Positions 1 to 62,245 of a DNA stretch of 62,245 nt are shown in pieces. A program made the position numbers and the translations under genes. Numbering within the stretch: the stretch's first letter is position 1; every line of letters starts with the position of its first letter. The stretch lies in assembly GCA_017418945.1 (NCBI GenBank), contig JAFOMI010000047.1:1-62245 (forward strand), given 5' to 3'. The notes under the pieces were generated by a model that worked only from the letters and a program-made list of their open reading frames with translations, had not been told where the DNA came from and ran no database searches. This stretch comes from Bacilli bacterium (lineage in GTDB: Bacteria; Bacillota_I; Bacilli_A; RF39; UBA660).

Positions 1-14
1 AAAATACTTCTTTT

Positions 15-1037
15 TTATTTAATAAACATTGCATCACCAAAACTAAAGAATCTATATTTATTATCTACAGCTTCTTTATAAGCATTCATTATATGTTCTT
101 TTGTTGCAAAAGCACTAACAAGCATAACAAGTGTTGATTTTGGTAAATGGAAATTAGTAATAAGAGCATCAATTGCTTTAAAAGTAAAACCTGGATAAAT
201 AAAGATATCTGTATAACCACTACATTCTTTAAATTCGTTATATAAACTCATAATTGTTTCTAAAGTTCTTGTAGTTGTTGTTCCAACTGATATAATTCTT
301 CTACCATCTTTTTTTGCTTTATTTAAAACATCTGCAGTTTCCCTACTCATACTATAAAATTCACTATGCATCTTATGTTTAGTAACATCATCTACAGATA
401 CTGGTCTAAAAGTTCCTAATCCAACATGAAGAGTTATTTCTTCTAAAATAATGCCTTTTTCTTTTATTTTATCTAATAATTCTTTAGTAAAATGAAGACC
501 TGCAGTAGGAGCAGCTGCCGAACCAACTTCTTTAGCATAAACAGTTTGATATCTATCTTTATCTTTTAATTTTTCATGTATATATGGAGGAAGTGGCATT
601 TCTCCTAATTTATCTAATATTTCATAGAATATACCATCATAAATAAATTTAAAATGTCTAATTCCATCTTCTCCAACATAAACGCACTCTGCTTTTAAAA
701 GATCTGAAAATTTAATAATAGTACCTTCCTTTACTCTTTTAGCAGGTTTACTAAGACATTCCCATGTGTTATCCCCTAAATCTTTAAGCATTAATACTTC
801 TATAACCGCATTAGTTTCTTCTTTAGTACCAATTAATCTTGCAGGTAAAACTTTAGTATTATTAACAACTAAAACATCACCTTCATTTAAATAATCAATA
901 ATATTACTAAATACTTCGTGTTTTATTTCTCCTGTTTTTTTATCTAAAACAAGCAATCTAGAATTATCTCTTTTTTCAAGAGGAGTTTGCGCGATTAACT
1001 CTTCTGGTAAATAATAATCAAAATCATCTGTTCTCAT
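15..1037 (-). CDS. queA: S-adenosylmethionine:tRNA ribosyltransferase-isomerase
   Basis: [12 protein letters not shown] start, [22 protein letters not shown] and [10 protein letters not shown] motifs. Start moved to ATG 1037 behind an AAGAAGG SD. Confidence 0.97.
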
Positions 1038-1107
1038 AACATACCTTCTTTTTTTCAAACTAAAATGTATTATACCACAAAAAATGAGAAATACTTTATA
1101 TTTCTCA

Positions 1108-2106
1108 TTAAAAATTATTCATTATTTCTATTCCTAAATGTTTATAAGCTTTTTCTGTAACTATTCTACCTCTGTTTGTTCTTTTTAAATAACCATTTTG
1201 AAGTAAATATGGTTCATAAACATCTTCTATAGTTGCTTTTTCTTCACCAATTGATGATGCTAATGCATCAATACCAACTGGTCCTCCATTAAACTTATAA
1301 ATAATTGCCTCTAATAATTTATGATCTGTTTCATCAAGTCCATCTGAATCAACTTTTAGTCTATCTAAACTTGAATTTGTAATATCTAAATCTATTACAC
1401 CACTACCATTTACTAAAGCAAAATCTCTTACTCTTTTTAATAATCTATTAGCAATTCTTGGAGTTCCTCTACTTCTTTTAGCTAAAGCAACAGCAGCTTC
1501 TTCTTCAATTTCTATATCAAATACTTTACTTGTTCTTTTAATTATAGTAGTTAAATCTTCAATTGAATAATAATCTAAATGAGAAATAATTCCAAATCTA
1601 TCTCTTAAAGGTGAACTTAAATCACCCGCTCTTGTTGTTGCACCTACTAATGTAAAAGGAGGTAAATCTATCTTAATACTTCTACTAGATCCTTCACCAC
1701 CAATTATTATATCTAATGTAAAATCTTCCATAGCTGGATATAATATTTCTTCAATAAATCTAGGCATACGATGTATTTCATCAATAAATAAAACATCGCC
1801 TTCCTCAAGGGAAGATAAAATTGCAGCTAAATCACCAGATTTTTCTATTGTAGGACCAGATGCAGTTTTAATATTAACACCAAGTTCATTTGCTATTATA
1901 TATGCTAAAGTTGTTTTACCAAGTCCAGGAGGACCATATAACAAAGTATGATCTAATGATTCATTTCTCATTTTTGCTGCTTCTATAAATACTTTTAAAT
2001 TTTCTTTGACATCTTTTTGACCAATATATTCATCTAATAATTGAGGTCTTAATTTTTCTTCAAATTCTAAAGCTTCATCTTCTTTTCTTATAATGCTATC
2101 TTCCAT
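1108..2106 (-). CDS. ruvB: Holliday junction branch migration helicase RuvB
   Basis: [31 protein letters not shown] and [12 protein letters not shown] motifs. Confidence 0.98.
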
Positions 2107-2116
2107 AATAACCTCC

Positions 2117-2728
2117 TTACTTTAGAATATCTTTTATATTATCAAAATCTATTTTTCTAACTTTTTTTAAATAACATTCTTTACATAAAGGAACATATTC
2201 AATATTCTTTTTAGAACCATCAATAATAATTTCTGGTCCATCCATTTTAAATATTCCATCTTCTTTTCTACCTACATATCTAGCAACTTTTCTACATTCA
2301 CATAAAGTTACAAGTTCGTCGATAGAATCAGCTACTTCAAGTAGCCTTTTACTGCCTTCAAATAATAAACCTCTAAAATTAACTCTTAGACCATAACAAA
2401 TAACATCTATATTCATTACACACGATATTATAGAAAGATCATCTATCTGCTTTTTACTTAAAAACTGTGCCTCATCTACTAATATAGCATCAACATCAGT
2501 TAATTTTCCTTTTAAGATATCAAACAATTCATCATCATAATATACTAAATAATCTACTTTTCTAGATAAACCTAATCTAGAAACAATATTCTCGTCACCC
2601 TTAGTATCTATTTTAGGTTTTATTATAATTACCTTTCCATTATTTTCTTCATAATTATATGCTGTTCTTAATAAATCAACAGTCTTACCAGAATTCATAG
2701 TTGCATATTTAAATGATAATTTAGCCAT
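2117..2728 (-). CDS. tdk: thymidine kinase (type II)
   Basis: [17 protein letters not shown]-loop, VDEAQFL, YGLR, and Zn-site cysteines (CEC...CKEC). Confidence 0.93.
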
Positions 2729-2737
2729 ATATACCTC

Positions 2738-3286
2738 CTATTTTAATAATAACTTTAAAGCTTCTTTAATTCTTTTTTCAATTGGTAAACTAGAATCAAT
2801 TTTAGAAACAACTTTATTTATATCTACATTTTTATATCCTAATGCTAGTAATGCTTCTTTTAATTCATCATCTTTAATAACAGTTTCATTAGGTTTAGAA
2901 ATTAATTTTCCTTTTAAATCTAATATTATTTGTCTTGCTACTTTATCTCCTATTTTAGGAAATTTCTTTAAATATAAAATGTTCTCAGTCTCAATTGCAT
3001 TAATAATATCATCTAAAGAACTAGATAATAATACTAAAGCCATTTTAGGACCTAATCCTTTAACATTTATTAATTTTAAAAAGAAATCTCTTTCATCAAT
3101 ACTTTTAAATCCATATAAAGTATTTTCATCTTCTTTTATATGTTGATATAAAAATATCTTATATTCTTCATCTTCTTTAAAAGAATATGGATTTGATACA
3201 TATACTTTATATCCTATATTACTATTTTCTAATGCTATAAAACCTGGATTAATATAAGTAATTTTTCCAATTATATATTCGTACAT
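2738..3286 (-). CDS. ruvA: Holliday junction DNA-binding protein RuvA
   Basis: MYEYIIG, LYGF, VKGLGPKMAL HhH and EALLALGY C-terminal domain. GGAGG SD before ATG 3286. Confidence 0.96.
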   Translation of the reverse strand: MYEYIIGKITYINPGFIALENSNIGYKVYVSNPYSFKEDEEYKIFLYQHIKEDENTLYGFKSIDERDFFLKLINVKGLGPKMALVLLSSSLDDIINAIETENILYLKKFPKIGDKVARQIILDLKGKLISKPNETVIKDDELKEALLALGYKNVDINKVVSKIDSSLPIEKRIKEALKLLLK

Positions 3287-3369
3287 ATTAACCTCCACTA
3301 TAATTCTATAAAAATTATACCAAACAAATGTTCTTTTTACAAGATATAAAAAAGCAGAAAATAATATTT

Positions 3370-3600
3370 CTACTTTTTTATATTTATATTTCCACTATTT
3401 TTTATGCAAGTTCCACTTCCAGGAGTTTTACCTACTATATATTGCTCATCAATTGCAGTACAGCTTTTCTTAGTAATATAATCTGATAAATAACCTCCAA
3501 ATTTACCAACTATAAAAAAGAATAAAACTGCGAATATTGTTATAAAAACTACGTCTTTTAGAAGCTGATTAATATCACTTTTAATTAATTTATCTTGCAT
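3370..3600 (-). CDS. small single-pass membrane protein with a Cys pair
   Basis: 76 aa, AAAGGG SD, hydrophobic stretch VVFITIFAVLFFFIVG, and two downstream Cys. Confidence 0.65.
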   Translation of the reverse strand: MQDKLIKSDINQLLKDVVFITIFAVLFFFIVGKFGGYLSDYITKKSCTAIDEQYIVGKTPGSGTCIKNSGNINIKK

Positions 3601-3656
3601 AACATCAATCCCTTTATTATTATTAAGTATACATTTTTTTTAATTAAAAATCAATA

Positions 3657-4925
3657 TTATTCAGTATATTCAAATTCAAAATCTAGTATTTTTACTAAAT
3701 CTCCTTCTTGTGCTCCCATCTTTTGTAATTCTTCATCAACACCCATTCTTCTTAACTTATTAGAAAATCTTCTAATACCTTCATCTGTAAATTTAGTCAT
3801 TTTAAAAAGTTTTTCAATACTATCACTATGTACTACAAATACATCATTTACTTTTTCAATAACAAATGGTTTTTCTTCTTTAAATTTATATAAAACATGG
3901 CTTTCTAGATTATCTTCTTCATAAATATCTACATCGTCCATCTTTTCAATTTTATCCATTAACGCTACTAATAATTTATCAATTCCTTCATTATTAATTG
4001 CACTAATTTCAAACACTTCTTTATCAACCTTTTCCTTAAATTCTTCTAAATTTTCTTTAGAAGAAGGCATATCCATTTTATTTGCTACTATAATTTCTTC
4101 TTTATTAGCAAGTTTATCACTATATTTTTTTAATTCTTCTCTTATAGTAACATAATCATCATATGGATTTCTTCCTTCTATTCCTGACATATCAATAATA
4201 TGTGCAATTATCTTAGTTCTTTCAATATGTTTTAAGAACTTATCACCAAGACCAAGTCCATCTGCTGCTCCTTCAATTAATCCAGGTAAATCTGCAGCAA
4301 CAAAAGATCTACCATCAATTGTTTTAACAACTCCTAAATTAGGATTAATAGTTGTAAAATGATATGCTCCAATCTTTGGTTTGGCAGCACTTATTTTAGA
4401 TAATAAAGTAGATTTACCAACAGAAGGAAGTCCAACAAATCCAACATCGGCTAAAGACTTTAATTCAACTCTTAAATTTCTTTCCTCTCCAGGTTCTCCA
4501 TTTTCAGAAAAATTTGGGGCAGTATTTGAATGAGTTTTAAAGGCAACATTACCTCTTCCACCTCTTCCACCTTTTGCTACAATAACAGAATCATCTTTTC
4601 TAGTTAAATCAGCTAAAACTAAATTAGTATCATTATCAAATACAGTTGTTCCAAGAGGAACTTTAATAACTATATCTTCAGCATTTTTTCCGTTCTTATT
4701 AGAACCTTCTCCATTAGCTCCCTTTTTACCTTTAATTTCTTTTTGAAATTTTAAATCTAGTAATGTTCTAAGTCCTTCATCTACTTTAAATATAATTGAA
4801 GAACCCTTTCCTCCATTACCACCATTTGGTCCACCATTTGGAACATATTTTTCTCTTCTAAAACTAGTACAGCCATCTCCACCGTTACCAGCTAATACTT
4901 TTATAACAACTTCATCTACAAACAT
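3657..4925 (-). CDS. obgE: GTPase Obg/CgtA
   Basis: MFVDEV..GNGGDG glycine-rich Obg fold, GLPSVGKST, DLPGLIEGA, NKMD and C-terminal OCT domain. Confidence 0.98.
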   Translation of the reverse strand: MFVDEVVIKVLAGNGGDGCTSFRREKYVPNGGPNGGNGGKGSSIIFKVDEGLRTLLDLKFQKEIKGKKGANGEGSNKNGKNAEDIVIKVPLGTTVFDNDTNLVLADLTRKDDSVIVAKGGRGGRGNVAFKTHSNTAPNFSENGEPGEERNLRVELKSLADVGFVGLPSVGKSTLLSKISAAKPKIGAYHFTTINPNLGVVKTIDGRSFVAADLPGLIEGAADGLGLGDKFLKHIERTKIIAHIIDMSGIEGRNPYDDYVTIREELKKYSDKLANKEEIIVANKMDMPSSKENLEEFKEKVDKEVFEISAINNEGIDKLLVALMDKIEKMDDVDIYEEDNLESHVLYKFKEEKPFVIEKVNDVFVVHSDSIEKLFKMTKFTDEGIRRFSNKLRRMGVDEELQKMGAQEGDLVKILDFEFEYTE

Positions 4926-4936
4926 AAATTCACCCC

Positions 4937-5572
4937 TTATTTAAATGATGCATCTATATAATAAATTGGTCTTTTTTCTTTATAATATTCTCTTTCAAAA
5001 TCTGTCATAATATTTTCGATTTTTCTTTCATCCTTATGTAAATCTAAACTAACTTTATTAAAAGTATACCAATAATTACTTAAACTTTCTAAACTTGATT
5101 GAAATAGGATTTTATTATCTGTTTTAAGAATAATATGTTTATTTTTCTTAAAGATTCTATCATATATTCTTAAATAAGATTCATGTGTAAATCTTTTTCT
5201 TTCATCTTGTTTCTTTGGCCATGGTTCTGAAAATGTTAAATAAATAGTATTTATTTCTTTTCCAAAATAATTACTTATTTCTTTAGCATCGCTATATATA
5301 AATTTTAAATTATCTATTTTTCTTGAACCAATATTCTTAATAGCAGTTGCAATTTGATTCTTATCTAATTCTAAACCAATATAATTAACTGTTGGATGTG
5401 CTAATGCCATTTGTATAATAAATGAACCTCTACCCATACCTAGTTCTAACATTATTGGATTATTATTAGAAAATAATTCATTCCATTTACCCTTATAATT
5501 TTCAGGATTCTTTACTATATAAGAACTACTACTAATTGTACTACTTGCGTCTTTAACAACATTATATCTCAT
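4937..5572 (-). CDS. trmB: tRNA (guanine-N7)-methyltransferase family protein with divergent catalytic motif
   Basis: KGKW..LF.NNNPI, ELGMGRG, FSEPWPKK (canonical F.DPWPK), KTDN and MTDFE motifs. GAGGTG SD before ATG 5572. Confidence 0.8.
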   Translation of the reverse strand: MRYNVVKDASSTISSSSYIVKNPENYKGKWNELFSNNNPIMLELGMGRGSFIIQMALAHPTVNYIGLELDKNQIATAIKNIGSRKIDNLKFIYSDAKEISNYFGKEINTIYLTFSEPWPKKQDERKRFTHESYLRIYDRIFKKNKHIILKTDNKILFQSSLESLSNYWYTFNKVSLDLHKDERKIENIMTDFEREYYKEKRPIYYIDASFK

Positions 5573-5634
5573 AAAACACCTCTTAAATATCATACCATAT
5601 AATTAAAAAATATCATCAATATGATGATATTTTA

Positions 5635-5919
5635 TTATGCTTCATATACACTAGCTTGTTTTTTATCTTTACCTTTTCTTTCAAACTTAACAACACCATC
5701 AATTTTTGCGAATAAAGTATGATCAGTTCCCATACCAACATTATTACCAGCAAAAATCTTTGTTCCTCTTTGACGATAAATAATAGAACCAGCTGTAACA
5801 AATTCACCATCTGAAACTTTAGCACCTAATCTTCTACCAGCAGAATCTCTTCCGTTATGTGTAGAACCTTGAGCCTTAACGTGTGCGAATTTTTGTATAT
5901 CTAAAATCATTCTAAACAT
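5635..5919 (-). CDS. rpmA: 50S ribosomal protein L27 with N-terminal Prp-cleaved extension
   Basis: LDIQKF/AH cleavage motif, [18 protein letters not shown]. Confidence 0.97.
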
Positions 5920-5924
5920 GAGAC

Positions 5925-6221
5925 TTACCTCCTTATTATTTTTATATATTCTTTGTAATCTTTTTCTAAACTTTCTAAAAGAAGAATCATATTATTAATT
6001 AACTTATTAACTATTTCATCATCTTTTATAACTCTTATAATAATCTTATTATCTAAGTCACTATAATCAATTGCATCATTATCAATTTCAATAATTGCAT
6101 TTATTGTAGTTATAACTATTGAACTAACAGACGCACAAACTATATCTTTTCCTCTTTCATCATATCCAGAGTGTCCAGATACAGTAATAACTTTTTCTTT
6201 ACTTAAATCTACCTTAATCAT
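5925..6221 (-). CDS. prp: ribosomal-processing cysteine protease Prp (YsxB)
   Basis: SGHSG and DIVCASVS catalytic His/Cys. Located between rplU and rpmA. Confidence 0.93.
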
Positions 6222-6229
6222 ATAACTCC

Positions 6230-6526
6230 TTATTTAATAGAAGTAATTTTAACTCTAGTATAAGGTTGTCTATGTCCTTGAGTTTTGTGGTAGTTAGTTT
6301 TTTGTCTATATTTAAAAATTCTAATTTTTCTTTGTTTACCTTGTTTAACAATTTCACCAGTAACTTTAGCTCCATCAACATATGGATGACCAATAGTTTC
6401 TCCAAGCATTAAAACTTTATCAAAAGAAACTTTATCATTTTCTTTTCCTTCAATCTTTTCAATAAAGATTTCTTCACCAACAGTTACAGTATATTGTTTA
6501 CCACCAGTTTCAATAATAGCTTTCAT
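6230..6526 (-). CDS. rplU: 50S ribosomal protein L21
   Basis: AIIETGGKQY and QGHRQPYT motifs. Confidence 0.98.
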   Translation of the reverse strand: MKAIIETGGKQYTVTVGEEIFIEKIEGKENDKVSFDKVLMLGETIGHPYVDGAKVTGEIVKQGKQRKIRIFKYRQKTNYHKTQGHRQPYTRVKITSIK

Positions 6527-6544
6527 ACTTTTACCTCCTTCATA

Positions 6545-6620
6545 ATTAACTTAAGACTCGCCTATTAAAGGTACTTATATAAGTTTTTAAACCTTTTTCG
6601 TGCGGTTGTAAGGCCAAGAG
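6545..6620 (-). promoter_or_regulatory. L21 ribosomal protein leader RNA
   Basis: Minus strand reads ACAACCGCAC-gaaaaAGGT...ACCTttaat-AGGCGAGTCTT directly upstream of rplU, matching the Firmicute L21_leader pattern. Confidence 0.75.
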
Positions 6621-6640
6621 GCATTACAAACATATTAATT

Positions 6641-7669
6641 TTAGCATTTTTCATTCTTTGTGTCAACGTTTTTTAATGAAAGTGACTTATTCTTTAAATA
6701 AAAAATATTATAAAGTTCTATATTAATAAATTCTTTTACCATTTGTAATTCATTTGATGATAATTTAATATTATTATTAGTTTTTTCATCTAGTAAAAGA
6801 TTAAATTCTTTTTCTAAATTATGTTTAATTATTGCTTCTTTTTTAATTTTTTTAACTTCATCATTATAATAAATGTCATTAAATTCTAAGAACTTTTTAA
6901 GTTTGTTTTCAAATTCTACTACTAATTTATCGACTTCTTTAACATTATATCTATCATAATATGATTTCATTCTTTCTATATCGCTTTTAATATTATTTAA
7001 TAACTTTATATTATTATAAGCATATTCTCCTAATTCTTTATCAAAAATATTAATATACTTAATTAAATATTTATCTATATTACTAGAATCAATCTCTTCT
7101 TTTAATTTAAATATAGTATGTATATAATCATTAAAGAAATCATATCTAAATATTTTTGAAATCATATATTTAGCAACAAAAAATCTTATATCATCATCTT
7201 CATATTTATCTTTTATATATTTAAAACCAAGACCACTTTGATTTTTTTCATCTTCACTTGCATTATATAAATGGCAATTGATATTAACTTTAATTTTATC
7301 CATCGCATATAAAAATCTACATACAAATCTCATATAATTTGTATAATGAACTTCATCTTCATTTTCTTGTAACAGTCTATTTGCAACACTCATAAGTTTT
7401 AAATATTCATAATTAAACCCGTTATTTTTATTAACATAATAATTAATTACATCAAAAACAAAATTAATATCTTCCCTAAATTCTTCTGTAATAAACAAAA
7501 CAAAATCATAATTTGATTTCAAGCGTTCTGAACTTAAAGAATAAAATCTTTTATCCTTCGTATTTTTAATTACTTCTTTCATAAAAGAAGCATCATCTGT
7601 TAAACCTTTAATAACTTTTTCGCTATTAATTTTATTATTAATAAATCTATCAATATTTTCAATTTTCAT
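6641..7669 (-). CDS. hypothetical helical protein with a DUF4116-like motif near the N-terminus
   Basis: Long ORF. Likely start ATG 7669 after an AAGGAAG SD. SSERLKSNYDFVL resembles DUF4116 repeats (weak). Confidence 0.75.
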   Translation of the reverse strand: MKIENIDRFINNKINSEKVIKGLTDDASFMKEVIKNTKDKRFYSLSSERLKSNYDFVLFITEEFREDINFVFDVINYYVNKNNGFNYEYLKLMSVANRLLQENEDEVHYTNYMRFVCRFLYAMDKIKVNINCHLYNASEDEKNQSGLGFKYIKDKYEDDDIRFFVAKYMISKIFRYDFFNDYIHTIFKLKEEIDSSNIDKYLIKYINIFDKELGEYAYNNIKLLNNIKSDIERMKSYYDRYNVKEVDKLVVEFENKLKKFLEFNDIYYNDEVKKIKKEAIIKHNLEKEFNLLLDEKTNNNIKLSSNELQMVKEFINIELYNIFYLKNKSLSLKNVDTKNEKC

Positions 7670-7729
7670 AAGATCTTCCTTTTCTTCAAATTTATCAAAA
7701 CATATATTAAAAGTCAAGAAAAAAAGAAG

Positions 7730-8707
7730 CTATTCTGCTTCTTTTAACATAGTTGTTATAAATATGCCATAACCTCTTGTTGGATCATTAACAACAACAT
7801 GAGTTACCGCACCTATTATTTTATTATCTTGAACAATTGGAGAACCACTCATTCCTTGTATAATTCCTCCTGTTTTTTCAAGTAATTCTTTATCAGTTAT
7901 AGTAAATAAAATATTTTTTAATTTATCATTGTAACTAATACTATCAATATTTATGGAATATTCTTTTATTTCATCTTTGTCTATAACAGTATAAATACTA
8001 GCTTTTCCAAGTTTTATTTCATCACTTTCTTTAATATCTAGAATTCTATTAGAATCATATGACTTATCATATGAACCAAAAATACCTTTATTAGTATTTC
8101 CTGTTATTATTCCATATTTATTTTCTATATTTGACTCACCATATTTTTCTCCAGGATTTCCATCACTAGATTTATTAATGCCTGTAATATAAGAAGAATA
8201 TATTGAACCATCATCTATTTGTAATACATTATTAGTAGAACTATCTAAAACAGCATGTCCTAATGCAAAAAACTTGTTATTTGAAGGATCTATTGCAGTT
8301 AAAGTACCAATACCACTAACAGAATCTTTAACATATAATCCTGTTTTTATTTCATCATTATCTTTATATAATTTTATATTAGTTTTATTAATACTATTTC
8401 CTCTTCTATATTCTACTAAAACTTCATCATTATTTTTATTTTTATTTATTTCTCTACTAAATTCCTCTATATTCTTAATTTCAATATCATTTATTTTAGT
8501 AATATAATCACCCTTAGTAATACCAGAAGACTCATTTATTAAAGTATTATTTACCTTATATAATCCTATTACAAGTACTCCTTTTGTTTTAACTTCAATA
8601 CCTATATTTTCTCCCCCAACATATAATCTATTAGAATACGCAAATACTTCACAAAAAGGTATAATTATAGAAAGAAAAAATGTTAATAGCATTCTTTTAG
8701 TTTTCAT
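7730..8707 (-). CDS. spoIVB: SpoIVB serine peptidase (S55) with PDZ domain
   Basis: GGENIGI, GIGTLT, FFALGH, LLEKTGGIIQGMSGSPIVQ and GAVTHV..NDPTRGYGIFI. Confidence 0.95.
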   Translation of the reverse strand: MKTKRMLLTFFLSIIIPFCEVFAYSNRLYVGGENIGIEVKTKGVLVIGLYKVNNTLINESSGITKGDYITKINDIEIKNIEEFSREINKNKNNDEVLVEYRRGNSINKTNIKLYKDNDEIKTGLYVKDSVSGIGTLTAIDPSNNKFFALGHAVLDSSTNNVLQIDDGSIYSSYITGINKSSDGNPGEKYGESNIENKYGIITGNTNKGIFGSYDKSYDSNRILDIKESDEIKLGKASIYTVIDKDEIKEYSINIDSISYNDKLKNILFTITDKELLEKTGGIIQGMSGSPIVQDNKIIGAVTHVVVNDPTRGYGIFITTMLKEAE

Positions 8708-8726
8708 ATTATCATCCTTTCATTTA

Positions 8727-8755
8727 TAGTATGTACAAAATATAAAAATATAAAC
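8727..8755 (-). promoter_or_regulatory. putative sigmaF/sigmaG-type promoter of spoIVB
   Basis: GTTTA-17 nt-CATACTA on the minus strand. The match fits known forespore control of spoIVB, but the DNA is AT-rich. Confidence 0.5.
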
Positions 8756-8778
8756 AAAAAAATACCATTACTGGTATT

Positions 8779-9009
8779 TTATTCTTTTACTTCCATTTCT
8801 TTAAAATCTTCTAATTCATTATTTTCATTTAAAATTTTATTAACTGCTTTTGTTGCATTATCTAACTTTAAAGAACATTCTTTTGCAATCTTCATAGCTT
8901 CTGTATATTTATTAATTGCATCATCAAGATCTACATTTCCTTCTTCTAATTCTTTTACTATATTTTCAAGACTTTCTAATTTTTCTTCAAATTTCATTTC
9001 TTTACTCAT
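8779..9009 (-). CDS. xseB: exodeoxyribonuclease VII small subunit
   Basis: FEEKLESLENIVKELEEG.VDLDDAI motif. Follows xseA. Confidence 0.95.
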   Translation of the reverse strand: MSKEMKFEEKLESLENIVKELEEGNVDLDDAINKYTEAMKIAKECSLKLDNATKAVNKILNENNELEDFKEMEVKE

Positions 9010-10279
9010 TTATATTCTCCTTTATACCTATTATTTTTGCATCAATATTTCCATTATCTAAAGAGATATTAATATTATCATCTACTTTAACATCTTTAAT
9101 ATCTTTAATTACTTTATCATTAAATTTTGTAATTGAATAACCTCTTTTTAAAGTATTTAATGGATTTAAAACCTCTAATTTCTCTATTAAATGATTATAT
9201 CTATTTTGTTTATTTTCATATATCTTAGTAGGATTTGTTAATATATAACTACTTAATATATTATCTAATCTTAATTTTTTATTATCCATGTAATTACTAA
9301 TATAATTATTTAATTTATCCATTATATTAGATAATTTTTGTTCTTTTATTTCATAAATACTCATTGGATTTTTAAGTATATAACTAGTTTTAATCTTTTC
9401 TAAAACAGTTTTGTTATAATTAATAATATTATTAATATTCTTGCTTGATCTTAATTCTAATTGCTTAATTATTTTCTTTAATTCTCCTTTATCTGGAACC
9501 GCAATTTCAGCCGCTCCTGTTGGAGTAGCCGCTCTTACATCAGAAACAAAATCCGCAATTGTAAAATCAACTTCATGACCAACAGCACTTATTACTGGAG
9601 TTTTACATTCATAAATAGCTCTAGCAACTATTTCTTCATTAAATGCCCATAAATCTTCAATTGATCCTCCACCACGTCCTACTATTAAAGTATCAAGATT
9701 ATAAGTATCAGCAAGTTTAATATTTTTAACTATATCATCTTTAGCTTCTTTTCCTTGAACTAAAGATGGAAATAATATTACTTCACATAAAGGATATCTT
9801 CTATTAATAGTAGAAATAATATCTCTAATAGCCGCTCCTGTTGGTGCTGTTACTACACCTACTCTTGATGGAATTAAAGGTATTTTTTTCTTATGAGATT
9901 CATCAAACAATCCTTCTTTTTTTAAGTCTTGTTTAAGTTTTTCATATAAAGCATATAAATTACCAACACCATCTTCCATCATTTCAGAAACATATATTTG
10001 ATAATTACCGGTTTGTTCAAAAACACTTATTCTACCTTTAACTAAAACTTTAGTACCATCCATAGGTTCAAAATTAACATTTTTAGTTTGTGAAGAAAAC
10101 ATAATGGCATTAATTCTACTTTCTTCATCTTTAATAGTAAAATAAAAATGTCCTCTAGAATGTCTTTTAAAATTTGATATTTCACCTTTAATATATACTT
10201 CTTGAAGATTTACATCATTATCTATTTTATATTTAATATAACGAGTTAAAGCTCCTACAGAAATATAATTATTATTCAT
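9002..10279 (-). CDS. xseA: exodeoxyribonuclease VII large subunit
   Basis: GEISNF, GH.YFTIKD, GRGGGSIEDLWAFN, SAVGHE.D and TPTGAAE motifs. Confidence 0.97.
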   Translation of the reverse strand: MNNNYISVGALTRYIKYKIDNDVNLQEVYIKGEISNFKRHSRGHFYFTIKDEESRINAIMFSSQTKNVNFEPMDGTKVLVKGRISVFEQTGNYQIYVSEMMEDGVGNLYALYEKLKQDLKKEGLFDESHKKKIPLIPSRVGVVTAPTGAAIRDIISTINRRYPLCEVILFPSLVQGKEAKDDIVKNIKLADTYNLDTLIVGRGGGSIEDLWAFNEEIVARAIYECKTPVISAVGHEVDFTIADFVSDVRAATPTGAAEIAVPDKGELKKIIKQLELRSSKNINNIINYNKTVLEKIKTSYILKNPMSIYEIKEQKLSNIMDKLNNYISNYMDNKKLRLDNILSSYILTNPTKIYENKQNRYNHLIEKLEVLNPLNTLKRGYSITKFNDKVIKDIKDVKVDDNINISLDNGNIDAKIIGIKENINE

Positions 10280-10676
10280 CTTTATTATCTCCATGATAAA
10301 TCTTATCAAGTACAGCATTAATCATATTTTTTACTTTATCATCTGAGTATTCTTTAGCAAGTTCAACAGCTTCATTAATTGCTACTACTTCAGGAGTGTC
10401 AGTATATACTAATTCATAAATACCCATTCTTAAAATAGCTTGATCAATCTTACCTAATCTATCAATTGTCCATTCTTTTAAATTTTTATTTGCTATCTTA
10501 TCAATATCATTTTTATTTTCTAATACACCATTAACAATTTCATTAACAAATTCATTTTCTATTTCAACACTTTCTTTAATAACATCTGAAACATTATAAT
10601 TTATCTTAGATGCATCATATAAAAATATTTGATATAAGATAGTCATAATCTTTTTTCTTAATTCAGTTCTATTCAT
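10272..10676 (-). CDS. nusB: transcription antitermination factor NusB
   Basis: W..DRL..ID.AILR, VAINEAVELAK and INAVLD motifs. Confidence 0.96.
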   Translation of the reverse strand: MNRTELRKKIMTILYQIFLYDASKINYNVSDVIKESVEIENEFVNEIVNGVLENKNDIDKIANKNLKEWTIDRLGKIDQAILRMGIYELVYTDTPEVVAINEAVELAKEYSDDKVKNMINAVLDKIYHGDNKDE

Positions 10677-10754
10677 AAAAATCACCTACAAGAATTATAA
10701 CAAAAAAATAAAAAAAATACTACAAAAAGTAGTATTTATTTTTAATATAATTTT

Positions 10755-12491
10755 TTATTCAATAATAGCTTTTATTCTTCTAACACCTTGAGAAGATGCT
10801 TCTTCTTTTTTAATTTTAAAGTGACCTATTTCACTAGTGTTTGATACATGAGGACCACCACATAATTCTTTAGATACATCTCCAATAAAATATACAGTAA
10901 CAATATCTGGATATTTTTCAATAAATCTACATTCTGCGCCAATCTTTAATGCATCTTCTTTTTTCATTTCTTCTTTATGAACACTAAGCCCTTCACTAAT
11001 CCATTTATTAACCAAATCTTCAGTTGCTTTTATTTCATCAGGAGTTAATTTATGATCACAGTTAAAATCGAATCTCATTCTTTCATCTGTTATATTTGAA
11101 CCCATTTGATGAATATCTTTATTTACTGTTATCTTAAGAGCTGCATTAAGTAAATGTGTTGCAGTATGATATTTTGTTTCTATTTCTGAATTACCTGCCA
11201 AACCACCTTTAAACTTGCCTACAGAAGCTGTTCTTGATAATTCTTGGTGTTCTTTAAACTTTTTATTAAAGCCTTCAATATCAACATTTAAGCCTTTTTC
11301 ATTAGCTAGTTCTAAAGTTAATTCAATTGGAAAACCAAAAGTATCATATAAATGGAATGCAGTATCAGCATCTATATCTTTATCACTTTTCTTTTCAAAT
11401 TCTCTTAAACCTTTTTCTAAAGTTTTATTAAATTTTTCTTTTTCACTCTTTAAAACTTCTAAAACAACATCTTTATTTCTATCTAATTCTTCATAATATT
11501 TTTTATATTTTTCAATTATTAATAAAGCAATATCTCTTTCCCAACTAGAATTAATGTCTATTCCTAATTTCTTAGCATGACGAATAGCTCTTCTAATTAA
11601 TCTTCTTAAAATATATCCTTGATCTTTATTAGATGGTTTAATACCTGCATCATCTGATGCAATAAATACTGCTGTTCTAATATGATCTGCAATTATTCTA
11701 ATACTTTTTTCATTTCCTTTATAAGGTTTACTAGATATTTTTTCAATTAATTCAATAACATCAGTCCATAAAGATGATTCATAATTATCATTTTTGCCTT
11801 CTAATACTGCAAGTACTCTTTCATATCCCATACCAGTATCAACATTCTTTTTAGGTAAGTATTCAATAGTACCATCTTGTTTTCTATTAAATTGCATAAA
11901 TACATTATTCCAAATTTCAACCCATCTATCATCTTCTGTATCAAATACTTCTGGTACTTCTTCTTCACTTCTAAAATAGAATATTTCAGTATCAGTTCCA
12001 CAAGGACCAGTTTCTCCTGCTGCCCAGAAATTATCTTCTTTTGTTGATGCTATATGTCCTTTACTAATACCTAAAGAAAGCCATAAATCATATGCTTCTT
12101 GATCAAAAGGTACTTTATCATCTCCACTATAAACAGTAACTGCAAGTCTACTTACTGGAATATTTAATACTTTAGTTAAAAATTCAAAACTATAATTAAT
12201 ACTTTCATTCTTAAAATAATCTCCTAATGACCAGTTTCCAAGCATTTCAAAAAATGTATGATGTGTTTTATCTCCAACTTCATCTAAATCATTTGTTCTT
12301 ATACATTTTTGATAATCAACAAGTCTATTTCCATATGGATGAGGTTCACCCATTAAATATGGAATAAGTGGTTGCATACCTGCAGTATTAAATAGTACTG
12401 ATGGATCATTTTCAGGCACAACTGGTGCACTTGGTATTTGTTTATGTCCTTTACTTACAAAAAATTCTATATATTTATCTTTTAAATTCAT
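10755..12491 (-). CDS. alaS: alanine--tRNA ligase, short form (~580 aa, no C-Ala domain)
   Basis: LFNTAGMQP, HHTFFEMLGN, EIWNNVF, DTGMG.ER, LYDTFGFP and editing motifs HTATH / ELCGGPH. Confidence 0.96.
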   Translation of the reverse strand: MNLKDKYIEFFVSKGHKQIPSAPVVPENDPSVLFNTAGMQPLIPYLMGEPHPYGNRLVDYQKCIRTNDLDEVGDKTHHTFFEMLGNWSLGDYFKNESINYSFEFLTKVLNIPVSRLAVTVYSGDDKVPFDQEAYDLWLSLGISKGHIASTKEDNFWAAGETGPCGTDTEIFYFRSEEEVPEVFDTEDDRWVEIWNNVFMQFNRKQDGTIEYLPKKNVDTGMGYERVLAVLEGKNDNYESSLWTDVIELIEKISSKPYKGNEKSIRIIADHIRTAVFIASDDAGIKPSNKDQGYILRRLIRRAIRHAKKLGIDINSSWERDIALLIIEKYKKYYEELDRNKDVVLEVLKSEKEKFNKTLEKGLREFEKKSDKDIDADTAFHLYDTFGFPIELTLELANEKGLNVDIEGFNKKFKEHQELSRTASVGKFKGGLAGNSEIETKYHTATHLLNAALKITVNKDIHQMGSNITDERMRFDFNCDHKLTPDEIKATEDLVNKWISEGLSVHKEEMKKEDALKIGAECRFIEKYPDIVTVYFIGDVSKELCGGPHVSNTSEIGHFKIKKEEASSQGVRRIKAIIE

Positions 12492-12492
12492 A

Positions 12493-13140
12493 TTATTCAC
12501 CTACTATTTCTATAATTTTATTAATAACTTCTTCTATTTTCATATTACTAGAATCAATATATACTTGATCAGAAGTTCTAGTTAATGCTCCTAAAGGTCT
12601 ATGCATATCATCATAGTCTCTCATCTCAAGTGATTTTCTGACTTCTTCATAAGTACTATTTATTCCTTTTATTTCATTTTGTAATTGTCTTCTTTTTGCT
12701 CTTTCATCAAGTGAAGCATCTAAATAAAACTTAAAATCTGCATCAGGAAACACTTCAGTTGTTATGTCTCTACCTTCCATAACAATATTATCTTTATTTG
12801 CATAATCTCTTTGTTTTAATCTCATTTGTTCTCTTAATTTAATAATAGAACTAATTTTTGATACTTTAGATGTAACATTCATTTCTCTAATCATATCAGA
12901 TACATCTTCATCATCCATATATACTTTCCCATCATTAGTTAATCTTATATCCATATTCTTTAATAAATCAACTATTTCATCTTCTTTAGTTTCTTCTATA
13001 TTTTCTCTAATAGATTTAAGTGCTACACATCTATACATAGCACCTGTATCAATATAAGTAAAACCTAATCTTTTAGCAACTTCTTTAGCGATAGTTCCTT
13101 TTCCTGAACCTGAAGGTCCATCAATAGCAATTATTTTCAT
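12493..13140 (-). CDS. cmk: cytidylate kinase
   Basis: IAIDGPSGSGKGT, DTGAMYR and MEGRDI..VFPDA motifs. Confidence 0.97.
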   Translation of the reverse strand: MKIIAIDGPSGSGKGTIAKEVAKRLGFTYIDTGAMYRCVALKSIRENIEETKEDEIVDLLKNMDIRLTNDGKVYMDDEDVSDMIREMNVTSKVSKISSIIKLREQMRLKQRDYANKDNIVMEGRDITTEVFPDADFKFYLDASLDERAKRRQLQNEIKGINSTYEEVRKSLEMRDYDDMHRPLGALTRTSDQVYIDSSNMKIEEVINKIIEIVGE

Positions 13141-13149
13141 AAATCCTCC

Positions 13150-13347
13150 TATATAAAAAAGGATGGTATTCCTATACTAAGGAGCCTTATTTGGCGGTAC
13201 CATCCTTTTTTTAACTTAATTATAATAACGGCTTAAACCGGCATGTTTTCATGCATCTATCTTGATGTTAGCTTTCATCAATAATTATTATTAGTTTACA
13301 CCAACCACTAATTCTCTTTAAATAATATATTAATTACTCTTCATCAA
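13150..13347 (-). promoter_or_regulatory. T-box riboswitch, Ala specifier (GCU)
   Basis: Stem I with AGAGA bulge and GGUUGGUGUAA distal loop. Specifier GAAA-GCU-A at 13270-13272. Antiterminator AAGGA-UGGUACC-GCC..GGC-UCCUU, then a U-tract. Confidence 0.92.
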
Positions 13348-14488
13348 ATGAATTTTTTCTTTCTAATTTTTCAGTTATTTTATATTTATCATCAATAAAT
13401 AACCATATAGTTTTAAGTATTGCAGTTACAGGTGTTGCAATAACCATACCAATTATACCAAAGAAATGACCAAAAACCAATAGTCCAATGATAATTGTTA
13501 CTGGATGAAGTTTCATTGTCTTACTCATAACAATTGGATGAAGTATATAACTTTCTATTAATTGTATTAATAAAACAACAATTAATATTGCTATTCCAAG
13601 TTTATAATCTGTAGCAAACGCTACTGCTACAATTGGAATTCCTCCAATATATGGTCCAATATATGGAATAATATTTGTAATAGCGTTCCATAAAGCAAAG
13701 AATACTGCTGCTCTTAAACCTGCAAATCCAAACGAAATTGCTGATACAGCAAATACTAATAATGCTATAAAACCAGTTCCTCTAACAAAACTAAAAACTT
13801 GTTCACTTATATTACTTAATAAAGTATGAGTACTTTTTCTATATTTCTCAGGAATAAATATATATATATTTTCTTGTGCTCTATCAAAATCAATTAATAA
13901 ATAGAAACTAATAATTAAACTTAATAATAATACTCCAAGTTTTGATAAAATTGTACTTAAAGTTGCAAATACTTTAGTTGGCATATTAGTTGTTAAACTT
14001 GTAAGTGAACTAGTTAATATTGTTTTAATATTTAATGCCTTATCAGCTTTTAAAGTATCTATATTTAACTTCTTTAAAATATTTGTAACAAATTCGTTAA
14101 CAGAATCAAAAACTGTTGGTAAATACTTAATTAAATCATTTAATTCTCTTCCTATTAATGGAAATAAATACGAACAGAATAAATATATTATCGCTACTAA
14201 TACTATATATACTATTGATGTAGCTACTGCTCTATTCATTTTACCTTTATTAGTCATTCTAACAATTAAAGGATTAAATAAATATGCTATCAAAATACCT
14301 ATAAATAATGGTGAAATAACTTTTACTATTGACCAAATAAACTTAAATACGCCCCATTCTTTATTAACAAGTGTTAAAACGTATATTGCAAGTACTATAA
14401 TCAAAAAATAAAGAATTTTTAATATTTTTGTACCAACACAAGTCATTTCATTAATATTTTTAGTATTAATTTTTTTATCTTCTCTCAT
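13334..14488 (-). CDS. AI-2E family transporter (PerM/YueF-like)
   Basis: Multi-TM protein with IAYLFNPL, NIIPYIGP and LHPVTII motifs. Confidence 0.9.
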   Translation of the reverse strand: MREDKKINTKNINEMTCVGTKILKILYFLIIVLAIYVLTLVNKEWGVFKFIWSIVKVISPLFIGILIAYLFNPLIVRMTNKGKMNRAVATSIVYIVLVAIIYLFCSYLFPLIGRELNDLIKYLPTVFDSVNEFVTNILKKLNIDTLKADKALNIKTILTSSLTSLTTNMPTKVFATLSTILSKLGVLLLSLIISFYLLIDFDRAQENIYIFIPEKYRKSTHTLLSNISEQVFSFVRGTGFIALLVFAVSAISFGFAGLRAAVFFALWNAITNIIPYIGPYIGGIPIVAVAFATDYKLGIAILIVVLLIQLIESYILHPIVMSKTMKLHPVTIIIGLLVFGHFFGIIGMVIATPVTAILKTIWLFIDDKYKITEKLERKNSFDEE

Positions 14489-14524
14489 AGAATCACCTCT
14501 AACTTATATTATATCATCATTTTA

Positions 14525-15088
14525 TTAATTTATTTTATTTTTTATTATATTTTCTAATTCATTTACAGCTTTATCAAGATCATCATTTACTATTTTAAAA
14601 TCATATTTTTCACTAACTTCAATCTCTCTTCTTGCTATATCTAATCTATTATCAATAGAATCCATTGAATCAGTACCTCTATTTATTAATCTTTCTCTCA
14701 ATTCATCCATTGATGGAGGTAAAATAAATATTAAAGTACAATCATCTTTCATCATATTTTTAACATTCATTGCACCAACCACTTCAATAACTAAAATAAC
14801 ATTTATTCCATTATTAATTCTTTTTTCAACTTCTTTTCTTGGAGTTCCATAATAGTTACCGTTATACATCGCATATTCAAGTAATTCATTGTTATCAATT
14901 GCTTCTTCAAATTCTTCTTTAGTTTTAAAATAATAATTAACTCCATCTACTTCATTATTTCTAATTGCTCTACTAGTCATAGAAATAGATAATTCATCTT
15001 CTTTATGTTTTTCTAAATATTTACTAACTACGGTATCTTTTCCAACTCCTGATGGACCAGATACTACGATTAACTTACCCTTTTTCAT
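14525..15088 (-). CDS. gmk: guanylate kinase
   Basis: SGPSGVGKDT, TSRA.R..EVDGVNYYF, YYGT and FILPPS motifs. Confidence 0.97.
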   Translation of the reverse strand: MKKGKLIVVSGPSGVGKDTVVSKYLEKHKEDELSISMTSRAIRNNEVDGVNYYFKTKEEFEEAIDNNELLEYAMYNGNYYGTPRKEVEKRINNGINVILVIEVVGAMNVKNMMKDDCTLIFILPPSMDELRERLINRGTDSMDSIDNRLDIARREIEVSEKYDFKIVNDDLDKAVNELENIIKNKIN

Positions 15089-15162
15089 ATCATTTCCTCT
15101 TTTCTTATTTTATATTTTAGCAAAACAAACTAAAAAAAACAATAAAATTATAATTATATATT

Positions 15163-16611
15163 TTATTGTTTTTTATTATTTATATTTCTAGAACTAATCA
15201 ACTTTTTATCTATTTTATTAGATAAAATTCTATAATTATATATCTTTTCAGTAACGTTATCGTTACCCATTCTATGTTCTTCATAAATAGTTTTATTATT
15301 TGCTTGTATATTCTTTGTAATTACATTACCGTTTAAATCAAATTCTTTAAAAATAAAATAATTTGATTTTTTACTTTTAGTAATAGATGTATATGTAGTT
15401 AAATCATTTTCTAATTTTTCATTTAATAATTCATCACTAACTGGTTTATTAATATCATAAATAGTATCATTTATTTTTAAATAAGAATACATTTTAGATT
15501 TATTTCCTGTTTTAATATTAAATTCATCATAATAATTGATTTCTTTTGTTTTCTTTAAACAAAATTCTAATATCTTTTTATTATTTTTATCTTTTAATAT
15601 ATATTTACCATTAAAATAAGAATAAGTAATTTTATTTAAATTCAAATCCATACCTTTTAATTCATCTATAATAAAATCAGAAATTGTATTTAAACACTTA
15701 TAATCATGTTTTAATATAACATCATTATTACTTTTTTCTTTAATATATATAAGTAATTTCATAATAGTATTTTTAATATTATTATTATCATATATTTCAT
15801 TTGTAATAAATGAGATGTCTTTTTTTACTAATTTTTCTTTATTAATTTGATATGTGTTTTTACCATTAATAACATCTATAAAATAATTTCTTATTCTTTT
15901 TAATTCATATAATGGATAATTATATTCATTATAAAAAGATAAATTAACATTATTTAAAAAATCTATTAAAGTTTTTGGATTAACCAAAATATTATGTTCC
16001 TTCGCATATCCAAAATAATCTTCTAATATATCAGAAACAAAAGACATATAACTTGTATTATTATATTCATCCATTATATGCAGATAACCAAATTTCTTAA
16101 GATATGGATTATCACCAATTACTTTTTGAATCTCAGGTCTAGAAGAGATAATTTCATTTAATTTTAAAACTCCTTCAAGAGAATAAAATCTAAACACTAT
16201 CATATCATTTGACTCTGCAATTCTAAACTTATTTTGAGACGAATAAGGAATTGTAGATAAAATTGGAATAAAATATTTTAGTGCATGATAAAATTCTCCC
16301 TTTTTAACAGGAATATATACTTTATATCTTTCAGGTTTATCTATTTCTATGAATTTAGCAAAAAAATCATCAAAATATGATAGATTATATTTTACTATAT
16401 TAAGCATAACTCTTTTATCATTATTTGATATAGTTAAATCATCAATAAAAGAAATATTGGCGTATCCTTTAGAATTATTAAAAAAATCTTTATATTTTTT
16501 ATAATTTTTTATAGATTCTTCTTTATTTAAATCTATAACATCAGTATATTCAATATAACCCTTTTCCTTATAAATTTTATGTACTCTATCAAGTTCCTTT
16601 TTAAATTCCAT
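15163..16611 (-). CDS. hypothetical protein (482 aa orphan)
   Basis: Long ORF, AGGAG SD, own consensus promoter. No recognisable motif. Confidence 0.8.
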   Translation of the reverse strand: MEFKKELDRVHKIYKEKGYIEYTDVIDLNKEESIKNYKKYKDFFNNSKGYANISFIDDLTISNNDKRVMLNIVKYNLSYFDDFFAKFIEIDKPERYKVYIPVKKGEFYHALKYFIPILSTIPYSSQNKFRIAESNDMIVFRFYSLEGVLKLNEIISSRPEIQKVIGDNPYLKKFGYLHIMDEYNNTSYMSFVSDILEDYFGYAKEHNILVNPKTLIDFLNNVNLSFYNEYNYPLYELKRIRNYFIDVINGKNTYQINKEKLVKKDISFITNEIYDNNNIKNTIMKLLIYIKEKSNNDVILKHDYKCLNTISDFIIDELKGMDLNLNKITYSYFNGKYILKDKNNKKILEFCLKKTKEINYYDEFNIKTGNKSKMYSYLKINDTIYDINKPVSDELLNEKLENDLTTYTSITKSKKSNYFIFKEFDLNGNVITKNIQANNKTIYEEHRMGNDNVTEKIYNYRILSNKIDKKLISSRNINNKKQ

Positions 16612-16635
16612 ATATATCTCCTAAAACACGACGAT

Positions 16636-16664
16636 ATTATAATTAATAATGTTAATTTTGTCAA
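16636..16664 (-). promoter_or_regulatory. sigmaA consensus promoter
   Basis: TTGACA-17 nt-TATAAT on the minus strand upstream of the 482 aa orphan. Confidence 0.75.
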
Positions 16665-16687
16665 ATTTAAGAATTTAAAAAAAGCAA

Positions 16688-16882
16688 CTATTTAGTTGCT
16701 TCTTCCATATTTTTTTCTACAACGTTTTTACCTTTATAGAATCCACATTCTGGACAAACTCTATGAGGTTTAATACTAGCACCACAATTCTTACATACAA
16801 CTGTATTAGCTGCTTCAATCTTGTAATGAGTTCTTCTCATTCTACCTCTAGTTTTAGATATTTTTCTAAATGGAACTGCCAT
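16688..16882 (-). CDS. rpmF: 50S ribosomal protein L32 (Zn-ribbon form)
   Basis: MAVPFRK.SK.R..MRR, CKNCG and HRVCPECGFY. Confidence 0.97.
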   Translation of the reverse strand: MAVPFRKISKTRGRMRRTHYKIEAANTVVCKNCGASIKPHRVCPECGFYKGKNVVEKNMEEATK

Positions 16883-16900
16883 TAATCTTCACTCCTCTCT

Positions 16901-17401
16901 TTATTCACTTAAAAAATCTTTAAGTTTTGATAATCTTGGATCAATTTCTTTGCTTTCTTCCTCTTTAGTTATAAATTTCCATCCGTCTCCATATATATTT
17001 TCTTCTAAAACGTCTTCACTTACAACTCTCATTGGAACTTCCACTAATATATTTTGCCATATAATTGGAAGTAAATCAATAGAATTATTAATAATTTTAT
17101 CAAATTCTTCCAAATTATTGCCATTTTCGCCAATTATTTCTTCTATATCAATATCTATAGGATATTTTACATCCTTTAATGAAACACTACATATTAAAGT
17201 TAATTCACATTTAATATTAAGATTTACACTAAAGCATTCTCCGTTTTCTTCAATATCTCCATAAACATTAACAAGAGAAACATTTTTGATATCTTTATTA
17301 TCTTTATAATATTCTTCTGGAATAGTAACAGATTCATCAACTATTATTCTGTCTAATTCTCTATAAAATAATTTTGTTAAATCTATTTTCACTCTCATCA
17401 C
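16901..17401 (-). CDS. yceD: YceD/DUF177 family protein
   Basis: Directly upstream of rpmF, with a C-terminal IDPRLSKL motif. Confidence 0.85.
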   Translation of the reverse strand: MMRVKIDLTKLFYRELDRIIVDESVTIPEEYYKDNKDIKNVSLVNVYGDIEENGECFSVNLNIKCELTLICSVSLKDVKYPIDIDIEEIIGENGNNLEEFDKIINNSIDLLPIIWQNILVEVPMRVVSEDVLEENIYGDGWKFITKEEESKEIDPRLSKLKDFLSE

Positions 17402-17454
17402 TCCAGCAAAGTAATTATACTCTATTTTATTATTAAAATCAAGATACTTATTTT

Positions 17455-18681
17455 TTATAATATGTAACGTTTTATATTATCTTTTTTCTCATCTAATTTA
17501 ATAAAACCTTTATTGTATCTTCTATAAAGTGCTCTATAAGTAGCTTTATTAACTGGATAACCATTATCAGTTAAATATGAAATTAATTTTTCTTTTAATT
17601 CATTTGATATTAAAGTTCCACTTCCTTCAATTATTTTCCCTCTTTTATCAAACTCTGCACCTATTATTATTGTTTCATTCATTATTTCTCTAATATCATC
17701 TTCATTTGTTTCTAAAACATTCATTTTAATATATTTTTGAAGAGCATTTCTTAACTCATATTGATCACTTCTACTTAAATATTTAAATGACATAGTTATT
17801 ATTTGATTAATTGGTAATGATGTAATTTTAAAATAATCTAATATATCAAAATCTCTTAATTTACCATTATCATCAACTTTATTCTTTATTAAATATGATA
17901 ATTCGTTTATAGAATTCTTTAAATAATCAGTTGTAGTTTTTTCATTACTTTTTCTTATAAATAAATATCTATTATATAGAATATCATCTATTACTTTAAC
18001 TACTTCTACAGCATTTTCAAATTCTTTTATTGTAGTACCATAATATTTACAAAATTCATTTATATCAATATTACCAGAATGATTATATACAGTAATCATT
18101 ACTTTTGCATTATGATTAATTTCTTCTTCTCTTTTTAATAATTCTTGATCAGTTAAAACTGGTTTATTTAGTTGTTTTTTATATTTATAAACAGTCTCTA
18201 ATCTAGTTCTAATGACTTCACGTTTAAAATCATTAAATAAGTCTTCATACTTAGAAAAATTAGTTTTTAAATAATATGGATTATAATGAGTATTCTTAAC
18301 ATATTCATAAACATCTTTTTCATTATATATTGGAATAATACCTTCATATATTTTATATAATATAGAATTAAATCTATTTTGATCTATTTTTGTTATTTTA
18401 GATTTAGAATTTAAAGATACTTTAAAATATTCATCAGGTATTCCTAAAAATTCAGTTGCGTATTCTTTTATACATTTTTTTATTACTTTTTTACCAACAC
18501 CTAATCTATTTTTTAAATAATCAAAAGCTTCATCACTATATTTTTTATCATTACAATACTTATATAAATATTTTAAAACTATTTGTTTTTCAAGATTGTT
18601 AGTATATAGATAATGTTTATTATTATTATTACCTTTTTCATCTAATATAAAGTTTCTGTTGCTAATTTCAATTAATTCCAT
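17455..18681 (-). CDS. hypothetical protein (408 aa orphan)
   Basis: Long ORF, AAAGGAG SD and TTGACA-16-TATAAT upstream. Confidence 0.8.
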   Translation of the reverse strand: MELIEISNRNFILDEKGNNNNKHYLYTNNLEKQIVLKYLYKYCNDKKYSDEAFDYLKNRLGVGKKVIKKCIKEYATEFLGIPDEYFKVSLNSKSKITKIDQNRFNSILYKIYEGIIPIYNEKDVYEYVKNTHYNPYYLKTNFSKYEDLFNDFKREVIRTRLETVYKYKKQLNKPVLTDQELLKREEEINHNAKVMITVYNHSGNIDINEFCKYYGTTIKEFENAVEVVKVIDDILYNRYLFIRKSNEKTTTDYLKNSINELSYLIKNKVDDNGKLRDFDILDYFKITSLPINQIITMSFKYLSRSDQYELRNALQKYIKMNVLETNEDDIREIMNETIIIGAEFDKRGKIIEGSGTLISNELKEKLISYLTDNGYPVNKATYRALYRRYNKGFIKLDEKKDNIKRYIL

Positions 18682-18744
18682 ATGTTATCTCCTTTAAAAC
18701 ATCAAATATTATACTTTATTTTTATTTTTTGTCAAAAAAAGTTG

Positions 18745-21700
18745 TTATTTAACAACTTTTTCTACTTTTATCTTAACTAATTTACCATTTAAATCATATT
18801 CATTTTCTAATGAATCAGATTTAACTATGTCTAACGCTAGTACTTCATCTTTTATATATTCTTCATAAGAAGATATAACACTATCAATATCTCCATTATA
18901 GAATAATGTTATTCTATCAGAAATATCAAGTCCAGAATCTTTTCTTATATTTTGAACTTTACTAACAAGTTCTCTTGCAATTCCTTCATTTATTAATTCA
19001 TCAGTTAAAGTTGTATCAATAACTATAAAGTTATCATTTAAGAATGCAGCATCATAACCTTCTTTTGACGAAACTCTAATTTCTATCATATCTTGATTAA
19101 TAGTTAAATCTTCATCCATAAATTTAATAGTAATATCTTCACCCTTTTGTAATTTAGATATATTAGTTTCATCTAAGTTTTCTAATGCTTTAGAATATTC
19201 GTTAATATTTTTACCAAACATTCTTCCACATACTCTAAAATTAGGTTTTAAAGATAAAGACATATATTTAGTTAAATCAGAAACAAATGTTACATTTTTA
19301 ACATTTAATTCTTCTTTTATTAATGGAGTTAAATCTGATATTAATTCTTCATTTTTACCATCTAAAATAACTTCATTAATTGGTTGTCTAACCTTTATTT
19401 TAGCTTCTTCTCTAGCATTTCTTCCAAGAGATATTAAATCTTTAACTAAATCCATTCTATTTTCAATTTTTTCATTTACTTTTGATGCATCAAATTCTGG
19501 GAAATCACTTAAATGAATAGATTCTTCACCTGTTAATTTAGTATATATATCGTCTGTTATAAATGGTGTAATTGGAGAAACTAATTTTAAGAATCCAATT
19601 AAAACATCATATGTTGTTTTATAAACTGCCTTTTTAGAATTATCTAATTTAGAAGCCCAGAATCTTCTTCTATTTCTTCTAATATACCAGTTAGATAAAT
19701 CATCATTTAAGAATGTAATTAAATATTTAACTACTTTATTTAAATCAAATTCTTCATAAGCATCAGTTACATTTTTAACTAAATTATTATATTTAGATAA
19801 TAACCATTTATCTATTTCTTCTAATTCATCATATGAAACATCAAATTTTCTTGGATCAATTTCATCAGTATTCGCATACATTTCAAAGAAATTATAAGTA
19901 TTCTTTAAAGTATTATAGAATTTAGATACAACTTCATCTAATGCTTTATGATCAAATTTAATTGGTGACCAAACTGGTCCAATATTCATTAAATAAAATC
20001 TAACTGAATCAGCACCATATTTTTCTATTGTAGTAAATGGTTCAACAATATTGCCTAATGATTTACTCATCTTTTTACCATTTGCATCTAGCATTAAGTC
20101 ATTTACAAGTACATTTTTATATGAACTTTTACCTGATATAATTGTTGAAATAACAAGTAATACATAGAACCATCCTCTTGTTTGATCTATTCCTTCCGCT
20201 ATAAAATCTGCTGGGAATTGTTTTTCAAATAATTCCTTATTTTCAAAAGGATAATGATATTGAGCATAAGGCATAGATCCTGAATCAAACCATACATCTA
20301 ATACATCTTTTTCTCTTGTCATAATCTTACCACATTTTGGACATTTCATATGAATGTTATCAACATATGGTCTATGTAAATCTAATTCTTCATCTTTTAT
20401 TTCTTCGATAGCTTTTTCTTTTAATTCTTTAATCGAACCAACTGATTCAAAATGACCACATTCGCATTTCCAAATTGGAAGTGGACATCCCCAATATCTA
20501 TTTCTTCCGATACCCCAGTCTATCATATTTTCAAGCCAATTATTAAATCTCTTTTCACCTACGAATGATGGATGCCAATTAATATTCTTATTAGCTTCAA
20601 TTATTTGATCTTTAACTTTAGTATTATTTAAATACCATGCTGGTTTAGCAAAATAAATTAGTGGTTGTTTACATCTCCAACAATGTGGGTAATCATGAGT
20701 TATTTTAATTTTCTTAAATAATTTATCATTTTCTTTTAACCATCTAATAATATCAATTTCAAGTTCAGGATCAGTAACTAGTCTACCTTTCCATGGCCCT
20801 TCAGTATACTTGCCATCTAATCCAACTGGATTAACAAATGTAATACCATTTTCTTTAGATATTCTATTATCATCAGCACCATAAGCAGGAGCTATATGAA
20901 CGATACCAGTACCATCTTCCATAGTTACATAATCATCACAAAGTACTTCAAATGCTTTACCTTCTACCTTAACAAATGGCATTAATTGTTCATATTTAGT
21001 TCCAACTAAATCTTTACCTTTATAAGTTTCTAAAACTTCATAATCTTCACCAAGAATATTATTTGCAAGTTTCTCAGCCAAAATAAATTTATATCCCATA
21101 CTAGAAACTTTAATATAATTTTCATTAGGATTAACACATAAAGCTAAGTTTGCAATTAAAGTCCATGGTGTTGTTGTCCATGCTAAGAAATATTCATCTT
21201 TACCTTCTACTTTAAATGGAACAACTACAGTATTTACAGATACCTCTTTATAACCTTGAGCTACTTCAAAATTAGATAATTCAGTTCCACATCTTGGACA
21301 ATATGGAAGTACTCTATTTCCTTCATAAATAAGGCCTTTTTTATTCATTTCGTTTATAATCCACCATTCAGATTCAATATAATCATTTGAGCATGTTACA
21401 TATGGATTTTCCATATCAATGAATTGACCCATCATATTAGTTAATTTTTTAACATCACCAATACAAGTATCAGTTGTATTACGACATTCATTAATAAAAT
21501 TTTGAATTCCAAACTTTTCAATATCATCTTTACCGTTAAAACCTAATTTCTTTTCAACATTAACTTCTACCGGTAAACCATGGGTATCAAGCCCTATTTT
21601 TCTTAAAACTCTATAACCTTTCATAGTTTTATATCTACAAAAAGCATCTTTTATTTCTTTTGCATACATGTGATGTAGACCTGGTTTTGCATTTGCGTAT

Positions 21701-21843
21701 ATTGGTCCATCATAGAATACAAAGTTTTTATCTTCACTTCTATTATTAATAGATTTTTCAAATATCTTTTTTTCTTTCCAATTCTTTTCTACCCTTTGAT
21801 TCATTTCATAAGGCGTTTCATTATTTAATTTTTCAAATATCAT
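18745..21843 (-). CDS. ileS: isoleucine--tRNA ligase type 2 (eukaryote-like IleRS2)
   Basis: 1032 aa. FYDGP, WTTTPWTL, GTGIVHIAP, EGIDQTRGWF, KMSKS, long IleRS2 C-terminus. The HIGH motif reads GLHH. Confidence 0.97.
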   Translation of the reverse strand: MIFEKLNNETPYEMNQRVEKNWKEKKIFEKSINNRSEDKNFVFYDGPIYANAKPGLHHMYAKEIKDAFCRYKTMKGYRVLRKIGLDTHGLPVEVNVEKKLGFNGKDDIEKFGIQNFINECRNTTDTCIGDVKKLTNMMGQFIDMENPYVTCSNDYIESEWWIINEMNKKGLIYEGNRVLPYCPRCGTELSNFEVAQGYKEVSVNTVVVPFKVEGKDEYFLAWTTTPWTLIANLALCVNPNENYIKVSSMGYKFILAEKLANNILGEDYEVLETYKGKDLVGTKYEQLMPFVKVEGKAFEVLCDDYVTMEDGTGIVHIAPAYGADDNRISKENGITFVNPVGLDGKYTEGPWKGRLVTDPELEIDIIRWLKENDKLFKKIKITHDYPHCWRCKQPLIYFAKPAWYLNNTKVKDQIIEANKNINWHPSFVGEKRFNNWLENMIDWGIGRNRYWGCPLPIWKCECGHFESVGSIKELKEKAIEEIKDEELDLHRPYVDNIHMKCPKCGKIMTREKDVLDVWFDSGSMPYAQYHYPFENKELFEKQFPADFIAEGIDQTRGWFYVLLVISTIISGKSSYKNVLVNDLMLDANGKKMSKSLGNIVEPFTTIEKYGADSVRFYLMNIGPVWSPIKFDHKALDEVVSKFYNTLKNTYNFFEMYANTDEIDPRKFDVSYDELEEIDKWLLSKYNNLVKNVTDAYEEFDLNKVVKYLITFLNDDLSNWYIRRNRRRFWASKLDNSKKAVYKTTYDVLIGFLKLVSPITPFITDDIYTKLTGEESIHLSDFPEFDASKVNEKIENRMDLVKDLISLGRNAREEAKIKVRQPINEVILDGKNEELISDLTPLIKEELNVKNVTFVSDLTKYMSLSLKPNFRVCGRMFGKNINEYSKALENLDETNISKLQKGEDITIKFMDEDLTINQDMIEIRVSSKEGYDAAFLNDNFIVIDTTLTDELINEGIARELVSKVQNIRKDSGLDISDRITLFYNGDIDSVISSYEEYIKDEVLALDIVKSDSLENEYDLNGKLVKIKVEKVVK

Positions 21844-22802
21844 TTTAATCCTCCTAACAATACATACATATAATAAATAATAAACATTAATAACATCATA
21901 ATTCCATTTTTCTTACCTATTTGTTTATCTTTTCTAGTTAAAATATATAATAATAACGCACTAAATACCATCATAAACATATCGATATAATTAAAAGTAC
22001 CAACATTAATAGTATTTATAACAGTAACAGGTAATCCTATTACAACACCTATATTAAAAATATTACTTCCAATAACATTTCCTATAGCAATATCATTTTC
22101 TCCTTTACGAGACGCTTCTACACTTGTTACTAATTCAGGAAGCGATGTTCCAAGAGCAACTATGGTTAATGATATAAGTTTATCAGAAACTCCTAAAAAT
22201 CTAGCTATTTTAGATGCACTTTCTACAACAAAATTACTACCCGCAACTATCCCAACTAAACCAAGAACTAATAATAAAATTGATGTTAATATATTAAATT
22301 TTGGTTTAACAACTTCATCTTTTTTCTTATTTTTCTTCATAGAATTAATTAAATAATATATAAATATCATAAAGAATAATAATATTATAATTCCATCATT
22401 TCTAGAAATAATATTTAAAGCACTCTTATCAAGTATATTATCAAAACATATAACTGTTAATAAAATACTAAATAATATAGTAAAAGGTATTTCTTTATGA
22501 ACAGTATCATCTTTTACATATATCTTTGAAAATAAACTTGATACTCCAAGTATTAACAAAATATTTAATATATTACTACCAACAACATTTCCAAGTACAA
22601 TTTCTGAACTACCTTTTAATATTGCCTGTGTACTTACAGCAAGTTCTGGTGCAGATGTACCAAATGCTACTATAGTTAACGCTATAATCATTTTAGGAAC
22701 TTTAAAATTCTCTGCAAGAGATGATGCACCATCAACAAATATATCTGCACCTTTAATTAAAAGAATAAATCCTAAAATTAATAAAATTATTGTTAAAAAC
22801 AT
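21840..22802 (-). CDS. Ca2+/Na+ antiporter (YrbG/CaCA family)
   Basis: Two alpha repeats (GTSAPE / GTSLPE) and GN.IGSNI.N. Confidence 0.93.
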   Translation of the reverse strand: MFLTIILLILGFILLIKGADIFVDGASSLAENFKVPKMIIALTIVAFGTSAPELAVSTQAILKGSSEIVLGNVVGSNILNILLILGVSSLFSKIYVKDDTVHKEIPFTILFSILLTVICFDNILDKSALNIISRNDGIIILLFFMIFIYYLINSMKKNKKKDEVVKPKFNILTSILLLVLGLVGIVAGSNFVVESASKIARFLGVSDKLISLTIVALGTSLPELVTSVEASRKGENDIAIGNVIGSNIFNIGVVIGLPVTVINTINVGTFNYIDMFMMVFSALLLYILTRKDKQIGKKNGIMMLLMFIIYYMYVLLGGLK

Positions 22803-22817
22803 TTTATCCTTCCTTTC

Positions 22818-23030
22818 AAAATAAAAAATACCTATGATGTAAGGACGAATAATCGCGGTACCACCTTACTTCATAGATATTTCTATGCTCTTAATAATTT
22901 AACGCATTTTTACGCCTTACTCTACTTTATTTAAGTAAGGATATCTAGAGTGATCTATTATTAATCTTATTATTAGTTTACACCAACCACTAACTCTCTT
23001 TAAATTTAATTAATAACCGTCTCTATCATT
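22818..23030 (-). promoter_or_regulatory. T-box riboswitch, Ile specifier (AUC)
   Basis: Stem I with AGAGA bulge and GGUUGGUGUAA loop. Specifier AUC at 22952-22954. T-box AAGG-UGGUACC-GCG..CGU-CCUU. Confidence 0.92.
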
Positions 23031-23511
23031 TATTTTCAATATCAATTATTTCAATATCATCAATTAATTTAATTTGTTCTTCCAAATTAATTTTCATTTT
23101 TTTCTTAAAACTAACAATATTTCTTCTAATCATTTCTGCTTGAAATTGAATTCGATTAGACTTTTCAAGCGCATCCCTAATAATGATATCAGCATTATTT
23201 TTAGCATCTTGCAAAATAAGATTTCTTTCTTGCTTTGCAACATTTCTCATGCGCTCACCAGTATTTCTAGCCATATTAATAGCTTCAGTTAATGTATCAT
23301 TTAATTCATCAAACTTTTTAGCTTTTGCAATTACTTCTTCAGTTGCTTTCATATTAGTAAGATCATTAACTTGTTTTTTTAAATTAATAATTTCTTCTTC
23401 TTTCTTTTTATTTGAACTAATAATTCTCTCAACTTGTTTAATTACATCATCTAAAAATGCATTAACTTCTTCTGGATTATAGCCATTAGGGGTATAGTTA
23501 AATTTTTTCAT
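23026..23511 (-). CDS. divIVA: DivIVA family coiled-coil protein
   Basis: N-terminal F...NGY.PEEV.AFLD motif and long coiled coil. Canonical sepF-divIVA-ileS context. Confidence 0.88.
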   Translation of the reverse strand: MKKFNYTPNGYNPEEVNAFLDDVIKQVERIISSNKKKEEEIINLKKQVNDLTNMKATEEVIAKAKKFDELNDTLTEAINMARNTGERMRNVAKQERNLILQDAKNNADIIIRDALEKSNRIQFQAEMIRRNIVSFKKKMKINLEEQIKLIDDIEIIDIENK

Positions 23512-23570
23512 ATAATCACCCTCAAACTATAGTGTTATATAATAACACCTTTATTCTTTTTTTTCAAGCA

Positions 23571-23972
23571 TTATAAATCAACATCGTCATTTTTTGTTTT
23601 AGTCTTTTTTTCTTCTTCGTCAGTCATCTTTCCTTGTACATTAATATTCTTTGGTGTACATAAGAAAATTCCTGAACCTAATTTTTGTAAATCTCCACCA
23701 ATCGCATATAAAGTTCCACTTAAGAAATCTACTATTCTTTTAGCTTGTTCAGCTGTAACTCTCTTTAAATTAACAACAACTGTGTTTCTCTTTTTTAAAT
23801 GATCAGCTATTTGTTGACTTTCAGAATATGCTCTTGGTTCTAAAAGAATCATTTTATTTCCTTCGCTATTATTATCTCTATAAGCTTCTTGTACATCTAA
23901 TGTATAGAATTCATCTTCTGATGTAGTTTCACCTAATTCTTCTTTACCTAAAATCTTATCAAAAACACCCAT
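23571..23972 (-). CDS. sepF: cell division protein SepF
   Basis: EPRAYSE.Q.IADHLK, RIVDFLSG and IFLCTP motifs. Confidence 0.95.
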   Translation of the reverse strand: MGVFDKILGKEELGETTSEDEFYTLDVQEAYRDNNSEGNKMILLEPRAYSESQQIADHLKKRNTVVVNLKRVTAEQAKRIVDFLSGTLYAIGGDLQKLGSGIFLCTPKNINVQGKMTDEEEKKTKTKNDDVDL

Positions 23973-24101
23973 TTTTTTATCTCTCCTTTATTTTTACTAA
24001 AATAATTTTATCACAAATAAATAAAATTGAAAATATTTTTTGAATAATTTATTGACTTAATATATATAAATTATATAATTACATTAAGATGAGGTGATTA
24101 T

Positions 24102-24716
24102 GTGGGAAAATTTGAAGATAAGGTTAAAGAATTAGAAAAAACTGAACCTTTTCATTTCAATGAAGAAAATTTTTCAAGAAAAAATAGTGTTCTTGACTTC
24201 TTTTATTATTATTATAATTTTATAATAAAATATACTAATAGTGATGAAAAGAAAGTTTTAGAGGCAGGAAGAACTTTAGTAAATAAAGATTCAGAAAAAT
24301 ATGGATTATTTGAGACATCTATTGGTCCAAAATGTATTGTTCCAAAACCAAATAATGTTGGTGATGACTTGAAATCAATCGAACTATTAACAAAATTTGC
24401 ATATTACATATCACACGAGAGGACTATTAAATACGATATTTCAAGTGATGTTATTCCAACATTTAATCAATACCATTATTTGTATGAAAATAATAGAGAT
24501 TTATTAGATATATACATATTATATAAAAAATATATTGCAATTAGAGTAGCTCATACAAAAGACATCAAAGAAAAAGAAGAAAATTTAAAGAAAATATATA
24601 GTTATCTAGTTCTTTTAAAAAGAAAAAAAGATTATGATATTAAATACCTAAATTATATTAATAGTAATTACAAAAATGTTCCTAAAACACTAAGATATAA
24701 TGGTTACTCAATTTAA
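24102..24716 (+). CDS. hypothetical protein (204 aa); on the + strand, contrary to the ORF track label
   Basis: The + strand reads GTG GGA AAA TTT GAA GAT (MGKFED) at 24102 to TAA at 24714-24716. GAGGTGA SD at 24091 and TTGACT-16-TATAAT at 24052-24079. Confidence 0.85.
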   Translation: MGKFEDKVKELEKTEPFHFNEENFSRKNSVLDFFYYYYNFIIKYTNSDEKKVLEAGRTLVNKDSEKYGLFETSIGPKCIVPKPNNVGDDLKSIELLTKFAYYISHERTIKYDISSDVIPTFNQYHYLYENNRDLLDIYILYKKYIAIRVAHTKDIKEKEENLKKIYSYLVLLKRKKDYDIKYLNYINSNYKNVPKTLRYNGYSI

Positions 24717-24744
24717 AAAGATATACATAAGTATATCTTTTTTT
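24716..24744. terminator. bidirectional intrinsic terminator
   Basis: AAAAGATATAC-ataa-GTATATCTTTTT between convergent genes. Confidence 0.8.
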
Positions 24745-24745
24745 A

Positions 24746-26125
24746 TTAGAATTTAATTCTATCTTCAATATAATCTTTTAATTCATTAACATTTAAAGTA
24801 ATTTGCTTCATAGTATCTCTATCTCTTAGGGTAACTGTATTATTATTTAAAGTTTCATCGTCAATAGTAATACAATATGGAGTACCAATAACATCTTCTC
24901 TTCTATATCTCTTACCAATATTTCCTGATTCATCATAAGTACACATAAAGTATTTAGATAATTCTCTATAAATCTCTTTAGCTTTATCACTATGATTCTT
25001 TTTCATTAATGGTAAAACAGCTACTTTATATGGTGCGATTGCTGGAATAAAATGCATAACTTCACGAGTTTGACCATCTTCTAATGTTTCTTCTTCATAG
25101 GCATCGCACAAAACAGCTAATGTTAATCTATCACATCCAACAGAAGGTTCTATAACATAAGGAATATATTTTTCATTAGTTTCAGGATCTAAATATTTTA
25201 ATTCTTTACCAGAATGATTTGAATGAACAGTTAAATCATAATCTGTTCTATCAGAAATTCCCCATAATTCTCCAAAGCCCATTGGATAATTATATTCAAT
25301 ATCAGTTGTTCCTTTACTATAGAAAACAAGTTCTTCTGGTTTATGTTTTCTTAATCTTAAATTTTCTTCCTTAATACCTAAATCTTTTAAATAATTCATA
25401 CAAAAATCTTCGTAATAATTAAACCATTTTAAATCTTCACCTGGTTTACAGAAGAATTCATATTCCATTTGTTCAAATTCTCTAGTTCTAAAAGTAAAGT
25501 TACCTGGAGTAATTTCATTTCTAAATGCCTTACCTATTTGACCAACACCAAAAGGTAATTTTGCTCTCATTGTTCTTTGTACATTTAAAAAATTTACAAA
25601 TATACCTTGTGCAGTTTCTCCTCTTAAATAAACTTTATTCTTAGTATCTTCAGTAACACCCATACTTGTTTCAAACAATAAATTAAATTGTCTAATTTTA
25701 GTAAAATCTTTTTTACCACATTTTGGACAAACAATATTATTTTCTTCAATATATTTCTCTAATTCTTCGTTAGACCATCCGTCACCAGTTTCTTTACCAT
25801 TAGAAAATTCTTCAATTAATTTATCTGCTCTATGACGAGATTTACATGATTTACAATCAATTAAAGGATCAGAAAATGATGAAACATGTCCTGATGCAAC
25901 CCAAACTTCCGGGTTCATTAAGATAGCCGCATCTAAACCATAACTATTTGTAGATTCTTGTATAAATCTCTTCCACCAAGTCTTTTTTACATTATTTTTT
26001 AATTCAACACCAAGAGAACCGTAATCCCAAGTATTTGCAAGACCATCATATATTTCACTACCTTGAAATATAAAACCATATTGCTTACATAAATTTACTA
26101 TTTTATCCATAGTTAATTTTTCCAT
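24746..26125 (-). CDS. glyQS: glycine--tRNA ligase, alpha2 (eukaryote/archaea-type)
   Basis: [43 protein letters not shown] and anticodon-binding domain. Confidence 0.96.
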
Positions 26126-26142
26126 AATTATTCCTCCTTCAA

Positions 26143-26262
26143 ATAAAAAAAGATCCCTTTGATTATAGGGACGAGATTACCCGCGGTTCCACCCTACTTA
26201 TTCAAAAGAATCTACTCTTTTTTATATAGCTCCTAGGTTTCCAAGCCTAATCATCACTGCAT
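26143..26262 (-). promoter_or_regulatory. T-box riboswitch (Gly) with an apparently ultrashort Stem I
   Basis: UAGGG-UGGAACC-GCGGG..CUCGU-CCCUA antiterminator (bulge A fits U73 of tRNA-Gly). UCCCU..AGGGA-U7 terminator. No AG-bulge or distal loop upstream. Confidence 0.85.
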
Positions 26263-26268
26263 AAATAA

Positions 26269-26297
26269 ATTATATAATTTTTTTAATAATTAGTCAA
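26269..26297 (-). promoter_or_regulatory. sigmaA promoter of the glyQS leader
   Basis: TTGACT-17 nt-TATAAT on the minus strand. Confidence 0.75.
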
Positions 26298-26969
26298 TTA
26301 CTTAATTATTAAAGTTCTTCTAATAATTCTTATTAATTTTTTATGATGAAGTTTACTTTTTACTTCATATTTTGGTAATTGTAATAATAAGTTTTCATAC
26401 TTTAATAATTTCTTTGAATAATACTCGTAAAATAAATCATCTTTATTATCTAATAGTCTTGGGCCAAAATATATTTCATCATACGAATATGCTTCTTTCC
26501 CCTTTTTAAACTCGATAATTGTATATATTATATCGTCATCCTTAACAAGTTTTTCTCTTGTTATTTTATAACCTTGTTTAATAACAAATTTTCTTAATTT
26601 AACAACATCTGTATTAGATTGTACAACTATTTTATTAACATTTATCATTTTTTCAGTATTTGATAATATATCTTTAATAGTTCTAAAACCCATGCCAGAA
26701 ATTAATATAGTATCTATTTCATCTGTATTAACTATAGAAAGTCCATCACCAAGTCTTAAAGATATTTTATCTTGAACTTTATATTTTTCTATATTATTTC
26801 TTGCATTTTTTAATGCGCCTTCATGAATATCTGACGCAATTATTTTAATATTATCAAATTCATTGCATAAATAAATATCAAGTAAAGCATGGTCACAACC
26901 AATATCTATTATCTTATCATTATTATCAATGAATTCACTAATAGCTTTTAATCTTTTTGATAATCTCAT
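26298..26969 (-). CDS. trmK: tRNA (adenine22-N1)-methyltransferase
   Basis: LSKRL, DIGCDHALL, RLGDGL and GMG motifs. Follows sigA as in other Bacilli. Confidence 0.93.
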   Translation of the reverse strand: MRLSKRLKAISEFIDNNDKIIDIGCDHALLDIYLCNEFDNIKIIASDIHEGALKNARNNIEKYKVQDKISLRLGDGLSIVNTDEIDTILISGMGFRTIKDILSNTEKMINVNKIVVQSNTDVVKLRKFVIKQGYKITREKLVKDDDIIYTIIEFKKGKEAYSYDEIYFGPRLLDNKDDLFYEYYSKKLLKYENLLLQLPKYEVKSKLHHKKLIRIIRRTLIIK

Positions 26970-26970
26970 A

Positions 26971-28284
26971 TTAGTCCACCAAATAATCCTTTAACTTTTT
27001 ACTTCTTGATGGATGACGTAATTTTCTTAAAGCTTTTGCTTCTATTTGACGTATTCTTTCTCTTGTAACCCCAAATATAGTTCCTACTTCTTCAAGAGTT
27101 CTACAAGTACCATCAACTAAACCAAATCTTAATTTTAATACTTGTTCTTCTCTTTCTGTTAATGTAAGAAGCACTTCTGCAATTTCATCTTTTAATACTT
27201 CATTAATAGCATATTCTTCTGGGCTTAAAGTATTCTTATCTTGAACAAAGTCTCCTAAATGTGAATCTTCTTCTTCACCTATTGGTGTTTCAAGTGAAAG
27301 TGGATCTAAACTTATTTTAATAATTTCACGTACTTTTTCTTCTGGTATCTTTAATTTATCAGATAATTCTTTTTCAGTTGGTTCTCTATTTAATTCTAGA
27401 GTTAATTGTCTTTGTACTCTTTTTAATTTATTAATTGTTTCTACCATATGAACTGGTACTCTTATTGTTTTTGCTTGGTCTGCAATTGCACGAGTAATAG
27501 CTTGTCTAATCCACCATGTTGCATATGTACTAAATTTATAACCCTTTGATGAATCAAATTTATCTACTGCTTTCATTAATCCTATATTACCTTCTTGTAT
27601 TAAATCAAGGAAAGATAAGTTTCTACCTACATATCTTTTTGCAATACTAACAACAAGTCTTAAGTTTGATTCTGCAAGAATTCTTTTTGCTTCTTCATCG
27701 CCTTCTTCAATTCTTTTTGATAATTCTAATTCTTCATCTAAAGATAATAAAGAAATTTGACCTATTTCTTTTAAGTACATTCTAACTGGATCATTTATGC
27801 TTAAATTCTTTGGTAAACTAGCTTCATCAAATTCTAAATCATCTATTTCTTCTTCTCCATCTTCTGGATTTTCTTCAACAACTTCTATATTATTATCTCT
27901 TAAGAAATTATATAAATCATCAAGACTTTCTGCATCCATTTCAAGACCTTTTAACATATTAGCTAATTGTTCAAATGTAATAAAACCTTCTTTTTTACCA
28001 ATTTTTAATAATTCTTGTTTTCTTTCTTCCATTGTTTTAATTGGAGTAGAATCTTTAATTACAGATTTCTTTTCTTTTTTAGGCTCAGAAACTTCATTTA
28101 AATCTGCACTTACTATTTCAATTTCATTTTCTTTTAAAAATGAATATAATTCATCGATTTCATCAGATGTAATACTATCATCTTCAAAAATACTATTTAA
28201 TGCTTCCGCAGTTACATATCCTTTATCTTTACTTAATTTTAATAATTCTTTCTTTTTATTTTCAATACTACTTTTCTTTTCCAT
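26971..28284 (-). CDS. sigA: primary sigma factor SigA/RpoD with duplicated region 1.1
   Basis: [41 protein letters not shown] and [22 protein letters not shown]. Confidence 0.98.
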
Positions 28285-30026
28285 TACTTATTCTCCTTAA
28301 TTCTAATATCAAATATTTTCTTTGCTATTTCTTTTCTAACAACTTCATTTGATTCATTTTTTAATTTATCACTTAATTCTTTTATTTGTTTCTTTTTCTC
28401 ATATTCTTTAATTGTTTCTATATATTCATTTATTTCTTCTATAGAAAAATCATTTTTAATATTTAGTTCATCTATATCTATTATTCTCTTAACTAGTTCA
28501 TTATTATCCTCTAGATATGTCATGAAATCTTGCATATTAAAGCTTTTATACTTTTTATAAAATAAAACTATTTCACTAGCAAGTTTTCTATCTATATCAT
28601 CTGGTAAATAACTAAGATTATCATAATAATATGTGATTATATCATTATTATGTATCATATAATATAGAATATATTTAGATGCTTTTTCATATTTTGTTTC
28701 TCGTATTTTTGCTTTATATTCTTTTTTTACTGGTTCTTCTTTAATTTCTTCTTTTTTTACTATTTTTTCTTTAAGTAAATCTAAATCAACGCCAGTTAAT
28801 TTAGATATTTTTTTTAATTCTAGATTAAATACTATATCATCCTTAATACTTGCTACAGCATCAGCAATTTTAGAAATAAATTTTGATACATCATTTGGAT
28901 TATCAAAATTATAATCATTTTTATATTTAATCATCTTATAATCAAATAAAGATATAGGATGGTTTAAGTGATCCATCATTTTTTCTTTTCCCTTTTTTAA
29001 AATATAATCATCAGGATCTAAATCTTCTTCAAGTCTAACAATTTTTATGTCAAAATCATAATTACTACTTACTTCAATAAATGAATCAGTGGCTTTAGCA
29101 CCTGCTTTATCACCATCAAACATTAGAACTATATTTTTAGTTAATTTATTAATTAAACTGATTTGTTCATTTGTTATAGCAGTTCCCATACTAGCAACTA
29201 CATTATATACTCCAATAGTATAAAGTCTTATAACATCCATAAATCCTTCTACTATTATTAATTTATCTTCCTTTAATACATGCTCTCTTGCATTATGATA
29301 ATTATATAATAAAGAACCTTTTTTAAATATATCAGTTTCCATTGTATTAATGTATTTACTTTGGTCATTTCCTTCATATATTCTTCCAGAAAAACCTATT
29401 GTTTTACCATTAATATCCCAAAGTGGAAACATAATTCTATCTCTATATTTATCATATATATTATTGTTAGAAGCTACTGCAATCCCAGACCTTACTAATA
29501 AATTTTTAGAATAATTTTTATTTAATAATAAAGTAGATAACTTATTATCACCTAAAGATAAACCTATTTCAAAATGCTTAATAATATCATCATTAATACT
29601 TCTACTAGATAAATAATTCTTTGCTATTTTACCTAAGGAAGTATTTAAATTATTTTGATAATACTTATTACTAAGATTATATATTTCATATTGATCTGAA
29701 TACTTATTATCATTGCTTTTAACTGTTGTATCAATATTTATATTAATACCAACTTTATCCGCAACTTTTTTTACAGCCTCATAAAAAGATATCTTTTCAT
29801 ATTTTTGTACAAAATCAAAAACTCTACCGCTCTCACCACAAACAAAACATTTATAAATTTGCTTCTCTTCAGAAACAAACATACTTGGATTATGATCATC
29901 ATGAAAAGGACATTTAGCTGCATAGTTCTTTCCTTTTTTTACTAATTGAACATAATCACCAATTATATCTACAATATTTACTTTTCGTTGGAGTGCTAAT
30001 ATTTCTTCAAAAGAAGGTTTTGACAT
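28284..30026 (-). CDS. dnaG: DNA primase
   Basis: CPFH..CFVC Zn finger, R.RIMFP, KYIN, VEGFMD and FDGD.AG TOPRIM motifs. Confidence 0.97.
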
Positions 30027-30127
30027 AAAAAATCACTTCCAATAATTATATTCGCTACAAATTAATAAAATTCCCCTATTTTTTGTAAATTTTTGTATAT
30101 TTTATGTAAAAAAGTAAAAAAACAAGA

Positions 30128-31390
30128 TTAATCTTGTTTCTTTTTCTTATTATTTACTTCTTTTATAGTACCAGACAAATCTACTGTATCTGATAATGTT
30201 TCAACCATAACTGGTTCTTCTTTATTCTTTTTCTTTTTGAAAACTTTTTCTATTATATCTTTTTTACAAACAATATATCCTAGAACAATTCCTAAAGTAA
30301 ATGTAAATAACATAGATACAGTAAATATAATCCATTCTCTTGAACTAACTTCGTCTGGACATGTTTGAACTATTTCTTTTTTCTCATCTTCTCTAGTAAC
30401 AATAATTTGATAGTTTTCTACTTTTGTTTTATCTTCACTTGTTATAACAATTTTTATAGTATTTTTTCCTACATATAATTTTTTATAACCTTGAATTTCA
30501 ACTTTTGCTTTTGCATTTACTGGAGTTGCTGTTATATCTAAAGATTTAACTTTATATGGTACAGTTAAATAATATTTCTTTTCATTTTGATCAAATTCAA
30601 TTTTTTGATTTTTAATCTTCAAACCTTTTAATAACGCATTTGCTTTAAGTAATTCTTCTTCTGTTGGAGTTAATTTTAAAGTAACTTTAACTAAATAAGT
30701 TGTTTTACTTTGACCATCTTCTGATGTAACAACTACGTTAACATCATTATCCCCTTTTTGAAGAGATTTTGCATTTTCAGAAATACTTACATTAGCATTC
30801 TTATCTGTAGGAACAGCATTTATTTTAATACTTGTAATATCTTGAATGGTTGCTGAATAATTAGTTTGAGCTGATGAAAATGAAGGAGATAAAGTAGCAT
30901 TAGGTATTTCTAAACTACTTAAAGAAGAATCAGTACCAAATGACATAACTGTAACTTGTGAACTATTACAATTGTTTTTACAATCAATTTCTTCTCCATC
31001 ACCTAATTTGAATTTTCCTTTTAATACAAGAGGAGCTTGTCCTTGATTAGCACCACCTGAAACTTTAAATGAAATGGTAGCAACATCAAAATCACTTGTA
31101 AAGTTTGGGTTTCCTTGTCCTGTTAAATTAATAACATTTCCAGATATAGAATTACCTCCACTTATATATTCTAGTTTAGTAGAATCAAATTCTAGATTTA
31201 AATTATAACTAGATATAGAATTACTAGAATCTATTCCTGTACCTTTAATACTTACATTAAATTGTGTACCTGGTTTTAAATTATCTGCTGACTTAGATAC
31301 AGAAAACTTAATAGCAGCTTTTGCATTTATTGGTAAAGCAATTACCATCAATAAAAATAACGTTATCCCCTTTAAAAATCTTTTTTTCAT
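30128..31390 (-). CDS. secreted, C-terminally anchored surface protein (cohesin-like plus two cadherin-like beta-sandwich domains)
   Basis: Signal peptide ending AKA. LEFDSTKLEY cohesin-like motif. Two repeats of LSSL..LSP.F...Y / L..G.N.I.I.VTSED..T.TY. C-terminal TM and basic tail. Confidence 0.8.
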   Translation of the reverse strand: MKKRFLKGITLFLLMVIALPINAKAAIKFSVSKSADNLKPGTQFNVSIKGTGIDSSNSISSYNLNLEFDSTKLEYISGGNSISGNVINLTGQGNPNFTSDFDVATISFKVSGGANQGQAPLVLKGKFKLGDGEEIDCKNNCNSSQVTVMSFGTDSSLSSLEIPNATLSPSFSSAQTNYSATIQDITSIKINAVPTDKNANVSISENAKSLQKGDNDVNVVVTSEDGQSKTTYLVKVTLKLTPTEEELLKANALLKGLKIKNQKIEFDQNEKKYYLTVPYKVKSLDITATPVNAKAKVEIQGYKKLYVGKNTIKIVITSEDKTKVENYQIIVTREDEKKEIVQTCPDEVSSREWIIFTVSMLFTFTLGIVLGYIVCKKDIIEKVFKKKKNKEEPVMVETLSDTVDLSGTIKEVNNKKKKQD

Positions 31391-31459
31391 TTTAATCCCT
31401 TCCTATTCATAGCTTATTCTTTTATATATTATATCATATATTTATTTATTTTAAAATCA

Positions 31460-31972
31460 CTAATTTAAATTATCATAATATTGATATTTTTTGAATTTGT
31501 TTTTTCTTTTAAGTATTTTAATTACAAAGAATTCTAAAACCCTCCAAAATTTAGTATATATAGGTTCTTTATTTGATATTCTATCTACTAATATTACTTT
31601 ACACTTCATTCTTTTTGCACCTAGTATATCAGTCATAAACTGATCACCTATAAATACACATTCTTCTTTATTATATTTATTTAAAATCTTTTTATAATTC
31701 TTTTTAAGTGGTTTCATTGAAGAATAATAAGCTTTTACATCTAAGTCTTTTACTATTTCAAGAACTCTTTCACTCAGAGAATTACTCATTATTATTATAT
31801 TAAAATCTTTTTTAAGGTTTATAATAAATTTCCTATATTCTTCTTTTAATTCTTTTTCTGTATAAGAAATTAATGTATTATCTACATCAAATATAATATT
31901 TTTAATGCCAATTTTTTTAAGTTTCTTATAATCTATTTCAAATATATTTTTAAAATATGCATTAGGCACCAT
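31460..31972 (-). CDS. yqeG: HAD IIIA phosphatase, YqeG family
   Basis: FDVDNTL, SN, KP and IGDQFMTDILGAKR motifs. Confidence 0.9.
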   Translation of the reverse strand: MVPNAYFKNIFEIDYKKLKKIGIKNIIFDVDNTLISYTEKELKEEYRKFIINLKKDFNIIIMSNSLSERVLEIVKDLDVKAYYSSMKPLKKNYKKILNKYNKEECVFIGDQFMTDILGAKRMKCKVILVDRISNKEPIYTKFWRVLEFFVIKILKRKNKFKKYQYYDNLN

Positions 31973-32801
31973 AAAATTTCCTACTTTCCCTATAGATAAA
32001 TTCATTTCTTCTCATTAAGTATTTATATTTATTTGGATAATATCCATTACTTACAAATATTTTATTAAGACTATATGTTTTATATATAAACATAATACCT
32101 ATAAAATAAATGCTTAATACAAACAATATAACTACTAACATTGATGATGTAGAAGTATTTGATAATGATACAACTGAAAAGAATACATTATATATAGTAT
32201 GAATTAAAGTTGGCATAAATAATGCTTTAATCATATTACTTAGTTTTGCTTTTCTTGTTTTTGCAAATTTCTCAAGTGAAACAAAATATCCCATTACTAT
32301 ACCGCAAGCAACATGTAAAGGAATTGCTGTAAAATTTCTAAGTATTGCAAGTGATGTCATATCACTATAATTACTTTCACTAAATACATACATAAATGTT
32401 TCTATTAATGAAAACGAAAGTGCAATTATTGATGAATAAACAAATCCATCATATATATCATCATATGCTCTATTTCTATATAAAAATATATATAATATAA
32501 GAAGTTTTGCATATTCTTCAACACCCGCTAAAATCATTATTCTATAAACATTATATGAATTAGCATATGTAAACAAATCTCCTGAAAATATATGTGTTTT
32601 AATAATAATTTTATCTATTATTAAAGACAAACAAATAGTAAAAGCACCTGAAAATAAACATATTAAAATCATTAATACTGGTTCTCTACTTCTTCTATCA
32701 GAGTATAAGATTAACATAAGTAATAAAATACTTGGTACTACTGTTAGTATTAATACTGTTACTAATTTTGGAAAATCTAATATTGTTAGTATATCACCCA
32801 T
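31962..32801 (-). CDS. prsW: PrsW family intramembrane metalloprotease
   Basis: DR..REP, AGVEEYAK, FS.IET, PLH and IH..YN motifs. Confidence 0.88.
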   Translation of the reverse strand: MGDILTILDFPKLVTVLILTVVPSILLLMLILYSDRRSREPVLMILICLFSGAFTICLSLIIDKIIIKTHIFSGDLFTYANSYNVYRIMILAGVEEYAKLLILYIFLYRNRAYDDIYDGFVYSSIIALSFSLIETFMYVFSESNYSDMTSLAILRNFTAIPLHVACGIVMGYFVSLEKFAKTRKAKLSNMIKALFMPTLIHTIYNVFFSVVSLSNTSTSSMLVVILFVLSIYFIGIMFIYKTYSLNKIFVSNGYYPNKYKYLMRRNEFIYRESRKFYGA

Positions 32802-32861
32802 GTTAATCACCTACCATTACTATATAAATAAATTATATCATATATGTCTTTTAAAAAAAGA

Positions 32862-32888
32862 ATAATTGTAATCTGCTTTACATATTCT
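32862..32888 (+). promoter_or_regulatory. putative sigmaE-type promoter of sigK
   Basis: ATA-16 nt-CATATTCT upstream of sigK. Confidence 0.45.
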
Positions 32889-32907
32889 TTATTAGGAAGT
32901 GATTATA

Positions 32908-33603
32908 ATGATTAGTATAATAACATCCTTAATAAAAAGTATGTTCTTTTTTACAGGAAGTTACTCAAATAATGCATTTAAGGAACCTTTATCAAAAGAA
33001 GAAGAAGAGAAACAAATTGAATTATTATTAAAAAAAGATAAAGATGCTAGAAATAAATTGATTGAACATAATCTTAGATTAGTATCTCATATAGTTAAAA
33101 AATATAATAATAATGAAGATAATGAAGACTTAATAAGTATTGGTATTATTGGTTTAATAAAAGGAATAGATAGTTTTACAAATGAAAAAGGAAGTAAATT
33201 AACAACATATTGTGCTAGATGCATTGAAAATGAAATATTAATGTACTTTAGAAATAATAAAAAGAATAACCTAAATATAAGTTTAGACGATCAAATTGGA
33301 TATGATAAAGATGGTAATGAAATATCATTAATAGATGTATTAAAGACAGCTAATATAGATTATGTAGAAGATATTAATTTAAAGGACAATATAGATTTAT
33401 TATTAAAAAATATAGATATACTTAGTAATAGAGAAAAAATTATTTTATATAAAAGATATGGTTTATTTAATTATGAAGAATTAACTCAAAAGGAAATAGC
33501 AAAAGAATTAAAAATATCAAGAAGTTATGTTTCTAGAATAGAAAAAAGAGCTTTAACTAAATTATTAAGAGAATTTTTAAAGAATAAAAATTTTGAAAAA
33601 TAA
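32908..33603 (+). CDS. sigK: sporulation sigma factor pro-SigK (uninterrupted, no skin element)
   Basis: Hydrophobic pro-peptide then NNAF.EPLS. LIEHNLRLV.HIVKKY, ARCIENEILM, IG.DKDGNEISLID and ISRSYVSRIEKRAL. Confidence 0.93.
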   Translation: MISIITSLIKSMFFFTGSYSNNAFKEPLSKEEEEKQIELLLKKDKDARNKLIEHNLRLVSHIVKKYNNNEDNEDLISIGIIGLIKGIDSFTNEKGSKLTTYCARCIENEILMYFRNNKKNNLNISLDDQIGYDKDGNEISLIDVLKTANIDYVEDINLKDNIDLLLKNIDILSNREKIILYKRYGLFNYEELTQKEIAKELKISRSYVSRIEKRALTKLLREFLKNKNFEK

Positions 33604-33610
33604 AAAAAGA

Positions 33611-33766
33611 CTACATGTCTTTTATTTTATTTACAGCCTTTGATATTTCTTTAGCGCCATTATTTACTGCCCTTGTAATAGAAGAACCTTTATATTGAAA
33701 AGCTAGAAACATTAATGAGGCTCCTGCTGCCATACCAAATGTAACTGGGCCAATTATTTTTCTCAT
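33611..33766 (-). CDS. unannotated 51 aa small protein, YrzQ/DUF3918-like
   Basis: MRKIIGPVTFGMAAGASLMFLAFQYKGSSITRAVNNGAKEISKAVNKIKDM. GAGGTGA SD, and sigmaG-like GTATA-17-AATACTA at 33784-33812. Confidence 0.75.
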   Translation of the reverse strand: MRKIIGPVTFGMAAGASLMFLAFQYKGSSITRAVNNGAKEISKAVNKIKDM

Positions 33767-33801
33767 ATTTTCACCTCTAATATTAGTATTAGATTATTTA
33801 A

Positions 33802-35985
33802 TTATTTTATACATGAAACTAATTCTTCTTTCAAATAAGTTCTTCTTTCATAACCACTATTATTCATAATAGCATATAAAAATGCATTTTTATCTCCAAT
33901 TATAGTTAAAGATTTCTTTGCTCTTGTAATTCCTGTATATATTATTTTTTTATAAAGCATAATTTTATATGATAATGTAATTGGCATAAATACTACTTTA
34001 AATTCACTACCCTGTGCTTTATGAATACTAATTGCATAACCATGTTTTATAGAAGATAAATCCTTTACTTGATAATGAACTATATTTCCATCAAAATCAA
34101 TTACTAATTCTTTATTATTTATATCTTTTATATAACCAATATCTCCATTAAAAACATTATTATCAGGATCATTTTCTAATTTTAAAACTTTATCATTAAC
34201 TCTATATATTACATCACCATACTTAATACTTGGTTGACCAACATCTCTATTAAATACATCTTGTAATATTTTATTTAAATTATCTATTCCGTTTTCGCCT
34301 TTATACATAGGTGCAAGCACTTCTATATCTTTAGAATCATACCCTCTTTCTATTGCCTTAGATACAAGTTCTTTAATATAAAATTTAATATTTTGATTAT
34401 CAGATTCTATAAAATTAAAATCATCTTTTTTATTTAAATTTAATATATCTAATTCACTATCTCTTATTTCCTTAGCAAGTGAGACTATATAAGAATTTTC
34501 TTTTTGTCTATATAACATAGATAATTTAATAACATTAACCATATCACTATCTATTAAATCTTTAAGTATTTTACCAGGTCCTACACTTTCTAGTTGGTTA
34601 TAATCACCAATCATAACTAATTTAACATCTTTTTTTAACCCTTTTAATAAACTATCTAATAATAAAGTATCAACCATACTAGCTTCATCTAAAATAACAA
34701 AATCAACATTTGATTTATTCTTTTCGTTAACATTAAAAGTATTTGTTTCTTTATTCCATTTTAAAAATCTATGAATTGTAGACGCCGGCATAAGAGCAGC
34801 TTCACCCATTCTCTTTGAAGCTCTACCAGTAGGTGCTAATAAAACCATATGATTTATTAAATCTAAATAAGTATAATTATTAATCTTTTTATATAACTCT
34901 ACTATACCTTTAATAATTGTTGTTTTACCAGTACCAGGTCCTCCTGTAATTATATTAAAATTCTTAATTATAGAATTCTTAATTGCTAATTTTTGTTCTT
35001 CATTATATTCTATATCAAAATACATTTCAATTGCTTCTATATCATTATTAATATTTTTAATTTTAGAATCTTTTTTATTAGTTAAATAATATAATGTATC
35101 ACTAATATTAATTTCAGCATTATAATACTCTGTTAAAAAATATTTATTGCCAATTATTCTAACTCTATTTAATTTTTGAAGTTCATATAAATATAATTCT
35201 AAATCTTCATTAGTTAAACTTATATTTAATATTTTAGATGTATCAGCAATTAAATCTTCTACATATAAAAAAGTATCTCCAAGATTAAAGCATTTATTAT
35301 TAAAAACACTTAATATAGCATATAAAATTCTATCTTTATTATTATCTTCTATTCCAAGATTTAATCTAACCTTTTCAATTTTAGAAAAATTAATTTCTTC
35401 TATGTCATCTATAATTGTATAAATATGATTTTTAATAACATCCATAGTATTAGATTTATAATGATTATAAATTGCCATAGAATCTTTTGTTGTAAAACCA
35501 ATACTATTTAAATATACAATCACATTATAACTTTCATTATACTTAACTAAAGTTTCATGTATTCTTCTTGCTTTATCTTCCTTCATATTAGGAACCATTA
35601 ATAAATTAGCATAATTTTCTTCAATTAACTTTAATGTATCATCTTTAAGTACATCTACAATTGCTTTTGCAGTCTTATCTCCAACTCCTTTAAATAGTCC
35701 ACTTGCTAAAAACTCAACAATTGCATCTTTTCCTTCTGGATTAATTCTTTCATATTCTAAAACATTAAATTGAAGTCCATATTTTTTATTTTCTACTGCA
35801 TTTCCTTTCATTATATAGTTTTCATCTATTGTTAATTCATGAAAATAACCAGTAATAGTTATTGTTTTATTATTATAATCAGATAATAAAGGATCATCAG
35901 TATCTTTAACTCTAAAAAGTCCAATCACATAATTATTATTAGATTCAAAAATTATTCTTTTAAAGACTCCTTTTATATAGTTCAT
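33802..35985 (-). CDS. recD2: ATP-dependent RecD-like helicase RecD2
   Basis: N-terminal HhH region, TGGPGTGKTT, APTGRASKR, DEASM, IGD..QL.SVGPG and SIHKAQGSEF. Confidence 0.96.
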   Translation of the reverse strand: MNYIKGVFKRIIFESNNNYVIGLFRVKDTDDPLLSDYNNKTITITGYFHELTIDENYIMKGNAVENKKYGLQFNVLEYERINPEGKDAIVEFLASGLFKGVGDKTAKAIVDVLKDDTLKLIEENYANLLMVPNMKEDKARRIHETLVKYNESYNVIVYLNSIGFTTKDSMAIYNHYKSNTMDVIKNHIYTIIDDIEEINFSKIEKVRLNLGIEDNNKDRILYAILSVFNNKCFNLGDTFLYVEDLIADTSKILNISLTNEDLELYLYELQKLNRVRIIGNKYFLTEYYNAEINISDTLYYLTNKKDSKIKNINNDIEAIEMYFDIEYNEEQKLAIKNSIIKNFNIITGGPGTGKTTIIKGIVELYKKINNYTYLDLINHMVLLAPTGRASKRMGEAALMPASTIHRFLKWNKETNTFNVNEKNKSNVDFVILDEASMVDTLLLDSLLKGLKKDVKLVMIGDYNQLESVGPGKILKDLIDSDMVNVIKLSMLYRQKENSYIVSLAKEIRDSELDILNLNKKDDFNFIESDNQNIKFYIKELVSKAIERGYDSKDIEVLAPMYKGENGIDNLNKILQDVFNRDVGQPSIKYGDVIYRVNDKVLKLENDPDNNVFNGDIGYIKDINNKELVIDFDGNIVHYQVKDLSSIKHGYAISIHKAQGSEFKVVFMPITLSYKIMLYKKIIYTGITRAKKSLTIIGDKNAFLYAIMNNSGYERRTYLKEELVSCIK

Positions 35986-36032
35986 ATAATCACCTTTTTC
36001 ATTATAACATTTATAAGTAAAAAAAAGTAAAG

Positions 36033-37868
36033 TTATTTAATTAAAACTTTACTTTTTGTTTTTATATCAGTACTGTTAACCCATCCAACATAATTTGAAA
36101 TAACTTCTCCATTTTCATCAACTACATCAAAGTTAACAGATAATTTTACATCGTCATTATATTTTTCTTTACATGCTTTTTCTAATTCGTTTAAAGATAC
36201 AGAATCAGTACATATAACATCAACAACTTCTCCTTTATATACAACTGAAATTAAACTTACTTTATAATCATAATTACCAATTTCACTTGTATTTCCATTT
36301 GGAGATTCATCAAAACTTGTATAATATAAATCAGCATTATCTAATGAAACAATATCACCAACTTTAACATCAAAAGTTTCTGGTTCTTCTTTTTTAGTAT
36401 CACTTACTTCTTCAATATCTTCTTTAGAAGATTCAGAAACCACATCAATCTTCGCAACAATTATTGGCTCTGCAACAGTATTATTTGTTTTTGTTTCTCT
36501 ATTACTTGCTTTAGTTTTATTTTCTGAATAAACACCTTTTGTTTTATTATTTTCAGTCTTATCACTCTTACTATATTCTGAAGTAATACTTGTTGTATTA
36601 CATGTTTTTTTATTAGTATTTTTTAATCCTAAACCACCAAGAGTTAATAAGGCTGCTGCTGCTACTGCAGATACAGAATATTTTAATTTTCTTAATTTTT
36701 CTTTTCTATTTAATAAAATACTATTATTTCTTTTAGCTTCTCTTTTTGCAATCTTTTCTATTTTTCTATATAAAGATCTATTTAAATTACTATCATCAAA
36801 TGAATCAAGATCATAAATAATATCAATTTGATTATTATAATAATCATCACATAAATTAGTATTATTTAATTTATCATAATTTTTTAATAATTCAACAATA
36901 TTTAAATTAATATTACATTTTTCAGAAATATTCTTATCAAGTAAATCATCACTTATTGGTTCATAGTATTTTTTTTCATTATTAACGATAACTTTATATA
37001 TACCATCAAATATCACTTTGATAGAACCATCACTATCTTTATTTATTAATTTAATATTTTTCTTTCTCTTTTTCTTTTTTAAAGTTTTAAAATAATTATC
37101 TTGACTATTACTATAATTAATATCGTTTTTAATAATATCAATTCTATCTAAAAACGCATATTTAATTCTTTTAAAAATATCTACTTCTTCTATAGTAACT
37201 TTTTTATTATTTTCTTTTTCTCTTTTAGCAACATCTTTAATAGATTTTAATAATTCTTTATTATTTATAGTATCTTTGTATTTTTCTAAATCATATATAA
37301 TTTCAATTTGATTATTTAAATATCTATCACATAAATCACTATTATTTTGTTTATCAAAATTTTTTAAAATATTAACTATATTTAAATTAGTATTTATAGT
37401 TTTATCTTTACTATTTTCTATTGCTAAAGAATCAATAAAAGGTTCAGAATAAATTTCTTCGTTATTAGAAAAAATTCTATATATACCATCAAATACTATT
37501 TTTGCATCAAAAAATTTATTTCTAACAATTTTATCTGATGTTAATACTTCTGTAACTTCTTCACCTATACTATCTTCATTATTATCTAAATCTATATCAG
37601 AAAAAGGGTCACTATCTAATTCTTTTTTTGTACTATTTATATTACTTATAATTATATTATCAAAAGGATTAGATGCTTCCTTTTTTTGTTCATTAATTAT
37701 TAATTCTAATTCTTTTTGTTCTTCAATTACTTTTCTAATTGCTTCCCTTATAACTTCAGAAGTATATTCATAATCTTCTTCAGTTTCACTTTTATTTAGC
37801 ATGATTTTCATTCTTCTTAGAATTTCTTTGCTTTGTAAGTATCTCTCCTCTAATTCTTTTTTATTCAT
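36033..37868 (-). CDS. hypothetical membrane-anchored protein with two ~100 aa internal repeats
   Basis: Two FDGIY...NLNIV..LKN.DK.NN..LCD.Y.NNQI.IIYDL units, TM AVAAAALLTLGGLGL, T/E/K-rich stalk and C-terminal GWV. Confidence 0.85.
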   Translation of the reverse strand: MNKKELEERYLQSKEILRRMKIMLNKSETEEDYEYTSEVIREAIRKVIEEQKELELIINEQKKEASNPFDNIIISNINSTKKELDSDPFSDIDLDNNEDSIGEEVTEVLTSDKIVRNKFFDAKIVFDGIYRIFSNNEEIYSEPFIDSLAIENSKDKTINTNLNIVNILKNFDKQNNSDLCDRYLNNQIEIIYDLEKYKDTINNKELLKSIKDVAKREKENNKKVTIEEVDIFKRIKYAFLDRIDIIKNDINYSNSQDNYFKTLKKKKRKKNIKLINKDSDGSIKVIFDGIYKVIVNNEKKYYEPISDDLLDKNISEKCNINLNIVELLKNYDKLNNTNLCDDYYNNQIDIIYDLDSFDDSNLNRSLYRKIEKIAKREAKRNNSILLNRKEKLRKLKYSVSAVAAAALLTLGGLGLKNTNKKTCNTTSITSEYSKSDKTENNKTKGVYSENKTKASNRETKTNNTVAEPIIVAKIDVVSESSKEDIEEVSDTKKEEPETFDVKVGDIVSLDNADLYYTSFDESPNGNTSEIGNYDYKVSLISVVYKGEVVDVICTDSVSLNELEKACKEKYNDDVKLSVNFDVVDENGEVISNYVGWVNSTDIKTKSKVLIK

Positions 37869-37973
37869 AAAAAAATTCACCCCATGCCATAAGATTATAG
37901 CACATAATTGAAAAAATGCAAATTTTGAGTGTAAAGTATATGGTTATATAATATAAAAAAATGTAAAATATGA

Positions 37974-38002
37974 AAAAAAGGTTATAAAAATAACCTCTTT
38001 TT
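37974..38002 (-). terminator. intrinsic terminator of the peptide/PCAT operon
   Basis: Minus strand AGGTTA-ttttta-TAACCT followed by a T-tract immediately after the second peptide gene. Confidence 0.7.
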
Positions 38003-38170
38003 TTAAAAATCACATAAGTTATTATTTATAAGTCTTCTAATTGATGAACCAAAATATCTACCTAAATCAGTAAATAAATCAAATCCTCTCACAAACGTAT
38101 TTAACAATGATGTTGTTATTCCACCACCTGCATAAATGCTTTTCTCTTCTATTTTTGTTAATTCCTTCAT
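38003..38170 (-). CDS. double-glycine leader peptide B (55 aa), missed by the ORF track
   Basis: MKELTKIEEKSIYAGG|GITTSLLNTFVRGFDLFTDLGRYFGSSIRRLINNNLCDF. AGGAGG SD. Confidence 0.88.
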   Translation of the reverse strand: MKELTKIEEKSIYAGGGITTSLLNTFVRGFDLFTDLGRYFGSSIRRLINNNLCDF

Positions 38171-38178
38171 ATTTCCTC

Positions 38179-38322
38179 CTATCTACATTTAAATGGTCTA
38201 GTTATACCGTCTATTACACCTATAATAAATGATATTCCTGCGGTTATGGCAGCATAAATACCTGCATTCATCATTCCACCAGCATAAATCTTTTTTATTT
38301 CATTATTTTTTAACTCAATCAT
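38179..38322 (-). CDS. double-glycine leader peptide A (47 aa), missed by the ORF track
   Basis: MIELKNNEIKKIYAGG|MMNAGIYAAITAGISFIIGVIDGITRPFKCR. AGGGGG SD, starting 8 nt after the PCAT stop. Confidence 0.88.
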   Translation of the reverse strand: MIELKNNEIKKIYAGGMMNAGIYAAITAGISFIIGVIDGITRPFKCR

Positions 38323-38330
38323 AAATCCCC

Positions 38331-40325
38331 CTATATTTCTATAACTTTATTAAATAAATCTTTATTATTTAATCTATGAGATATTAAAACTATTGTCTTT
38401 TTATACTCATTTTTTATATTTTCTAAAATTTTTCTTTCAGTTTCAACATCTATTTCATTCATTGTTTCATCAAAAACAATCATATCCGTTTCTCTTAAAA
38501 GTGCCCTTGCTATTAAGAGTTTTTGTCTTTCACCACCACTTAAATTAATACCATTTTCTTCTATTATATAATCTAAATTAATATTTTTCTTTTTTAGTAC
38601 TTTATCAAGTGTTGATACTTTTAATGCCTTCTCTATCTCTACTTTTTTAGCATTTTTATACATTAAAATATTATTCTTTAATGAATCTGTAAATATATAT
38701 TCTTTTTGAGATATAAGACATATATTATTCTTTATACTTGATTCCTTAACCTCATTAATATTTATATTATTAATAAGTATTTTCCCCGAATTATTAACAA
38801 TGTCTTTATTAAGTATTTTAAATATTGTAGATTTTCCTTTTCCACTCTCTCCAAATAATAAGATATAATCTCCTCTATTTATATCAATATTAAATTTAGA
38901 TAGAATTTTATTATTATTACATGTATATGACACATCAATAAATTCAATATTATCTATACTCTTAATACTTTTATTCCCATCACAAGAATCTTTAATATTA
39001 AGTAAATTATTTATTCTTTTATATGAGAGAAAAGAATTATTGTATGCTTTATATAGTGATATTATATTTTTTAAAGAATTAAAATAAGTCAAAAATAAAG
39101 TATAAACCATTGTTAATTCTCCCAATGTCAATTTATTGTTATTAATAAGATAGATACTTGTAAATATTAGAATTATAATGCCATAGTTTTCTAACAATTT
39201 AGAAAATAAGTTTTCTAAGGAAAGTGCGAATGAATAATTATTGTATGAATTAATGCAGCTTGCTTTGTTTTCTTTTTGATTATCAATTATTTTATTATCT
39301 AGATTAAGATTTTTAATAGTATCTATTCCTATTAAATTTTCAACAAATTTTGAATTAAGATTTACCTCCTTTTCTTTATATTGAGTGAATAAATTTATTT
39401 CTTCTTTCTTTAAATATAAAACAAGACAAATATAAATAGTAGATATAAATATAAGAATAATAAATAATTTAAAATCTATAAATAATATAATCACAAGTAT
39501 AAAAAATAAAAATATAATATCAAGTATCGACGATGTTGTTAAAATAAATAAAAAATTCTTAATAATAATTAAATCATTAATCTTAGAAGTAGTATCACCT
39601 ATTGGTCTTAAATGATGATATTTTTGTGGAAGAGAATATATTTTTTCATAGACTCTACTACTTAATGAATAATCTATACTATTATTTAATTTAATAGAAT
39701 GATTATATTTTATAAAATCTATCAATTCTTTTACTAATAATAATATAAAGAATGTTAAATAATTATGGTTAGTTTTTTTATCAAATAAACCTTTAACAAG
39801 TATTGAAAAAGATATACCTAAGATACATGAAATAAATGACAAAACCATTAATACTATTATTTTATTTTTATTTTCTTTTATAATATTAATTAAATAATTA
39901 TGGTAATAGTTTTTTTCTTTAATGACATTCCCCTTTTTATCAAATGTAATTATAATATTTTGCCATTCTTTCTTAAATTCTTCACGAGAATAATAAAGTC
40001 TTCCTCTAATTGGATCAAAAATAGATATATATTCATTTTCTACTTTATCTATAATAACAAAATGATTTATATTATTAATCTTAATAAGTGCGATTAACGG
40101 AAAGTTTAATCCATATAAATCACTTATCTTACATTTAAAAGCCTTTGATGAAAAACCTATTTTATTTGAAACATTAATCAAATTATAAATTGAAGTTCCA
40201 TTCTCATTAGTATTTGTAAGTGTTCTTAATTTTTCTATATCTATATTTCCTTTATAATATCTTACAATATTATATAAGCAACAAATACCACAATCAACTA
40301 AACCTTCTTGTCTAACATATCTCAT
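38331..40325 (-). CDS. peptidase-containing ABC transporter (C39 peptidase + TMD + NBD)
   Basis: Q...DCG (catalytic Cys), HFV (His), FDP (Asp), about 6 TM, GESGKGKST, LSGGERQ, FDE and SHR. Confidence 0.94.
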   Translation of the reverse strand: MRYVRQEGLVDCGICCLYNIVRYYKGNIDIEKLRTLTNTNENGTSIYNLINVSNKIGFSSKAFKCKISDLYGLNFPLIALIKINNINHFVIIDKVENEYISIFDPIRGRLYYSREEFKKEWQNIIITFDKKGNVIKEKNYYHNYLINIIKENKNKIIVLMVLSFISCILGISFSILVKGLFDKKTNHNYLTFFILLLVKELIDFIKYNHSIKLNNSIDYSLSSRVYEKIYSLPQKYHHLRPIGDTTSKINDLIIIKNFLFILTTSSILDIIFLFFILVIILFIDFKLFIILIFISTIYICLVLYLKKEEINLFTQYKEKEVNLNSKFVENLIGIDTIKNLNLDNKIIDNQKENKASCINSYNNYSFALSLENLFSKLLENYGIIILIFTSIYLINNNKLTLGELTMVYTLFLTYFNSLKNIISLYKAYNNSFLSYKRINNLLNIKDSCDGNKSIKSIDNIEFIDVSYTCNNNKILSKFNIDINRGDYILLFGESGKGKSTIFKILNKDIVNNSGKILINNININEVKESSIKNNICLISQKEYIFTDSLKNNILMYKNAKKVEIEKALKVSTLDKVLKKKNINLDYIIEENGINLSGGERQKLLIARALLRETDMIVFDETMNEIDVETERKILENIKNEYKKTIVLISHRLNNKDLFNKVIEI

Positions 40326-40360
40326 TTTTTCTCCTCCAATGATAATATTAACTACAAAAT

Positions 40361-40391
40361 AAAAAGAATCCCTTAATTTAAGGATTCTTTT
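40361..40391. terminator. intrinsic terminator
   Basis: AAAAGAATCC-cttaatttaa-GGATTCTTTT inverted repeat. Confidence 0.75.
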
Positions 40392-41290
40392 TAATATAAT
40401 TTCACACTATCTAATATTTCTTCTAATTCATTACTATATTGTTCATAGTTATTCTTAATAATTACTTCAACAGTATATATTAAATAATTAGGTTTACTTT
40501 TAAAAGTTATTATAGATATTTTATAAACACACAATGAAGACTCAGCAGTTTTACCAGCATATTCTATTGTAGTAATTGTTTTATCATCTTTATCTATTAC
40601 TTTCTTATCATTTAATAATTCAAATTTTTCTTTTCCTTCTTTAATATCACTTATACCTTTTTTAATATAATCATCAGCACTCTTTTGTTCATATTTTTCT
40701 ATATCATAAGTAAATGCAGTAAATATTATATTTTTTGATTTATTAATAACATATAGGTCATATTCACCAACTTCTTTTTTCTTATATCCATGTCTAAAAG
40801 TAAATGATGCTAATTCATCTTTAGTTCTATATTCATTTCTTTCTTCTTCAATCATTTTTTCTTTCAATCTAATTTCAGTTATACTTTTTGAATAAGTACT
40901 ATATCCAAATAAGAATATAATTATAAAAAATAGCACCGGAATTAAGAATAAAGAATAATTAAACATTATTCTATCTTCTCTATTAATATATTTAATAACA
41001 TAATAAGGAATTGCAAATATACTAAATATAGTAAGTAAAATAATCCATATTATTTTTTTCTTAATAGAAAAGCTTTCATCTTTAATAACCAATTTAACAA
41101 AATATATTACTTCAATAAATAGCAAAATTATTAAAAGTATAAATAATAATATATAAAATATAGTTCCAGAGCTCAATAATAAACTTTCAATTTTCTTAAC
41201 TTCTAATAATATTTTTATTATTGGAAATATAGATAAAAATAAAAATATCATTAATGGAGGAACTATATATATTGTTTTGCTTTTTTTCAT
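40391..41290 (-). CDS. membrane protein (about 4 N-terminal TM plus soluble C-terminal domain)
   Basis: Hydrophobic N-half with a PLDc_N-like K.IWIILL....IF.IP.Y segment. AGGTGA SD. Confidence 0.8.
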   Translation of the reverse strand: MKKSKTIYIVPPLMIFLFLSIFPIIKILLEVKKIESLLLSSGTIFYILLFILLIILLFIEVIYFVKLVIKDESFSIKKKIIWIILLTIFSIFAIPYYVIKYINREDRIMFNYSLFLIPVLFFIIIFLFGYSTYSKSITEIRLKEKMIEEERNEYRTKDELASFTFRHGYKKKEVGEYDLYVINKSKNIIFTAFTYDIEKYEQKSADDYIKKGISDIKEGKEKFELLNDKKVIDKDDKTITTIEYAGKTAESSLCVYKISIITFKSKPNYLIYTVEVIIKNNYEQYSNELEEILDSVKLY

Positions 41291-41384
41291 ATTATCACCT
41301 ATTTAATTATAACACATATCACAAAATTGACAAATATCATTTTTAAAGATATAATCTAAACTATTGTCAAAAAGGAGAAATAAT

Positions 41385-42143
41385 ATGAAAAAGAATGAAT
41401 TAAAAAGGAAACTAGTATTATTATCACTTTTAGCAACTCTTGGAATTAACTCATATAATAATACTGTATACGCAAAAGATGAAGGTACTACGCAACATAT
41501 TTCTAGTATGAAAAATAATAGTATTTTATTAATGAATAAAGTAAAATATTATTCAAATGTATTTGGAATAAAAGAAGAATGCATAGTTGATTATATTAAA
41601 CGTATGTATTCTGAAGAAGGACATGAAGATTTCTTAGAAATGAATATAGAATTACAAACATTAACTGCAGCTAGAAATCTATATTATACATATGATGAAT
41701 CATATAAAACTAATACTGATTATGAAGTAACTCTAGAAATAGAAGAATTAGTAGAAAAATATTCTGAAATATATGGTATTAATAAAGAAGTTGCATTATC
41801 AATAGTTTATTGTGAATGTGGATCAGATGTAGATAGTTATAATTATTTAGTAAATAATAATCCTGCTGGTCTAGGTCCTTATATGTATTTTGAAAATAAA
41901 GAAATTGGTGTTATATATTTTATAGATTTATTAAAATATGATTATGGCTGCACAAAAGATAGTGGGACTGAATTCTTATCAAGTATAGCTTCAACATATT
42001 GTGAAAATCCAAGTCACTGGCTTGATTTAACTACACCATTTTATTATAACCTAGTTGAAGACTATTATTATAAAAAACCAGAACTAAGAGATAAGAAAAA
42101 AATTATACCACAAAGTCTTAAAATAGAAGAAAAATTGAAGTAA
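41385..42143 (+). CDS. secreted lysozyme-like fold protein (putative peptidoglycan hydrolase)
   Basis: Signal-like N-terminus, YS..YGINKEVALSIVYCECG (putative catalytic Glu), NNPAGL, YC...W. TTGACA-17-TATAAT at 41327-41355 and AAGGAG SD. Confidence 0.65.
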   Translation: MKKNELKRKLVLLSLLATLGINSYNNTVYAKDEGTTQHISSMKNNSILLMNKVKYYSNVFGIKEECIVDYIKRMYSEEGHEDFLEMNIELQTLTAARNLYYTYDESYKTNTDYEVTLEIEELVEKYSEIYGINKEVALSIVYCECGSDVDSYNYLVNNNPAGLGPYMYFENKEIGVIYFIDLLKYDYGCTKDSGTEFLSSIASTYCENPSHWLDLTTPFYYNLVEDYYYKKPELRDKKKIIPQSLKIEEKLK

Positions 42144-42166
42144 CAAAACGTTACTTCAATTTTTTT
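42131..42166. terminator. bidirectional intrinsic terminator
   Basis: AAAATTGAAGTAAC-aaaac-GTTACTTCAATTTT between convergent genes. Confidence 0.8.
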
Positions 42167-42950
42167 ATTGAATAATATTTGAAATATCAAAAATAGAACC
42201 AGAACCAGTTACTTTTGGTAATTCACCATTCCACTTTTCTATCATTTTTTCTTTAACAATATTGTCTGTTAAACTTTGCATTTTTAAATCATTTGCTTTT
42301 TTCTCAGCTTCTGCTGCAACTATTTTCTTTTCAGCATCAACTTTAGCCTTTTCAAGTTCTTGTTTTGCAGTTAAAACTTTTTGTTCTGCAACTTGTTTTT
42401 CTTCTATTGCTTTTGAAAATTCTTCACTAAATCTAAAATTAGTAATATTAAAATCACTAACAGTTAATCCATATTTTTTTATCTTTTTATTTATTTCTTC
42501 CATACATTTATCACTAACTTCACTTCTATTAGTAATTAATTCTTCAGCAGTATATTTACTTGTTACTGCTTTAATACTTTCTTGAATTGCTGGTTCTAAA
42601 ACAATATCTTTATAACCCAAACCTACAGTTTTATATAATTTAAATGCTTTAGTACTTTCAACTTGGTAGTTAACCGCTAAATCCATTTCTACTTCTTGTA
42701 AATCTTTACTTGAACTTACTGTTTTAACTTCTATTTTTTGAACTCTAACATTCATTTTAACAATTTTTTCTATAACTGGAAGTTTATAATTAATACCTTC
42801 TTTTAATTCTTTATTAATTACTTTACCAAATCTTACTCTAATTCCTACTTCACCAGATCTAATAGTTCTAAAACATGAACCAAATACTATTACAACAATG
42901 CATAATATTGAAATCATAATTATATTGTTTCTCTTAAAAATTTTTTTCAT
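42165..42950 (-). CDS. SPFH/prohibitin (Band 7) family protein
   Basis: N-terminal TM, G.VGI..RFG, SKDLQ, AIEEKQVAEQ and IEKWNG.LP. Confidence 0.92.
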   Translation of the reverse strand: MKKIFKRNNIIMISILCIVVIVFGSCFRTIRSGEVGIRVRFGKVINKELKEGINYKLPVIEKIVKMNVRVQKIEVKTVSSSKDLQEVEMDLAVNYQVESTKAFKLYKTVGLGYKDIVLEPAIQESIKAVTSKYTAEELITNRSEVSDKCMEEINKKIKKYGLTVSDFNITNFRFSEEFSKAIEEKQVAEQKVLTAKQELEKAKVDAEKKIVAAEAEKKANDLKMQSLTDNIVKEKMIEKWNGELPKVTGSGSIFDISNIIQ

Positions 42951-42967
42951 AAAACCTCCTCTACTTA

Positions 42968-43078
42968 AGAAAACAAGACTTTTATTATAAAAATAAAAGT
43001 CTTGTTCTTTAATTGATAATCCAGGATAAAACCGATTGTTGAATTACCACCATTAATAATGGAACTACTCCCTCTTAA
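42968..43078 (-). promoter_or_regulatory. yybP-ykoY (Mn2+-sensing) riboswitch with terminator
   Basis: UAAGAG-GGAGUA-GUUC ... UCAACA ... CUGG ... GAAC-AAGA-CUUUUA. The overlapping terminator is ACAAGACUUUUAUU/AAUAAAAGUCUUGU-UUU. Promoter TTGACA-17-TAATAT lies upstream. Confidence 0.8.
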
Positions 43079-43140
43079 GTGATTTAATATTACCATATTT
43101 TACTATTTTTGTCAATATACAGTAAAGTTAAGTAAATAAG

Positions 43141-43170
43141 AAAAAAGAACTTGCTAAAGCAAATTCTTTT
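43141..43170 (-). terminator. terminator downstream of tRNA-Arg
   Basis: AAAAGAAttTGC-ttta-GCAAgTTCTTTT hairpin with T-tract. Confidence 0.65.
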
Positions 43171-43180
43171 ATATTTTAAA

Positions 43181-43257
<77 letters not shown>

Positions 43258-43319
43258 AACATGTCATTTCAAATGACATATAAATAATATCACAAAAAAT
43301 TTAATTTATCAAGTAATTT

Positions 43320-44213
43320 TTAAAATTCTTTATTATTTACATAAAAATGTACGTTACTAACTTCAATACTATCTTCTAAAGAATAAGAAATACTATAAAT
43401 TACCTCTTCTAAAATTTTATTATCATCTTTTGAATTTAATATACAATTATTAAAATATAGATTAATTTCTCCATCTTCTAATGTATAACTCATAAGTTTA
43501 GTATCATAATTCAAATAACTAATTAAATTAGTTTCATAAGAACTTTTACTTGATAATTCATCTATAATAATATTTACTTTATCATCTTTTGAATTAATAT
43601 ATTTAGTTACTGGAATATAATATGGTGTCCCATTACTATTAGAATTATAATATAAAGTTATTTTAGTAACATCTTTTAAAGAATCTATATCTAATATTTT
43701 ATTAATTCCAATATCTCTTGTATATTCCTTATCAAAGAACTCGTTATATTCATTTTCTACTAATATATTAACATATTTAATATTTGAAATACTAGTAAGA
43801 GTATAAGTAATACATTCAATCATCCTTTCTTTATTAACAGTTTCTTTTAATATTTGATTTGAAAATGAAACTTCTATATGATTATTATTAATTTTTATAC
43901 TATTTATAGTAGTTTTTTCTGGAATTATAGCTTTAAAAGATTCAGGTATCTTATTTTTATTTACTCCATTAATAATTAAAGAATCTAATAAGTCTTTAGC
44001 CAGCTTTTCTTTTTCAATTGATTTAACTGATATTTTTGTTTTAGCAACATAACCATTTTTATCTAATAAAAATATATCATGATAATTTGTAGTAATTGTT
44101 TCTATAGTATTTAATTTATATGTTTTTTTTGATGGAAATAAATAAAGTAAGAATAAAACAAATAATAACATTGTCATTTTTAAAATTCTATTCATAGAAG
44201 ATTTTTTTATCAT
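43320..44213 (-). CDS. gerM: GerM-like protein (two GerMN domains)
   Basis: IFLLDKNGYV, I.YTLT, YYIPVTKY motifs. Adjacent to gerE. Putative sigmaE promoter TCATTTT..CATATATT at 44232-44260. Confidence 0.82.
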   Translation of the reverse strand: MIKKSSMNRILKMTMLLFVLFLLYLFPSKKTYKLNTIETITTNYHDIFLLDKNGYVAKTKISVKSIEKEKLAKDLLDSLIINGVNKNKIPESFKAIIPEKTTINSIKINNNHIEVSFSNQILKETVNKERMIECITYTLTSISNIKYVNILVENEYNEFFDKEYTRDIGINKILDIDSLKDVTKITLYYNSNSNGTPYYIPVTKYINSKDDKVNIIIDELSSKSSYETNLISYLNYDTKLMSYTLEDGEINLYFNNCILNSKDDNKILEEVIYSISYSLEDSIEVSNVHFYVNNKEF

Positions 44214-44265
44214 AAGTTTATCACCTAGTAAAATATATGAAATCATAAATAAAAAAATGAGAAAT

Positions 44266-44472
44266 CTAAATAGATATCTCATTTAATTTAAGTAATTCAA
44301 CAACAGCACTACTTCTACCTTTTACTCCAAGTTTTTGCATAACATTTGATATATGATTTCTAACTGTTTTTTCACTAATTTTTAATTCTTCTGCAATTTC
44401 TTTAGTGGAATTATTTAGTATTAATAGTTCAAATACTTCTCTTTCTCTTTTTGTTAAAATTCCTTTTCCCAT
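44266..44472 (-). CDS. gerE: spore transcription factor GerE (LuxR HTH)
   Basis: LTKREREVFELL...TKEIA.EL.ISEKTVRNHISN.MQKLGVKGRS.AVVELL, nearly the B. subtilis GerE sequence. Confidence 0.93.
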   Translation of the reverse strand: MGKGILTKREREVFELLILNNSTKEIAEELKISEKTVRNHISNVMQKLGVKGRSSAVVELLKLNEISI

Positions 44473-44516
44473 ATTTTCCTCTCTTTCTTGTAGGAGGTAT
44501 ATTAATTACTCATAGT

Positions 44517-44542
44517 ATTATATGAAAAAAAAGAAAAAAAGT
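44517..44542 (-). promoter_or_regulatory. putative sigmaK promoter of gerE
   Basis: AC-16 nt-CATATAAT on the minus strand. Confidence 0.5.
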
Positions 44543-45033
44543 TATTCTTTTTCTTTTTCAAATTTAACAGTTATATACATCTTTTTATCAAAACATTTTT
44601 GAGTAAATTCCATTATTTCACTTGCAAGTTTAACACTATGATCATTCTTAATAAGAATTACTCTAACTTGATCATCTGTTATTTTAATAAAATTATCTAA
44701 TTTATATTTGTTTTTTATTTTTAAAGAAATTTCTTCTTCCTGCCCTTTTAATACGTTTAATAATTTTAATTCTTCATATGCATTATTCTTTTCTTCTTTT
44801 GTAGATTCTTCTTTAATTATAATCTCTTGTAATTCTTTTTCTTTTTTATTTTTTTCTTCTTCGTTTTCTGTTTTAAGTGTTGCGATTATACTATTATCAG
44901 TTACCTCACTAACATCTACTTTAGCCTTCTCTTTTGAAACTTCTATTTCAGATGGTAAAGTAATATAATAAACACTTAAAACTAAAATTAAACTAAATAA
45001 ACTTAATGCCCATATACTTTGTTTCTTTATCAT
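44542..45033 (-). CDS. spoIIIAH: SpoIIIAH-like protein
   Basis: MIKKQ..W.L.LFSLILVLSVYYI N-terminus, coiled coil ..EEKN.AYE.., short ring-building domain. Downstream of efp. Confidence 0.85.
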   Translation of the reverse strand: MIKKQSIWALSLFSLILVLSVYYITLPSEIEVSKEKAKVDVSEVTDNSIIATLKTENEEEKNKKEKELQEIIIKEESTKEEKNNAYEELKLLNVLKGQEEEISLKIKNKYKLDNFIKITDDQVRVILIKNDHSVKLASEIMEFTQKCFDKKMYITVKFEKEKE

Positions 45034-45100
45034 AATTTCCTCCACATCTAATTAATACTATTTATTTTTTCAAAAATTATGACAAAAAAAAGAAAGTAAA

Positions 45101-45661
45101 TTACTTTCTTGAAACATATTTTCCGTCTTGTGTTGAAACAATAATTTCATCACCATTGTTTATAAATAATGGAACCTTAACAACCAATCCGTTTTCTAAT
45201 TCAGCATCTTTTTGTGCATTATTAGTAGTATTACCTTTAACAGCATCTACTGTTGATGTTACTACATAAGAAATCTTATCAGGTAAATTCATACCGATTA
45301 ATTCATCATTAAAATATACTAATTCTACTTCTAAGTTTTCTTTTAAGAATTTACTTTCATCTTTAATTTGTGATGCACTTAATTCAACTTGTTCATAAGT
45401 ATTCATATCCATAAATACATATTCATCACCTGTTGAATATAAATAAGACATAACGCTCTTAGTAATATTTGCTTTTTCAACTTTAATATTAGTATTAACT
45501 GTTTTTTCTAATGTTGTTCCAGCTCTTAAGTTTTTTAATTTCATTTTCATGAATGCTGAACCTTTACCTGGTTTAACATGTAAAAATTCAACGATTTGAT
45601 ATAATTGACCATCTAAAATAATAGTCATACCATTTTTAATATCATTAATATCTATCATCAT
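45101..45661 (-). CDS. efp: translation elongation factor P
   Basis: HVKPGKGSAF, FMD..TYEQ and VPLFI..GD motifs. Confidence 0.97.
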   Translation of the reverse strand: MMIDINDIKNGMTIILDGQLYQIVEFLHVKPGKGSAFMKMKLKNLRAGTTLEKTVNTNIKVEKANITKSVMSYLYSTGDEYVFMDMNTYEQVELSASQIKDESKFLKENLEVELVYFNDELIGMNLPDKISYVVTSTVDAVKGNTTNNAQKDAELENGLVVKVPLFINNGDEIIVSTQDGKYVSRK

Positions 45662-45664
45662 AAT

Positions 45665-46567
45665 TTATACCTCCATATTATCAATTGCAGTTTTAATAAC
45701 CGATTTTGAGTGTTCAAATTTTTCTTTTTCTTCATCTTGAAGTGTTACTTTCATTGTTCCTATATTTCCATCTTTATTAATAACTGATGGAAGACCTATA
45801 TATATTCCATCAACTGGTGATGATACATTTAAAACTATATTTTCATCATTTAGTATAGCTTTAGTTATTTTAATAAGACAATTAGCAACTCCATAACTAG
45901 TTTCTTTTTTATAATCTATAATTTTATAAGCTAAATGCTTAACTTCATATTCAATAGCATCTAAATCTTCTTTTGCTACTGTTTCTTTTATAGGAACCAT
46001 TCCAATAGTGCTTTTAGACCATACAGCAAACGAACTATCACCATGTTCTCCAAGTACATAAGCATGAATATTTTCTGTATTAATATGAATTTTTTGACTT
46101 AATAGATACTTTAGTCTTTCTGTATCTAATAATGTACCAGTACCAATTACTTTACCACTTGGTAAACCCGAATACTTTTGAACTACATATGTCATAATAT
46201 CAACAGGATTAGATGCAACTAAGAATATCCCATTAAATCCACTTTTCATAACTTCTTTAACTATAGATTTAATAATCTCATTATTTCTTTTTATAAGATC
46301 AAGTCTAGTTTCACCTTTTTCTTGATTATTTCCTGCACAAATTACAACTATATCAGCACTAAAGCAATCACTATAAGCTCCTGCTTTTATTTTTATGTTT
46401 GAATTAAATACTGCTGCAGCATGAGATAAATCCATTGCTTCTCCTAATACCTTTTCTCTATTAATGTCAATAAGTACTAGTTCATTAATTAATCCTTTAG
46501 TATTAACTAAATTATTAATATAAGCCATTCCTACATTTCCACAACCAACCACAACAACTTTTCTCAT
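45665..46567 (-). CDS. ldh: L-lactate dehydrogenase
   Basis: GCGNVG, AG.NQ..GETRLDL (Gln specificity residue), ASNPVD and GEHGDS. Confidence 0.9.
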   Translation of the reverse strand: MRKVVVVGCGNVGMAYINNLVNTKGLINELVLIDINREKVLGEAMDLSHAAAVFNSNIKIKAGAYSDCFSADIVVICAGNNQEKGETRLDLIKRNNEIIKSIVKEVMKSGFNGIFLVASNPVDIMTYVVQKYSGLPSGKVIGTGTLLDTERLKYLLSQKIHINTENIHAYVLGEHGDSSFAVWSKSTIGMVPIKETVAKEDLDAIEYEVKHLAYKIIDYKKETSYGVANCLIKITKAILNDENIVLNVSSPVDGIYIGLPSVINKDGNIGTMKVTLQDEEKEKFEHSKSVIKTAIDNMEV

Positions 46568-46602
46568 TTTATTCTCCTTCAAAAAAAATAAGTCGTTTAT
46601 GC

Positions 46603-46794
46603 TTATTTCTTTTCTTTATGTACTGTAGTTTTTTTACATACAGGACAATATTTATTTAATTCTAAACGATCTGGAGTATTTGTTTTGTTTTTTGAAACGA
46701 AATAATTTTCTCTAGATACATGATTTTTTTCTTTACATTCACTGCATTCTAAAGCAACATAGTTTCTAGCTTCTTTCTTTTTAGAACTTGCCAT
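46603..46794 (-). CDS. rpmG: 50S ribosomal protein L33 (Zn-binding, with insertion)
   Basis: LECSEC...NY...KN..N.PDRLEL.KYCPVC...T.HKE.K. Confidence 0.93.
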
Positions 46795-46838
46795 ATTAAT
46801 GCCTCCTTTTTTCTAAATACTCTATAGATTATATCATA

Positions 46839-48845
46839 TTATTTAAAAAATTCAAACACTTTATTTGATACTCTTTCACTTATTTTAAAATTTACTGGTG
46901 AAGAATAGTCACTTGTATCACTATATTTAACATTTGGAGATAAAATTGTTATAGTAAATTTAGGATTATCACTAGGTGCAAAACCCACAAATGCTCTTGA
47001 AATTGTTTCTTTATCAATATTTCCATCTCCATCAGTATCTTTAAAAGTTTCCGCAGTTCCTGTTTTACCAGATGAATCAGGTACATCACCCATATATCCA
47101 TATCCTGTAACATTCATAACTCTTTTAAAACCTTCTCTAATTCTATTTATATATTTATCTTCCAAATCTACCTTCTTTAATAAAACAGGCTTTATTTCCT
47201 CCCTTAAACTACCTATTTCATCATCAAGTGAAGAATTTCTAATTTCCTTTAAAAAATGTAGTCTATATCTATTACCATAAGACGCTATCGTACTTATGTA
47301 ACTTGAAATTTGAACCGGTGTATATGTATCATATTGTCCTATTGCAAAATCAAGAAGCAATCCTGAATCATATTTATTTCCTATTACTCCAATTGATTCA
47401 ATTGGTAAATCAATTCCTGTTTTAACACCCAAACCATACTCATTAAACATACTTCTATATTTATCAAAAGCACTCTTATCAACATATAATGGTCCATCAT
47501 AATAATAAGATGCACCCGCTACTTTCATTGCAGTTTTATATTGATATGCATTTGAAGATATTGCCAGTGCTTCAACATCATTTATAAGACCAATTCCGCT
47601 TATCCAAGAACACTTTTTTGGAGTATTTTGAATCTTTACACATTCATCATATATTTTAGTACCAATATCAATCGCTCCATATTTATAACCAACTGATATA
47701 CTAGCACCCTTTACAATAGAACCTGGTGTTACTGGATTAGTTAACAATGCTGGTGAATTATCATATATTTTATATTCACCATCTTTATTAACAATATATT
47801 TAGATGAAAAAGCAAGTATTTCTCCTGTAAATGGATCTGTTACAATAACTGAAGAACCATCATATAAAGATGTATTTAAGTCATTAACTTTAGCATTTAT
47901 AATTTCTTCTTCTAATATTCTTTCAACTTCCCTTTGCATATTAATATCAATAGATAAAACTATATCATTTCCTCTTTTACCATCTTTAATTAAACTATAA
48001 CTATTATCATCATTTAACTTATAAATTGCTTTTTCACCCTTTAACAAATCTTCATACTGATATTCTATAAAACTAATCCCTACTTTATCATTTAAAGAAT
48101 ATCCTTTACTAAGATAATAATCTTTTAATTCTTTTGGAATACCACTACTAGAACTTGAAACACTTCCTAATATTGATTTAAAAGTATCACCATATAAATA
48201 TTTTCTTTCCCATTCTAATTTAACATTAAAACCTTTAAGTTCTTTTATGTTAGATGCGACAAAAGCATATTCTTCCTCTGTCGCATAAGTTTTTATAATA
48301 TTTTCATTATAATAATATCCCTTATTCATTAAATAATAAATATAAGCTTCTTTCTTATCTATACTAGATAATTCTTCTTCACTAATCCTACTCATTTTTA
48401 AATTATATATATCTTCACTACTTAACTTTCTTTTTTCATATTTATCATTTTCTTCTTTTGTAATTTTACTATCTACAATATCCTTATTTAAAACATAATA
48501 ATATTCTTTTAAATTAATATCGCTAACAGAATCATAATTAATATCAATCTTATCTTTAATCTTCTTTATAAGTTTTACTTGATCTAATGAAGTAGTACCT
48601 TTTTTTCTTTTATAATATATAGTCTTAACCCCTACATTATCTACAAGTAAATTATGATTCCTATCATATATTCTTCCTCTTGGTGTTGAATTACTTTTAA
48701 TAGTAGTTATTTTTAAATCATTCAATTTATCTAAGTAATAATCATGATTTATTACTTGAATATCAGTTAATTTATAAATAAGTAAAATAAAAGATAATAT
48801 TAAAATAAATAAAACAAAATAAACTCTTTTATTAATTCTATTCAT
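46839..48845 (-). CDS. class B penicillin-binding protein (PbpA/PBP2-like)
   Basis: N-terminal TM, PRGRIYDRN, GSIVK (SxxK), SSN and KTG. Confidence 0.92.
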   Translation of the reverse strand: MNRINKRVYFVLFILILSFILLIYKLTDIQVINHDYYLDKLNDLKITTIKSNSTPRGRIYDRNHNLLVDNVGVKTIYYKRKKGTTSLDQVKLIKKIKDKIDINYDSVSDINLKEYYYVLNKDIVDSKITKEENDKYEKRKLSSEDIYNLKMSRISEEELSSIDKKEAYIYYLMNKGYYYNENIIKTYATEEEYAFVASNIKELKGFNVKLEWERKYLYGDTFKSILGSVSSSSSGIPKELKDYYLSKGYSLNDKVGISFIEYQYEDLLKGEKAIYKLNDDNSYSLIKDGKRGNDIVLSIDINMQREVERILEEEIINAKVNDLNTSLYDGSSVIVTDPFTGEILAFSSKYIVNKDGEYKIYDNSPALLTNPVTPGSIVKGASISVGYKYGAIDIGTKIYDECVKIQNTPKKCSWISGIGLINDVEALAISSNAYQYKTAMKVAGASYYYDGPLYVDKSAFDKYRSMFNEYGLGVKTGIDLPIESIGVIGNKYDSGLLLDFAIGQYDTYTPVQISSYISTIASYGNRYRLHFLKEIRNSSLDDEIGSLREEIKPVLLKKVDLEDKYINRIREGFKRVMNVTGYGYMGDVPDSSGKTGTAETFKDTDGDGNIDKETISRAFVGFAPSDNPKFTITILSPNVKYSDTSDYSSPVNFKISERVSNKVFEFFK

Positions 48846-48911
48846 CGTATCACCTAATAATATTTTGGTAATAAATAAATATATTAATACATAATATTTA
48901 ATGGTGATTAT

Positions 48912-49166
48912 ATGAAAATGGAAATAATTAAAAATTATATAAAAAAATTAAATAAAGAAGATATTAAATATTTTTTAGAAGATAATGATATTTATATAGA
49001 TGATGAAAAAATAGATAGTTTATTTTTAATAGTTAAAAATAATTATGAAGACATAATTAATGAAGAAAAAAATGTATTAGATAAAATTAAAAGTATTTTA
49101 GGAGATAATCATTTTAACAAGCTCTTATCATTATTAAGAAAATATAAAAATATTTATTTAAAATAA
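48912..49166 (+). CDS. small hypothetical protein
   Basis: 84 aa, GGTGA SD, convergent terminator at 49166-49190. Confidence 0.7.
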   Translation: MKMEIIKNYIKKLNKEDIKYFLEDNDIYIDDEKIDSLFLIVKNNYEDIINEEKNVLDKIKSILGDNHFNKLLSLLRKYKNIYLK

Positions 49167-49187
49167 AAAAACAGGAAAACCTGTTTT

Positions 49188-49849
49188 TTATTTTAAGCCA
49201 ACGTTTAAATGTCTTAATTTTTTCTTTTTTAAATTTAGTTTTGATCTTGAAATAGCAACTTCTACTTCTCTATTTACTTTTGCTATTTCTTCCTTAGTAG
49301 TTCTATTCTTTTCTAAATTATCATTATATGAATAAAATTCATCCATATTTTCTAAAGCAGTTATTTTTAATCTAATATCTAAAATGGCATATCTAATCGC
49401 ATCAGTAGAAATTCTTTCACCATCTATAAAACTATAAATATCTTCATCTAATAGTTTTAATAAAGATTGTTTTTCTTTTTCTTCTTCTTCAGTGTAATAT
49501 CCATTAAACATATTTAAAAGATTAATTAAATGAACTCTAAATTGTTTTTTACTTACAAATACCCAACCTTCATCTAATAATGGTCTTTTTTTAGTATTTA
49601 TTCTTTCAATAAATTCAATGTCATAATTATAATCAGAGAAATCTTTTACATATCTATCTCTTCTAGTTTCTACTCCATCATAAATTTTTTAACCAAATAA
49701 TTAGGCATAATACAATAAAATCTACTTCTATCATCAGGTGTTTCATTGTTTTCTTGTGCTTTTTTTACTTGATCATACTCAAATTTTAGTCCATTAATAT
49801 TTTCGTTTAAAGCATTAATTTTAGCTTTAAAATCAACTAAATTTGTCAT
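49188..49849 (-). pseudogene. orphan gene split by a single-base frameshift in an A6 run
   Basis: ATG 49849 with GGGAGG SD and TTGACA-17-TATAAT promoter. Adding one A at 49685-49690 joins it to the 49188..49511 ORF, giving a stop-free 220 aa product. Confidence 0.75.
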
Positions 49850-50038
49850 AAAATCCTCCCTTTTTTTACGCAAAGTGGATGTATTATAACATGCATAAAA
49901 ATATATGTCAAATATAATCAACAAAAAGTTAGTTATTGTTTAATATATTTTTCTATAGAATATCAATTCTATACCTTTCATAACTATTAAAAAGACGCGC
50001 AAAAAAAATAATAGGCTATTGCCTATTATAATCATATT

Positions 50039-50123
50039 TGGTGCAGGTGAAGGGACTTGAACCCCCACTCCGTAAAGAACTAGATCCTAAGTCTAGCGCG
50101 TCTGCCAATTTCGCCACACCTGC
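50039..50123 (-). tRNA. tRNA-Leu(UAG)
   Basis: GCAGGTGTGGCGAAATTGGCAGACGCG-CTAGA-CT-TAG-GA-TCTAG, long variable arm, CCA, 85 nt. Confidence 0.96.
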
Positions 50124-50137
50124 ATATATAAAAAAAG

Positions 50138-50214
50138 TGGTGGACCCTGTAGGACTCGAACCTACGACCGCCCGGTTATGAGCCGGATGCTCTAACCAAC
50201 TGAGCTAAGGGTCC
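50138..50214 (-). tRNA. tRNA-Ile2(CAU; lysidine-modified)
   Basis: GGACCCTTAGCTCAGTTGGTTAGAGC..CT-CAT-AA..GTAGGTTCGAGTCCTAC. The body resembles Bacillus tRNA-Ile2 rather than tRNA-Met or tRNA-fMet. Confidence 0.85.
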
Positions 50215-50297
50215 ACGTTTGTAATGATACCATATATATAAAAATATTTCAATATCATTTATAAAAAAAATAAAAAAACTTATAGAAATCTATAAGT

Positions 50298-50843
50298 TTA
50301 TTTTAAAGCTTCAATTAATTCAGCTTTTTTCATTGAAGTATATCCTTCAATCTTTTTGCTTTTAGCTAATTCTTTTAATTCAGCTACTGTTTTTGAAGAT
50401 AAATCTTCTTTCTTAGTTGCAGTTTCTTTTTTAGGTGCTTCTTTTTTTTCTGCTGTTTTTGTAGCTTTAGCTTCAGCTGGCATTTTTCCTTCTAAAGCAT
50501 CTTTAGCTAATTTAACTAAGTTTGCAAAAGCAGTTTTATCTTCAATAGCCATTTCACTAAGCATTTTTCTATTAATGATAACTCCAGCTTTATTTAATCC
50601 ATCAATGAACTTAGAATAACTAATATTGTTTACTCTACATTCAGCATTAATTCTTGTAATCCATAATTTTCTAAAATCTCTCTTCTTTTGTCTTCTGTCT
50701 CTAAAAGCATATTGACCAGAATGCATTAATTGTTCTTTTGCAGTTTTATATAATCTATGTTTACTTCCAAAATATCCTTTTGCTCTTTTTAATATTTTTT
50801 TATGTCTTTGTTTAGTAACACTACCTGTTTTAACTCTTGCCAT
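50298..50843 (-). CDS. rplT: 50S ribosomal protein L20 with C-terminal Rho_N-like extension
   Basis: [30 protein letters not shown], then an A/K/E/T linker and [15 protein letters not shown]...[14 protein letters not shown]. Confidence 0.96.
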
Positions 50844-50853
50844 AATTTACCTC

Positions 50854-51060
50854 CTATTTCATTCTATCAAGTAATTTCTTTATTCTCTTGTTGTCTGCAC
50901 TTGATAATCCATGAGCCTTTCTTAATTTTCTCATTCTTTTTGTACTGTATCCTACAGTATTATGGTTAGCACCTGCTCTTTTATATTTAACAGATCCACT
51001 ATTTCTCTTATTAAACTTTTTAGCAGTAGCTTTATGTGTTTTTTGTTTAATTTTTCCCAT
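50854..51060 (-). CDS. rpmI: 50S ribosomal protein L35
   Basis: K.KTHKA..K.F motif, highly basic, between infC and rplT. Confidence 0.92.
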   Translation of the reverse strand: MGKIKQKTHKATAKKFNKRNSGSVKYKRAGANHNTVGYSTKRMRKLRKAHGLSSADNKRIKKLLDRMK

Positions 51061-51061
51061 C

Positions 51062-51595
51062 TTAAATTCCTTCCTTCTTCATTGGTGCAATCATCATATA
51101 CATATTTCTAGATTCCATTGTTGGTTTCTTTTCAATTACACCACAATCTTTTACTTTTTCTGCAACTCTATTTAGAACATCTTCACCTAGTTCAGTGTGA
51201 GCCATTTCTCTTCCTCTAAATCTTACTGTTGCTTTAATTTTGTGTCCTTTTTCTAAATACTTGATAGCTTGATTTACTTTAGTTTCAAAATCATGTACAT
51301 CAATATTTACTGAGAATCTAAATTCTTTTAATTCTGCATTATTACTTCTTTGCTTTTTAGAAGCTTCTTTAGCTTTTTTATTTCTTTCATATTTGTACTT
51401 ATTATAATCCATAAGTTTACAAACTGGTTCTTCAGGTTTACCGCCCATTTGAACTAAGTCAAATCCTGCTGCATTAGCTAAAGTTAAAGCATCATTAATA
51501 CTTTTTACACCTAATTGTTCTCCACTAGGACCAATTACAAGAACTTGTTTTGCTCTTATTTGCTCATTAATAAGCATATCTTTTTCTTTTGCTAT
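51062..51595 (-). CDS. infC: translation initiation factor IF-3, probable non-AUG (ATA) start
   Basis: INEQIR, PVCKLMDY.KYKYE, FRGRE. GGAGG SD lies 9 nt before an in-frame ATA at 51595, and the ATG at 51577 has no SD. Confidence 0.93.
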   Translation of the reverse strand: MAKEKDMLINEQIRAKQVLVIGPSGEQLGVKSINDALTLANAAGFDLVQMGGKPEEPVCKLMDYNKYKYERNKKAKEASKKQRSNNAELKEFRFSVNIDVHDFETKVNQAIKYLEKGHKIKATVRFRGREMAHTELGEDVLNRVAEKVKDCGVIEKKPTMESRNMYMMIAPMKKEGI

Positions 51596-51611
51596 TTTAA
51601 AGCACCTCCAT

Positions 51612-51742
51612 TAAAAAAGTGAATACCGATATAGTATTCACCCTAAAAAAGCATAATAAATATATTAAATTTTCTTATAATATAATTAATGGCTTTTTAC
51701 CTACTGCTTAGTTGCAATCAGGTGAGATACTAATCTGCTTTC
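51612..51742 (-). promoter_or_regulatory. L20 ribosomal protein leader with terminator
   Basis: AAGCAG...TCTCACCTGATT...AGGT motif and GTGAATAC..GTATTCAC-T6 hairpin upstream of infC. Confidence 0.72.
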
Positions 51743-51795
51743 CTTTTCAAACATATATAATTATACATAAAAAAAAGAAAAAGTAAATACTTTTT

Positions 51796-52857
51796 CTATA
51801 AATTTCTTCTATTTTTAAGGAAGTCTGGGATGTCATATAAATCATCATCGCCATCTTGAGAATCATCTGAATCATTCATATCAATAACTTGTTCAAACAT
51901 TCTACTACTTGATGAATCATCTGATTTATCAAAGCCTGTTGCTATAACAGTAACTATAATGTCATCTCCTAAACTTTCATTAATAACTGCACCAAATATT
52001 GTATTAATATCAGTACCAGCAGCTTCTCTAATAACTTCAACTGCATCTTCTACTTCAAATAAGCTCAAATTAGAACCACCCGTAATATTAATAATTGCAT
52101 CTGTTGCACCTCTAATATCAGTTTCAAGAAGTGGACTACTTACAGATTGTTTAGCAGCTTCAATTGCTCTATTTTCACCTGTAGCAACACCTATTCCTAT
52201 TAAAGCATCACCTTTATTTGACATAACAGTTTTAACGTCTGCAAAGTCTAAGTTTACAAGTCCAGTTACTGCAATTAAATCAGATATTGATTGAACACCT
52301 AATCTTAAAACATTATCTACTTCTTTAAATGCTTCAGTCATTGGAGTTGTTTTATCAATAATTTCTCTTAATCTATCATTTGGAATAATAATTAAAGTAT
52401 CCACATGTTCTTTTAATCTTTCTAATCCTTCTTCTGCATGTCTACTTCTTGGTTTTCCTTCCCATGAGAATGGTTTAGTAACAATACCTACAGTTAAAGC
52501 ACCTAAATTTTGAGCTATTTCAGCAATTACTGGTGCAGCTCCTGTTCCTGTTCCACCACCCATACCACATGTAACGAATACCATATCAGCACCTTTTAAT
52601 ACATTTGTGATTTCTTCTTTTGAATCTTCTGCAGCTCTTCTTCCAACTTCAGGATCTGCTCCTGCTCCAAGACCAGTTGATCCAAGTTGAATTTTAACTT
52701 CTGCTTTAGAACTATTTAAAACTTGTAAGTCTGTGTTAGCAACAATAAATTCAACACCTTTAACTCCTGATTCAATCATTCTATTAACAGCGTTATTTCC
52801 GCCTCCACCAACACCAATAACCTTGATTTTTGCTAATTGATCTATTTCTAATGCCAT
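51796..52857 (-). CDS. ftsZ: cell division protein FtsZ
   Basis: [26 protein letters not shown] and C-terminal DIP.FL. Confidence 0.99.
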
Positions 52858-52859
52858 AA

Positions 52860-54107
52860 TTATTCCTCCTTATTATCGAAAAAATATCCAAACAATTTAC
52901 CTATATTAAAACCGTTATCATTATTCTTTCTGCCTTCTACTAACTTATATTGTTTGTCTTCACTAAGCATAGTATATTCTCTACCTCTAATAGATAATTT
53001 ATTAATAAAATATTTAATAAGTCCATATGATGAAGAGTATGCCATATTTCTAATTCCAACTACTTCAATTGGCTTAACAACAGCCTTTTCTTTAAACACT
53101 CTTTTACATATATTATCAAACCCAGGAATATTACCTATTCCTCCTGTAATAATTATATAACGAATTTCCTTTTTTGTTAAGAGATTTATCTCTTTTTTTG
53201 CTTTTTCTAATATCTCTTTTAATTTATTTTCAGCTATTTCACTAACTTCATACTGATTAATCTTAATTTTAATATTAGAATTATCTCTAGTTTCATATAC
53301 TTCACTATCACTCGCATAATCTTTATCAAGAAGTAAAAACATATCTTTTATAGTTTTTGCTTTATCTTCATTAATATTATATACATATGAAATATCTTTT
53401 TCTATTTCAGATGAACCATCCGCAAGTAAAGTTGAATTAGTTATAATTCCTCTATTAAATACAGTTAATTCTGTTTTATTACTTCCAATATTAATAACAC
53501 CTGTTATATCATTATCAAATTCATTTTCTTTAAAACAATAATAGTCCCCAATAGAATTAAATAATAAATCAACAACTTCAACACCAATTTTAGTAAATAT
53601 AGTTATATATCTGTATATATTCTTTTTAGGAGCTGTTACCATCATTGCTAAAACATTCAATCTATCAGCTCTAATTCCTCTTGGATTCTTTACTTCATTT
53701 TTTCCATCTATCATATATTTAATAGGCATAACTGTGACCAATTCCATAGTATTATCTATTTTATTATAAATAGATGCTTGAAGAGCATTTAAAATATCAT
53801 CTGAAGTTATTACTTTATCTTCATCTGTAATAGTTGTATATCCTTCAGTTACAGTATATTTTGCATTATTAATTGGAACTGATATTATTGCTTTATCAAT
53901 AGTAATTCCAAGAGATTCATTTATTTCATTTATCGCACTTTTAAGTACCTTTTCGACTTTGTCATCATCTATTATTATTCCTTTTTTTATTCCATCTGAA
54001 GGATAACAATTAGAAGCAAGAATATTTAATTTATTATATAGTTCTTCTAAAACCACAATCTTAATAAAACTAGATCCTATGTCCACAGAAGCATATATCT
54101 TTCTCAT
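52860..54107 (-). CDS. ftsA: cell division protein FtsA
   Basis: VDIGSS.IK, G.KKG.I.D, NIG...T and ITGG motifs. Upstream of ftsZ. Confidence 0.92.
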
Positions 54108-54203
54108 GCAAAGTCCTCCTCTATTATTTATAAAAATATTATATCATACTTTTTTTAAAAACTATATTATTTTTAAAAAAAATAGAAAATATAATTATAT
54201 TCT

Positions 54204-54884
54204 CTATTCCTTTGGTACAAAGTAATTACCATAATCTAAATATAAAATACCTTTTTTATTTTCAACTGAATCTATTATGCTTTTATAATCATTTATTTTA
54301 GATATCTTTGTTAATGTTACATAAACATAATTACCATCATTCATTGAAAATAAGAATCTTTCTTTATCTATGCCATTTGGTGAATAAGTAATTTCAGAAA
54401 TCATATTTAATGAATTCTTATTAACTTTACCCATCTTTTTTACTAATTTCTCATAAATAGTTTTATCACTTATTTCATTTATTAAAATAGGTGCATTATT
54501 ATCAATATAATCAACTTCTTCATTATTTTCTAGAATTGTTTTTTTATTAATACTATCATAAAACATTACATTATATTCTTTAATATATATTTTAATTTCA
54601 AAATCTAATGTTCTTTTTATTTTAACATCTTTTATTAATTTGCTTTTTTTAGCAAGTGATCTTTCAAAAGGTGTATTTATAGTAATAAAAGATGAATTCT
54701 TATCTAGTTTTAATATATTTAATATTTCATCATCTTTTAAATAATTATTATCATATACATAATATGTTCTAACTTTTATTAAAGATAACGCAAAAAAGAA
54801 GCCAATTATCACAAGTATAAATAATAAAAATATTAAAACACTTTTAATTTTTAATCTTTTTCTTCTTTTTTTCTTTTTTCCCAT
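54204..54884 (-). CDS. divIB: cell division protein DivIB/FtsQ
   Basis: Basic N-terminus, single TM, POTRA-like region, ISEI.Y.P and MNDGN motifs. dcw position. Confidence 0.85.
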   Translation of the reverse strand: MGKKKKRRKRLKIKSVLIFLLFILVIIGFFFALSLIKVRTYYVYDNNYLKDDEILNILKLDKNSSFITINTPFERSLAKKSKLIKDVKIKRTLDFEIKIYIKEYNVMFYDSINKKTILENNEEVDYIDNNAPILINEISDKTIYEKLVKKMGKVNKNSLNMISEITYSPNGIDKERFLFSMNDGNYVYVTLTKISKINDYKSIIDSVENKKGILYLDYGNYFVPKE

Positions 54885-54885
54885 T

Positions 54886-55791
54886 TTATTCTCCAAAATT
54901 TACTATTTCTTGTTCAACTTTTAAGTCTATATCATATTCTTTTTTAACTTTTTCTTTTATTAAATTTATCAAATTAACTATATCTTCCGCTGTTGCATTA
55001 TCATAATTAATTATAAAGTTTGCGTGTTTTTCTGAAACTTTAGCTCCACCAATTTGATATCCTTTTAAACCTAAATCTTCAATAAGTTTTCCTGAAAATA
55101 TAGTATCAGATGGATTTCTAAAAACAGATCCTGCTGATGGATATTCTAGTGGTTGACTTTCCATTCTTCTTTTTCTTCTATCATTAATCAAATTCATAAT
55201 TTCTTCTTTATTTCCTTCTTGTAATTCTAATGTTGCTTCTAATATAACAAAATTATTTTCTTGAAAAACACTATGTCTATAAGAAAAATCTAATTCTTCT
55301 TTTTTTAAAGTAACTAAATTTAATTCATCATCTAAATAAGTAACAGTTTTTAAAACATTGCTCATATCACTTTTATAAGCTCCTGCATTCATATAAATTG
55401 CACCGCCTACATTTCCAGGAATACCAGATGCAAATTCTAATCCTGTTAAACCCTTACTCGCACATATATTAGATAATTTTACAAGTAAATGTCCTGCGCC
55501 TACTTTTACATGATTACCTTCAATAATTAAGTCATCTATTTTTGATAAACTAATTATTATTCCATCATAATTTTTAGATGAGAAAATAACATTACTACCA
55601 TTACCTATTATTTTATATTTTATATTATTATTCTTGATATATTTTAATAATATTATTAACTTATCTATTGAAGAAGGTGTAACAAAATAATTACAACTTC
55701 CCCCTACTTTATAAGATGTGTGTTTCTTTAATTCTTCATTACAAAGAACTTCTCCTATCTCTTCTTTAATTATAAATTCTTTTATATCCAT
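54886..55791 (-). CDS. murB: UDP-N-acetylmuramate dehydrogenase
   Basis: GNGSN, GIPG.VGGA.YMNAGAY, QPL..PSAGSVFRNP and SEKHANF. Confidence 0.97.
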   Translation of the reverse strand: MDIKEFIIKEEIGEVLCNEELKKHTSYKVGGSCNYFVTPSSIDKLIILLKYIKNNNIKYKIIGNGSNVIFSSKNYDGIIISLSKIDDLIIEGNHVKVGAGHLLVKLSNICASKGLTGLEFASGIPGNVGGAIYMNAGAYKSDMSNVLKTVTYLDDELNLVTLKKEELDFSYRHSVFQENNFVILEATLELQEGNKEEIMNLINDRRKRRMESQPLEYPSAGSVFRNPSDTIFSGKLIEDLGLKGYQIGGAKVSEKHANFIINYDNATAEDIVNLINLIKEKVKKEYDIDLKVEQEIVNFGE

Positions 55792-55795
55792 ACTC

Positions 55796-56911
55796 TTAAC
55801 CTACTAATCTCTTAATTTCATTATAGATTCTTTCTTCAACATTATAAACTGCCATTTTGTTAGAAGCTTTAGACATATCTTTTAAAAGATTATCATCTTC
55901 AACAAGAGAATTAATCATTTCATTTAAATTATCTCCATTTACTTCATTATTCAAAATGATCTTAGCTGCATTATTCTTTTCAAACACTCTAGCATTATCT
56001 TCTTGTCTATTTGAAGAACAACTAGGAAGTGGTATAAAAATTGCAGGTTTTCCCATAAGTGCAAGTTCAGTAAGAGTTAAAGCTCCACTTCTTGCAATTA
56101 CAAGATCTGAAACACTAAGCATTTCATCCATATTATAAATAAATGGTAAAATACTAGCATTATCTAGTTTTTCAATATTCATTTTATTATTACTTAATTC
56201 TTCTTTTATACTATCATATTGGCCTTTTCCTGTAGCCCAAATCAAATTATAATTAACATTCTTTTTATTAATTATTATATCTAAAATACAATCATTTATT
56301 TTTTTAGCGCCTTGACTACCACCTACAACTAAAACTACTTTTTTATCATTATTTATATTTGTCTTTTTTAAAATATTTTTTTTATCTTTTAAACTTAAAT
56401 TAAGTGGTTTTACTTTTGTTGGTGTTCCAGTATAAACAACTCTTTTTGCACCTTTTATATCATTTTTAGCATTTTCTATTCCTACTAATATAGTATCTAC
56501 TTTTCTAGATAATAATCTAATTGCTAGTCCTGGATATGCGTTACTTTCATGTAATAAAGTTGGTATTTTTAAACTATGAGCTGAAGATATTACTGCACCA
56601 CAAATATATCCACCTGTACCAATTACTATATCAGGTTTAAATTCTTTCAATATTTTTTTTGCTTGAGAAAAACCTTTAATAGTTTTAATAGTTTTCTTTA
56701 TATTATCAATGCTTATTTTTTTACTAAAACCATAAGCTTCTATTGCATATGATTTATAACCAGCATTATGTATTAAATCTTCTTCTAATTTTTTTCCTGT
56801 TGCAATAAATCTAATATCTGAACCTGGATTTTCTTTTTCAATAATATCAGCAATTGCAATACCAGGGTTAATATGACCACCTGTACCGGCAGCAGCTATA
56901 ATTACTTTCAT
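55796..56911 (-). CDS. murG: undecaprenyl-PP-MurNAc-pentapeptide GlcNAc transferase
   Basis: GTGGHINP, GTGGY, HESNA.PG, GGSQGA, RSGA.T..E and Q..NA. Confidence 0.96.
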   Translation of the reverse strand: MKVIIAAAGTGGHINPGIAIADIIEKENPGSDIRFIATGKKLEEDLIHNAGYKSYAIEAYGFSKKISIDNIKKTIKTIKGFSQAKKILKEFKPDIVIGTGGYICGAVISSAHSLKIPTLLHESNAYPGLAIRLLSRKVDTILVGIENAKNDIKGAKRVVYTGTPTKVKPLNLSLKDKKNILKKTNINNDKKVVLVVGGSQGAKKINDCILDIIINKKNVNYNLIWATGKGQYDSIKEELSNNKMNIEKLDNASILPFIYNMDEMLSVSDLVIARSGALTLTELALMGKPAIFIPLPSCSSNRQEDNARVFEKNNAAKIILNNEVNGDNLNEMINSLVEDDNLLKDMSKASNKMAVYNVEERIYNEIKRLVG

Positions 56912-56968
56912 TTTCTTCACCTATTTAATTATATCATGGGATTAAAAAAAGAAGAACTATTTTCTTCT

Positions 56969-57334
56969 TTATTTTGTAGAATTTTTATTCCAAATAAATT
57001 GACCTAAATCATAGATTCCTGGAATTTTATAATCTTCACCTTGGCATCCTTTAACAAGAGCCACAATCATAAATACAAAGATTACAACATTTAAAGCCCA
57101 GAATAATAAACCAATAAATGGTATTGCACATAGAACAGTCATTGCAAGCTCTACTACAAATAAAGCACCTGCTTGATTATATAAGAATTTAGCTCTTTTT
57201 CCATATTTAGATTCATCCATGAATGAGAAAATAAATCCTAAAATACTTACTAAATAAACAAGTATTGTTTCTCCTACAAAATCAATTCCAGTAAAAGTTT
57301 TTTCAACTTTTTCAATCTTTGCTTTTTCAGCCAT
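56969..57334 (-). CDS. DUF4870-like small membrane protein
   Basis: Y....G..., A.F..NQ, IPFIG and Y.IP motifs. Confidence 0.75.
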   Translation of the reverse strand: MAEKAKIEKVEKTFTGIDFVGETILVYLVSILGFIFSFMDESKYGKRAKFLYNQAGALFVVELAMTVLCAIPFIGLLFWALNVVIFVFMIVALVKGCQGEDYKIPGIYDLGQFIWNKNSTK

Positions 57335-57394
57335 ATTAACTTCACCCTTTCAAAAATAATATATCACAAAATATAATCTTATTCAATTTAATTT

Positions 57395-58474
57395 TTATAG
57401 TTCACTTATAAATGTGTCTAATGAAATATCACCATTTATTCTCATTCTACTTAAACTATATGGATCATCATTAACATGAATTTGACCATTTTGAGTAGTA
57501 AATCCTAAACTAAAACCTGCATCTTTCATTATTTTAATTGAATTTTCACTATAATCACCAAACGGATAAGCTAATGAATCACTATTATTTAAAGCTTCTT
57601 TTGACATAGTTAAATCTTTAAGTCCTTCTTCATAAGATACACATTGAAAATAACCTCCATGTCCAACTCCTGAGCAACCTGCTTTATGCATATCATGAGT
57701 ATGTGATTGGAATATAACATAACCTGTATTTTTCATTTCTTGTTGTAAATCCATTGAAACATCAGTCCATGAAGTAACAACAAACATAACAATTGGAACT
57801 TTATATTTAACTGCTAAAGGATAAGCTATTGAATAATTATCAGCATGTCCATCATCCATAGTTAATACTACAGATTTTTCTGGTAAATCAAGTTTACCAT
57901 CTACATATTTTCTAATTTCTTTCATATTAGGAAAATAATAATCATTTTCACTTAAATATTTTAATTCTTCTTCAAAATGACTTTTACTAATATAATTATT
58001 ATCTTGACCCGTTTCAGTAGCATCATCATAAAAATAATGGTACATAAATACACTAATTCCATCAGTATCTTTATTTTCTACTTTAAATACTTTAACATTT
58101 CTTTTTACTGTAACTTTATTATTATCACTATCAGTAACTGTATAATCTACAGTATAATCCCCAGGTACATTAATATTAATATTATTAACAATTTTTATTT
58201 TATCACTTATATCTTTATCTTCTTCATCAATCGCAGTCGCACCCATTTCTTCATAAACACCATTTAATACAATTTTCATATTTTCTTGGCCCTTAAGCTT
58301 TATAACAGGTTCTTTGCCCGTCTTTTCCTTTTTAACTACTTTAACATCTTTTTTTATATCTTGATTTGTAAGCATCTTAGTGTCTCTATTAATAATCTTA
58401 TAAATCATAAAAACACAAAATGAAATAAGCGATAACGCTAATAAACCTAATAAAATCTTTTTAATAAATCTCAT
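57395..58474 (-). CDS. polysaccharide deacetylase (CE4) with DUF5011 Ig-like domain
   Basis: N-terminal TM, PVI.L.G..Y.E.GATA.D Ig domain, MYH, LTMDDG, SHTHDMH and AYPFG. Confidence 0.9.
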   Translation of the reverse strand: MRFIKKILLGLLALSLISFCVFMIYKIINRDTKMLTNQDIKKDVKVVKKEKTGKEPVIKLKGQENMKIVLNGVYEEMGATAIDEEDKDISDKIKIVNNININVPGDYTVDYTVTDSDNNKVTVKRNVKVFKVENKDTDGISVFMYHYFYDDATETGQDNNYISKSHFEEELKYLSENDYYFPNMKEIRKYVDGKLDLPEKSVVLTMDDGHADNYSIAYPLAVKYKVPIVMFVVTSWTDVSMDLQQEMKNTGYVIFQSHTHDMHKAGCSGVGHGGYFQCVSYEEGLKDLTMSKEALNNSDSLAYPFGDYSENSIKIMKDAGFSLGFTTQNGQIHVNDDPYSLSRMRINGDISLDTFISEL

Positions 58475-58523
58475 ACTTATACCCTATCCTCTATTAAAAT
58501 TATAACATCTTAAAATTTTTAAA

Positions 58524-59606
58524 TCAAACATTTCTTGAAATATTTAAAACAATACCCATGGATACCATTGTTATTATTAAGGAACTTCCTCCATAAGATA
58601 GAAACGGAAGTGTTACACCAGTTACTGGCAAAAGAGATGTAACTACGCCTAAATTTAATAATATTTGAAATGATAACTGAAACGCTATACCAAAAGATAA
58701 TAATTTAGGAAATAATTCATCACATAAAAGTGCAATTCTAATAATTCTATAAATAATTGAAATAAAGAAAAAAGATACTATTATAATTCCTAAAAAGCCA
58801 AATTCTTCACTAATAATTGAAAAAATAAAATCAGTTTGTGGTTCAGGCAAATAAAAGTGTTTTTGTATACTATTAAATAATCCCATTCCAAATAATCCAC
58901 CTGGTCCAATTGCATATAACGATTGAATAGATTGAAAGCCAGTTCCTAAAGGATCTCTCCAAGGATCTAAAAATGCAGTAATTCTATTAATTCTATAAGG
59001 TGCAGATATAATTAATATAGAAAGTCCTAATAAACCTACTAATCCTATTTTTACAAAAAAAGACAAATTAACTCCTGATACAAATAATAAACCAACTATA
59101 CTAACAAGTAATATTACGCCACTACCAAGATCTGGTTCAAGCATAATTAATAAGAAAGAAAGTATTACTATTATTAATAAAGGCAATACTCCTCTTTTTA
59201 TATTTTTTACATCTTTAATATTATTAACTAAATATTTAGAAGAAAATATTATTAATGATAATTTCATAAATTCTGAAGGTTGAACACCAAGTCCACCAAA
59301 ACCAAACCAACTTCTAGATCCATTTCTAATTTGACCTATTCCTGGGACTAAAACTAATATAAGCATTATAAAACAAATTAAAAAAAATAAATTACTTTTT
59401 TTATAATAAATATGGTAATCAATTTTTGATACAATTATCATTAATAGAAGTCCTATAACAAAAAAGAATGATTGTAATTTTAAAAATCTAAAAGAGTCAT
59501 TATATTTATATAAAGACCATACATAAGATGATGAATATATCATTAATATGCCAAATAAACAAATAGAAATAACTAACACAAATAACTTTCTATCAAACTT
59601 TCTCAT
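58524..59606 (-). CDS. spoVE: SEDS protein SpoVE/FtsW
   Basis: NGSRSW, QPSEF.K, FLDPW.DPLG.GFQ.IQSLYAIGPGG, YLPEPQTDFIF and PFLSYGGSS. Putative sigmaE -10 CATAAAAT upstream. Confidence 0.85.
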   Translation of the reverse strand: MRKFDRKLFVLVISICLFGILMIYSSSYVWSLYKYNDSFRFLKLQSFFFVIGLLLMIIVSKIDYHIYYKKSNLFFLICFIMLILVLVPGIGQIRNGSRSWFGFGGLGVQPSEFMKLSLIIFSSKYLVNNIKDVKNIKRGVLPLLIIVILSFLLIMLEPDLGSGVILLVSIVGLLFVSGVNLSFFVKIGLVGLLGLSILIISAPYRINRITAFLDPWRDPLGTGFQSIQSLYAIGPGGLFGMGLFNSIQKHFYLPEPQTDFIFSIISEEFGFLGIIIVSFFFISIIYRIIRIALLCDELFPKLLSFGIAFQLSFQILLNLGVVTSLLPVTGVTLPFLSYGGSSLIITMVSMGIVLNISRNV

Positions 59607-59659
59607 TCTGTTCACCCCATTAAATTTTATGCACAAAAAAAATAAGATATTATCTTATT

Positions 59660-60118
59660 TTAAGTATCTAATTCAATATAATATAATTTATTAGTATCTA
59701 TATCATATAAAACTAAATAAAAATTATATGATTTTTTATTTTCTATATTTGTTTCATTTCTAGAACCAATTTGCTTATCATAAAAATAATAATAACCATT
59801 TTTTATATCTGGTAAATCAAATGTAGAAATAGAATTTGATAAATAAACAATATCGTTCAAATTACTTGTTAAAGGAAGTTTATTCCATTTTTTTATTTCC
59901 TTTAATATTTCTTTTGATTTATCTGAACAACTTAATTCTACATATTTGTATCCATCATTATGAAATCCACTATGCGTATCTATATTTCTTACAACGGAAC
60001 ATTCATTTAATTTAGTATTTATATTATTTTGAATCATTGAAATAGCATTGTCATATTTTGAAAACAAAACTTTCGCTATTAAGAATATATTTAATATTAA
60101 AAATAAAATTTTTTTCAT
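59660..60118 (-). CDS. hypothetical secreted/membrane-anchored protein
   Basis: MKKIL hydrophobic N-terminus, DTH.GF..DG and C-terminal LYYIELDT. GGGAG SD. Confidence 0.75.
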   Translation of the reverse strand: MKKILFLILNIFLIAKVLFSKYDNAISMIQNNINTKLNECSVVRNIDTHSGFHNDGYKYVELSCSDKSKEILKEIKKWNKLPLTSNLNDIVYLSNSISTFDLPDIKNGYYYFYDKQIGSRNETNIENKKSYNFYLVLYDIDTNKLYYIELDT

Positions 60119-60157
60119 AACATCTCCCAAATAAAAAAGCAAATATTAATATTTGCT

Positions 60158-61150
60158 TTAAACCCATATAGTATATACAATGGCACCTGCACCAAGAATA
60201 AATCCTACCACATAGAATAATCTAACTATGTCTTCTTCAATCCATCCTAGTTTTTCAAACGTATGATGAATTGGAGTCATTGGAAATAATCTTTTTCCTC
60301 TTAATTTTACAGATGCAATTTGTAATATAACAGATAGTGTTTCAAGCACGAATACACCACCAATAACAATTAATGAAAACTCTCTATGAGTTAAAATTGC
60401 TATTGTTGCAAGTGTACCACCTAAAGCAAGTGATCCTGTATCACCCATAAATATTTTTGCTGGATGACCATTAAATACTAAGAATCCTAATAATCCTCCT
60501 GTTAGTATAAAACAAAATATTGCTATATCTTCTGAACCTGATAAGTATGGAGAATTCCAAGCTATCATACCATATATTAAAAAGCAAATTAATGATAAAC
60601 CACCTGCAAGGCCATCAAGTCCATCAGTTAAATTAACAGCATTACTTGTTCCTACTAACATGAATAATATAAAGAATCCATATAAGAAGCCTAAACTAAT
60701 ATGTATATTTAAAGCCGCAACTTCTAAGCTAGTATCTGCGCCCGATTTAATATATAAATAGAAAAATATAATTGCAATAACAACTTGTGCGCAAAATTTT
60801 TGTAATCTAGTTAAACCTCTTTCATTAGATTGATATTTAATTTTAAAATAATCATCAACAAAGCCAATTAAACCATATCCAAAGAATACAAATAAAACAA
60901 TAAATAAATTTGTAGTAATAGTCATTTTCTTTGTAATAAACATTGCTGCTATTGCTATAATTGTTGATACCGAGAATATTAACCCTCCCATAGTTGGTGT
61001 CCCTGATTTAGCTTTGTGAGCTTTTACAAACTTACTTGTTACTTGTCTTGCTTTTTTCTTTCTCATAAATGGAACAAAAAAAGTGCCAAAAATAACAGAT
61101 ACAAGGAATCCTATAAAAATAGCAAGTACAGACTTAGCTAATAATAACAT
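60158..61150 (-). CDS. mraY: phospho-N-acetylmuramoyl-pentapeptide transferase
   Basis: K.GTPTMGG, GFVDD, NAVNLTDGLDGL, FMGDTGS and PIHH.FE. Confidence 0.97.
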   Translation of the reverse strand: MLLLAKSVLAIFIGFLVSVIFGTFFVPFMRKKKARQVTSKFVKAHKAKSGTPTMGGLIFSVSTIIAIAAMFITKKMTITTNLFIVLFVFFGYGLIGFVDDYFKIKYQSNERGLTRLQKFCAQVVIAIIFFYLYIKSGADTSLEVAALNIHISLGFLYGFFILFMLVGTSNAVNLTDGLDGLAGGLSLICFLIYGMIAWNSPYLSGSEDIAIFCFILTGGLLGFLVFNGHPAKIFMGDTGSLALGGTLATIAILTHREFSLIVIGGVFVLETLSVILQIASVKLRGKRLFPMTPIHHTFEKLGWIEEDIVRLFYVVGFILGAGAIVYTIWV

Positions 61151-61244
61151 AAAATTCACATCCCTTACTTTTCCAATACCTATTATATCATAAAGAATGT
61201 CATTAATATTTAAAAAATTAATTATATTTACATTTCTTAACATT

Positions 61245-62245
61245 TTAATCACCTAGCATTATTCTAATTTTACTACCTTCAAGTACCCTTTCACCCTTAA
61301 TTGGAGACTGATATATTATCTTTTTCCCACTACCACTAAATTCCAAAGTAAAACCTTCTAATTTATACTTTATATCGTCATACTTCTTTCCAACTAAATC
61401 AGGCACAGTTAAATACTTCTTATCCCAAGGCTGGTAATTCTTTTCTTTTGCTCCATCTGGTTTCTTTATATTTAACGCATCAATTGAATCAAGTAAAATT
61501 GATCTAGCAATAGGAGCTGATACTGTTCCTCCATATTGAACTACTCCTTTTGGATTATCTATTGCTACATAAACAACTATTTTAGGATCATTTGCTGGCA
61601 TAAATCCAATAAATGAAACTATATAATTTCCTGACATATATCTTCCATCTTTAACTTTTTGTGCTGTTCCAGTTTTACCACCAACTCTATATCCATCAAT
61701 AAAAGCATTTCTTCCAGTACCATTTGTTACAACACTTTCAAGAGCATTTCTAACTTCTTTACTTGTTTCTTTACTAATAACGTTTCTAACTAAAGTCTTA
61801 TCATATGATTTAATAACAGAATTCGTTTCAGGTTCTAATATACTTTTAACTATATATGGTTTATAAAGTTTTCCTCCATTAATTGCTGCTGATACAGCTG
61901 CTATTTGCTGTATTGGAGTTACTGATACACCTTGACCAAATGCAGTAGTAGCAAGTTCAACAGGTCCTACTTTATCAAGTGAAAATAATATTCCAGTTGC
62001 TTCTCCATTTAAATCAATACCAGTCTTTTTACCAAATCCAAAATTATTTATATATTTAAATAATCTTTCTTTACCAAGTTTTTGACCCATAACTACAAAT
62101 CCTGGGTTACAAGAGTTTTCTACTACATTTAAAAATGTCTCATAACCATGTCCTCCTGCTTTCCAGCATTTAATTCTAGCATTCTCTACTCTTATAGAAC
62201 CAGAATCATAAAAATGATCATTATATAAATCAAGAGTCTTTTCTT
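61245..62245 (-). CDS. spoVD: stage V sporulation protein D (class B PBP with PASTA domain), 5' end outside the window
   Basis: The frame stays open to the window edge: IKCWKAGGHG.ETFLNVVENSCNPGFV (SCN motif with SpoVD-type Cys pair), GPVELATTAFGQG, KTGTAQK, PASTA. Confidence 0.88.
   Translation of the reverse strand, partial: EKTLDLYNDHFYDSGSIRVENARIKCWKAGGHGYETFLNVVENSCNPGFVVMGQKLGKERLFKYINNFGFGKKTGIDLNGEATGILFSLDKVGPVELATTAFGQGVSVTPIQQIAAVSAAINGGKLYKPYIVKSILEPETNSVIKSYDKTLVRNVISKETSKEVRNALESVVTNGTGRNAFIDGYRVGGKTGTAQKVKDGRYMSGNYIVSFIGFMPANDPKIVVYVAIDNPKGVVQYGGTVSAPIARSILLDSIDALNIKKPDGAKEKNYQPWDKKYLTVPDLVGKKYDDIKYKLEGFTLEFSGSGKKIIYQSPIKGERVLEGSKIRIMLGD

Follow-up and report, generated by a model that had tools for sequence, protein, structure and literature searches.

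Can a T-box riboswitch that acts during transcription dispense with both the elbow-binding platform of Stem I and Stem II? The question is raised by the leader of glyS, a gene for glycine--tRNA ligase, in a 62,245-nt stretch of Bacilli bacterium DNA that was analysed as a whole (hereafter, the window). In the sections of a 2020 review cited here (PMC7583486), transcriptional T-boxes are described as generally needing the platform. According to the same sections, a truncated Stem I barely binds tRNA without Stem II, Stem II is dispensable in glycine T-boxes, and truncated Stem I is found in translational actinobacterial T-boxes, where Stem II is essential. Together with the relevant parts of papers from 2024 to 2026, they hold that co-transcriptional switches need the Stem I platform for fast and tight tRNA capture. 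The parts of a 2024 survey of glycyl T-boxes used here (PMC11404447) describe only long forms of Stem I, typically of ~100 nt, and the overview in a 2026 review (PMC12990946) lists two designs, canonical glyQ and ultrashort ileS. A full-text literature search found no description of a transcriptional T-box that lacks the platform as well as Stem II, although leaders of this kind may be mentioned in an older survey.

Here, we describe the anatomy of the glyS leader, its conservation and covariation, the codon-like variation of its loop, its match to the tRNA genes, its linkage to glyS and the energetics of its alternative folds. The leader is probably a working transcription-attenuation T-box that responds to uncharged tRNA-Gly, whose binding, at two contact points only, we infer from the sequences.

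Anatomy of the glyS leader

The glyS leader occupies positions 26297-26145 of the minus strand and consists of a near-consensus promoter followed by a T-box leader of ~112 nt, roughly half as long as is usual for T-boxes. The sigma-70-type promoter (26269..26297) has TTGACT at 26297-26292, a 17-nt spacer and TATAAT at 26274-26269, as a first-pass annotation of this DNA had read it, and matches 11 of 12 consensus positions. It starts right behind the stop codon of the upstream methyltransferase gene and places the predicted transcription start at ~26262. The same annotation had described a short Stem I with a K-turn-like base, an A-rich linker, Stem III, an antiterminator with UGGAACC and a terminator, and all of these elements are found in the minus-strand sequence.

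Stem I is ultrashort, with 29 nt (26229..26257), and its RNA sequence from 26257 to 26229 is GU-GAUGAU-UAGG-CUUGGAAA-CCUA-GGA-GC. It is composed of a C-stem (GU/GC), a K-turn with the strands GAUGAU (26255-26250) and GGA (26233-26231), a 4-bp stem UAGG/CCUA (26249-26246 with 26237-26234) and an 8-nt end loop, CUUGGAAA (26245-26238). By eye, its true base fits the T-box K-turn consensus of RF00230, GC-gaUGAa-stem ... stem-gGA-GC. The end loop contains the specifier U-GGA-A (26239..26243), in which the codon GGA (26242-26240) is flanked by U and A; a glycine codon followed by A had already been assigned to this apical loop, and the relatives described below share it. Neither Stem II nor Stem IIA/B is present in the window leader, as judged from the sequence and the Rfam alignment. 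Their place is taken by an A-rich, single-stranded, unpaired linker of 17 nt (26212..26228), with an AAGAG purine string at its 3' end.

The linker leads into Stem III, AUUC-UUUU-GAAU (26211-26200), which is followed by AA at 26199-26198 (whole feature, 26198..26211). The antiterminator (26165..26197), with the sequence GUAGGG-UGGAACC-GCGGG-UAAU-CUCGU-CCCUAU, comprises helix A1 (GUAGGG/CCCUAU), the 7-nt bulge UGGAACC (26191-26185) and helix A2 with a basal G-U pair. On its 3' side follow, in order, AAUCAAAGGGAUC, U7, GGAGG and ATG. The terminator 3' strand and U7 span 26145..26162, with the strand UCAAAGGGAUC at 26162-26152 and U7 at 26151-26145. A hairpin with U7 precedes the glyS ribosome-binding site GGAGG, which is placed past the U tract and is free; sequestration of the Shine-Dalgarno sequence in place of a terminator is not a feature of the window leader. 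The gene itself (24746..26125, minus strand) encodes an alpha2-type glycine--tRNA ligase of 459 aa (NF003211, E 2.5e-204), and upstream of the leader lie the gene for a 223-aa SAM-dependent methyltransferase, rpoD and dnaG.

Against the Rfam T-box family RF00230, the window leader scores 41 bits (local E 1.5e-7), below the gathering score of 93. As anticipated for a leader of which only the 3' half should match, only Stem III and the antiterminator align well. The 63+27+13 consensus positions that correspond to upper Stem I and Stem II/IIA-B are deleted, and the base of Stem I is misplaced into the promoter. The AG-bulge/distal-loop platform, with its AGAGA and GGUGNRA motifs, is absent from the glyS leader. 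The first-pass annotation had likewise noted the absence of the AGAGA bulge, the GGUGNAA loop and Stem II, and the host genome bears out the contrast for the platform motifs. This assembly (868 kb in 64 contigs, 85% complete, with contigs of ~23-25% G+C) contains 14 T-box matches, of which the glyS leader is the weakest, and AGAGA lies ~15 nt 5' of a GGUGNRA loop in all 13 others. The lineage therefore still uses the elbow contact elsewhere. In the glyS leader, everything above the specifier is missing, so that the codon lies in the end loop and the elbow contact cannot form.

Two of the other T-boxes are located in the window, and their specifiers, AUC-A (22838-23038, minus strand) and GCU-A (13177-13353, minus strand), agree with their earlier assignment to Ile and Ala. 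Their first downstream ORFs are not those of the corresponding synthetases; one (MFLTIILLILGF...) presumably encodes a membrane protein, and the other (MKIIAIDGPSGSGKG...) we take to be a nucleotide kinase. Elsewhere in the host genome (G000), two near-identical T-box copies are found at contig ends, C51:3-182 (minus strand) and C2:72-251 (plus strand), which are probably one locus split by the assembly, or else a recent duplicate. The window also contains a ribosomal protein L21 leader (RF00559, 6544-6617, minus strand; 53 bits, over the Rfam cut-off).

Standard annotation overlooks leaders of the glyS type, since the Rfam cut-off excludes them and the T-box database TBDB, as its methods are described in the cited part of PMC7778990, relied on RF00230 and removed sequences under 100 nt.

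Distribution of the short leader

A first survey covered the DNA upstream of glyS at 30 loci, from the host genome and 29 relatives. The short leader was found at 17 of them (the host and 16 relatives), and the T-box core is invariant in all 17. Four genomes from other families in the class (L029, L031, L037 and L043) carry ordinary long-Stem-I glycine T-boxes at the same gene. At the remaining nine loci, the T-box core was not found within 400 nt of glyS; in one of these, G017, the short leader is located farther upstream, ahead of an intervening gene. When the 17 short leaders were folded together by RNAalifold, the short Stem I, the antiterminator and a long-range helix around the antiterminator emerged unprompted.

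A covariance model, R1, was built with Stem I, Stem III and the antiterminator. It gave full-length matches in 119 of 151 genomes (150 genera) of a family sample at E<=2.5e-8, and in 116 of 149 family genomes of an order-level sample at E<=1e-7, with none in the single sister-family genome of the latter. In a class sample, 12 of 13 family genomes match. Among 137 genomes from 25 other families in that sample there is one match, a canonical long glyS T-box (55.6 bits). A phylum scan, in a sample entirely of the same class, produced no member-level match in 148 non-family genomes. An exact-pattern scan with one genome per species returned at least 121 stretches, by a pattern that catches just 59 of the 96 aligned members defined below. 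Among the matches listed, 80 loci were fetched and 76 of them score 54-126 bits with R1; the other four are not members, namely the canonical glyQ T-boxes L190 and L213, the weak L255, and L192, which gave no match.

The host family consists of gut and rumen Bacilli with genomes of ~1 Mb. Among the matches listed, the named carriers are gut, rumen and digester MAGs, which bear labels such as Bacilli, Mollicutes or Tenericutes bacterium, 'Mycoplasma sp. CAG:472', 'Firmicutes bacterium CAG:884' and 'Clostridium sp. CAG:524'.

For the alignment, 100 R1 matches were used (6 of the 30 best and 94 taken by coordinates). Four of them, with 52-57 bits, proved to be the T-boxes of hisS, ileS, tyrS and pheS and were set aside, leaving 96 members. 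Their dimensions are narrow. Stem I has a median length of 28 nt (range, 21-32), and the linker one of 16 nt, with 15-17 nt in 84 of the 96 and a range of 13-23. From Stem I through the antiterminator the median is 92 nt, and from the K-turn to the U-run it is 112 nt (range, 98-144; 95 members with a clear U-run). The proposal that the leader is among the smallest tRNA sensors is thus a fair one, given that the constructs in the cited part of PMC12990946 measure 169 and 167 nt.

The specifier loop and its proposed tRNA partner

In the end loop, U-G-G is invariant in the 96 members. The third base of the triplet is A in 82, C in 11 and U in 3, and the next base is A in 95 of 96. Variation in the third position therefore always yields a glycine codon (GGA, GGC or GGU). 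A purine after the specifier is a feature of all T-boxes. The host genes for tRNA-Gly(UCC) and tRNA-Gly(GCC) have the anticodon loops CUUCCAA and UUGCCAA, and both have U73; from these sequences, GGA matches the anticodon UCC, and the bulge UGGA matches the UCCA end. The U and A that flank the codon could also pair with A37 and U33 of tRNA-Gly, and the arrangement U-triplet-purine in a loop of 7-8 nt suggests the layout of an anticodon loop. As free strands, the window loop and the UCC anticodon loop form 7 pairs with -8.1 kcal/mol, as compared with -5.6 for GCC, although these rough values ignore loop geometry. The anticodon of tRNA-Gly(UCC) and A37 together read UCCA, the same four bases as U73-CCA. 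With UCCA present at both tRNA sites, the UGGA of the loop (26239-26243) and that of the bulge (26185-26191) are the same word directed at two ends of the tRNA.

Is so small a hairpin sufficient? By itself it is marginally stable (0 to -5.5 kcal/mol), and 16 of the 96 members form no stem when UGGNA is held open. This thermodynamic weakness, together with the statement in the cited sections of PMC7583486 that a truncated Stem I barely binds tRNA on its own, would fit a helper protein or RNA that replaces the lost platform and Stem II by clamping the K-turn and hairpin or the tRNA elbow, in which case the RNA alone would be an incomplete sensor. We regard such a helper as unlikely. No candidate emerged: K-turn binders of the L7Ae family (PF01248) are found in 0 of 26 genomes (the host, 24 family relatives and one sister-family genome). 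Moreover, the genes upstream of the leader differ among the relatives, and no conserved partner gene adjoins it. PF01248 is present in 12 of 15 genomes of other families in the class; T-boxes of the host family nevertheless keep their K-turn motifs.

The shared word UGGA allows for a further reading, in which the leader senses the acceptor end only and hence any uncharged tRNA with U73, the hairpin serving as a structural cap or a K-turn platform. The very small size of the hairpin would be in keeping with this, and, as the loop shares these four bases with the T-box bulge, it may have been conserved for a reason unrelated to decoding. The pattern of variation makes this reading quite improbable, because GG is invariant and the third base alternates among A, C and U as in a codon. 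Furthermore, the UGGC and UGGU loops (14 of 96 members) cannot pair with a UCCA 3' end, yet they fit glycine anticodons, and the tight linker length fits a ruler between two points. We therefore prefer recognition of tRNA-Gly by both the loop and the bulge.

Covariation and conservation of the discriminator

The proposed pairs are borne out by the aligned matches. In the 100 rows, 91.2% of the cells are paired, as compared with 77.1% after shuffling (the observed value is not attained in any of 500 shuffles) and 41-54% for slid partners, although these counts lean towards structure because the sequences are related and were aligned by fitting to the model. Double changes occur in 22 of 23 pairs. 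The inner pairs of Stem I have 27, 44, 33 and 32 double changes, which answers the call for a covariation check on related leaders, and in antiterminator helices 4 and 5 pairing reaches 99% and 95%, and double changes number 41-43; Stem III (helix 3) is covered by the same count. As the pattern recurs with covariation in ~100 other genera, it is far beyond chance.

The cited sections of PMC7583486 give the hallmarks of the T-box discriminator as Stem III with a 5' purine string, a 3' AA and a basal G-U pair in A2. All 96 members have AA on the 3' side of Stem III, and the basal pair of A2 is G-U in 83 of them and G-C in 13. Three purines (columns 79-81) precede Stem III in at least 91 members, with the spacing RRR-x-x-R and not RRRxG. 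In four leaders of one genus (L022, L026, L027 and L039), UA replaces the GGA or AGA of the K-turn 3' strand, which prevents the tandem G-A pairs from both forming; the rest of each leader is intact.

These observations bear on whether the leader is a decayed T-box, with a constitutive leaky terminator or a plain 5' UTR and no regulation. Its Rfam score far under the cut-off, the reduced genomes and the 33 of 149 family genomes without an R1 match, which indicate that the element can be lost, are what decay would predict. However, compensatory changes conserve the element across ~100 genera, the discriminator hallmarks are invariant, and the spacing and the promoter are phased. A decayed leader would not keep U-GGN-A in 96 of 96 members. 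The first-pass annotation had named lack of conservation of the short hairpin as a sign of decay; the hairpin is conserved and covaries, and is therefore not that of a decayed T-box. Decay is thus very improbable. Judged from the alignments, the short glycine leader is a real, strongly conserved class and no relic.

Gene linkage and transcription start

An ORF for GlyRS starts within 480 nt downstream in 74 of the 100 aligned matches. In the other 22 members, the first ORF encodes a LOG/'lysine decarboxylase'-family protein in ~13, as judged by eye (PF03641 was confirmed in both that were scanned), and a ProRS-like class II synthetase in two (L120/L304 and L147/L305). It has no Pfam match in six, and in one there is a weak match to Peptidase_C39 (20.6 bits against a cut-off of 22). 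These seven ORFs without a convincing Pfam match, between the leader and glyS, are ~150-200 aa long. The LOG-family gene lies between the leader and glyS at L091 and L104 (= L312 and L313) and at ~11 other loci. For 10 of these 22 members more DNA was taken, and in all 10 glyS is located farther down on the same strand; thus, every operon checked contains glyS. Where a gene intervenes, a glycine-specific switch would also control proS or a LOG-like enzyme.

Among the 96 members, 34 have a hexamer resembling a -10 element that ends 11 nt ahead of the first base of the model; most other offsets account for 1-8, and offset 16 for 17. The TATAAT of the window is at the same 11-nt offset. RNA contigs from four metatranscriptome runs cover pieces of glyS and of the upstream gene (26662-26966) only, and not the leader. 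That transcription starts farther upstream, with a full Stem I encoded inside the upstream gene (trmK in the first-pass annotation, which had raised this objection), is hardly credible, since an Rfam search at E<=10 found no T-box 5' half in 25900-26700, the short leader keeps its distance from the -10 hexamer in relatives whose upstream genes are unrelated, and the K-turn base of Stem I is directly beneath the short hairpin.

Terminator wiring

In the textbook arrangement, as given in the cited sections of PMC7583486, the 5' strand of the terminator is formed by the 3' strands of A1 and A2. The first-pass annotation had called an antiterminator and a terminator, and both are present, but they are not an ordinary strand-exchange pair: the helix before the U-run is built on the Stem III 5' strand and leaves the antiterminator 3' strand in place. 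In the minimum-energy fold of the window leader, the antiterminator hairpin is kept, and AGAUUCUUUUGA (26213-26202) pairs with UCAAAGGGAUCU next to the U-run. The partner of the terminator strand thus starts at the last linker base and runs through the 5' strand and the loop of Stem III to two bases beyond. The resulting helix encloses an intact antiterminator, both in this fold and in the RNAalifold consensus. The energy of the fold is -25.2 kcal/mol, as compared with -14.6 when the 3' strand is free, and Stem III exists only in the latter.

The same wiring prevails among the members. Of 95 minimum-energy folds, 81 have the Stem III region as the main partner of the strand before the U-run and none has the antiterminator in that role; in 12, the strand pairs with neither. 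The energy gained from the terminator has a median of -10.2 kcal/mol in the 95 members, as compared with -2.3 when the strand is shuffled. Not one of 30 shuffles attains the observed gain in 61 of these members, and no more than 3 do so in 84. A control based on counts is weak: this RNA is AT-rich, and 5 or more bases pair in 54.5% of the shuffled strands as well. By contrast with the members, all five canonical glycine T-boxes of other lineages that could be evaluated have the textbook terminator, which uses the antiterminator 3' strand; the U-run rule truncated another two too early for evaluation.

Within the host genome, at least 6 of 11 other evaluable T-boxes, all with a long Stem I, also have an enclosing terminator that competes with Stem III (e.g. 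CUAUGA ... UCAUAG). They are located at 22838-23038 (minus strand) in the window and at C31:9069-9269, C47:18443-18639, C52:11399-11580, C5:11016-11196 and C16:65826-66003 of G000. The five others adopt the textbook terminator fold. The six with an enclosing terminator indicate that this wiring is a trait of the lineage and is not confined to the glycine leader.

Removal of Stem III is a plausible off switch because, according to the cited sections of PMC7583486, an antiterminator without Stem III binds tRNA poorly, and the purine string latches onto the helix formed by the tRNA and the bulge. Thus, loss of Stem III and the purine string to the terminator would plausibly turn the switch off, and a Stem III held by tRNA would plausibly turn it on. 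This switching logic is less certain than the assignment of the leader as an attenuator that responds to tRNA-Gly.

Proposed mechanism and implications

On the basis of these features, a mechanism with two contacts may be proposed. At the first, the 29-nt Stem I, with its K-turn, a stem of 3-5 bp and the U-GGN-A loop resembling an anticodon loop, would pair with the anticodon of tRNA-Gly, and possible pairs with A37 and U33 would extend this to a loop-loop helix of 4-5 bp. At the second, a standard discriminator, made up of the purine string, Stem III, AA, A1/A2 and the bulge UGGA, would pair with the UCCA 3' end of the tRNA and reject charged tRNA. The fixed linker of 15-17 nt would set the spacing between the two contacts. 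When no tRNA is held, the strand before the U-run would pair with the Stem III region and extend the antiterminator hairpin downwards into a long terminator; by this pairing, Stem III and the purine string, and not A1/A2, would be taken away. With uncharged tRNA bound, Stem III would be kept in the discriminator, and RNA polymerase could read on into glyS. The order of these switching events, like tRNA binding and the flanking pairs, is what we infer from the folds and the tRNA sequences.

In its strongest form, the proposal is that a natural RNA of ~92 nt captures and proofreads tRNA co-transcriptionally by means of only an anticodon-loop mimic and a discriminator, without an elbow platform, Stem II or a K-turn-binding protein, and that its terminator strips off Stem III, with the 'antiterminator' helices folded in both states. 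We put this forward tentatively, as somewhat short of an even chance. The specifier usage, like the statements of PMC7583486 given at the outset, speaks against a working T-box of this build in general: 82 of 96 members use GGA, whose pairing is weaker than that of GGC-GCC, and the discussion of the 2024 survey (PMC11404447) ties tRNA binding by glycine T-boxes to strong GGC-GCC pairing. If the strong form is correct, the elbow contact and the A1/A2 strand exchange would both be dispensable for co-transcriptional tRNA sensing, and the leader would be the minimal natural T-box.

A glycine T-box without a platform or Stem II has been retained across an entire bacterial family of the gut and rumen, and the other T-boxes of the host still have the platform. 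The leader turns the minimum required for tRNA recognition and for the readout of charging into a question for the bench, on an RNA of ~110 nt. A terminator that targets Stem III would be a second way to wire a T-box discriminator, and it could be useful for engineered tRNA-responsive switches.

Comparison with known systems

The proposed loop-loop contact resembles the complexes between tRNAs that have complementary anticodons, which were reportedly studied in the 1970s by Eisinger and by Grosjean and colleagues. Like the loops in such complexes, the leader loop has 7-8 nt and a triplet that follows a U and precedes a purine, and it would face the anticodon loop of tRNA-Gly head to head, although the parallel is one of resemblance only.

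With the glyQS, glyQ and glyS T-boxes of Bacilli (B. subtilis, G. kaustophilus and O. iheyensis; RF00230), the leader shares a GlyRS gene, the K-turn, the lack of Stem II, a single-stranded linker, Stem III with its purines and AA, the UGGA bulge, the G-U pair in A2 and an intrinsic terminator. Unlike them, it has no AG bulge, distal loop or hinge, and its codon is located in the end loop and not in an internal Specifier Loop. Its Stem I has a median of 28 nt, against the ~100 nt given as typical for T-boxes in the cited part of PMC11404447. The specifier is mostly GGA in place of GGC, and the terminator pairs with the Stem III region in place of the 3' strands of A1/A2.

With the ultrashort ileS T-boxes of Actinobacteria (M. 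tuberculosis, M. smegmatis and N. farcinica), as these are presented in the cited parts of PMC7583486 and PMC12990946, the leader shares a Stem I that is too short to reach the elbow. In both, the tRNA would be held by the anticodon and the 3' NCCA end only, as we propose for the leader. However, the ileS T-boxes are translational and keep Stem II and the IIA/B pseudoknot, whereas the leader has a linker of 13-23 nt and a terminator with a U-run. The class II with ultrashort Stem I is defined by the S-turn of Stem II with the IIA/B pseudoknot and by Shine-Dalgarno sequestration, and the leader has neither. Thus, the glyS leader keeps the discriminator, the K-turn and the specifier of the T-box family, and it departs from the canonical form in the platform, the Rfam score and the wiring of its terminator.

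Follow-up and report, generated by a model that had tools for sequence, protein, structure and literature searches.

What does a dedicated peptide exporter followed by two short double-glycine peptides do for an uncultured gut bacterium, and at whom are these peptides directed? The window, i.e., the whole stretch of DNA that was analysed (62,245 nucleotides, contig JAFOMI010000047.1), belongs to a Bacilli bacterium recorded from ruminant gut whose genome has 24% G+C. Its minus strand encodes a PCAT of 664 aa (38331..40325), which according to Pfam comprises a C39 peptidase, a 6-TM domain, and an ABC ATPase, and this gene is followed by two small genes, recognised as ORFs and by their conservation, that encode the precursors of peptide A (47 aa; 38179..38322) and peptide B (55 aa; 38003..38170). 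This is the arrangement given in the preliminary description, i.e., a PCAT gene and two tandem ORFs, each one with its own Shine-Dalgarno sequence, closed by a terminator, and the peptide sequences and Cys positions that it quoted are exact. The Shine-Dalgarno of A (GGGGGA; 38326..38331) overlaps the PCAT stop codon and that of B (AGGAGG; 38175..38180) overlaps the stop codon of A, as read from the sequence, and the spacing is 8 nt both between PCAT and A and between A and B. Strand folding places an intrinsic terminator 3' of B (37969..38002), with a 13-bp stem and a U-run (-11.9 kcal/mol, z -5.66), and none of 200 shuffled sequences folded equally well; a consensus terminator scan did not detect it because the stem is poor in G-C pairs. 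The spacer 5' of PCAT (40326..40393) contains the terminator of the preceding gene, found by a terminator scan, as well as a GGGATT box and the PCAT Shine-Dalgarno GGAGGAG, and it adjoins the gene of a 299-aa multi-TM protein (40391..41290) that has no Pfam or NCBIfam match. All these features lie on the minus strand.

A and B are the only ORFs with a double-glycine leader among the 8,573 stop-to-stop ORFs of the genome, and the C39 domain of the PCAT is the only one found in it. Tandem peptide genes that share an operon with a dedicated exporter are what is expected of a class IIb bacteriocin locus, and the same gene order is found in related genomes. Pfam detects no modifying enzyme, no kinase or regulator, and no mobility gene within ~14 kb, as had been noticed before. 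The possibility of a modified peptide (RiPP) was rejected since no modifying enzyme is nearby, and that of a mobile-element cargo was rejected in view of the missing mobility genes, the vertical gene order, and the position adjacent to recD2 within the genus.

The exporter combines the C39 peptidase (1.4e-34), the ABC transmembrane domain (7.6e-20), and the ATPase (1.2e-23) in a single chain, all of them above the Pfam cut-offs. Its translation contains a DCG Cys and the motifs GESGKGKST, LSGGERQ, and IVFDE, which we take to be the catalytic-type Cys, the Walker A, the signature, and the Walker B, respectively. The protein thus shares with PCAT1, ComA, LagD, and LahT the C39 + 6-TM + ABC architecture and intact catalytic-type and ATPase motifs, but it scores far below the cut-offs of both curated families, i.e., NF045998 (Mbov_0121 family), its best NCBIfam match (314.8 bits, cut-off 500), and TIGR01193 (bacteriocin_ABC; 263.8 bits, cut-off 523.85). 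A literature search on Mbov_0121 returned nothing on the transporter family. CtA, the substrate of PCAT1, aligns with B (E 0.089) and A (E 0.44) at the level of the leader only, and a search of PDB sequences with both peptide profiles gave only leader-level matches, all above E 0.08. When the PCAT protein was used as query in the locus search no relative was retrieved, whereas the genus-level alignment of B retrieved 15 loci. In four relatives of the genus, which form one subclade, the ATPase part of the PCAT is internally deleted and its motifs are lost while A and B remain intact, a difference from the known PCATs. Such an ATPase-less PCAT is hard to square with a simple ATP-driven export and counts against a class IIb reading.

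Both precursors carry a double-glycine-type leader. In the A and B alignments, the leader shows the columns E(-8), L/I(-7), I(-4), and G-G, and the TIGR01847 bacteriocin signal model was matched by 9 of 37 B and 6 of 37 A sequences. The canonical register of such leaders is L-12, E-8, and a hydrophobic residue at -4. The leaders of 16 aa ending in IYAGG that were proposed at the outset are thus of the right type, but the cut point of A had to be moved, since the canonical columns correspond to A14-G15, one residue earlier, and the -2 column of the A peptide of the window is Ala. Judging from this register, A is probably cut after Y-A-G in this genus; for B the alignment leaves the cleavage register ambiguous by one residue. 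The leader of A is followed by a hydrophobic, G/A/S-rich helix that ends in G-V-I-D-G-x-x-R-P-x-K-C-R, and that of B by an amphipathic cationic peptide with the motif D-L-G-R-x-x-G-S-S-I-R-R ... C-D-F. The glycines of a GxxxG motif, the hallmark of class IIb peptides, are the sole invariant columns in both alignments (G35 and G39 in A, G37 and G41 in B), and conservation is highest in the C-terminal halves (mean pairwise identity of 46-50%, compared with 28-40% in the leaders and in the N-terminal halves). A prediction of the complex of mature A and mature B scored 0.03 against a mark of 0.32, which gives no verdict either way.

Each peptide also has a single Cys near its C-terminus (C46 in A and C53 in B, each in at least 90% of the rows), retained in 80 of 83 A and 82 of 83 B sequences. 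The Cys is absent from both A and B in G016; in G031 A has no Cys and B is missing, and G301 contains a second, degenerate A/B pair without Cys in either peptide. This co-conservation is compatible with the disulfide-linked A/B heterodimer suggested in the preliminary description. The ruminant gut is strongly reducing, and the genome of the window, which is 85% complete, yielded no disulfide oxidoreductase of either the Thioredoxin_4 (DsbA-type) or the VKOR kind; a stable extracellular disulfide is therefore uncertain, and this also counts against the class IIb reading. A literature search on two-peptide bacteriocins with an intermolecular disulfide gave nothing relevant by title or abstract.

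The conservation of the locus is broad. The order PCAT-A-B holds throughout the genus (13/13 genomes), recurs in the first family sample, and was also seen in a single genome from each of two neighbouring families. Of the 84 genomes examined, which are of ~1 Mb and represent more than 50 genera, 83 contain A and 83 contain B as an open frame preceded by a ribosome site. B was present in 49/49 genomes of the second family sample, with which a third draw (16/16) overlaps, and the samples from other Bacilli families yielded no full-length match to B. The system is thus lineage-wide, as anticipated, and the small ORFs and the synteny have been kept in the relatives, as has the terminal Cys in most of them. 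The identity to the window is 45-62% within the genus and 31-48% beyond it for B, 43-65% and 28-51% for A, and 44-55% and 27-37% for the PCAT, the corresponding values of the neighbouring housekeeping helicase RecD2 being 61-73% and 42-50%. The best reading of this distribution is that the locus is chromosomal and vertically inherited, a core single-copy trait of an uncultured family of gut Bacilli. Bacteriocin loci usually belong to the accessory genome, are patchily distributed, and evolve fast, and a universal, single-copy conservation at a housekeeping rate over more than 50 genera is unusual for them and counts against the class IIb reading. The text searches retrieved no paper on the PCAT-A-B system; those on double-glycine peptides, PCATs, and core genomes gave none on this lineage among the matches listed, and one on bacteriocins of RFN20, a guessed order name, gave nothing relevant.

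The same data dispose of the idea that A and B are spurious frames in AT-rich DNA after an orphan PCAT. Short spurious ORFs are common at such a G+C content and the peptides of the window have no family match of their own. However, both frames, their ribosome sites, their order, and their motifs persist in 83/84 genomes at 28-65% identity, and in public protein sets 298 clusters of the B type and 121 of the A type are found at E <= 0.001. The four DNA runs compared with the locus showed only four strain differences along the stretch, not enough for a selection test, and the one located in the invariant Gly39 codon of A affects the third base and is synonymous. Among the sequencing runs searched, no RNA run contained the locus. 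We consider this explanation ruled out by conservation, its residual probability being negligible.

Concerning their affiliation, A and B share with class IIb bacteriocins such as lactococcin G, enterocin 1071, and plantaricins EF and JK the tandem small genes in one operon, the double-glycine leaders with a dedicated PCAT, and the cationic mature peptides of ~30-40 residues with a GxxxG in each. TIGR03949 (class IIb bacteriocin, lactobin A/cerein 7B family) matched 21 of 37 A orthologues at E <= 1; eight A orthologues were also scanned one by one, and three of them passed its cut-off of 21.5 bits (L014, 30.5; L016, 32.8; L024, 25.5). Pfam Bacteriocin_IIc was matched by 17 of the 37, and NCBI gives one A orthologue the TIGR03949 family label. 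The A peptide of the window itself has no TIGR03949 match at E <= 1, and its B peptide matches no Pfam or NCBIfam family; in a language-model look-alike search with B, all clusters scoring at least 0.9 were unnamed. Thus, neither peptide of the window passes the cut-off that some A orthologues pass. That both lie under every curated family cut-off counts against the class IIb reading. The early proposal of a new peptide family is supported, since B belongs to no described family, A remains below every curated cut-off, and no close match to a characterised bacteriocin was found. A/B also differ from class IIb systems in the one conserved near-C-terminal Cys of each peptide, in the lack of a recognisable immunity gene after them, and in being a single-copy core trait of a whole family, the known class IIb examples being strain- or species-level accessory loci.

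The accessory functions of the locus vary among relatives. A gene located between PCAT and A, overlapping the PCAT stop, is present in 41 of 84 related loci and encodes a mini membrane-fusion-like protein of ~115-160 aa with a TM helix and a beta-barrel domain. Its predicted structure (pLDDT 90) has its best matches among membrane-fusion proteins (BesA, Z 9.9; Spr0693, Z 9.1; MacA, Z 8.7), suggesting a likeness to accessory proteins of the HlyD/LcnD/ComB type, but it is small, has no coiled-coil hairpin, and lacks a Pfam match; neither the accessory proteins nor the 299-aa protein gave any Pfam hit at E <= 0.01. None of the 14 genomes of the genus, that of the window included, has the gene, and the best explanation is that the ancestral operon held such an accessory protein, since lost in this genus. 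The earlier statement that there is no membrane-fusion accessory protein is thus right for the genus and wrong for the family.

Typical class IIb operons have an immunity gene after the peptides, and the lack of a recognisable one here counts against a class IIb reading. The 299-aa multi-TM protein was found in 13/13 genomes of the genus and in 0/27 others searched with this query. Its gene lies directly 5' of PCAT in 12 of the 13 genus members; in the remaining one (G008), PCAT is broken and the gene is ~30 kb away. Its look-alikes are unnamed clusters (0.90-0.95), followed by DUF4190/PsbP-type proteins (0.84-0.85), a lead only. By association only, it is a candidate immunity or accessory protein. 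Another candidate for immunity is a membrane-anchored paralogue of B encoded directly after B in 6 of 84 genomes, at loci other than the window. The absence of an immunity gene given in the preliminary description agrees with the lack of a recognisable one after B in the window but cannot be asserted, given these two candidates.

To which function, then, do these peptides belong? The preliminary description had raised the possibility of a lineage-wide signal rather than a toxin. In such a reading, A and/or B would act as a ComC/BlpC-like pheromone whose receptor would be encoded elsewhere in the genome. ComC/BlpC-type systems share the leader type and the PCAT export with A/B, and PCATs also export double-glycine pheromones (PMC7595303). 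The genome has five response regulators and a few kinases and could in principle sense a peptide, and the nearest named cluster in the look-alike search with B was BlpC (0.82, only a lead on the scale of the tool). However, no LytTR regulator was found in this genome, 85% complete as it is, nor is there any kinase or regulator near the locus. Moreover, A is a hydrophobic, transmembrane-like helix of 20-plus residues, the two co-conserved GxxxG peptides with matched Cys point to a complex rather than to a ligand, and the sequences are conserved across genera instead of being split into pherotypes. We consider a signalling role improbable. A role directed at the producer itself deserves more credit, although we still regard it as rather unlikely. 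A and B would form a membrane complex acting on the producing cell, e.g., at the transition state or in sporulation, and the PCAT would be a developmental exporter or inserter. This would agree with the core-gene behaviour of the locus, single-copy in every sampled family member and evolving at about the rate of RecD2, with the lack of a recognisable immunity gene, and with the retention of an ATPase-dead PCAT together with intact peptides. There is a precedent in HetC of Nostoc, a PCAT with a developmental role according to PMC10986499.

The surroundings of the locus bear on the same question. Its neighbours are housekeeping and sporulation genes (SigK, GerM, GerE, and SpoIIIAH-like). To judge from the size of the ORFs and the resemblance of their N-termini to those of the Pfam-confirmed genes of the window, a GerM-like gene lies directly 5' of PCAT in G028, G018, and G029, and SpoIIIAH-like and GerM-like ORFs lie beside it in G024. 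This neighbourhood may, however, be a retained ancestral gene order. The GGGATT box of the window lies in the descending arm of the hairpin, ~47 nt before the PCAT start codon, and is possibly a SigH-like -35 element, although the SigH-like match (GGGA-N18-TAAT) is weak. An RGGAWWW box ~48 nt 5' of the start codon occurs in 38 of 74 related loci, where 5.0 would be expected and none of 300 controls exceeded 13, and the genome encodes a SigH-like sigma factor 5' of secE-, nusG-, and rplK-like ORFs (named by eye), an arrangement that we presume to correspond to the gene order of B. subtilis. The motif tested was AGGA, a 17-18 nt spacer, and GAAT, with the elements AGGA and GAAT taken from PMC12456013, and the strict SigH spacing with a GAAT -10 was found in only 2-4 of 74 loci. 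A SigH-type promoter would be equally apt for a stationary-phase bacteriocin, and the peptides show every class IIb sequence hallmark, some orthologues even passing the family model. In its most complete form, the producer-directed role would make A/B a lineage-defining, Cys-coupled membrane complex for the physiology of the producer, switched on at the transition state or sporulation and delivered by a PCAT whose ATPase is dispensable in one subclade; we put this forward tentatively, as a doubtful alternative.

With slightly better than even confidence, we favour the view that PCAT-A-B is encoded on the chromosome, is passed on vertically, and exports a pair of peptides of the class IIb bacteriocin type. 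According to this proposal, A and B would be translated from one operon with leaders of ~15-16 residues, and the single PCAT, to judge from its domain content and the match of the leaders, would cut the leaders through its C39 domain, in this genus probably after Y-A/G-G, and export the peptides through its ABC part. Mature A would form a transmembrane-like helix whose RPxKC tail is basic, and mature B a cationic amphipathic helix-Gly-helix. On the model of lactococcin G and the plantaricins, they would pair 1:1 in the membrane via the invariant GxxxG, and the near-C-terminal Cys pair may couple A to B, most simply by an interchain disulfide. The resulting complex would permeabilise a target membrane, most likely that of competing bacteria.

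Whether A/B act as a toxin or on the producer itself, a two-peptide double-glycine system forms part of the core genome throughout an uncultured family whose genomes have ~1 Mb, and genomes of this size are thought to retain only needed genes. For the study of PCATs, the relatives provide natural contrasts: loci with a mini membrane-fusion protein, loci with a membrane-anchored paralogue of B, and loci with a PCAT whose ATPase is deleted. If A/B are a toxin, they would represent a weapon fixed over deep time that may have no dedicated immunity gene, and the family would offer new membrane-active peptides that come in pairs and carry a Cys, from the guts of ruminants and other animals. If they are not, a bacteriocin scaffold would have been taken over for a cellular function and, should it serve the physiology of the producer, the class IIb architecture would have been domesticated as a core component in these reduced-genome gut Bacilli.

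The operon on the minus strand of the window encodes a putative C39-peptidase ABC exporter of 664 aa (PCAT; 38331-40325), with Peptidase_C39, ABC_membrane, and ABC_tran domains (Pfam), and two small peptides, A (38179-38322; 47 aa) and B (38003-38170; 55 aa). ORF A starts 8 bases past the PCAT stop and ORF B 8 bases past A, each with a strong Shine-Dalgarno sequence, and a 13-bp hairpin with a U-run (-11.9 kcal/mol, z -5.66) lies directly behind B on the same strand. The sequences of A and B written in the preliminary description agree exactly with the translation of the window. The best NCBIfam matches of PCAT are peptide-cleaving exporters, every one far under its curated cut-off (NF045998, Mbov_0121 family, 314.8 bits vs. 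500; TIGR01193, 263.8 bits vs. 523.85). The source genome (868 kb, 24% G+C, 85% complete) contains a single C39 domain, and A and B are the only double-glycine-leader ORFs among its 8,573 stop-to-stop ORFs of at least 30 aa. Downstream of B, a 615-aa protein of no family (36033-37880) has a C-terminal TM segment and two long internal repeats, each reading ...VIFDGIY...NLNIV..LKN.DK.NN..LCD.Y.NNQI.IIYDL...; shorter relatives of it lie behind B in other members of the genus.

The A and B peptides of the window match no Pfam or NCBIfam model. Among 37 A orthologues, 21 match TIGR03949 (class IIb bacteriocin, lactobin A/cerein 7B family), whose cut-off is exceeded by three of the eight scanned singly; 18 match the lactococcin G-beta model, under its cut-off, and 17 match Pfam Bacteriocin_IIc. 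The A orthologue of one relative (G042) is named a class IIb bacteriocin by NCBI. The B orthologues give fewer matches, mostly at the level of the leader, and the two detailed ones cover the leader only. Since the orthologues match class IIb models and the peptides of the window match none, sequence comparison places the PCAT-A-B system far out within the class IIb kind and outside any characterised family.

In a first sample of 60 relatives, a PCAT of full length followed by A and B was seen throughout the genus and the family, and also in two neighbouring families, one genome each. Scripted extraction from 39 genomes recovered A from all 39, though without a start codon in G037, and B from 38, the exception being G031. 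In a second, class-wide sample of 400 genomes, B was present in 49/49 family genomes and in the single genome of family f7, and elsewhere its matches were of leader length only (families f12, 10/24 genomes; f17, 1/3; f22, 2/21). A phylum-level draw, which overlaps with the second sample, gave B in 16/16 family genomes and, outside the family, in 4/384 genomes, all of f12 and matching at leader length only. The 45 newly fetched family loci contain B in every case and A in 44, with PCAT upstream wherever the contig extends far enough; in G088, where A was not found, the contig stops just ahead of B. Altogether, A is present in 83/84 genomes and B in 83/84, from more than 50 genera and with genome sizes of 0.7-1.6 Mb. 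In public protein sets, 298 clusters are of the B type and 121 of the A type (E ≤ 0.001), none with a precomputed Pfam domain and nearly all unnamed or called 'hypothetical protein [Bacilli bacterium]'. By record title, the genus-level relatives are MAGs of sheep, cattle, buffalo, rabbit, and human gut, and the DNA runs that contain the locus are ruminant or animal gut metagenomes.

A Mycoplasma-type genome (G047, code 4) encodes a 130-aa protein (L174:4039-4431) with a perfect double-glycine leader (…ELKDIKGG), adjoining rplU- and rpmA-like ORFs (neighbours named by eye) and with no PCAT within the stretch listed. Leader-only matches of this type occur in 10/24 genomes of its family.

The housekeeping neighbour RecD2, located a few kb from the locus throughout the genus, shares 61-73% identity with the window protein within the genus and 42-50% in the rest of the family. 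The corresponding ranges are 45-62% and 31-48% for B, 43-65% and 28-51% for A, and 44-55% and 27-37% for PCAT, whose genus range excludes ATPase-deleted variants (29-30%), a broken copy in G008 (42% over part), and a contig-cut fragment in G009 (37% over 218 residues). By RecD2 the closest genomes are G006 and G001, and the same two are closest by PCAT, A, and B, in line with vertical descent of the locus. Judging from these identity ranges, both peptides evolve at about the slow pace of the housekeeping helicase, and their exporter changes faster than they do. Two gut metagenome runs together contain two strain variants, a synonymous change at an invariant Gly of A (38206; codon 39, GGT to GGC) and V27M in B (38092; codon 27, GTG to ATG).

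Outside the genus the leaders are of the textbook double-glycine type (E-L-x-x-I-x-G-G), and within it they read K-x-[MI]-Y-[AG]-G-G. Because the Gly-Gly columns of the A alignment fall on A14-G15 of the window peptide, and because the B of G011 reads MYGG|N and the A of G013 MYAG|A, the cut in this genus is probably after Y-A/G-G. The cleavage previously proposed behind 16-aa leaders is thus predicted one residue earlier in A and is uncertain by one residue in B. A and B resemble each other only over the leader and the start of the mature part (hhalign 97%, 33 columns). Mean pairwise identity is highest in the C-terminal halves (46-50%), followed by the leaders (35-40%) and the N-terminal halves (28-34%). 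The two Gly of GxxxG, as G-V-I-D-G in A and G-R-x-x-G in B, are the sole invariant columns of the alignments, and a Cys, 7 residues after the second of these Gly in A and 12 in B, is found in at least 90% of the aligned rows of both peptides.

This Cys is kept in 80/83 A and 82/83 B, and the exceptions cluster. G016 lacks it in both peptides, and G031 has an A without Cys and no B. In G004 (L095:3570-7462), a 1046-aa gene separates a truncated A without Cys from an intact B, and G301 (L164) has two A/B pairs, of which the second is decaying and lacks both terminal Cys. This clustering, with a basis of three or four events only, is suggestive of a coupling between the two Cys. One further genome (G062; L162) has an additional double-glycine-leader ORF upstream of A.

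In 41/84 loci (42 script hits minus one false positive) a translationally coupled gene overlapping the PCAT stop encodes a mini membrane-fusion-like protein of 115-160 aa (e.g., L014:3560-4012, L016:1014-1466, and L103:2429-2914) with no Pfam hit. Its predicted model has a TM helix and a beta-barrel (pLDDT 90), and its best structural matches are membrane-fusion proteins, i.e., HlyD in the HlyB/D complex (Foldseek, E 0.005) and, by VIA-align, BesA (Z 9.9), Spr0693 (Z 9.1), and MacA (Z 8.7). The gene is absent from all 14 genomes of the genus, that of the window included. The ancestral operon probably comprised exporter, mini adaptor, A, and B. Directly behind B, six genomes encode a 50-58-aa paralogue (L016:536-709, L014:4332-4496, L101:1966-2115, L129:1036-1209, L122:1049-1210, and L123:351-503). 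This protein combines a basic N-terminal end with a single TM helix, and in its C-terminal half, which shows homology to B (hhalign 96.7%), both GxxxG and the terminal Cys are retained with the spacing they have in B. This anchored paralogue could plausibly be an immunity decoy, or it may be an anchored partner. Directly upstream of PCAT, 12/13 genus genomes encode a multi-TM protein of 299 aa that belongs to no known family; with the window protein as query, it was found in 0/27 genomes outside the genus.

In G002 (L096:445-2142), G005 (L097), and G012 (L098) the exporter has a length of 565 aa. By domain scan and pairwise alignment of the G002 protein, it has C39 and TM domains, a deleted Walker A region, and degenerate signature and Walker B motifs; G009 (L100) has a contig-cut copy of this type. 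These ATPase-deleted exporters occur in one subclade of the genus, where the likely substrates, A and B, are intact with Cys. Where PCAT is broken the peptides are in early decay: the A leader of G008 reads G-E, and the A of G037 has lost its start codon.

The locus is surrounded by housekeeping and sporulation genes, encoding within about 14 kb a glycyl/prolyl-type tRNA synthetase, TrmK, RpoD, DnaG, PrsW, SigK, RecD2, an SPFH protein, GerM, GerE, a SpoIIIAH-like protein, EF-P, LDH, a PBP, L20, IF3, FtsZ, and FtsA. A Pfam scan of this distance on each side revealed no modifying enzyme, kinase/regulator, or mobility gene, as the preliminary description had noted for the adjacent genes. In the source genome (85% complete) we found five response regulators, no LytTR regulator, and neither a Thioredoxin_4 (DsbA-type) nor a VKOR oxidoreductase. 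SigK (32899-33603) scores 298 bits, above the NF004471 cut-off, and together with GerM (43320-44282), GerE (44266-44472), and the SpoIIIAH-like protein (44542-45045), this reduced lineage (~1 Mb, 24% G+C) seems to retain sporulation genes. L20 (50298-50843) has a C-terminal extension matching the Rho_N domain (residues 147-180, E 4.9e-10), and a 420-aa protein (30128-31390) has a Cohesin and two Cadherin-like beta-sandwich domains, unexpected for so small a genome.

An RGGAWWW box is located 44-57 nt (about 48) before the PCAT start codon in 38/74 loci, against 5.0 expected and no more than 13 in any of 300 shuffles or 300 random-window sets. In the window the upstream spacer spans 40326-40393, and in the genus the box sits in the descending arm of the terminator of the upstream gene. 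It resembles the -35 element of SigH promoters, described as AGGA, 17-18 nt, GAAT (PMC12456013). The strict form occurs in just 2-4/74 loci, and the window itself reads GGGA-N18-TAAT. A SigH-like gene (124.6 bits, under cut-off) lies in the source genome upstream of secE-, nusG-, and rplK-like ORFs (named by eye), an order compared with that of B. subtilis. SigH-type control of the operon is a lead, not a finding.

What is established comprises the genes with their order and conservation, their motifs, the domains of the exporter, and, in relatives, the fold of the accessory protein. A mechanism can be outlined in which PCAT would cleave and export A and B, which would pair 1:1 via GxxxG in the membrane and be coupled through Cys, and the complex would act on a target membrane. 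Against a class IIb bacteriocin stand the core-gene behaviour, the lack of a recognisable immunity gene, a habitat that is reducing for a disulfide, and the ATPase-deleted exporter variant. A self-directed role, with A and B acting in the physiology of the producer itself, is a possibility we hold as rather unlikely, its main weakness being that every sequence feature is bacteriocin-like. That A and B serve as a signal seems improbable, and the idea that they are chance ORFs, of negligible probability, was rejected on the retention of each peptide in all but one of the 84 genomes.

Class IIb bacteriocins are a known kind of system, from which PCAT-A-B differs by features that are new: its family-wide core status, the paired terminal Cys of A and B, and, in relatives, the mini membrane-fusion partner and the anchored B-derived paralogue. 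Literature text searches by topic returned no paper on PCAT-A-B. On balance, we lean towards the reading that PCAT-A-B is a class IIb-type two-peptide bacteriocin that would now be a fixed trait of the family.
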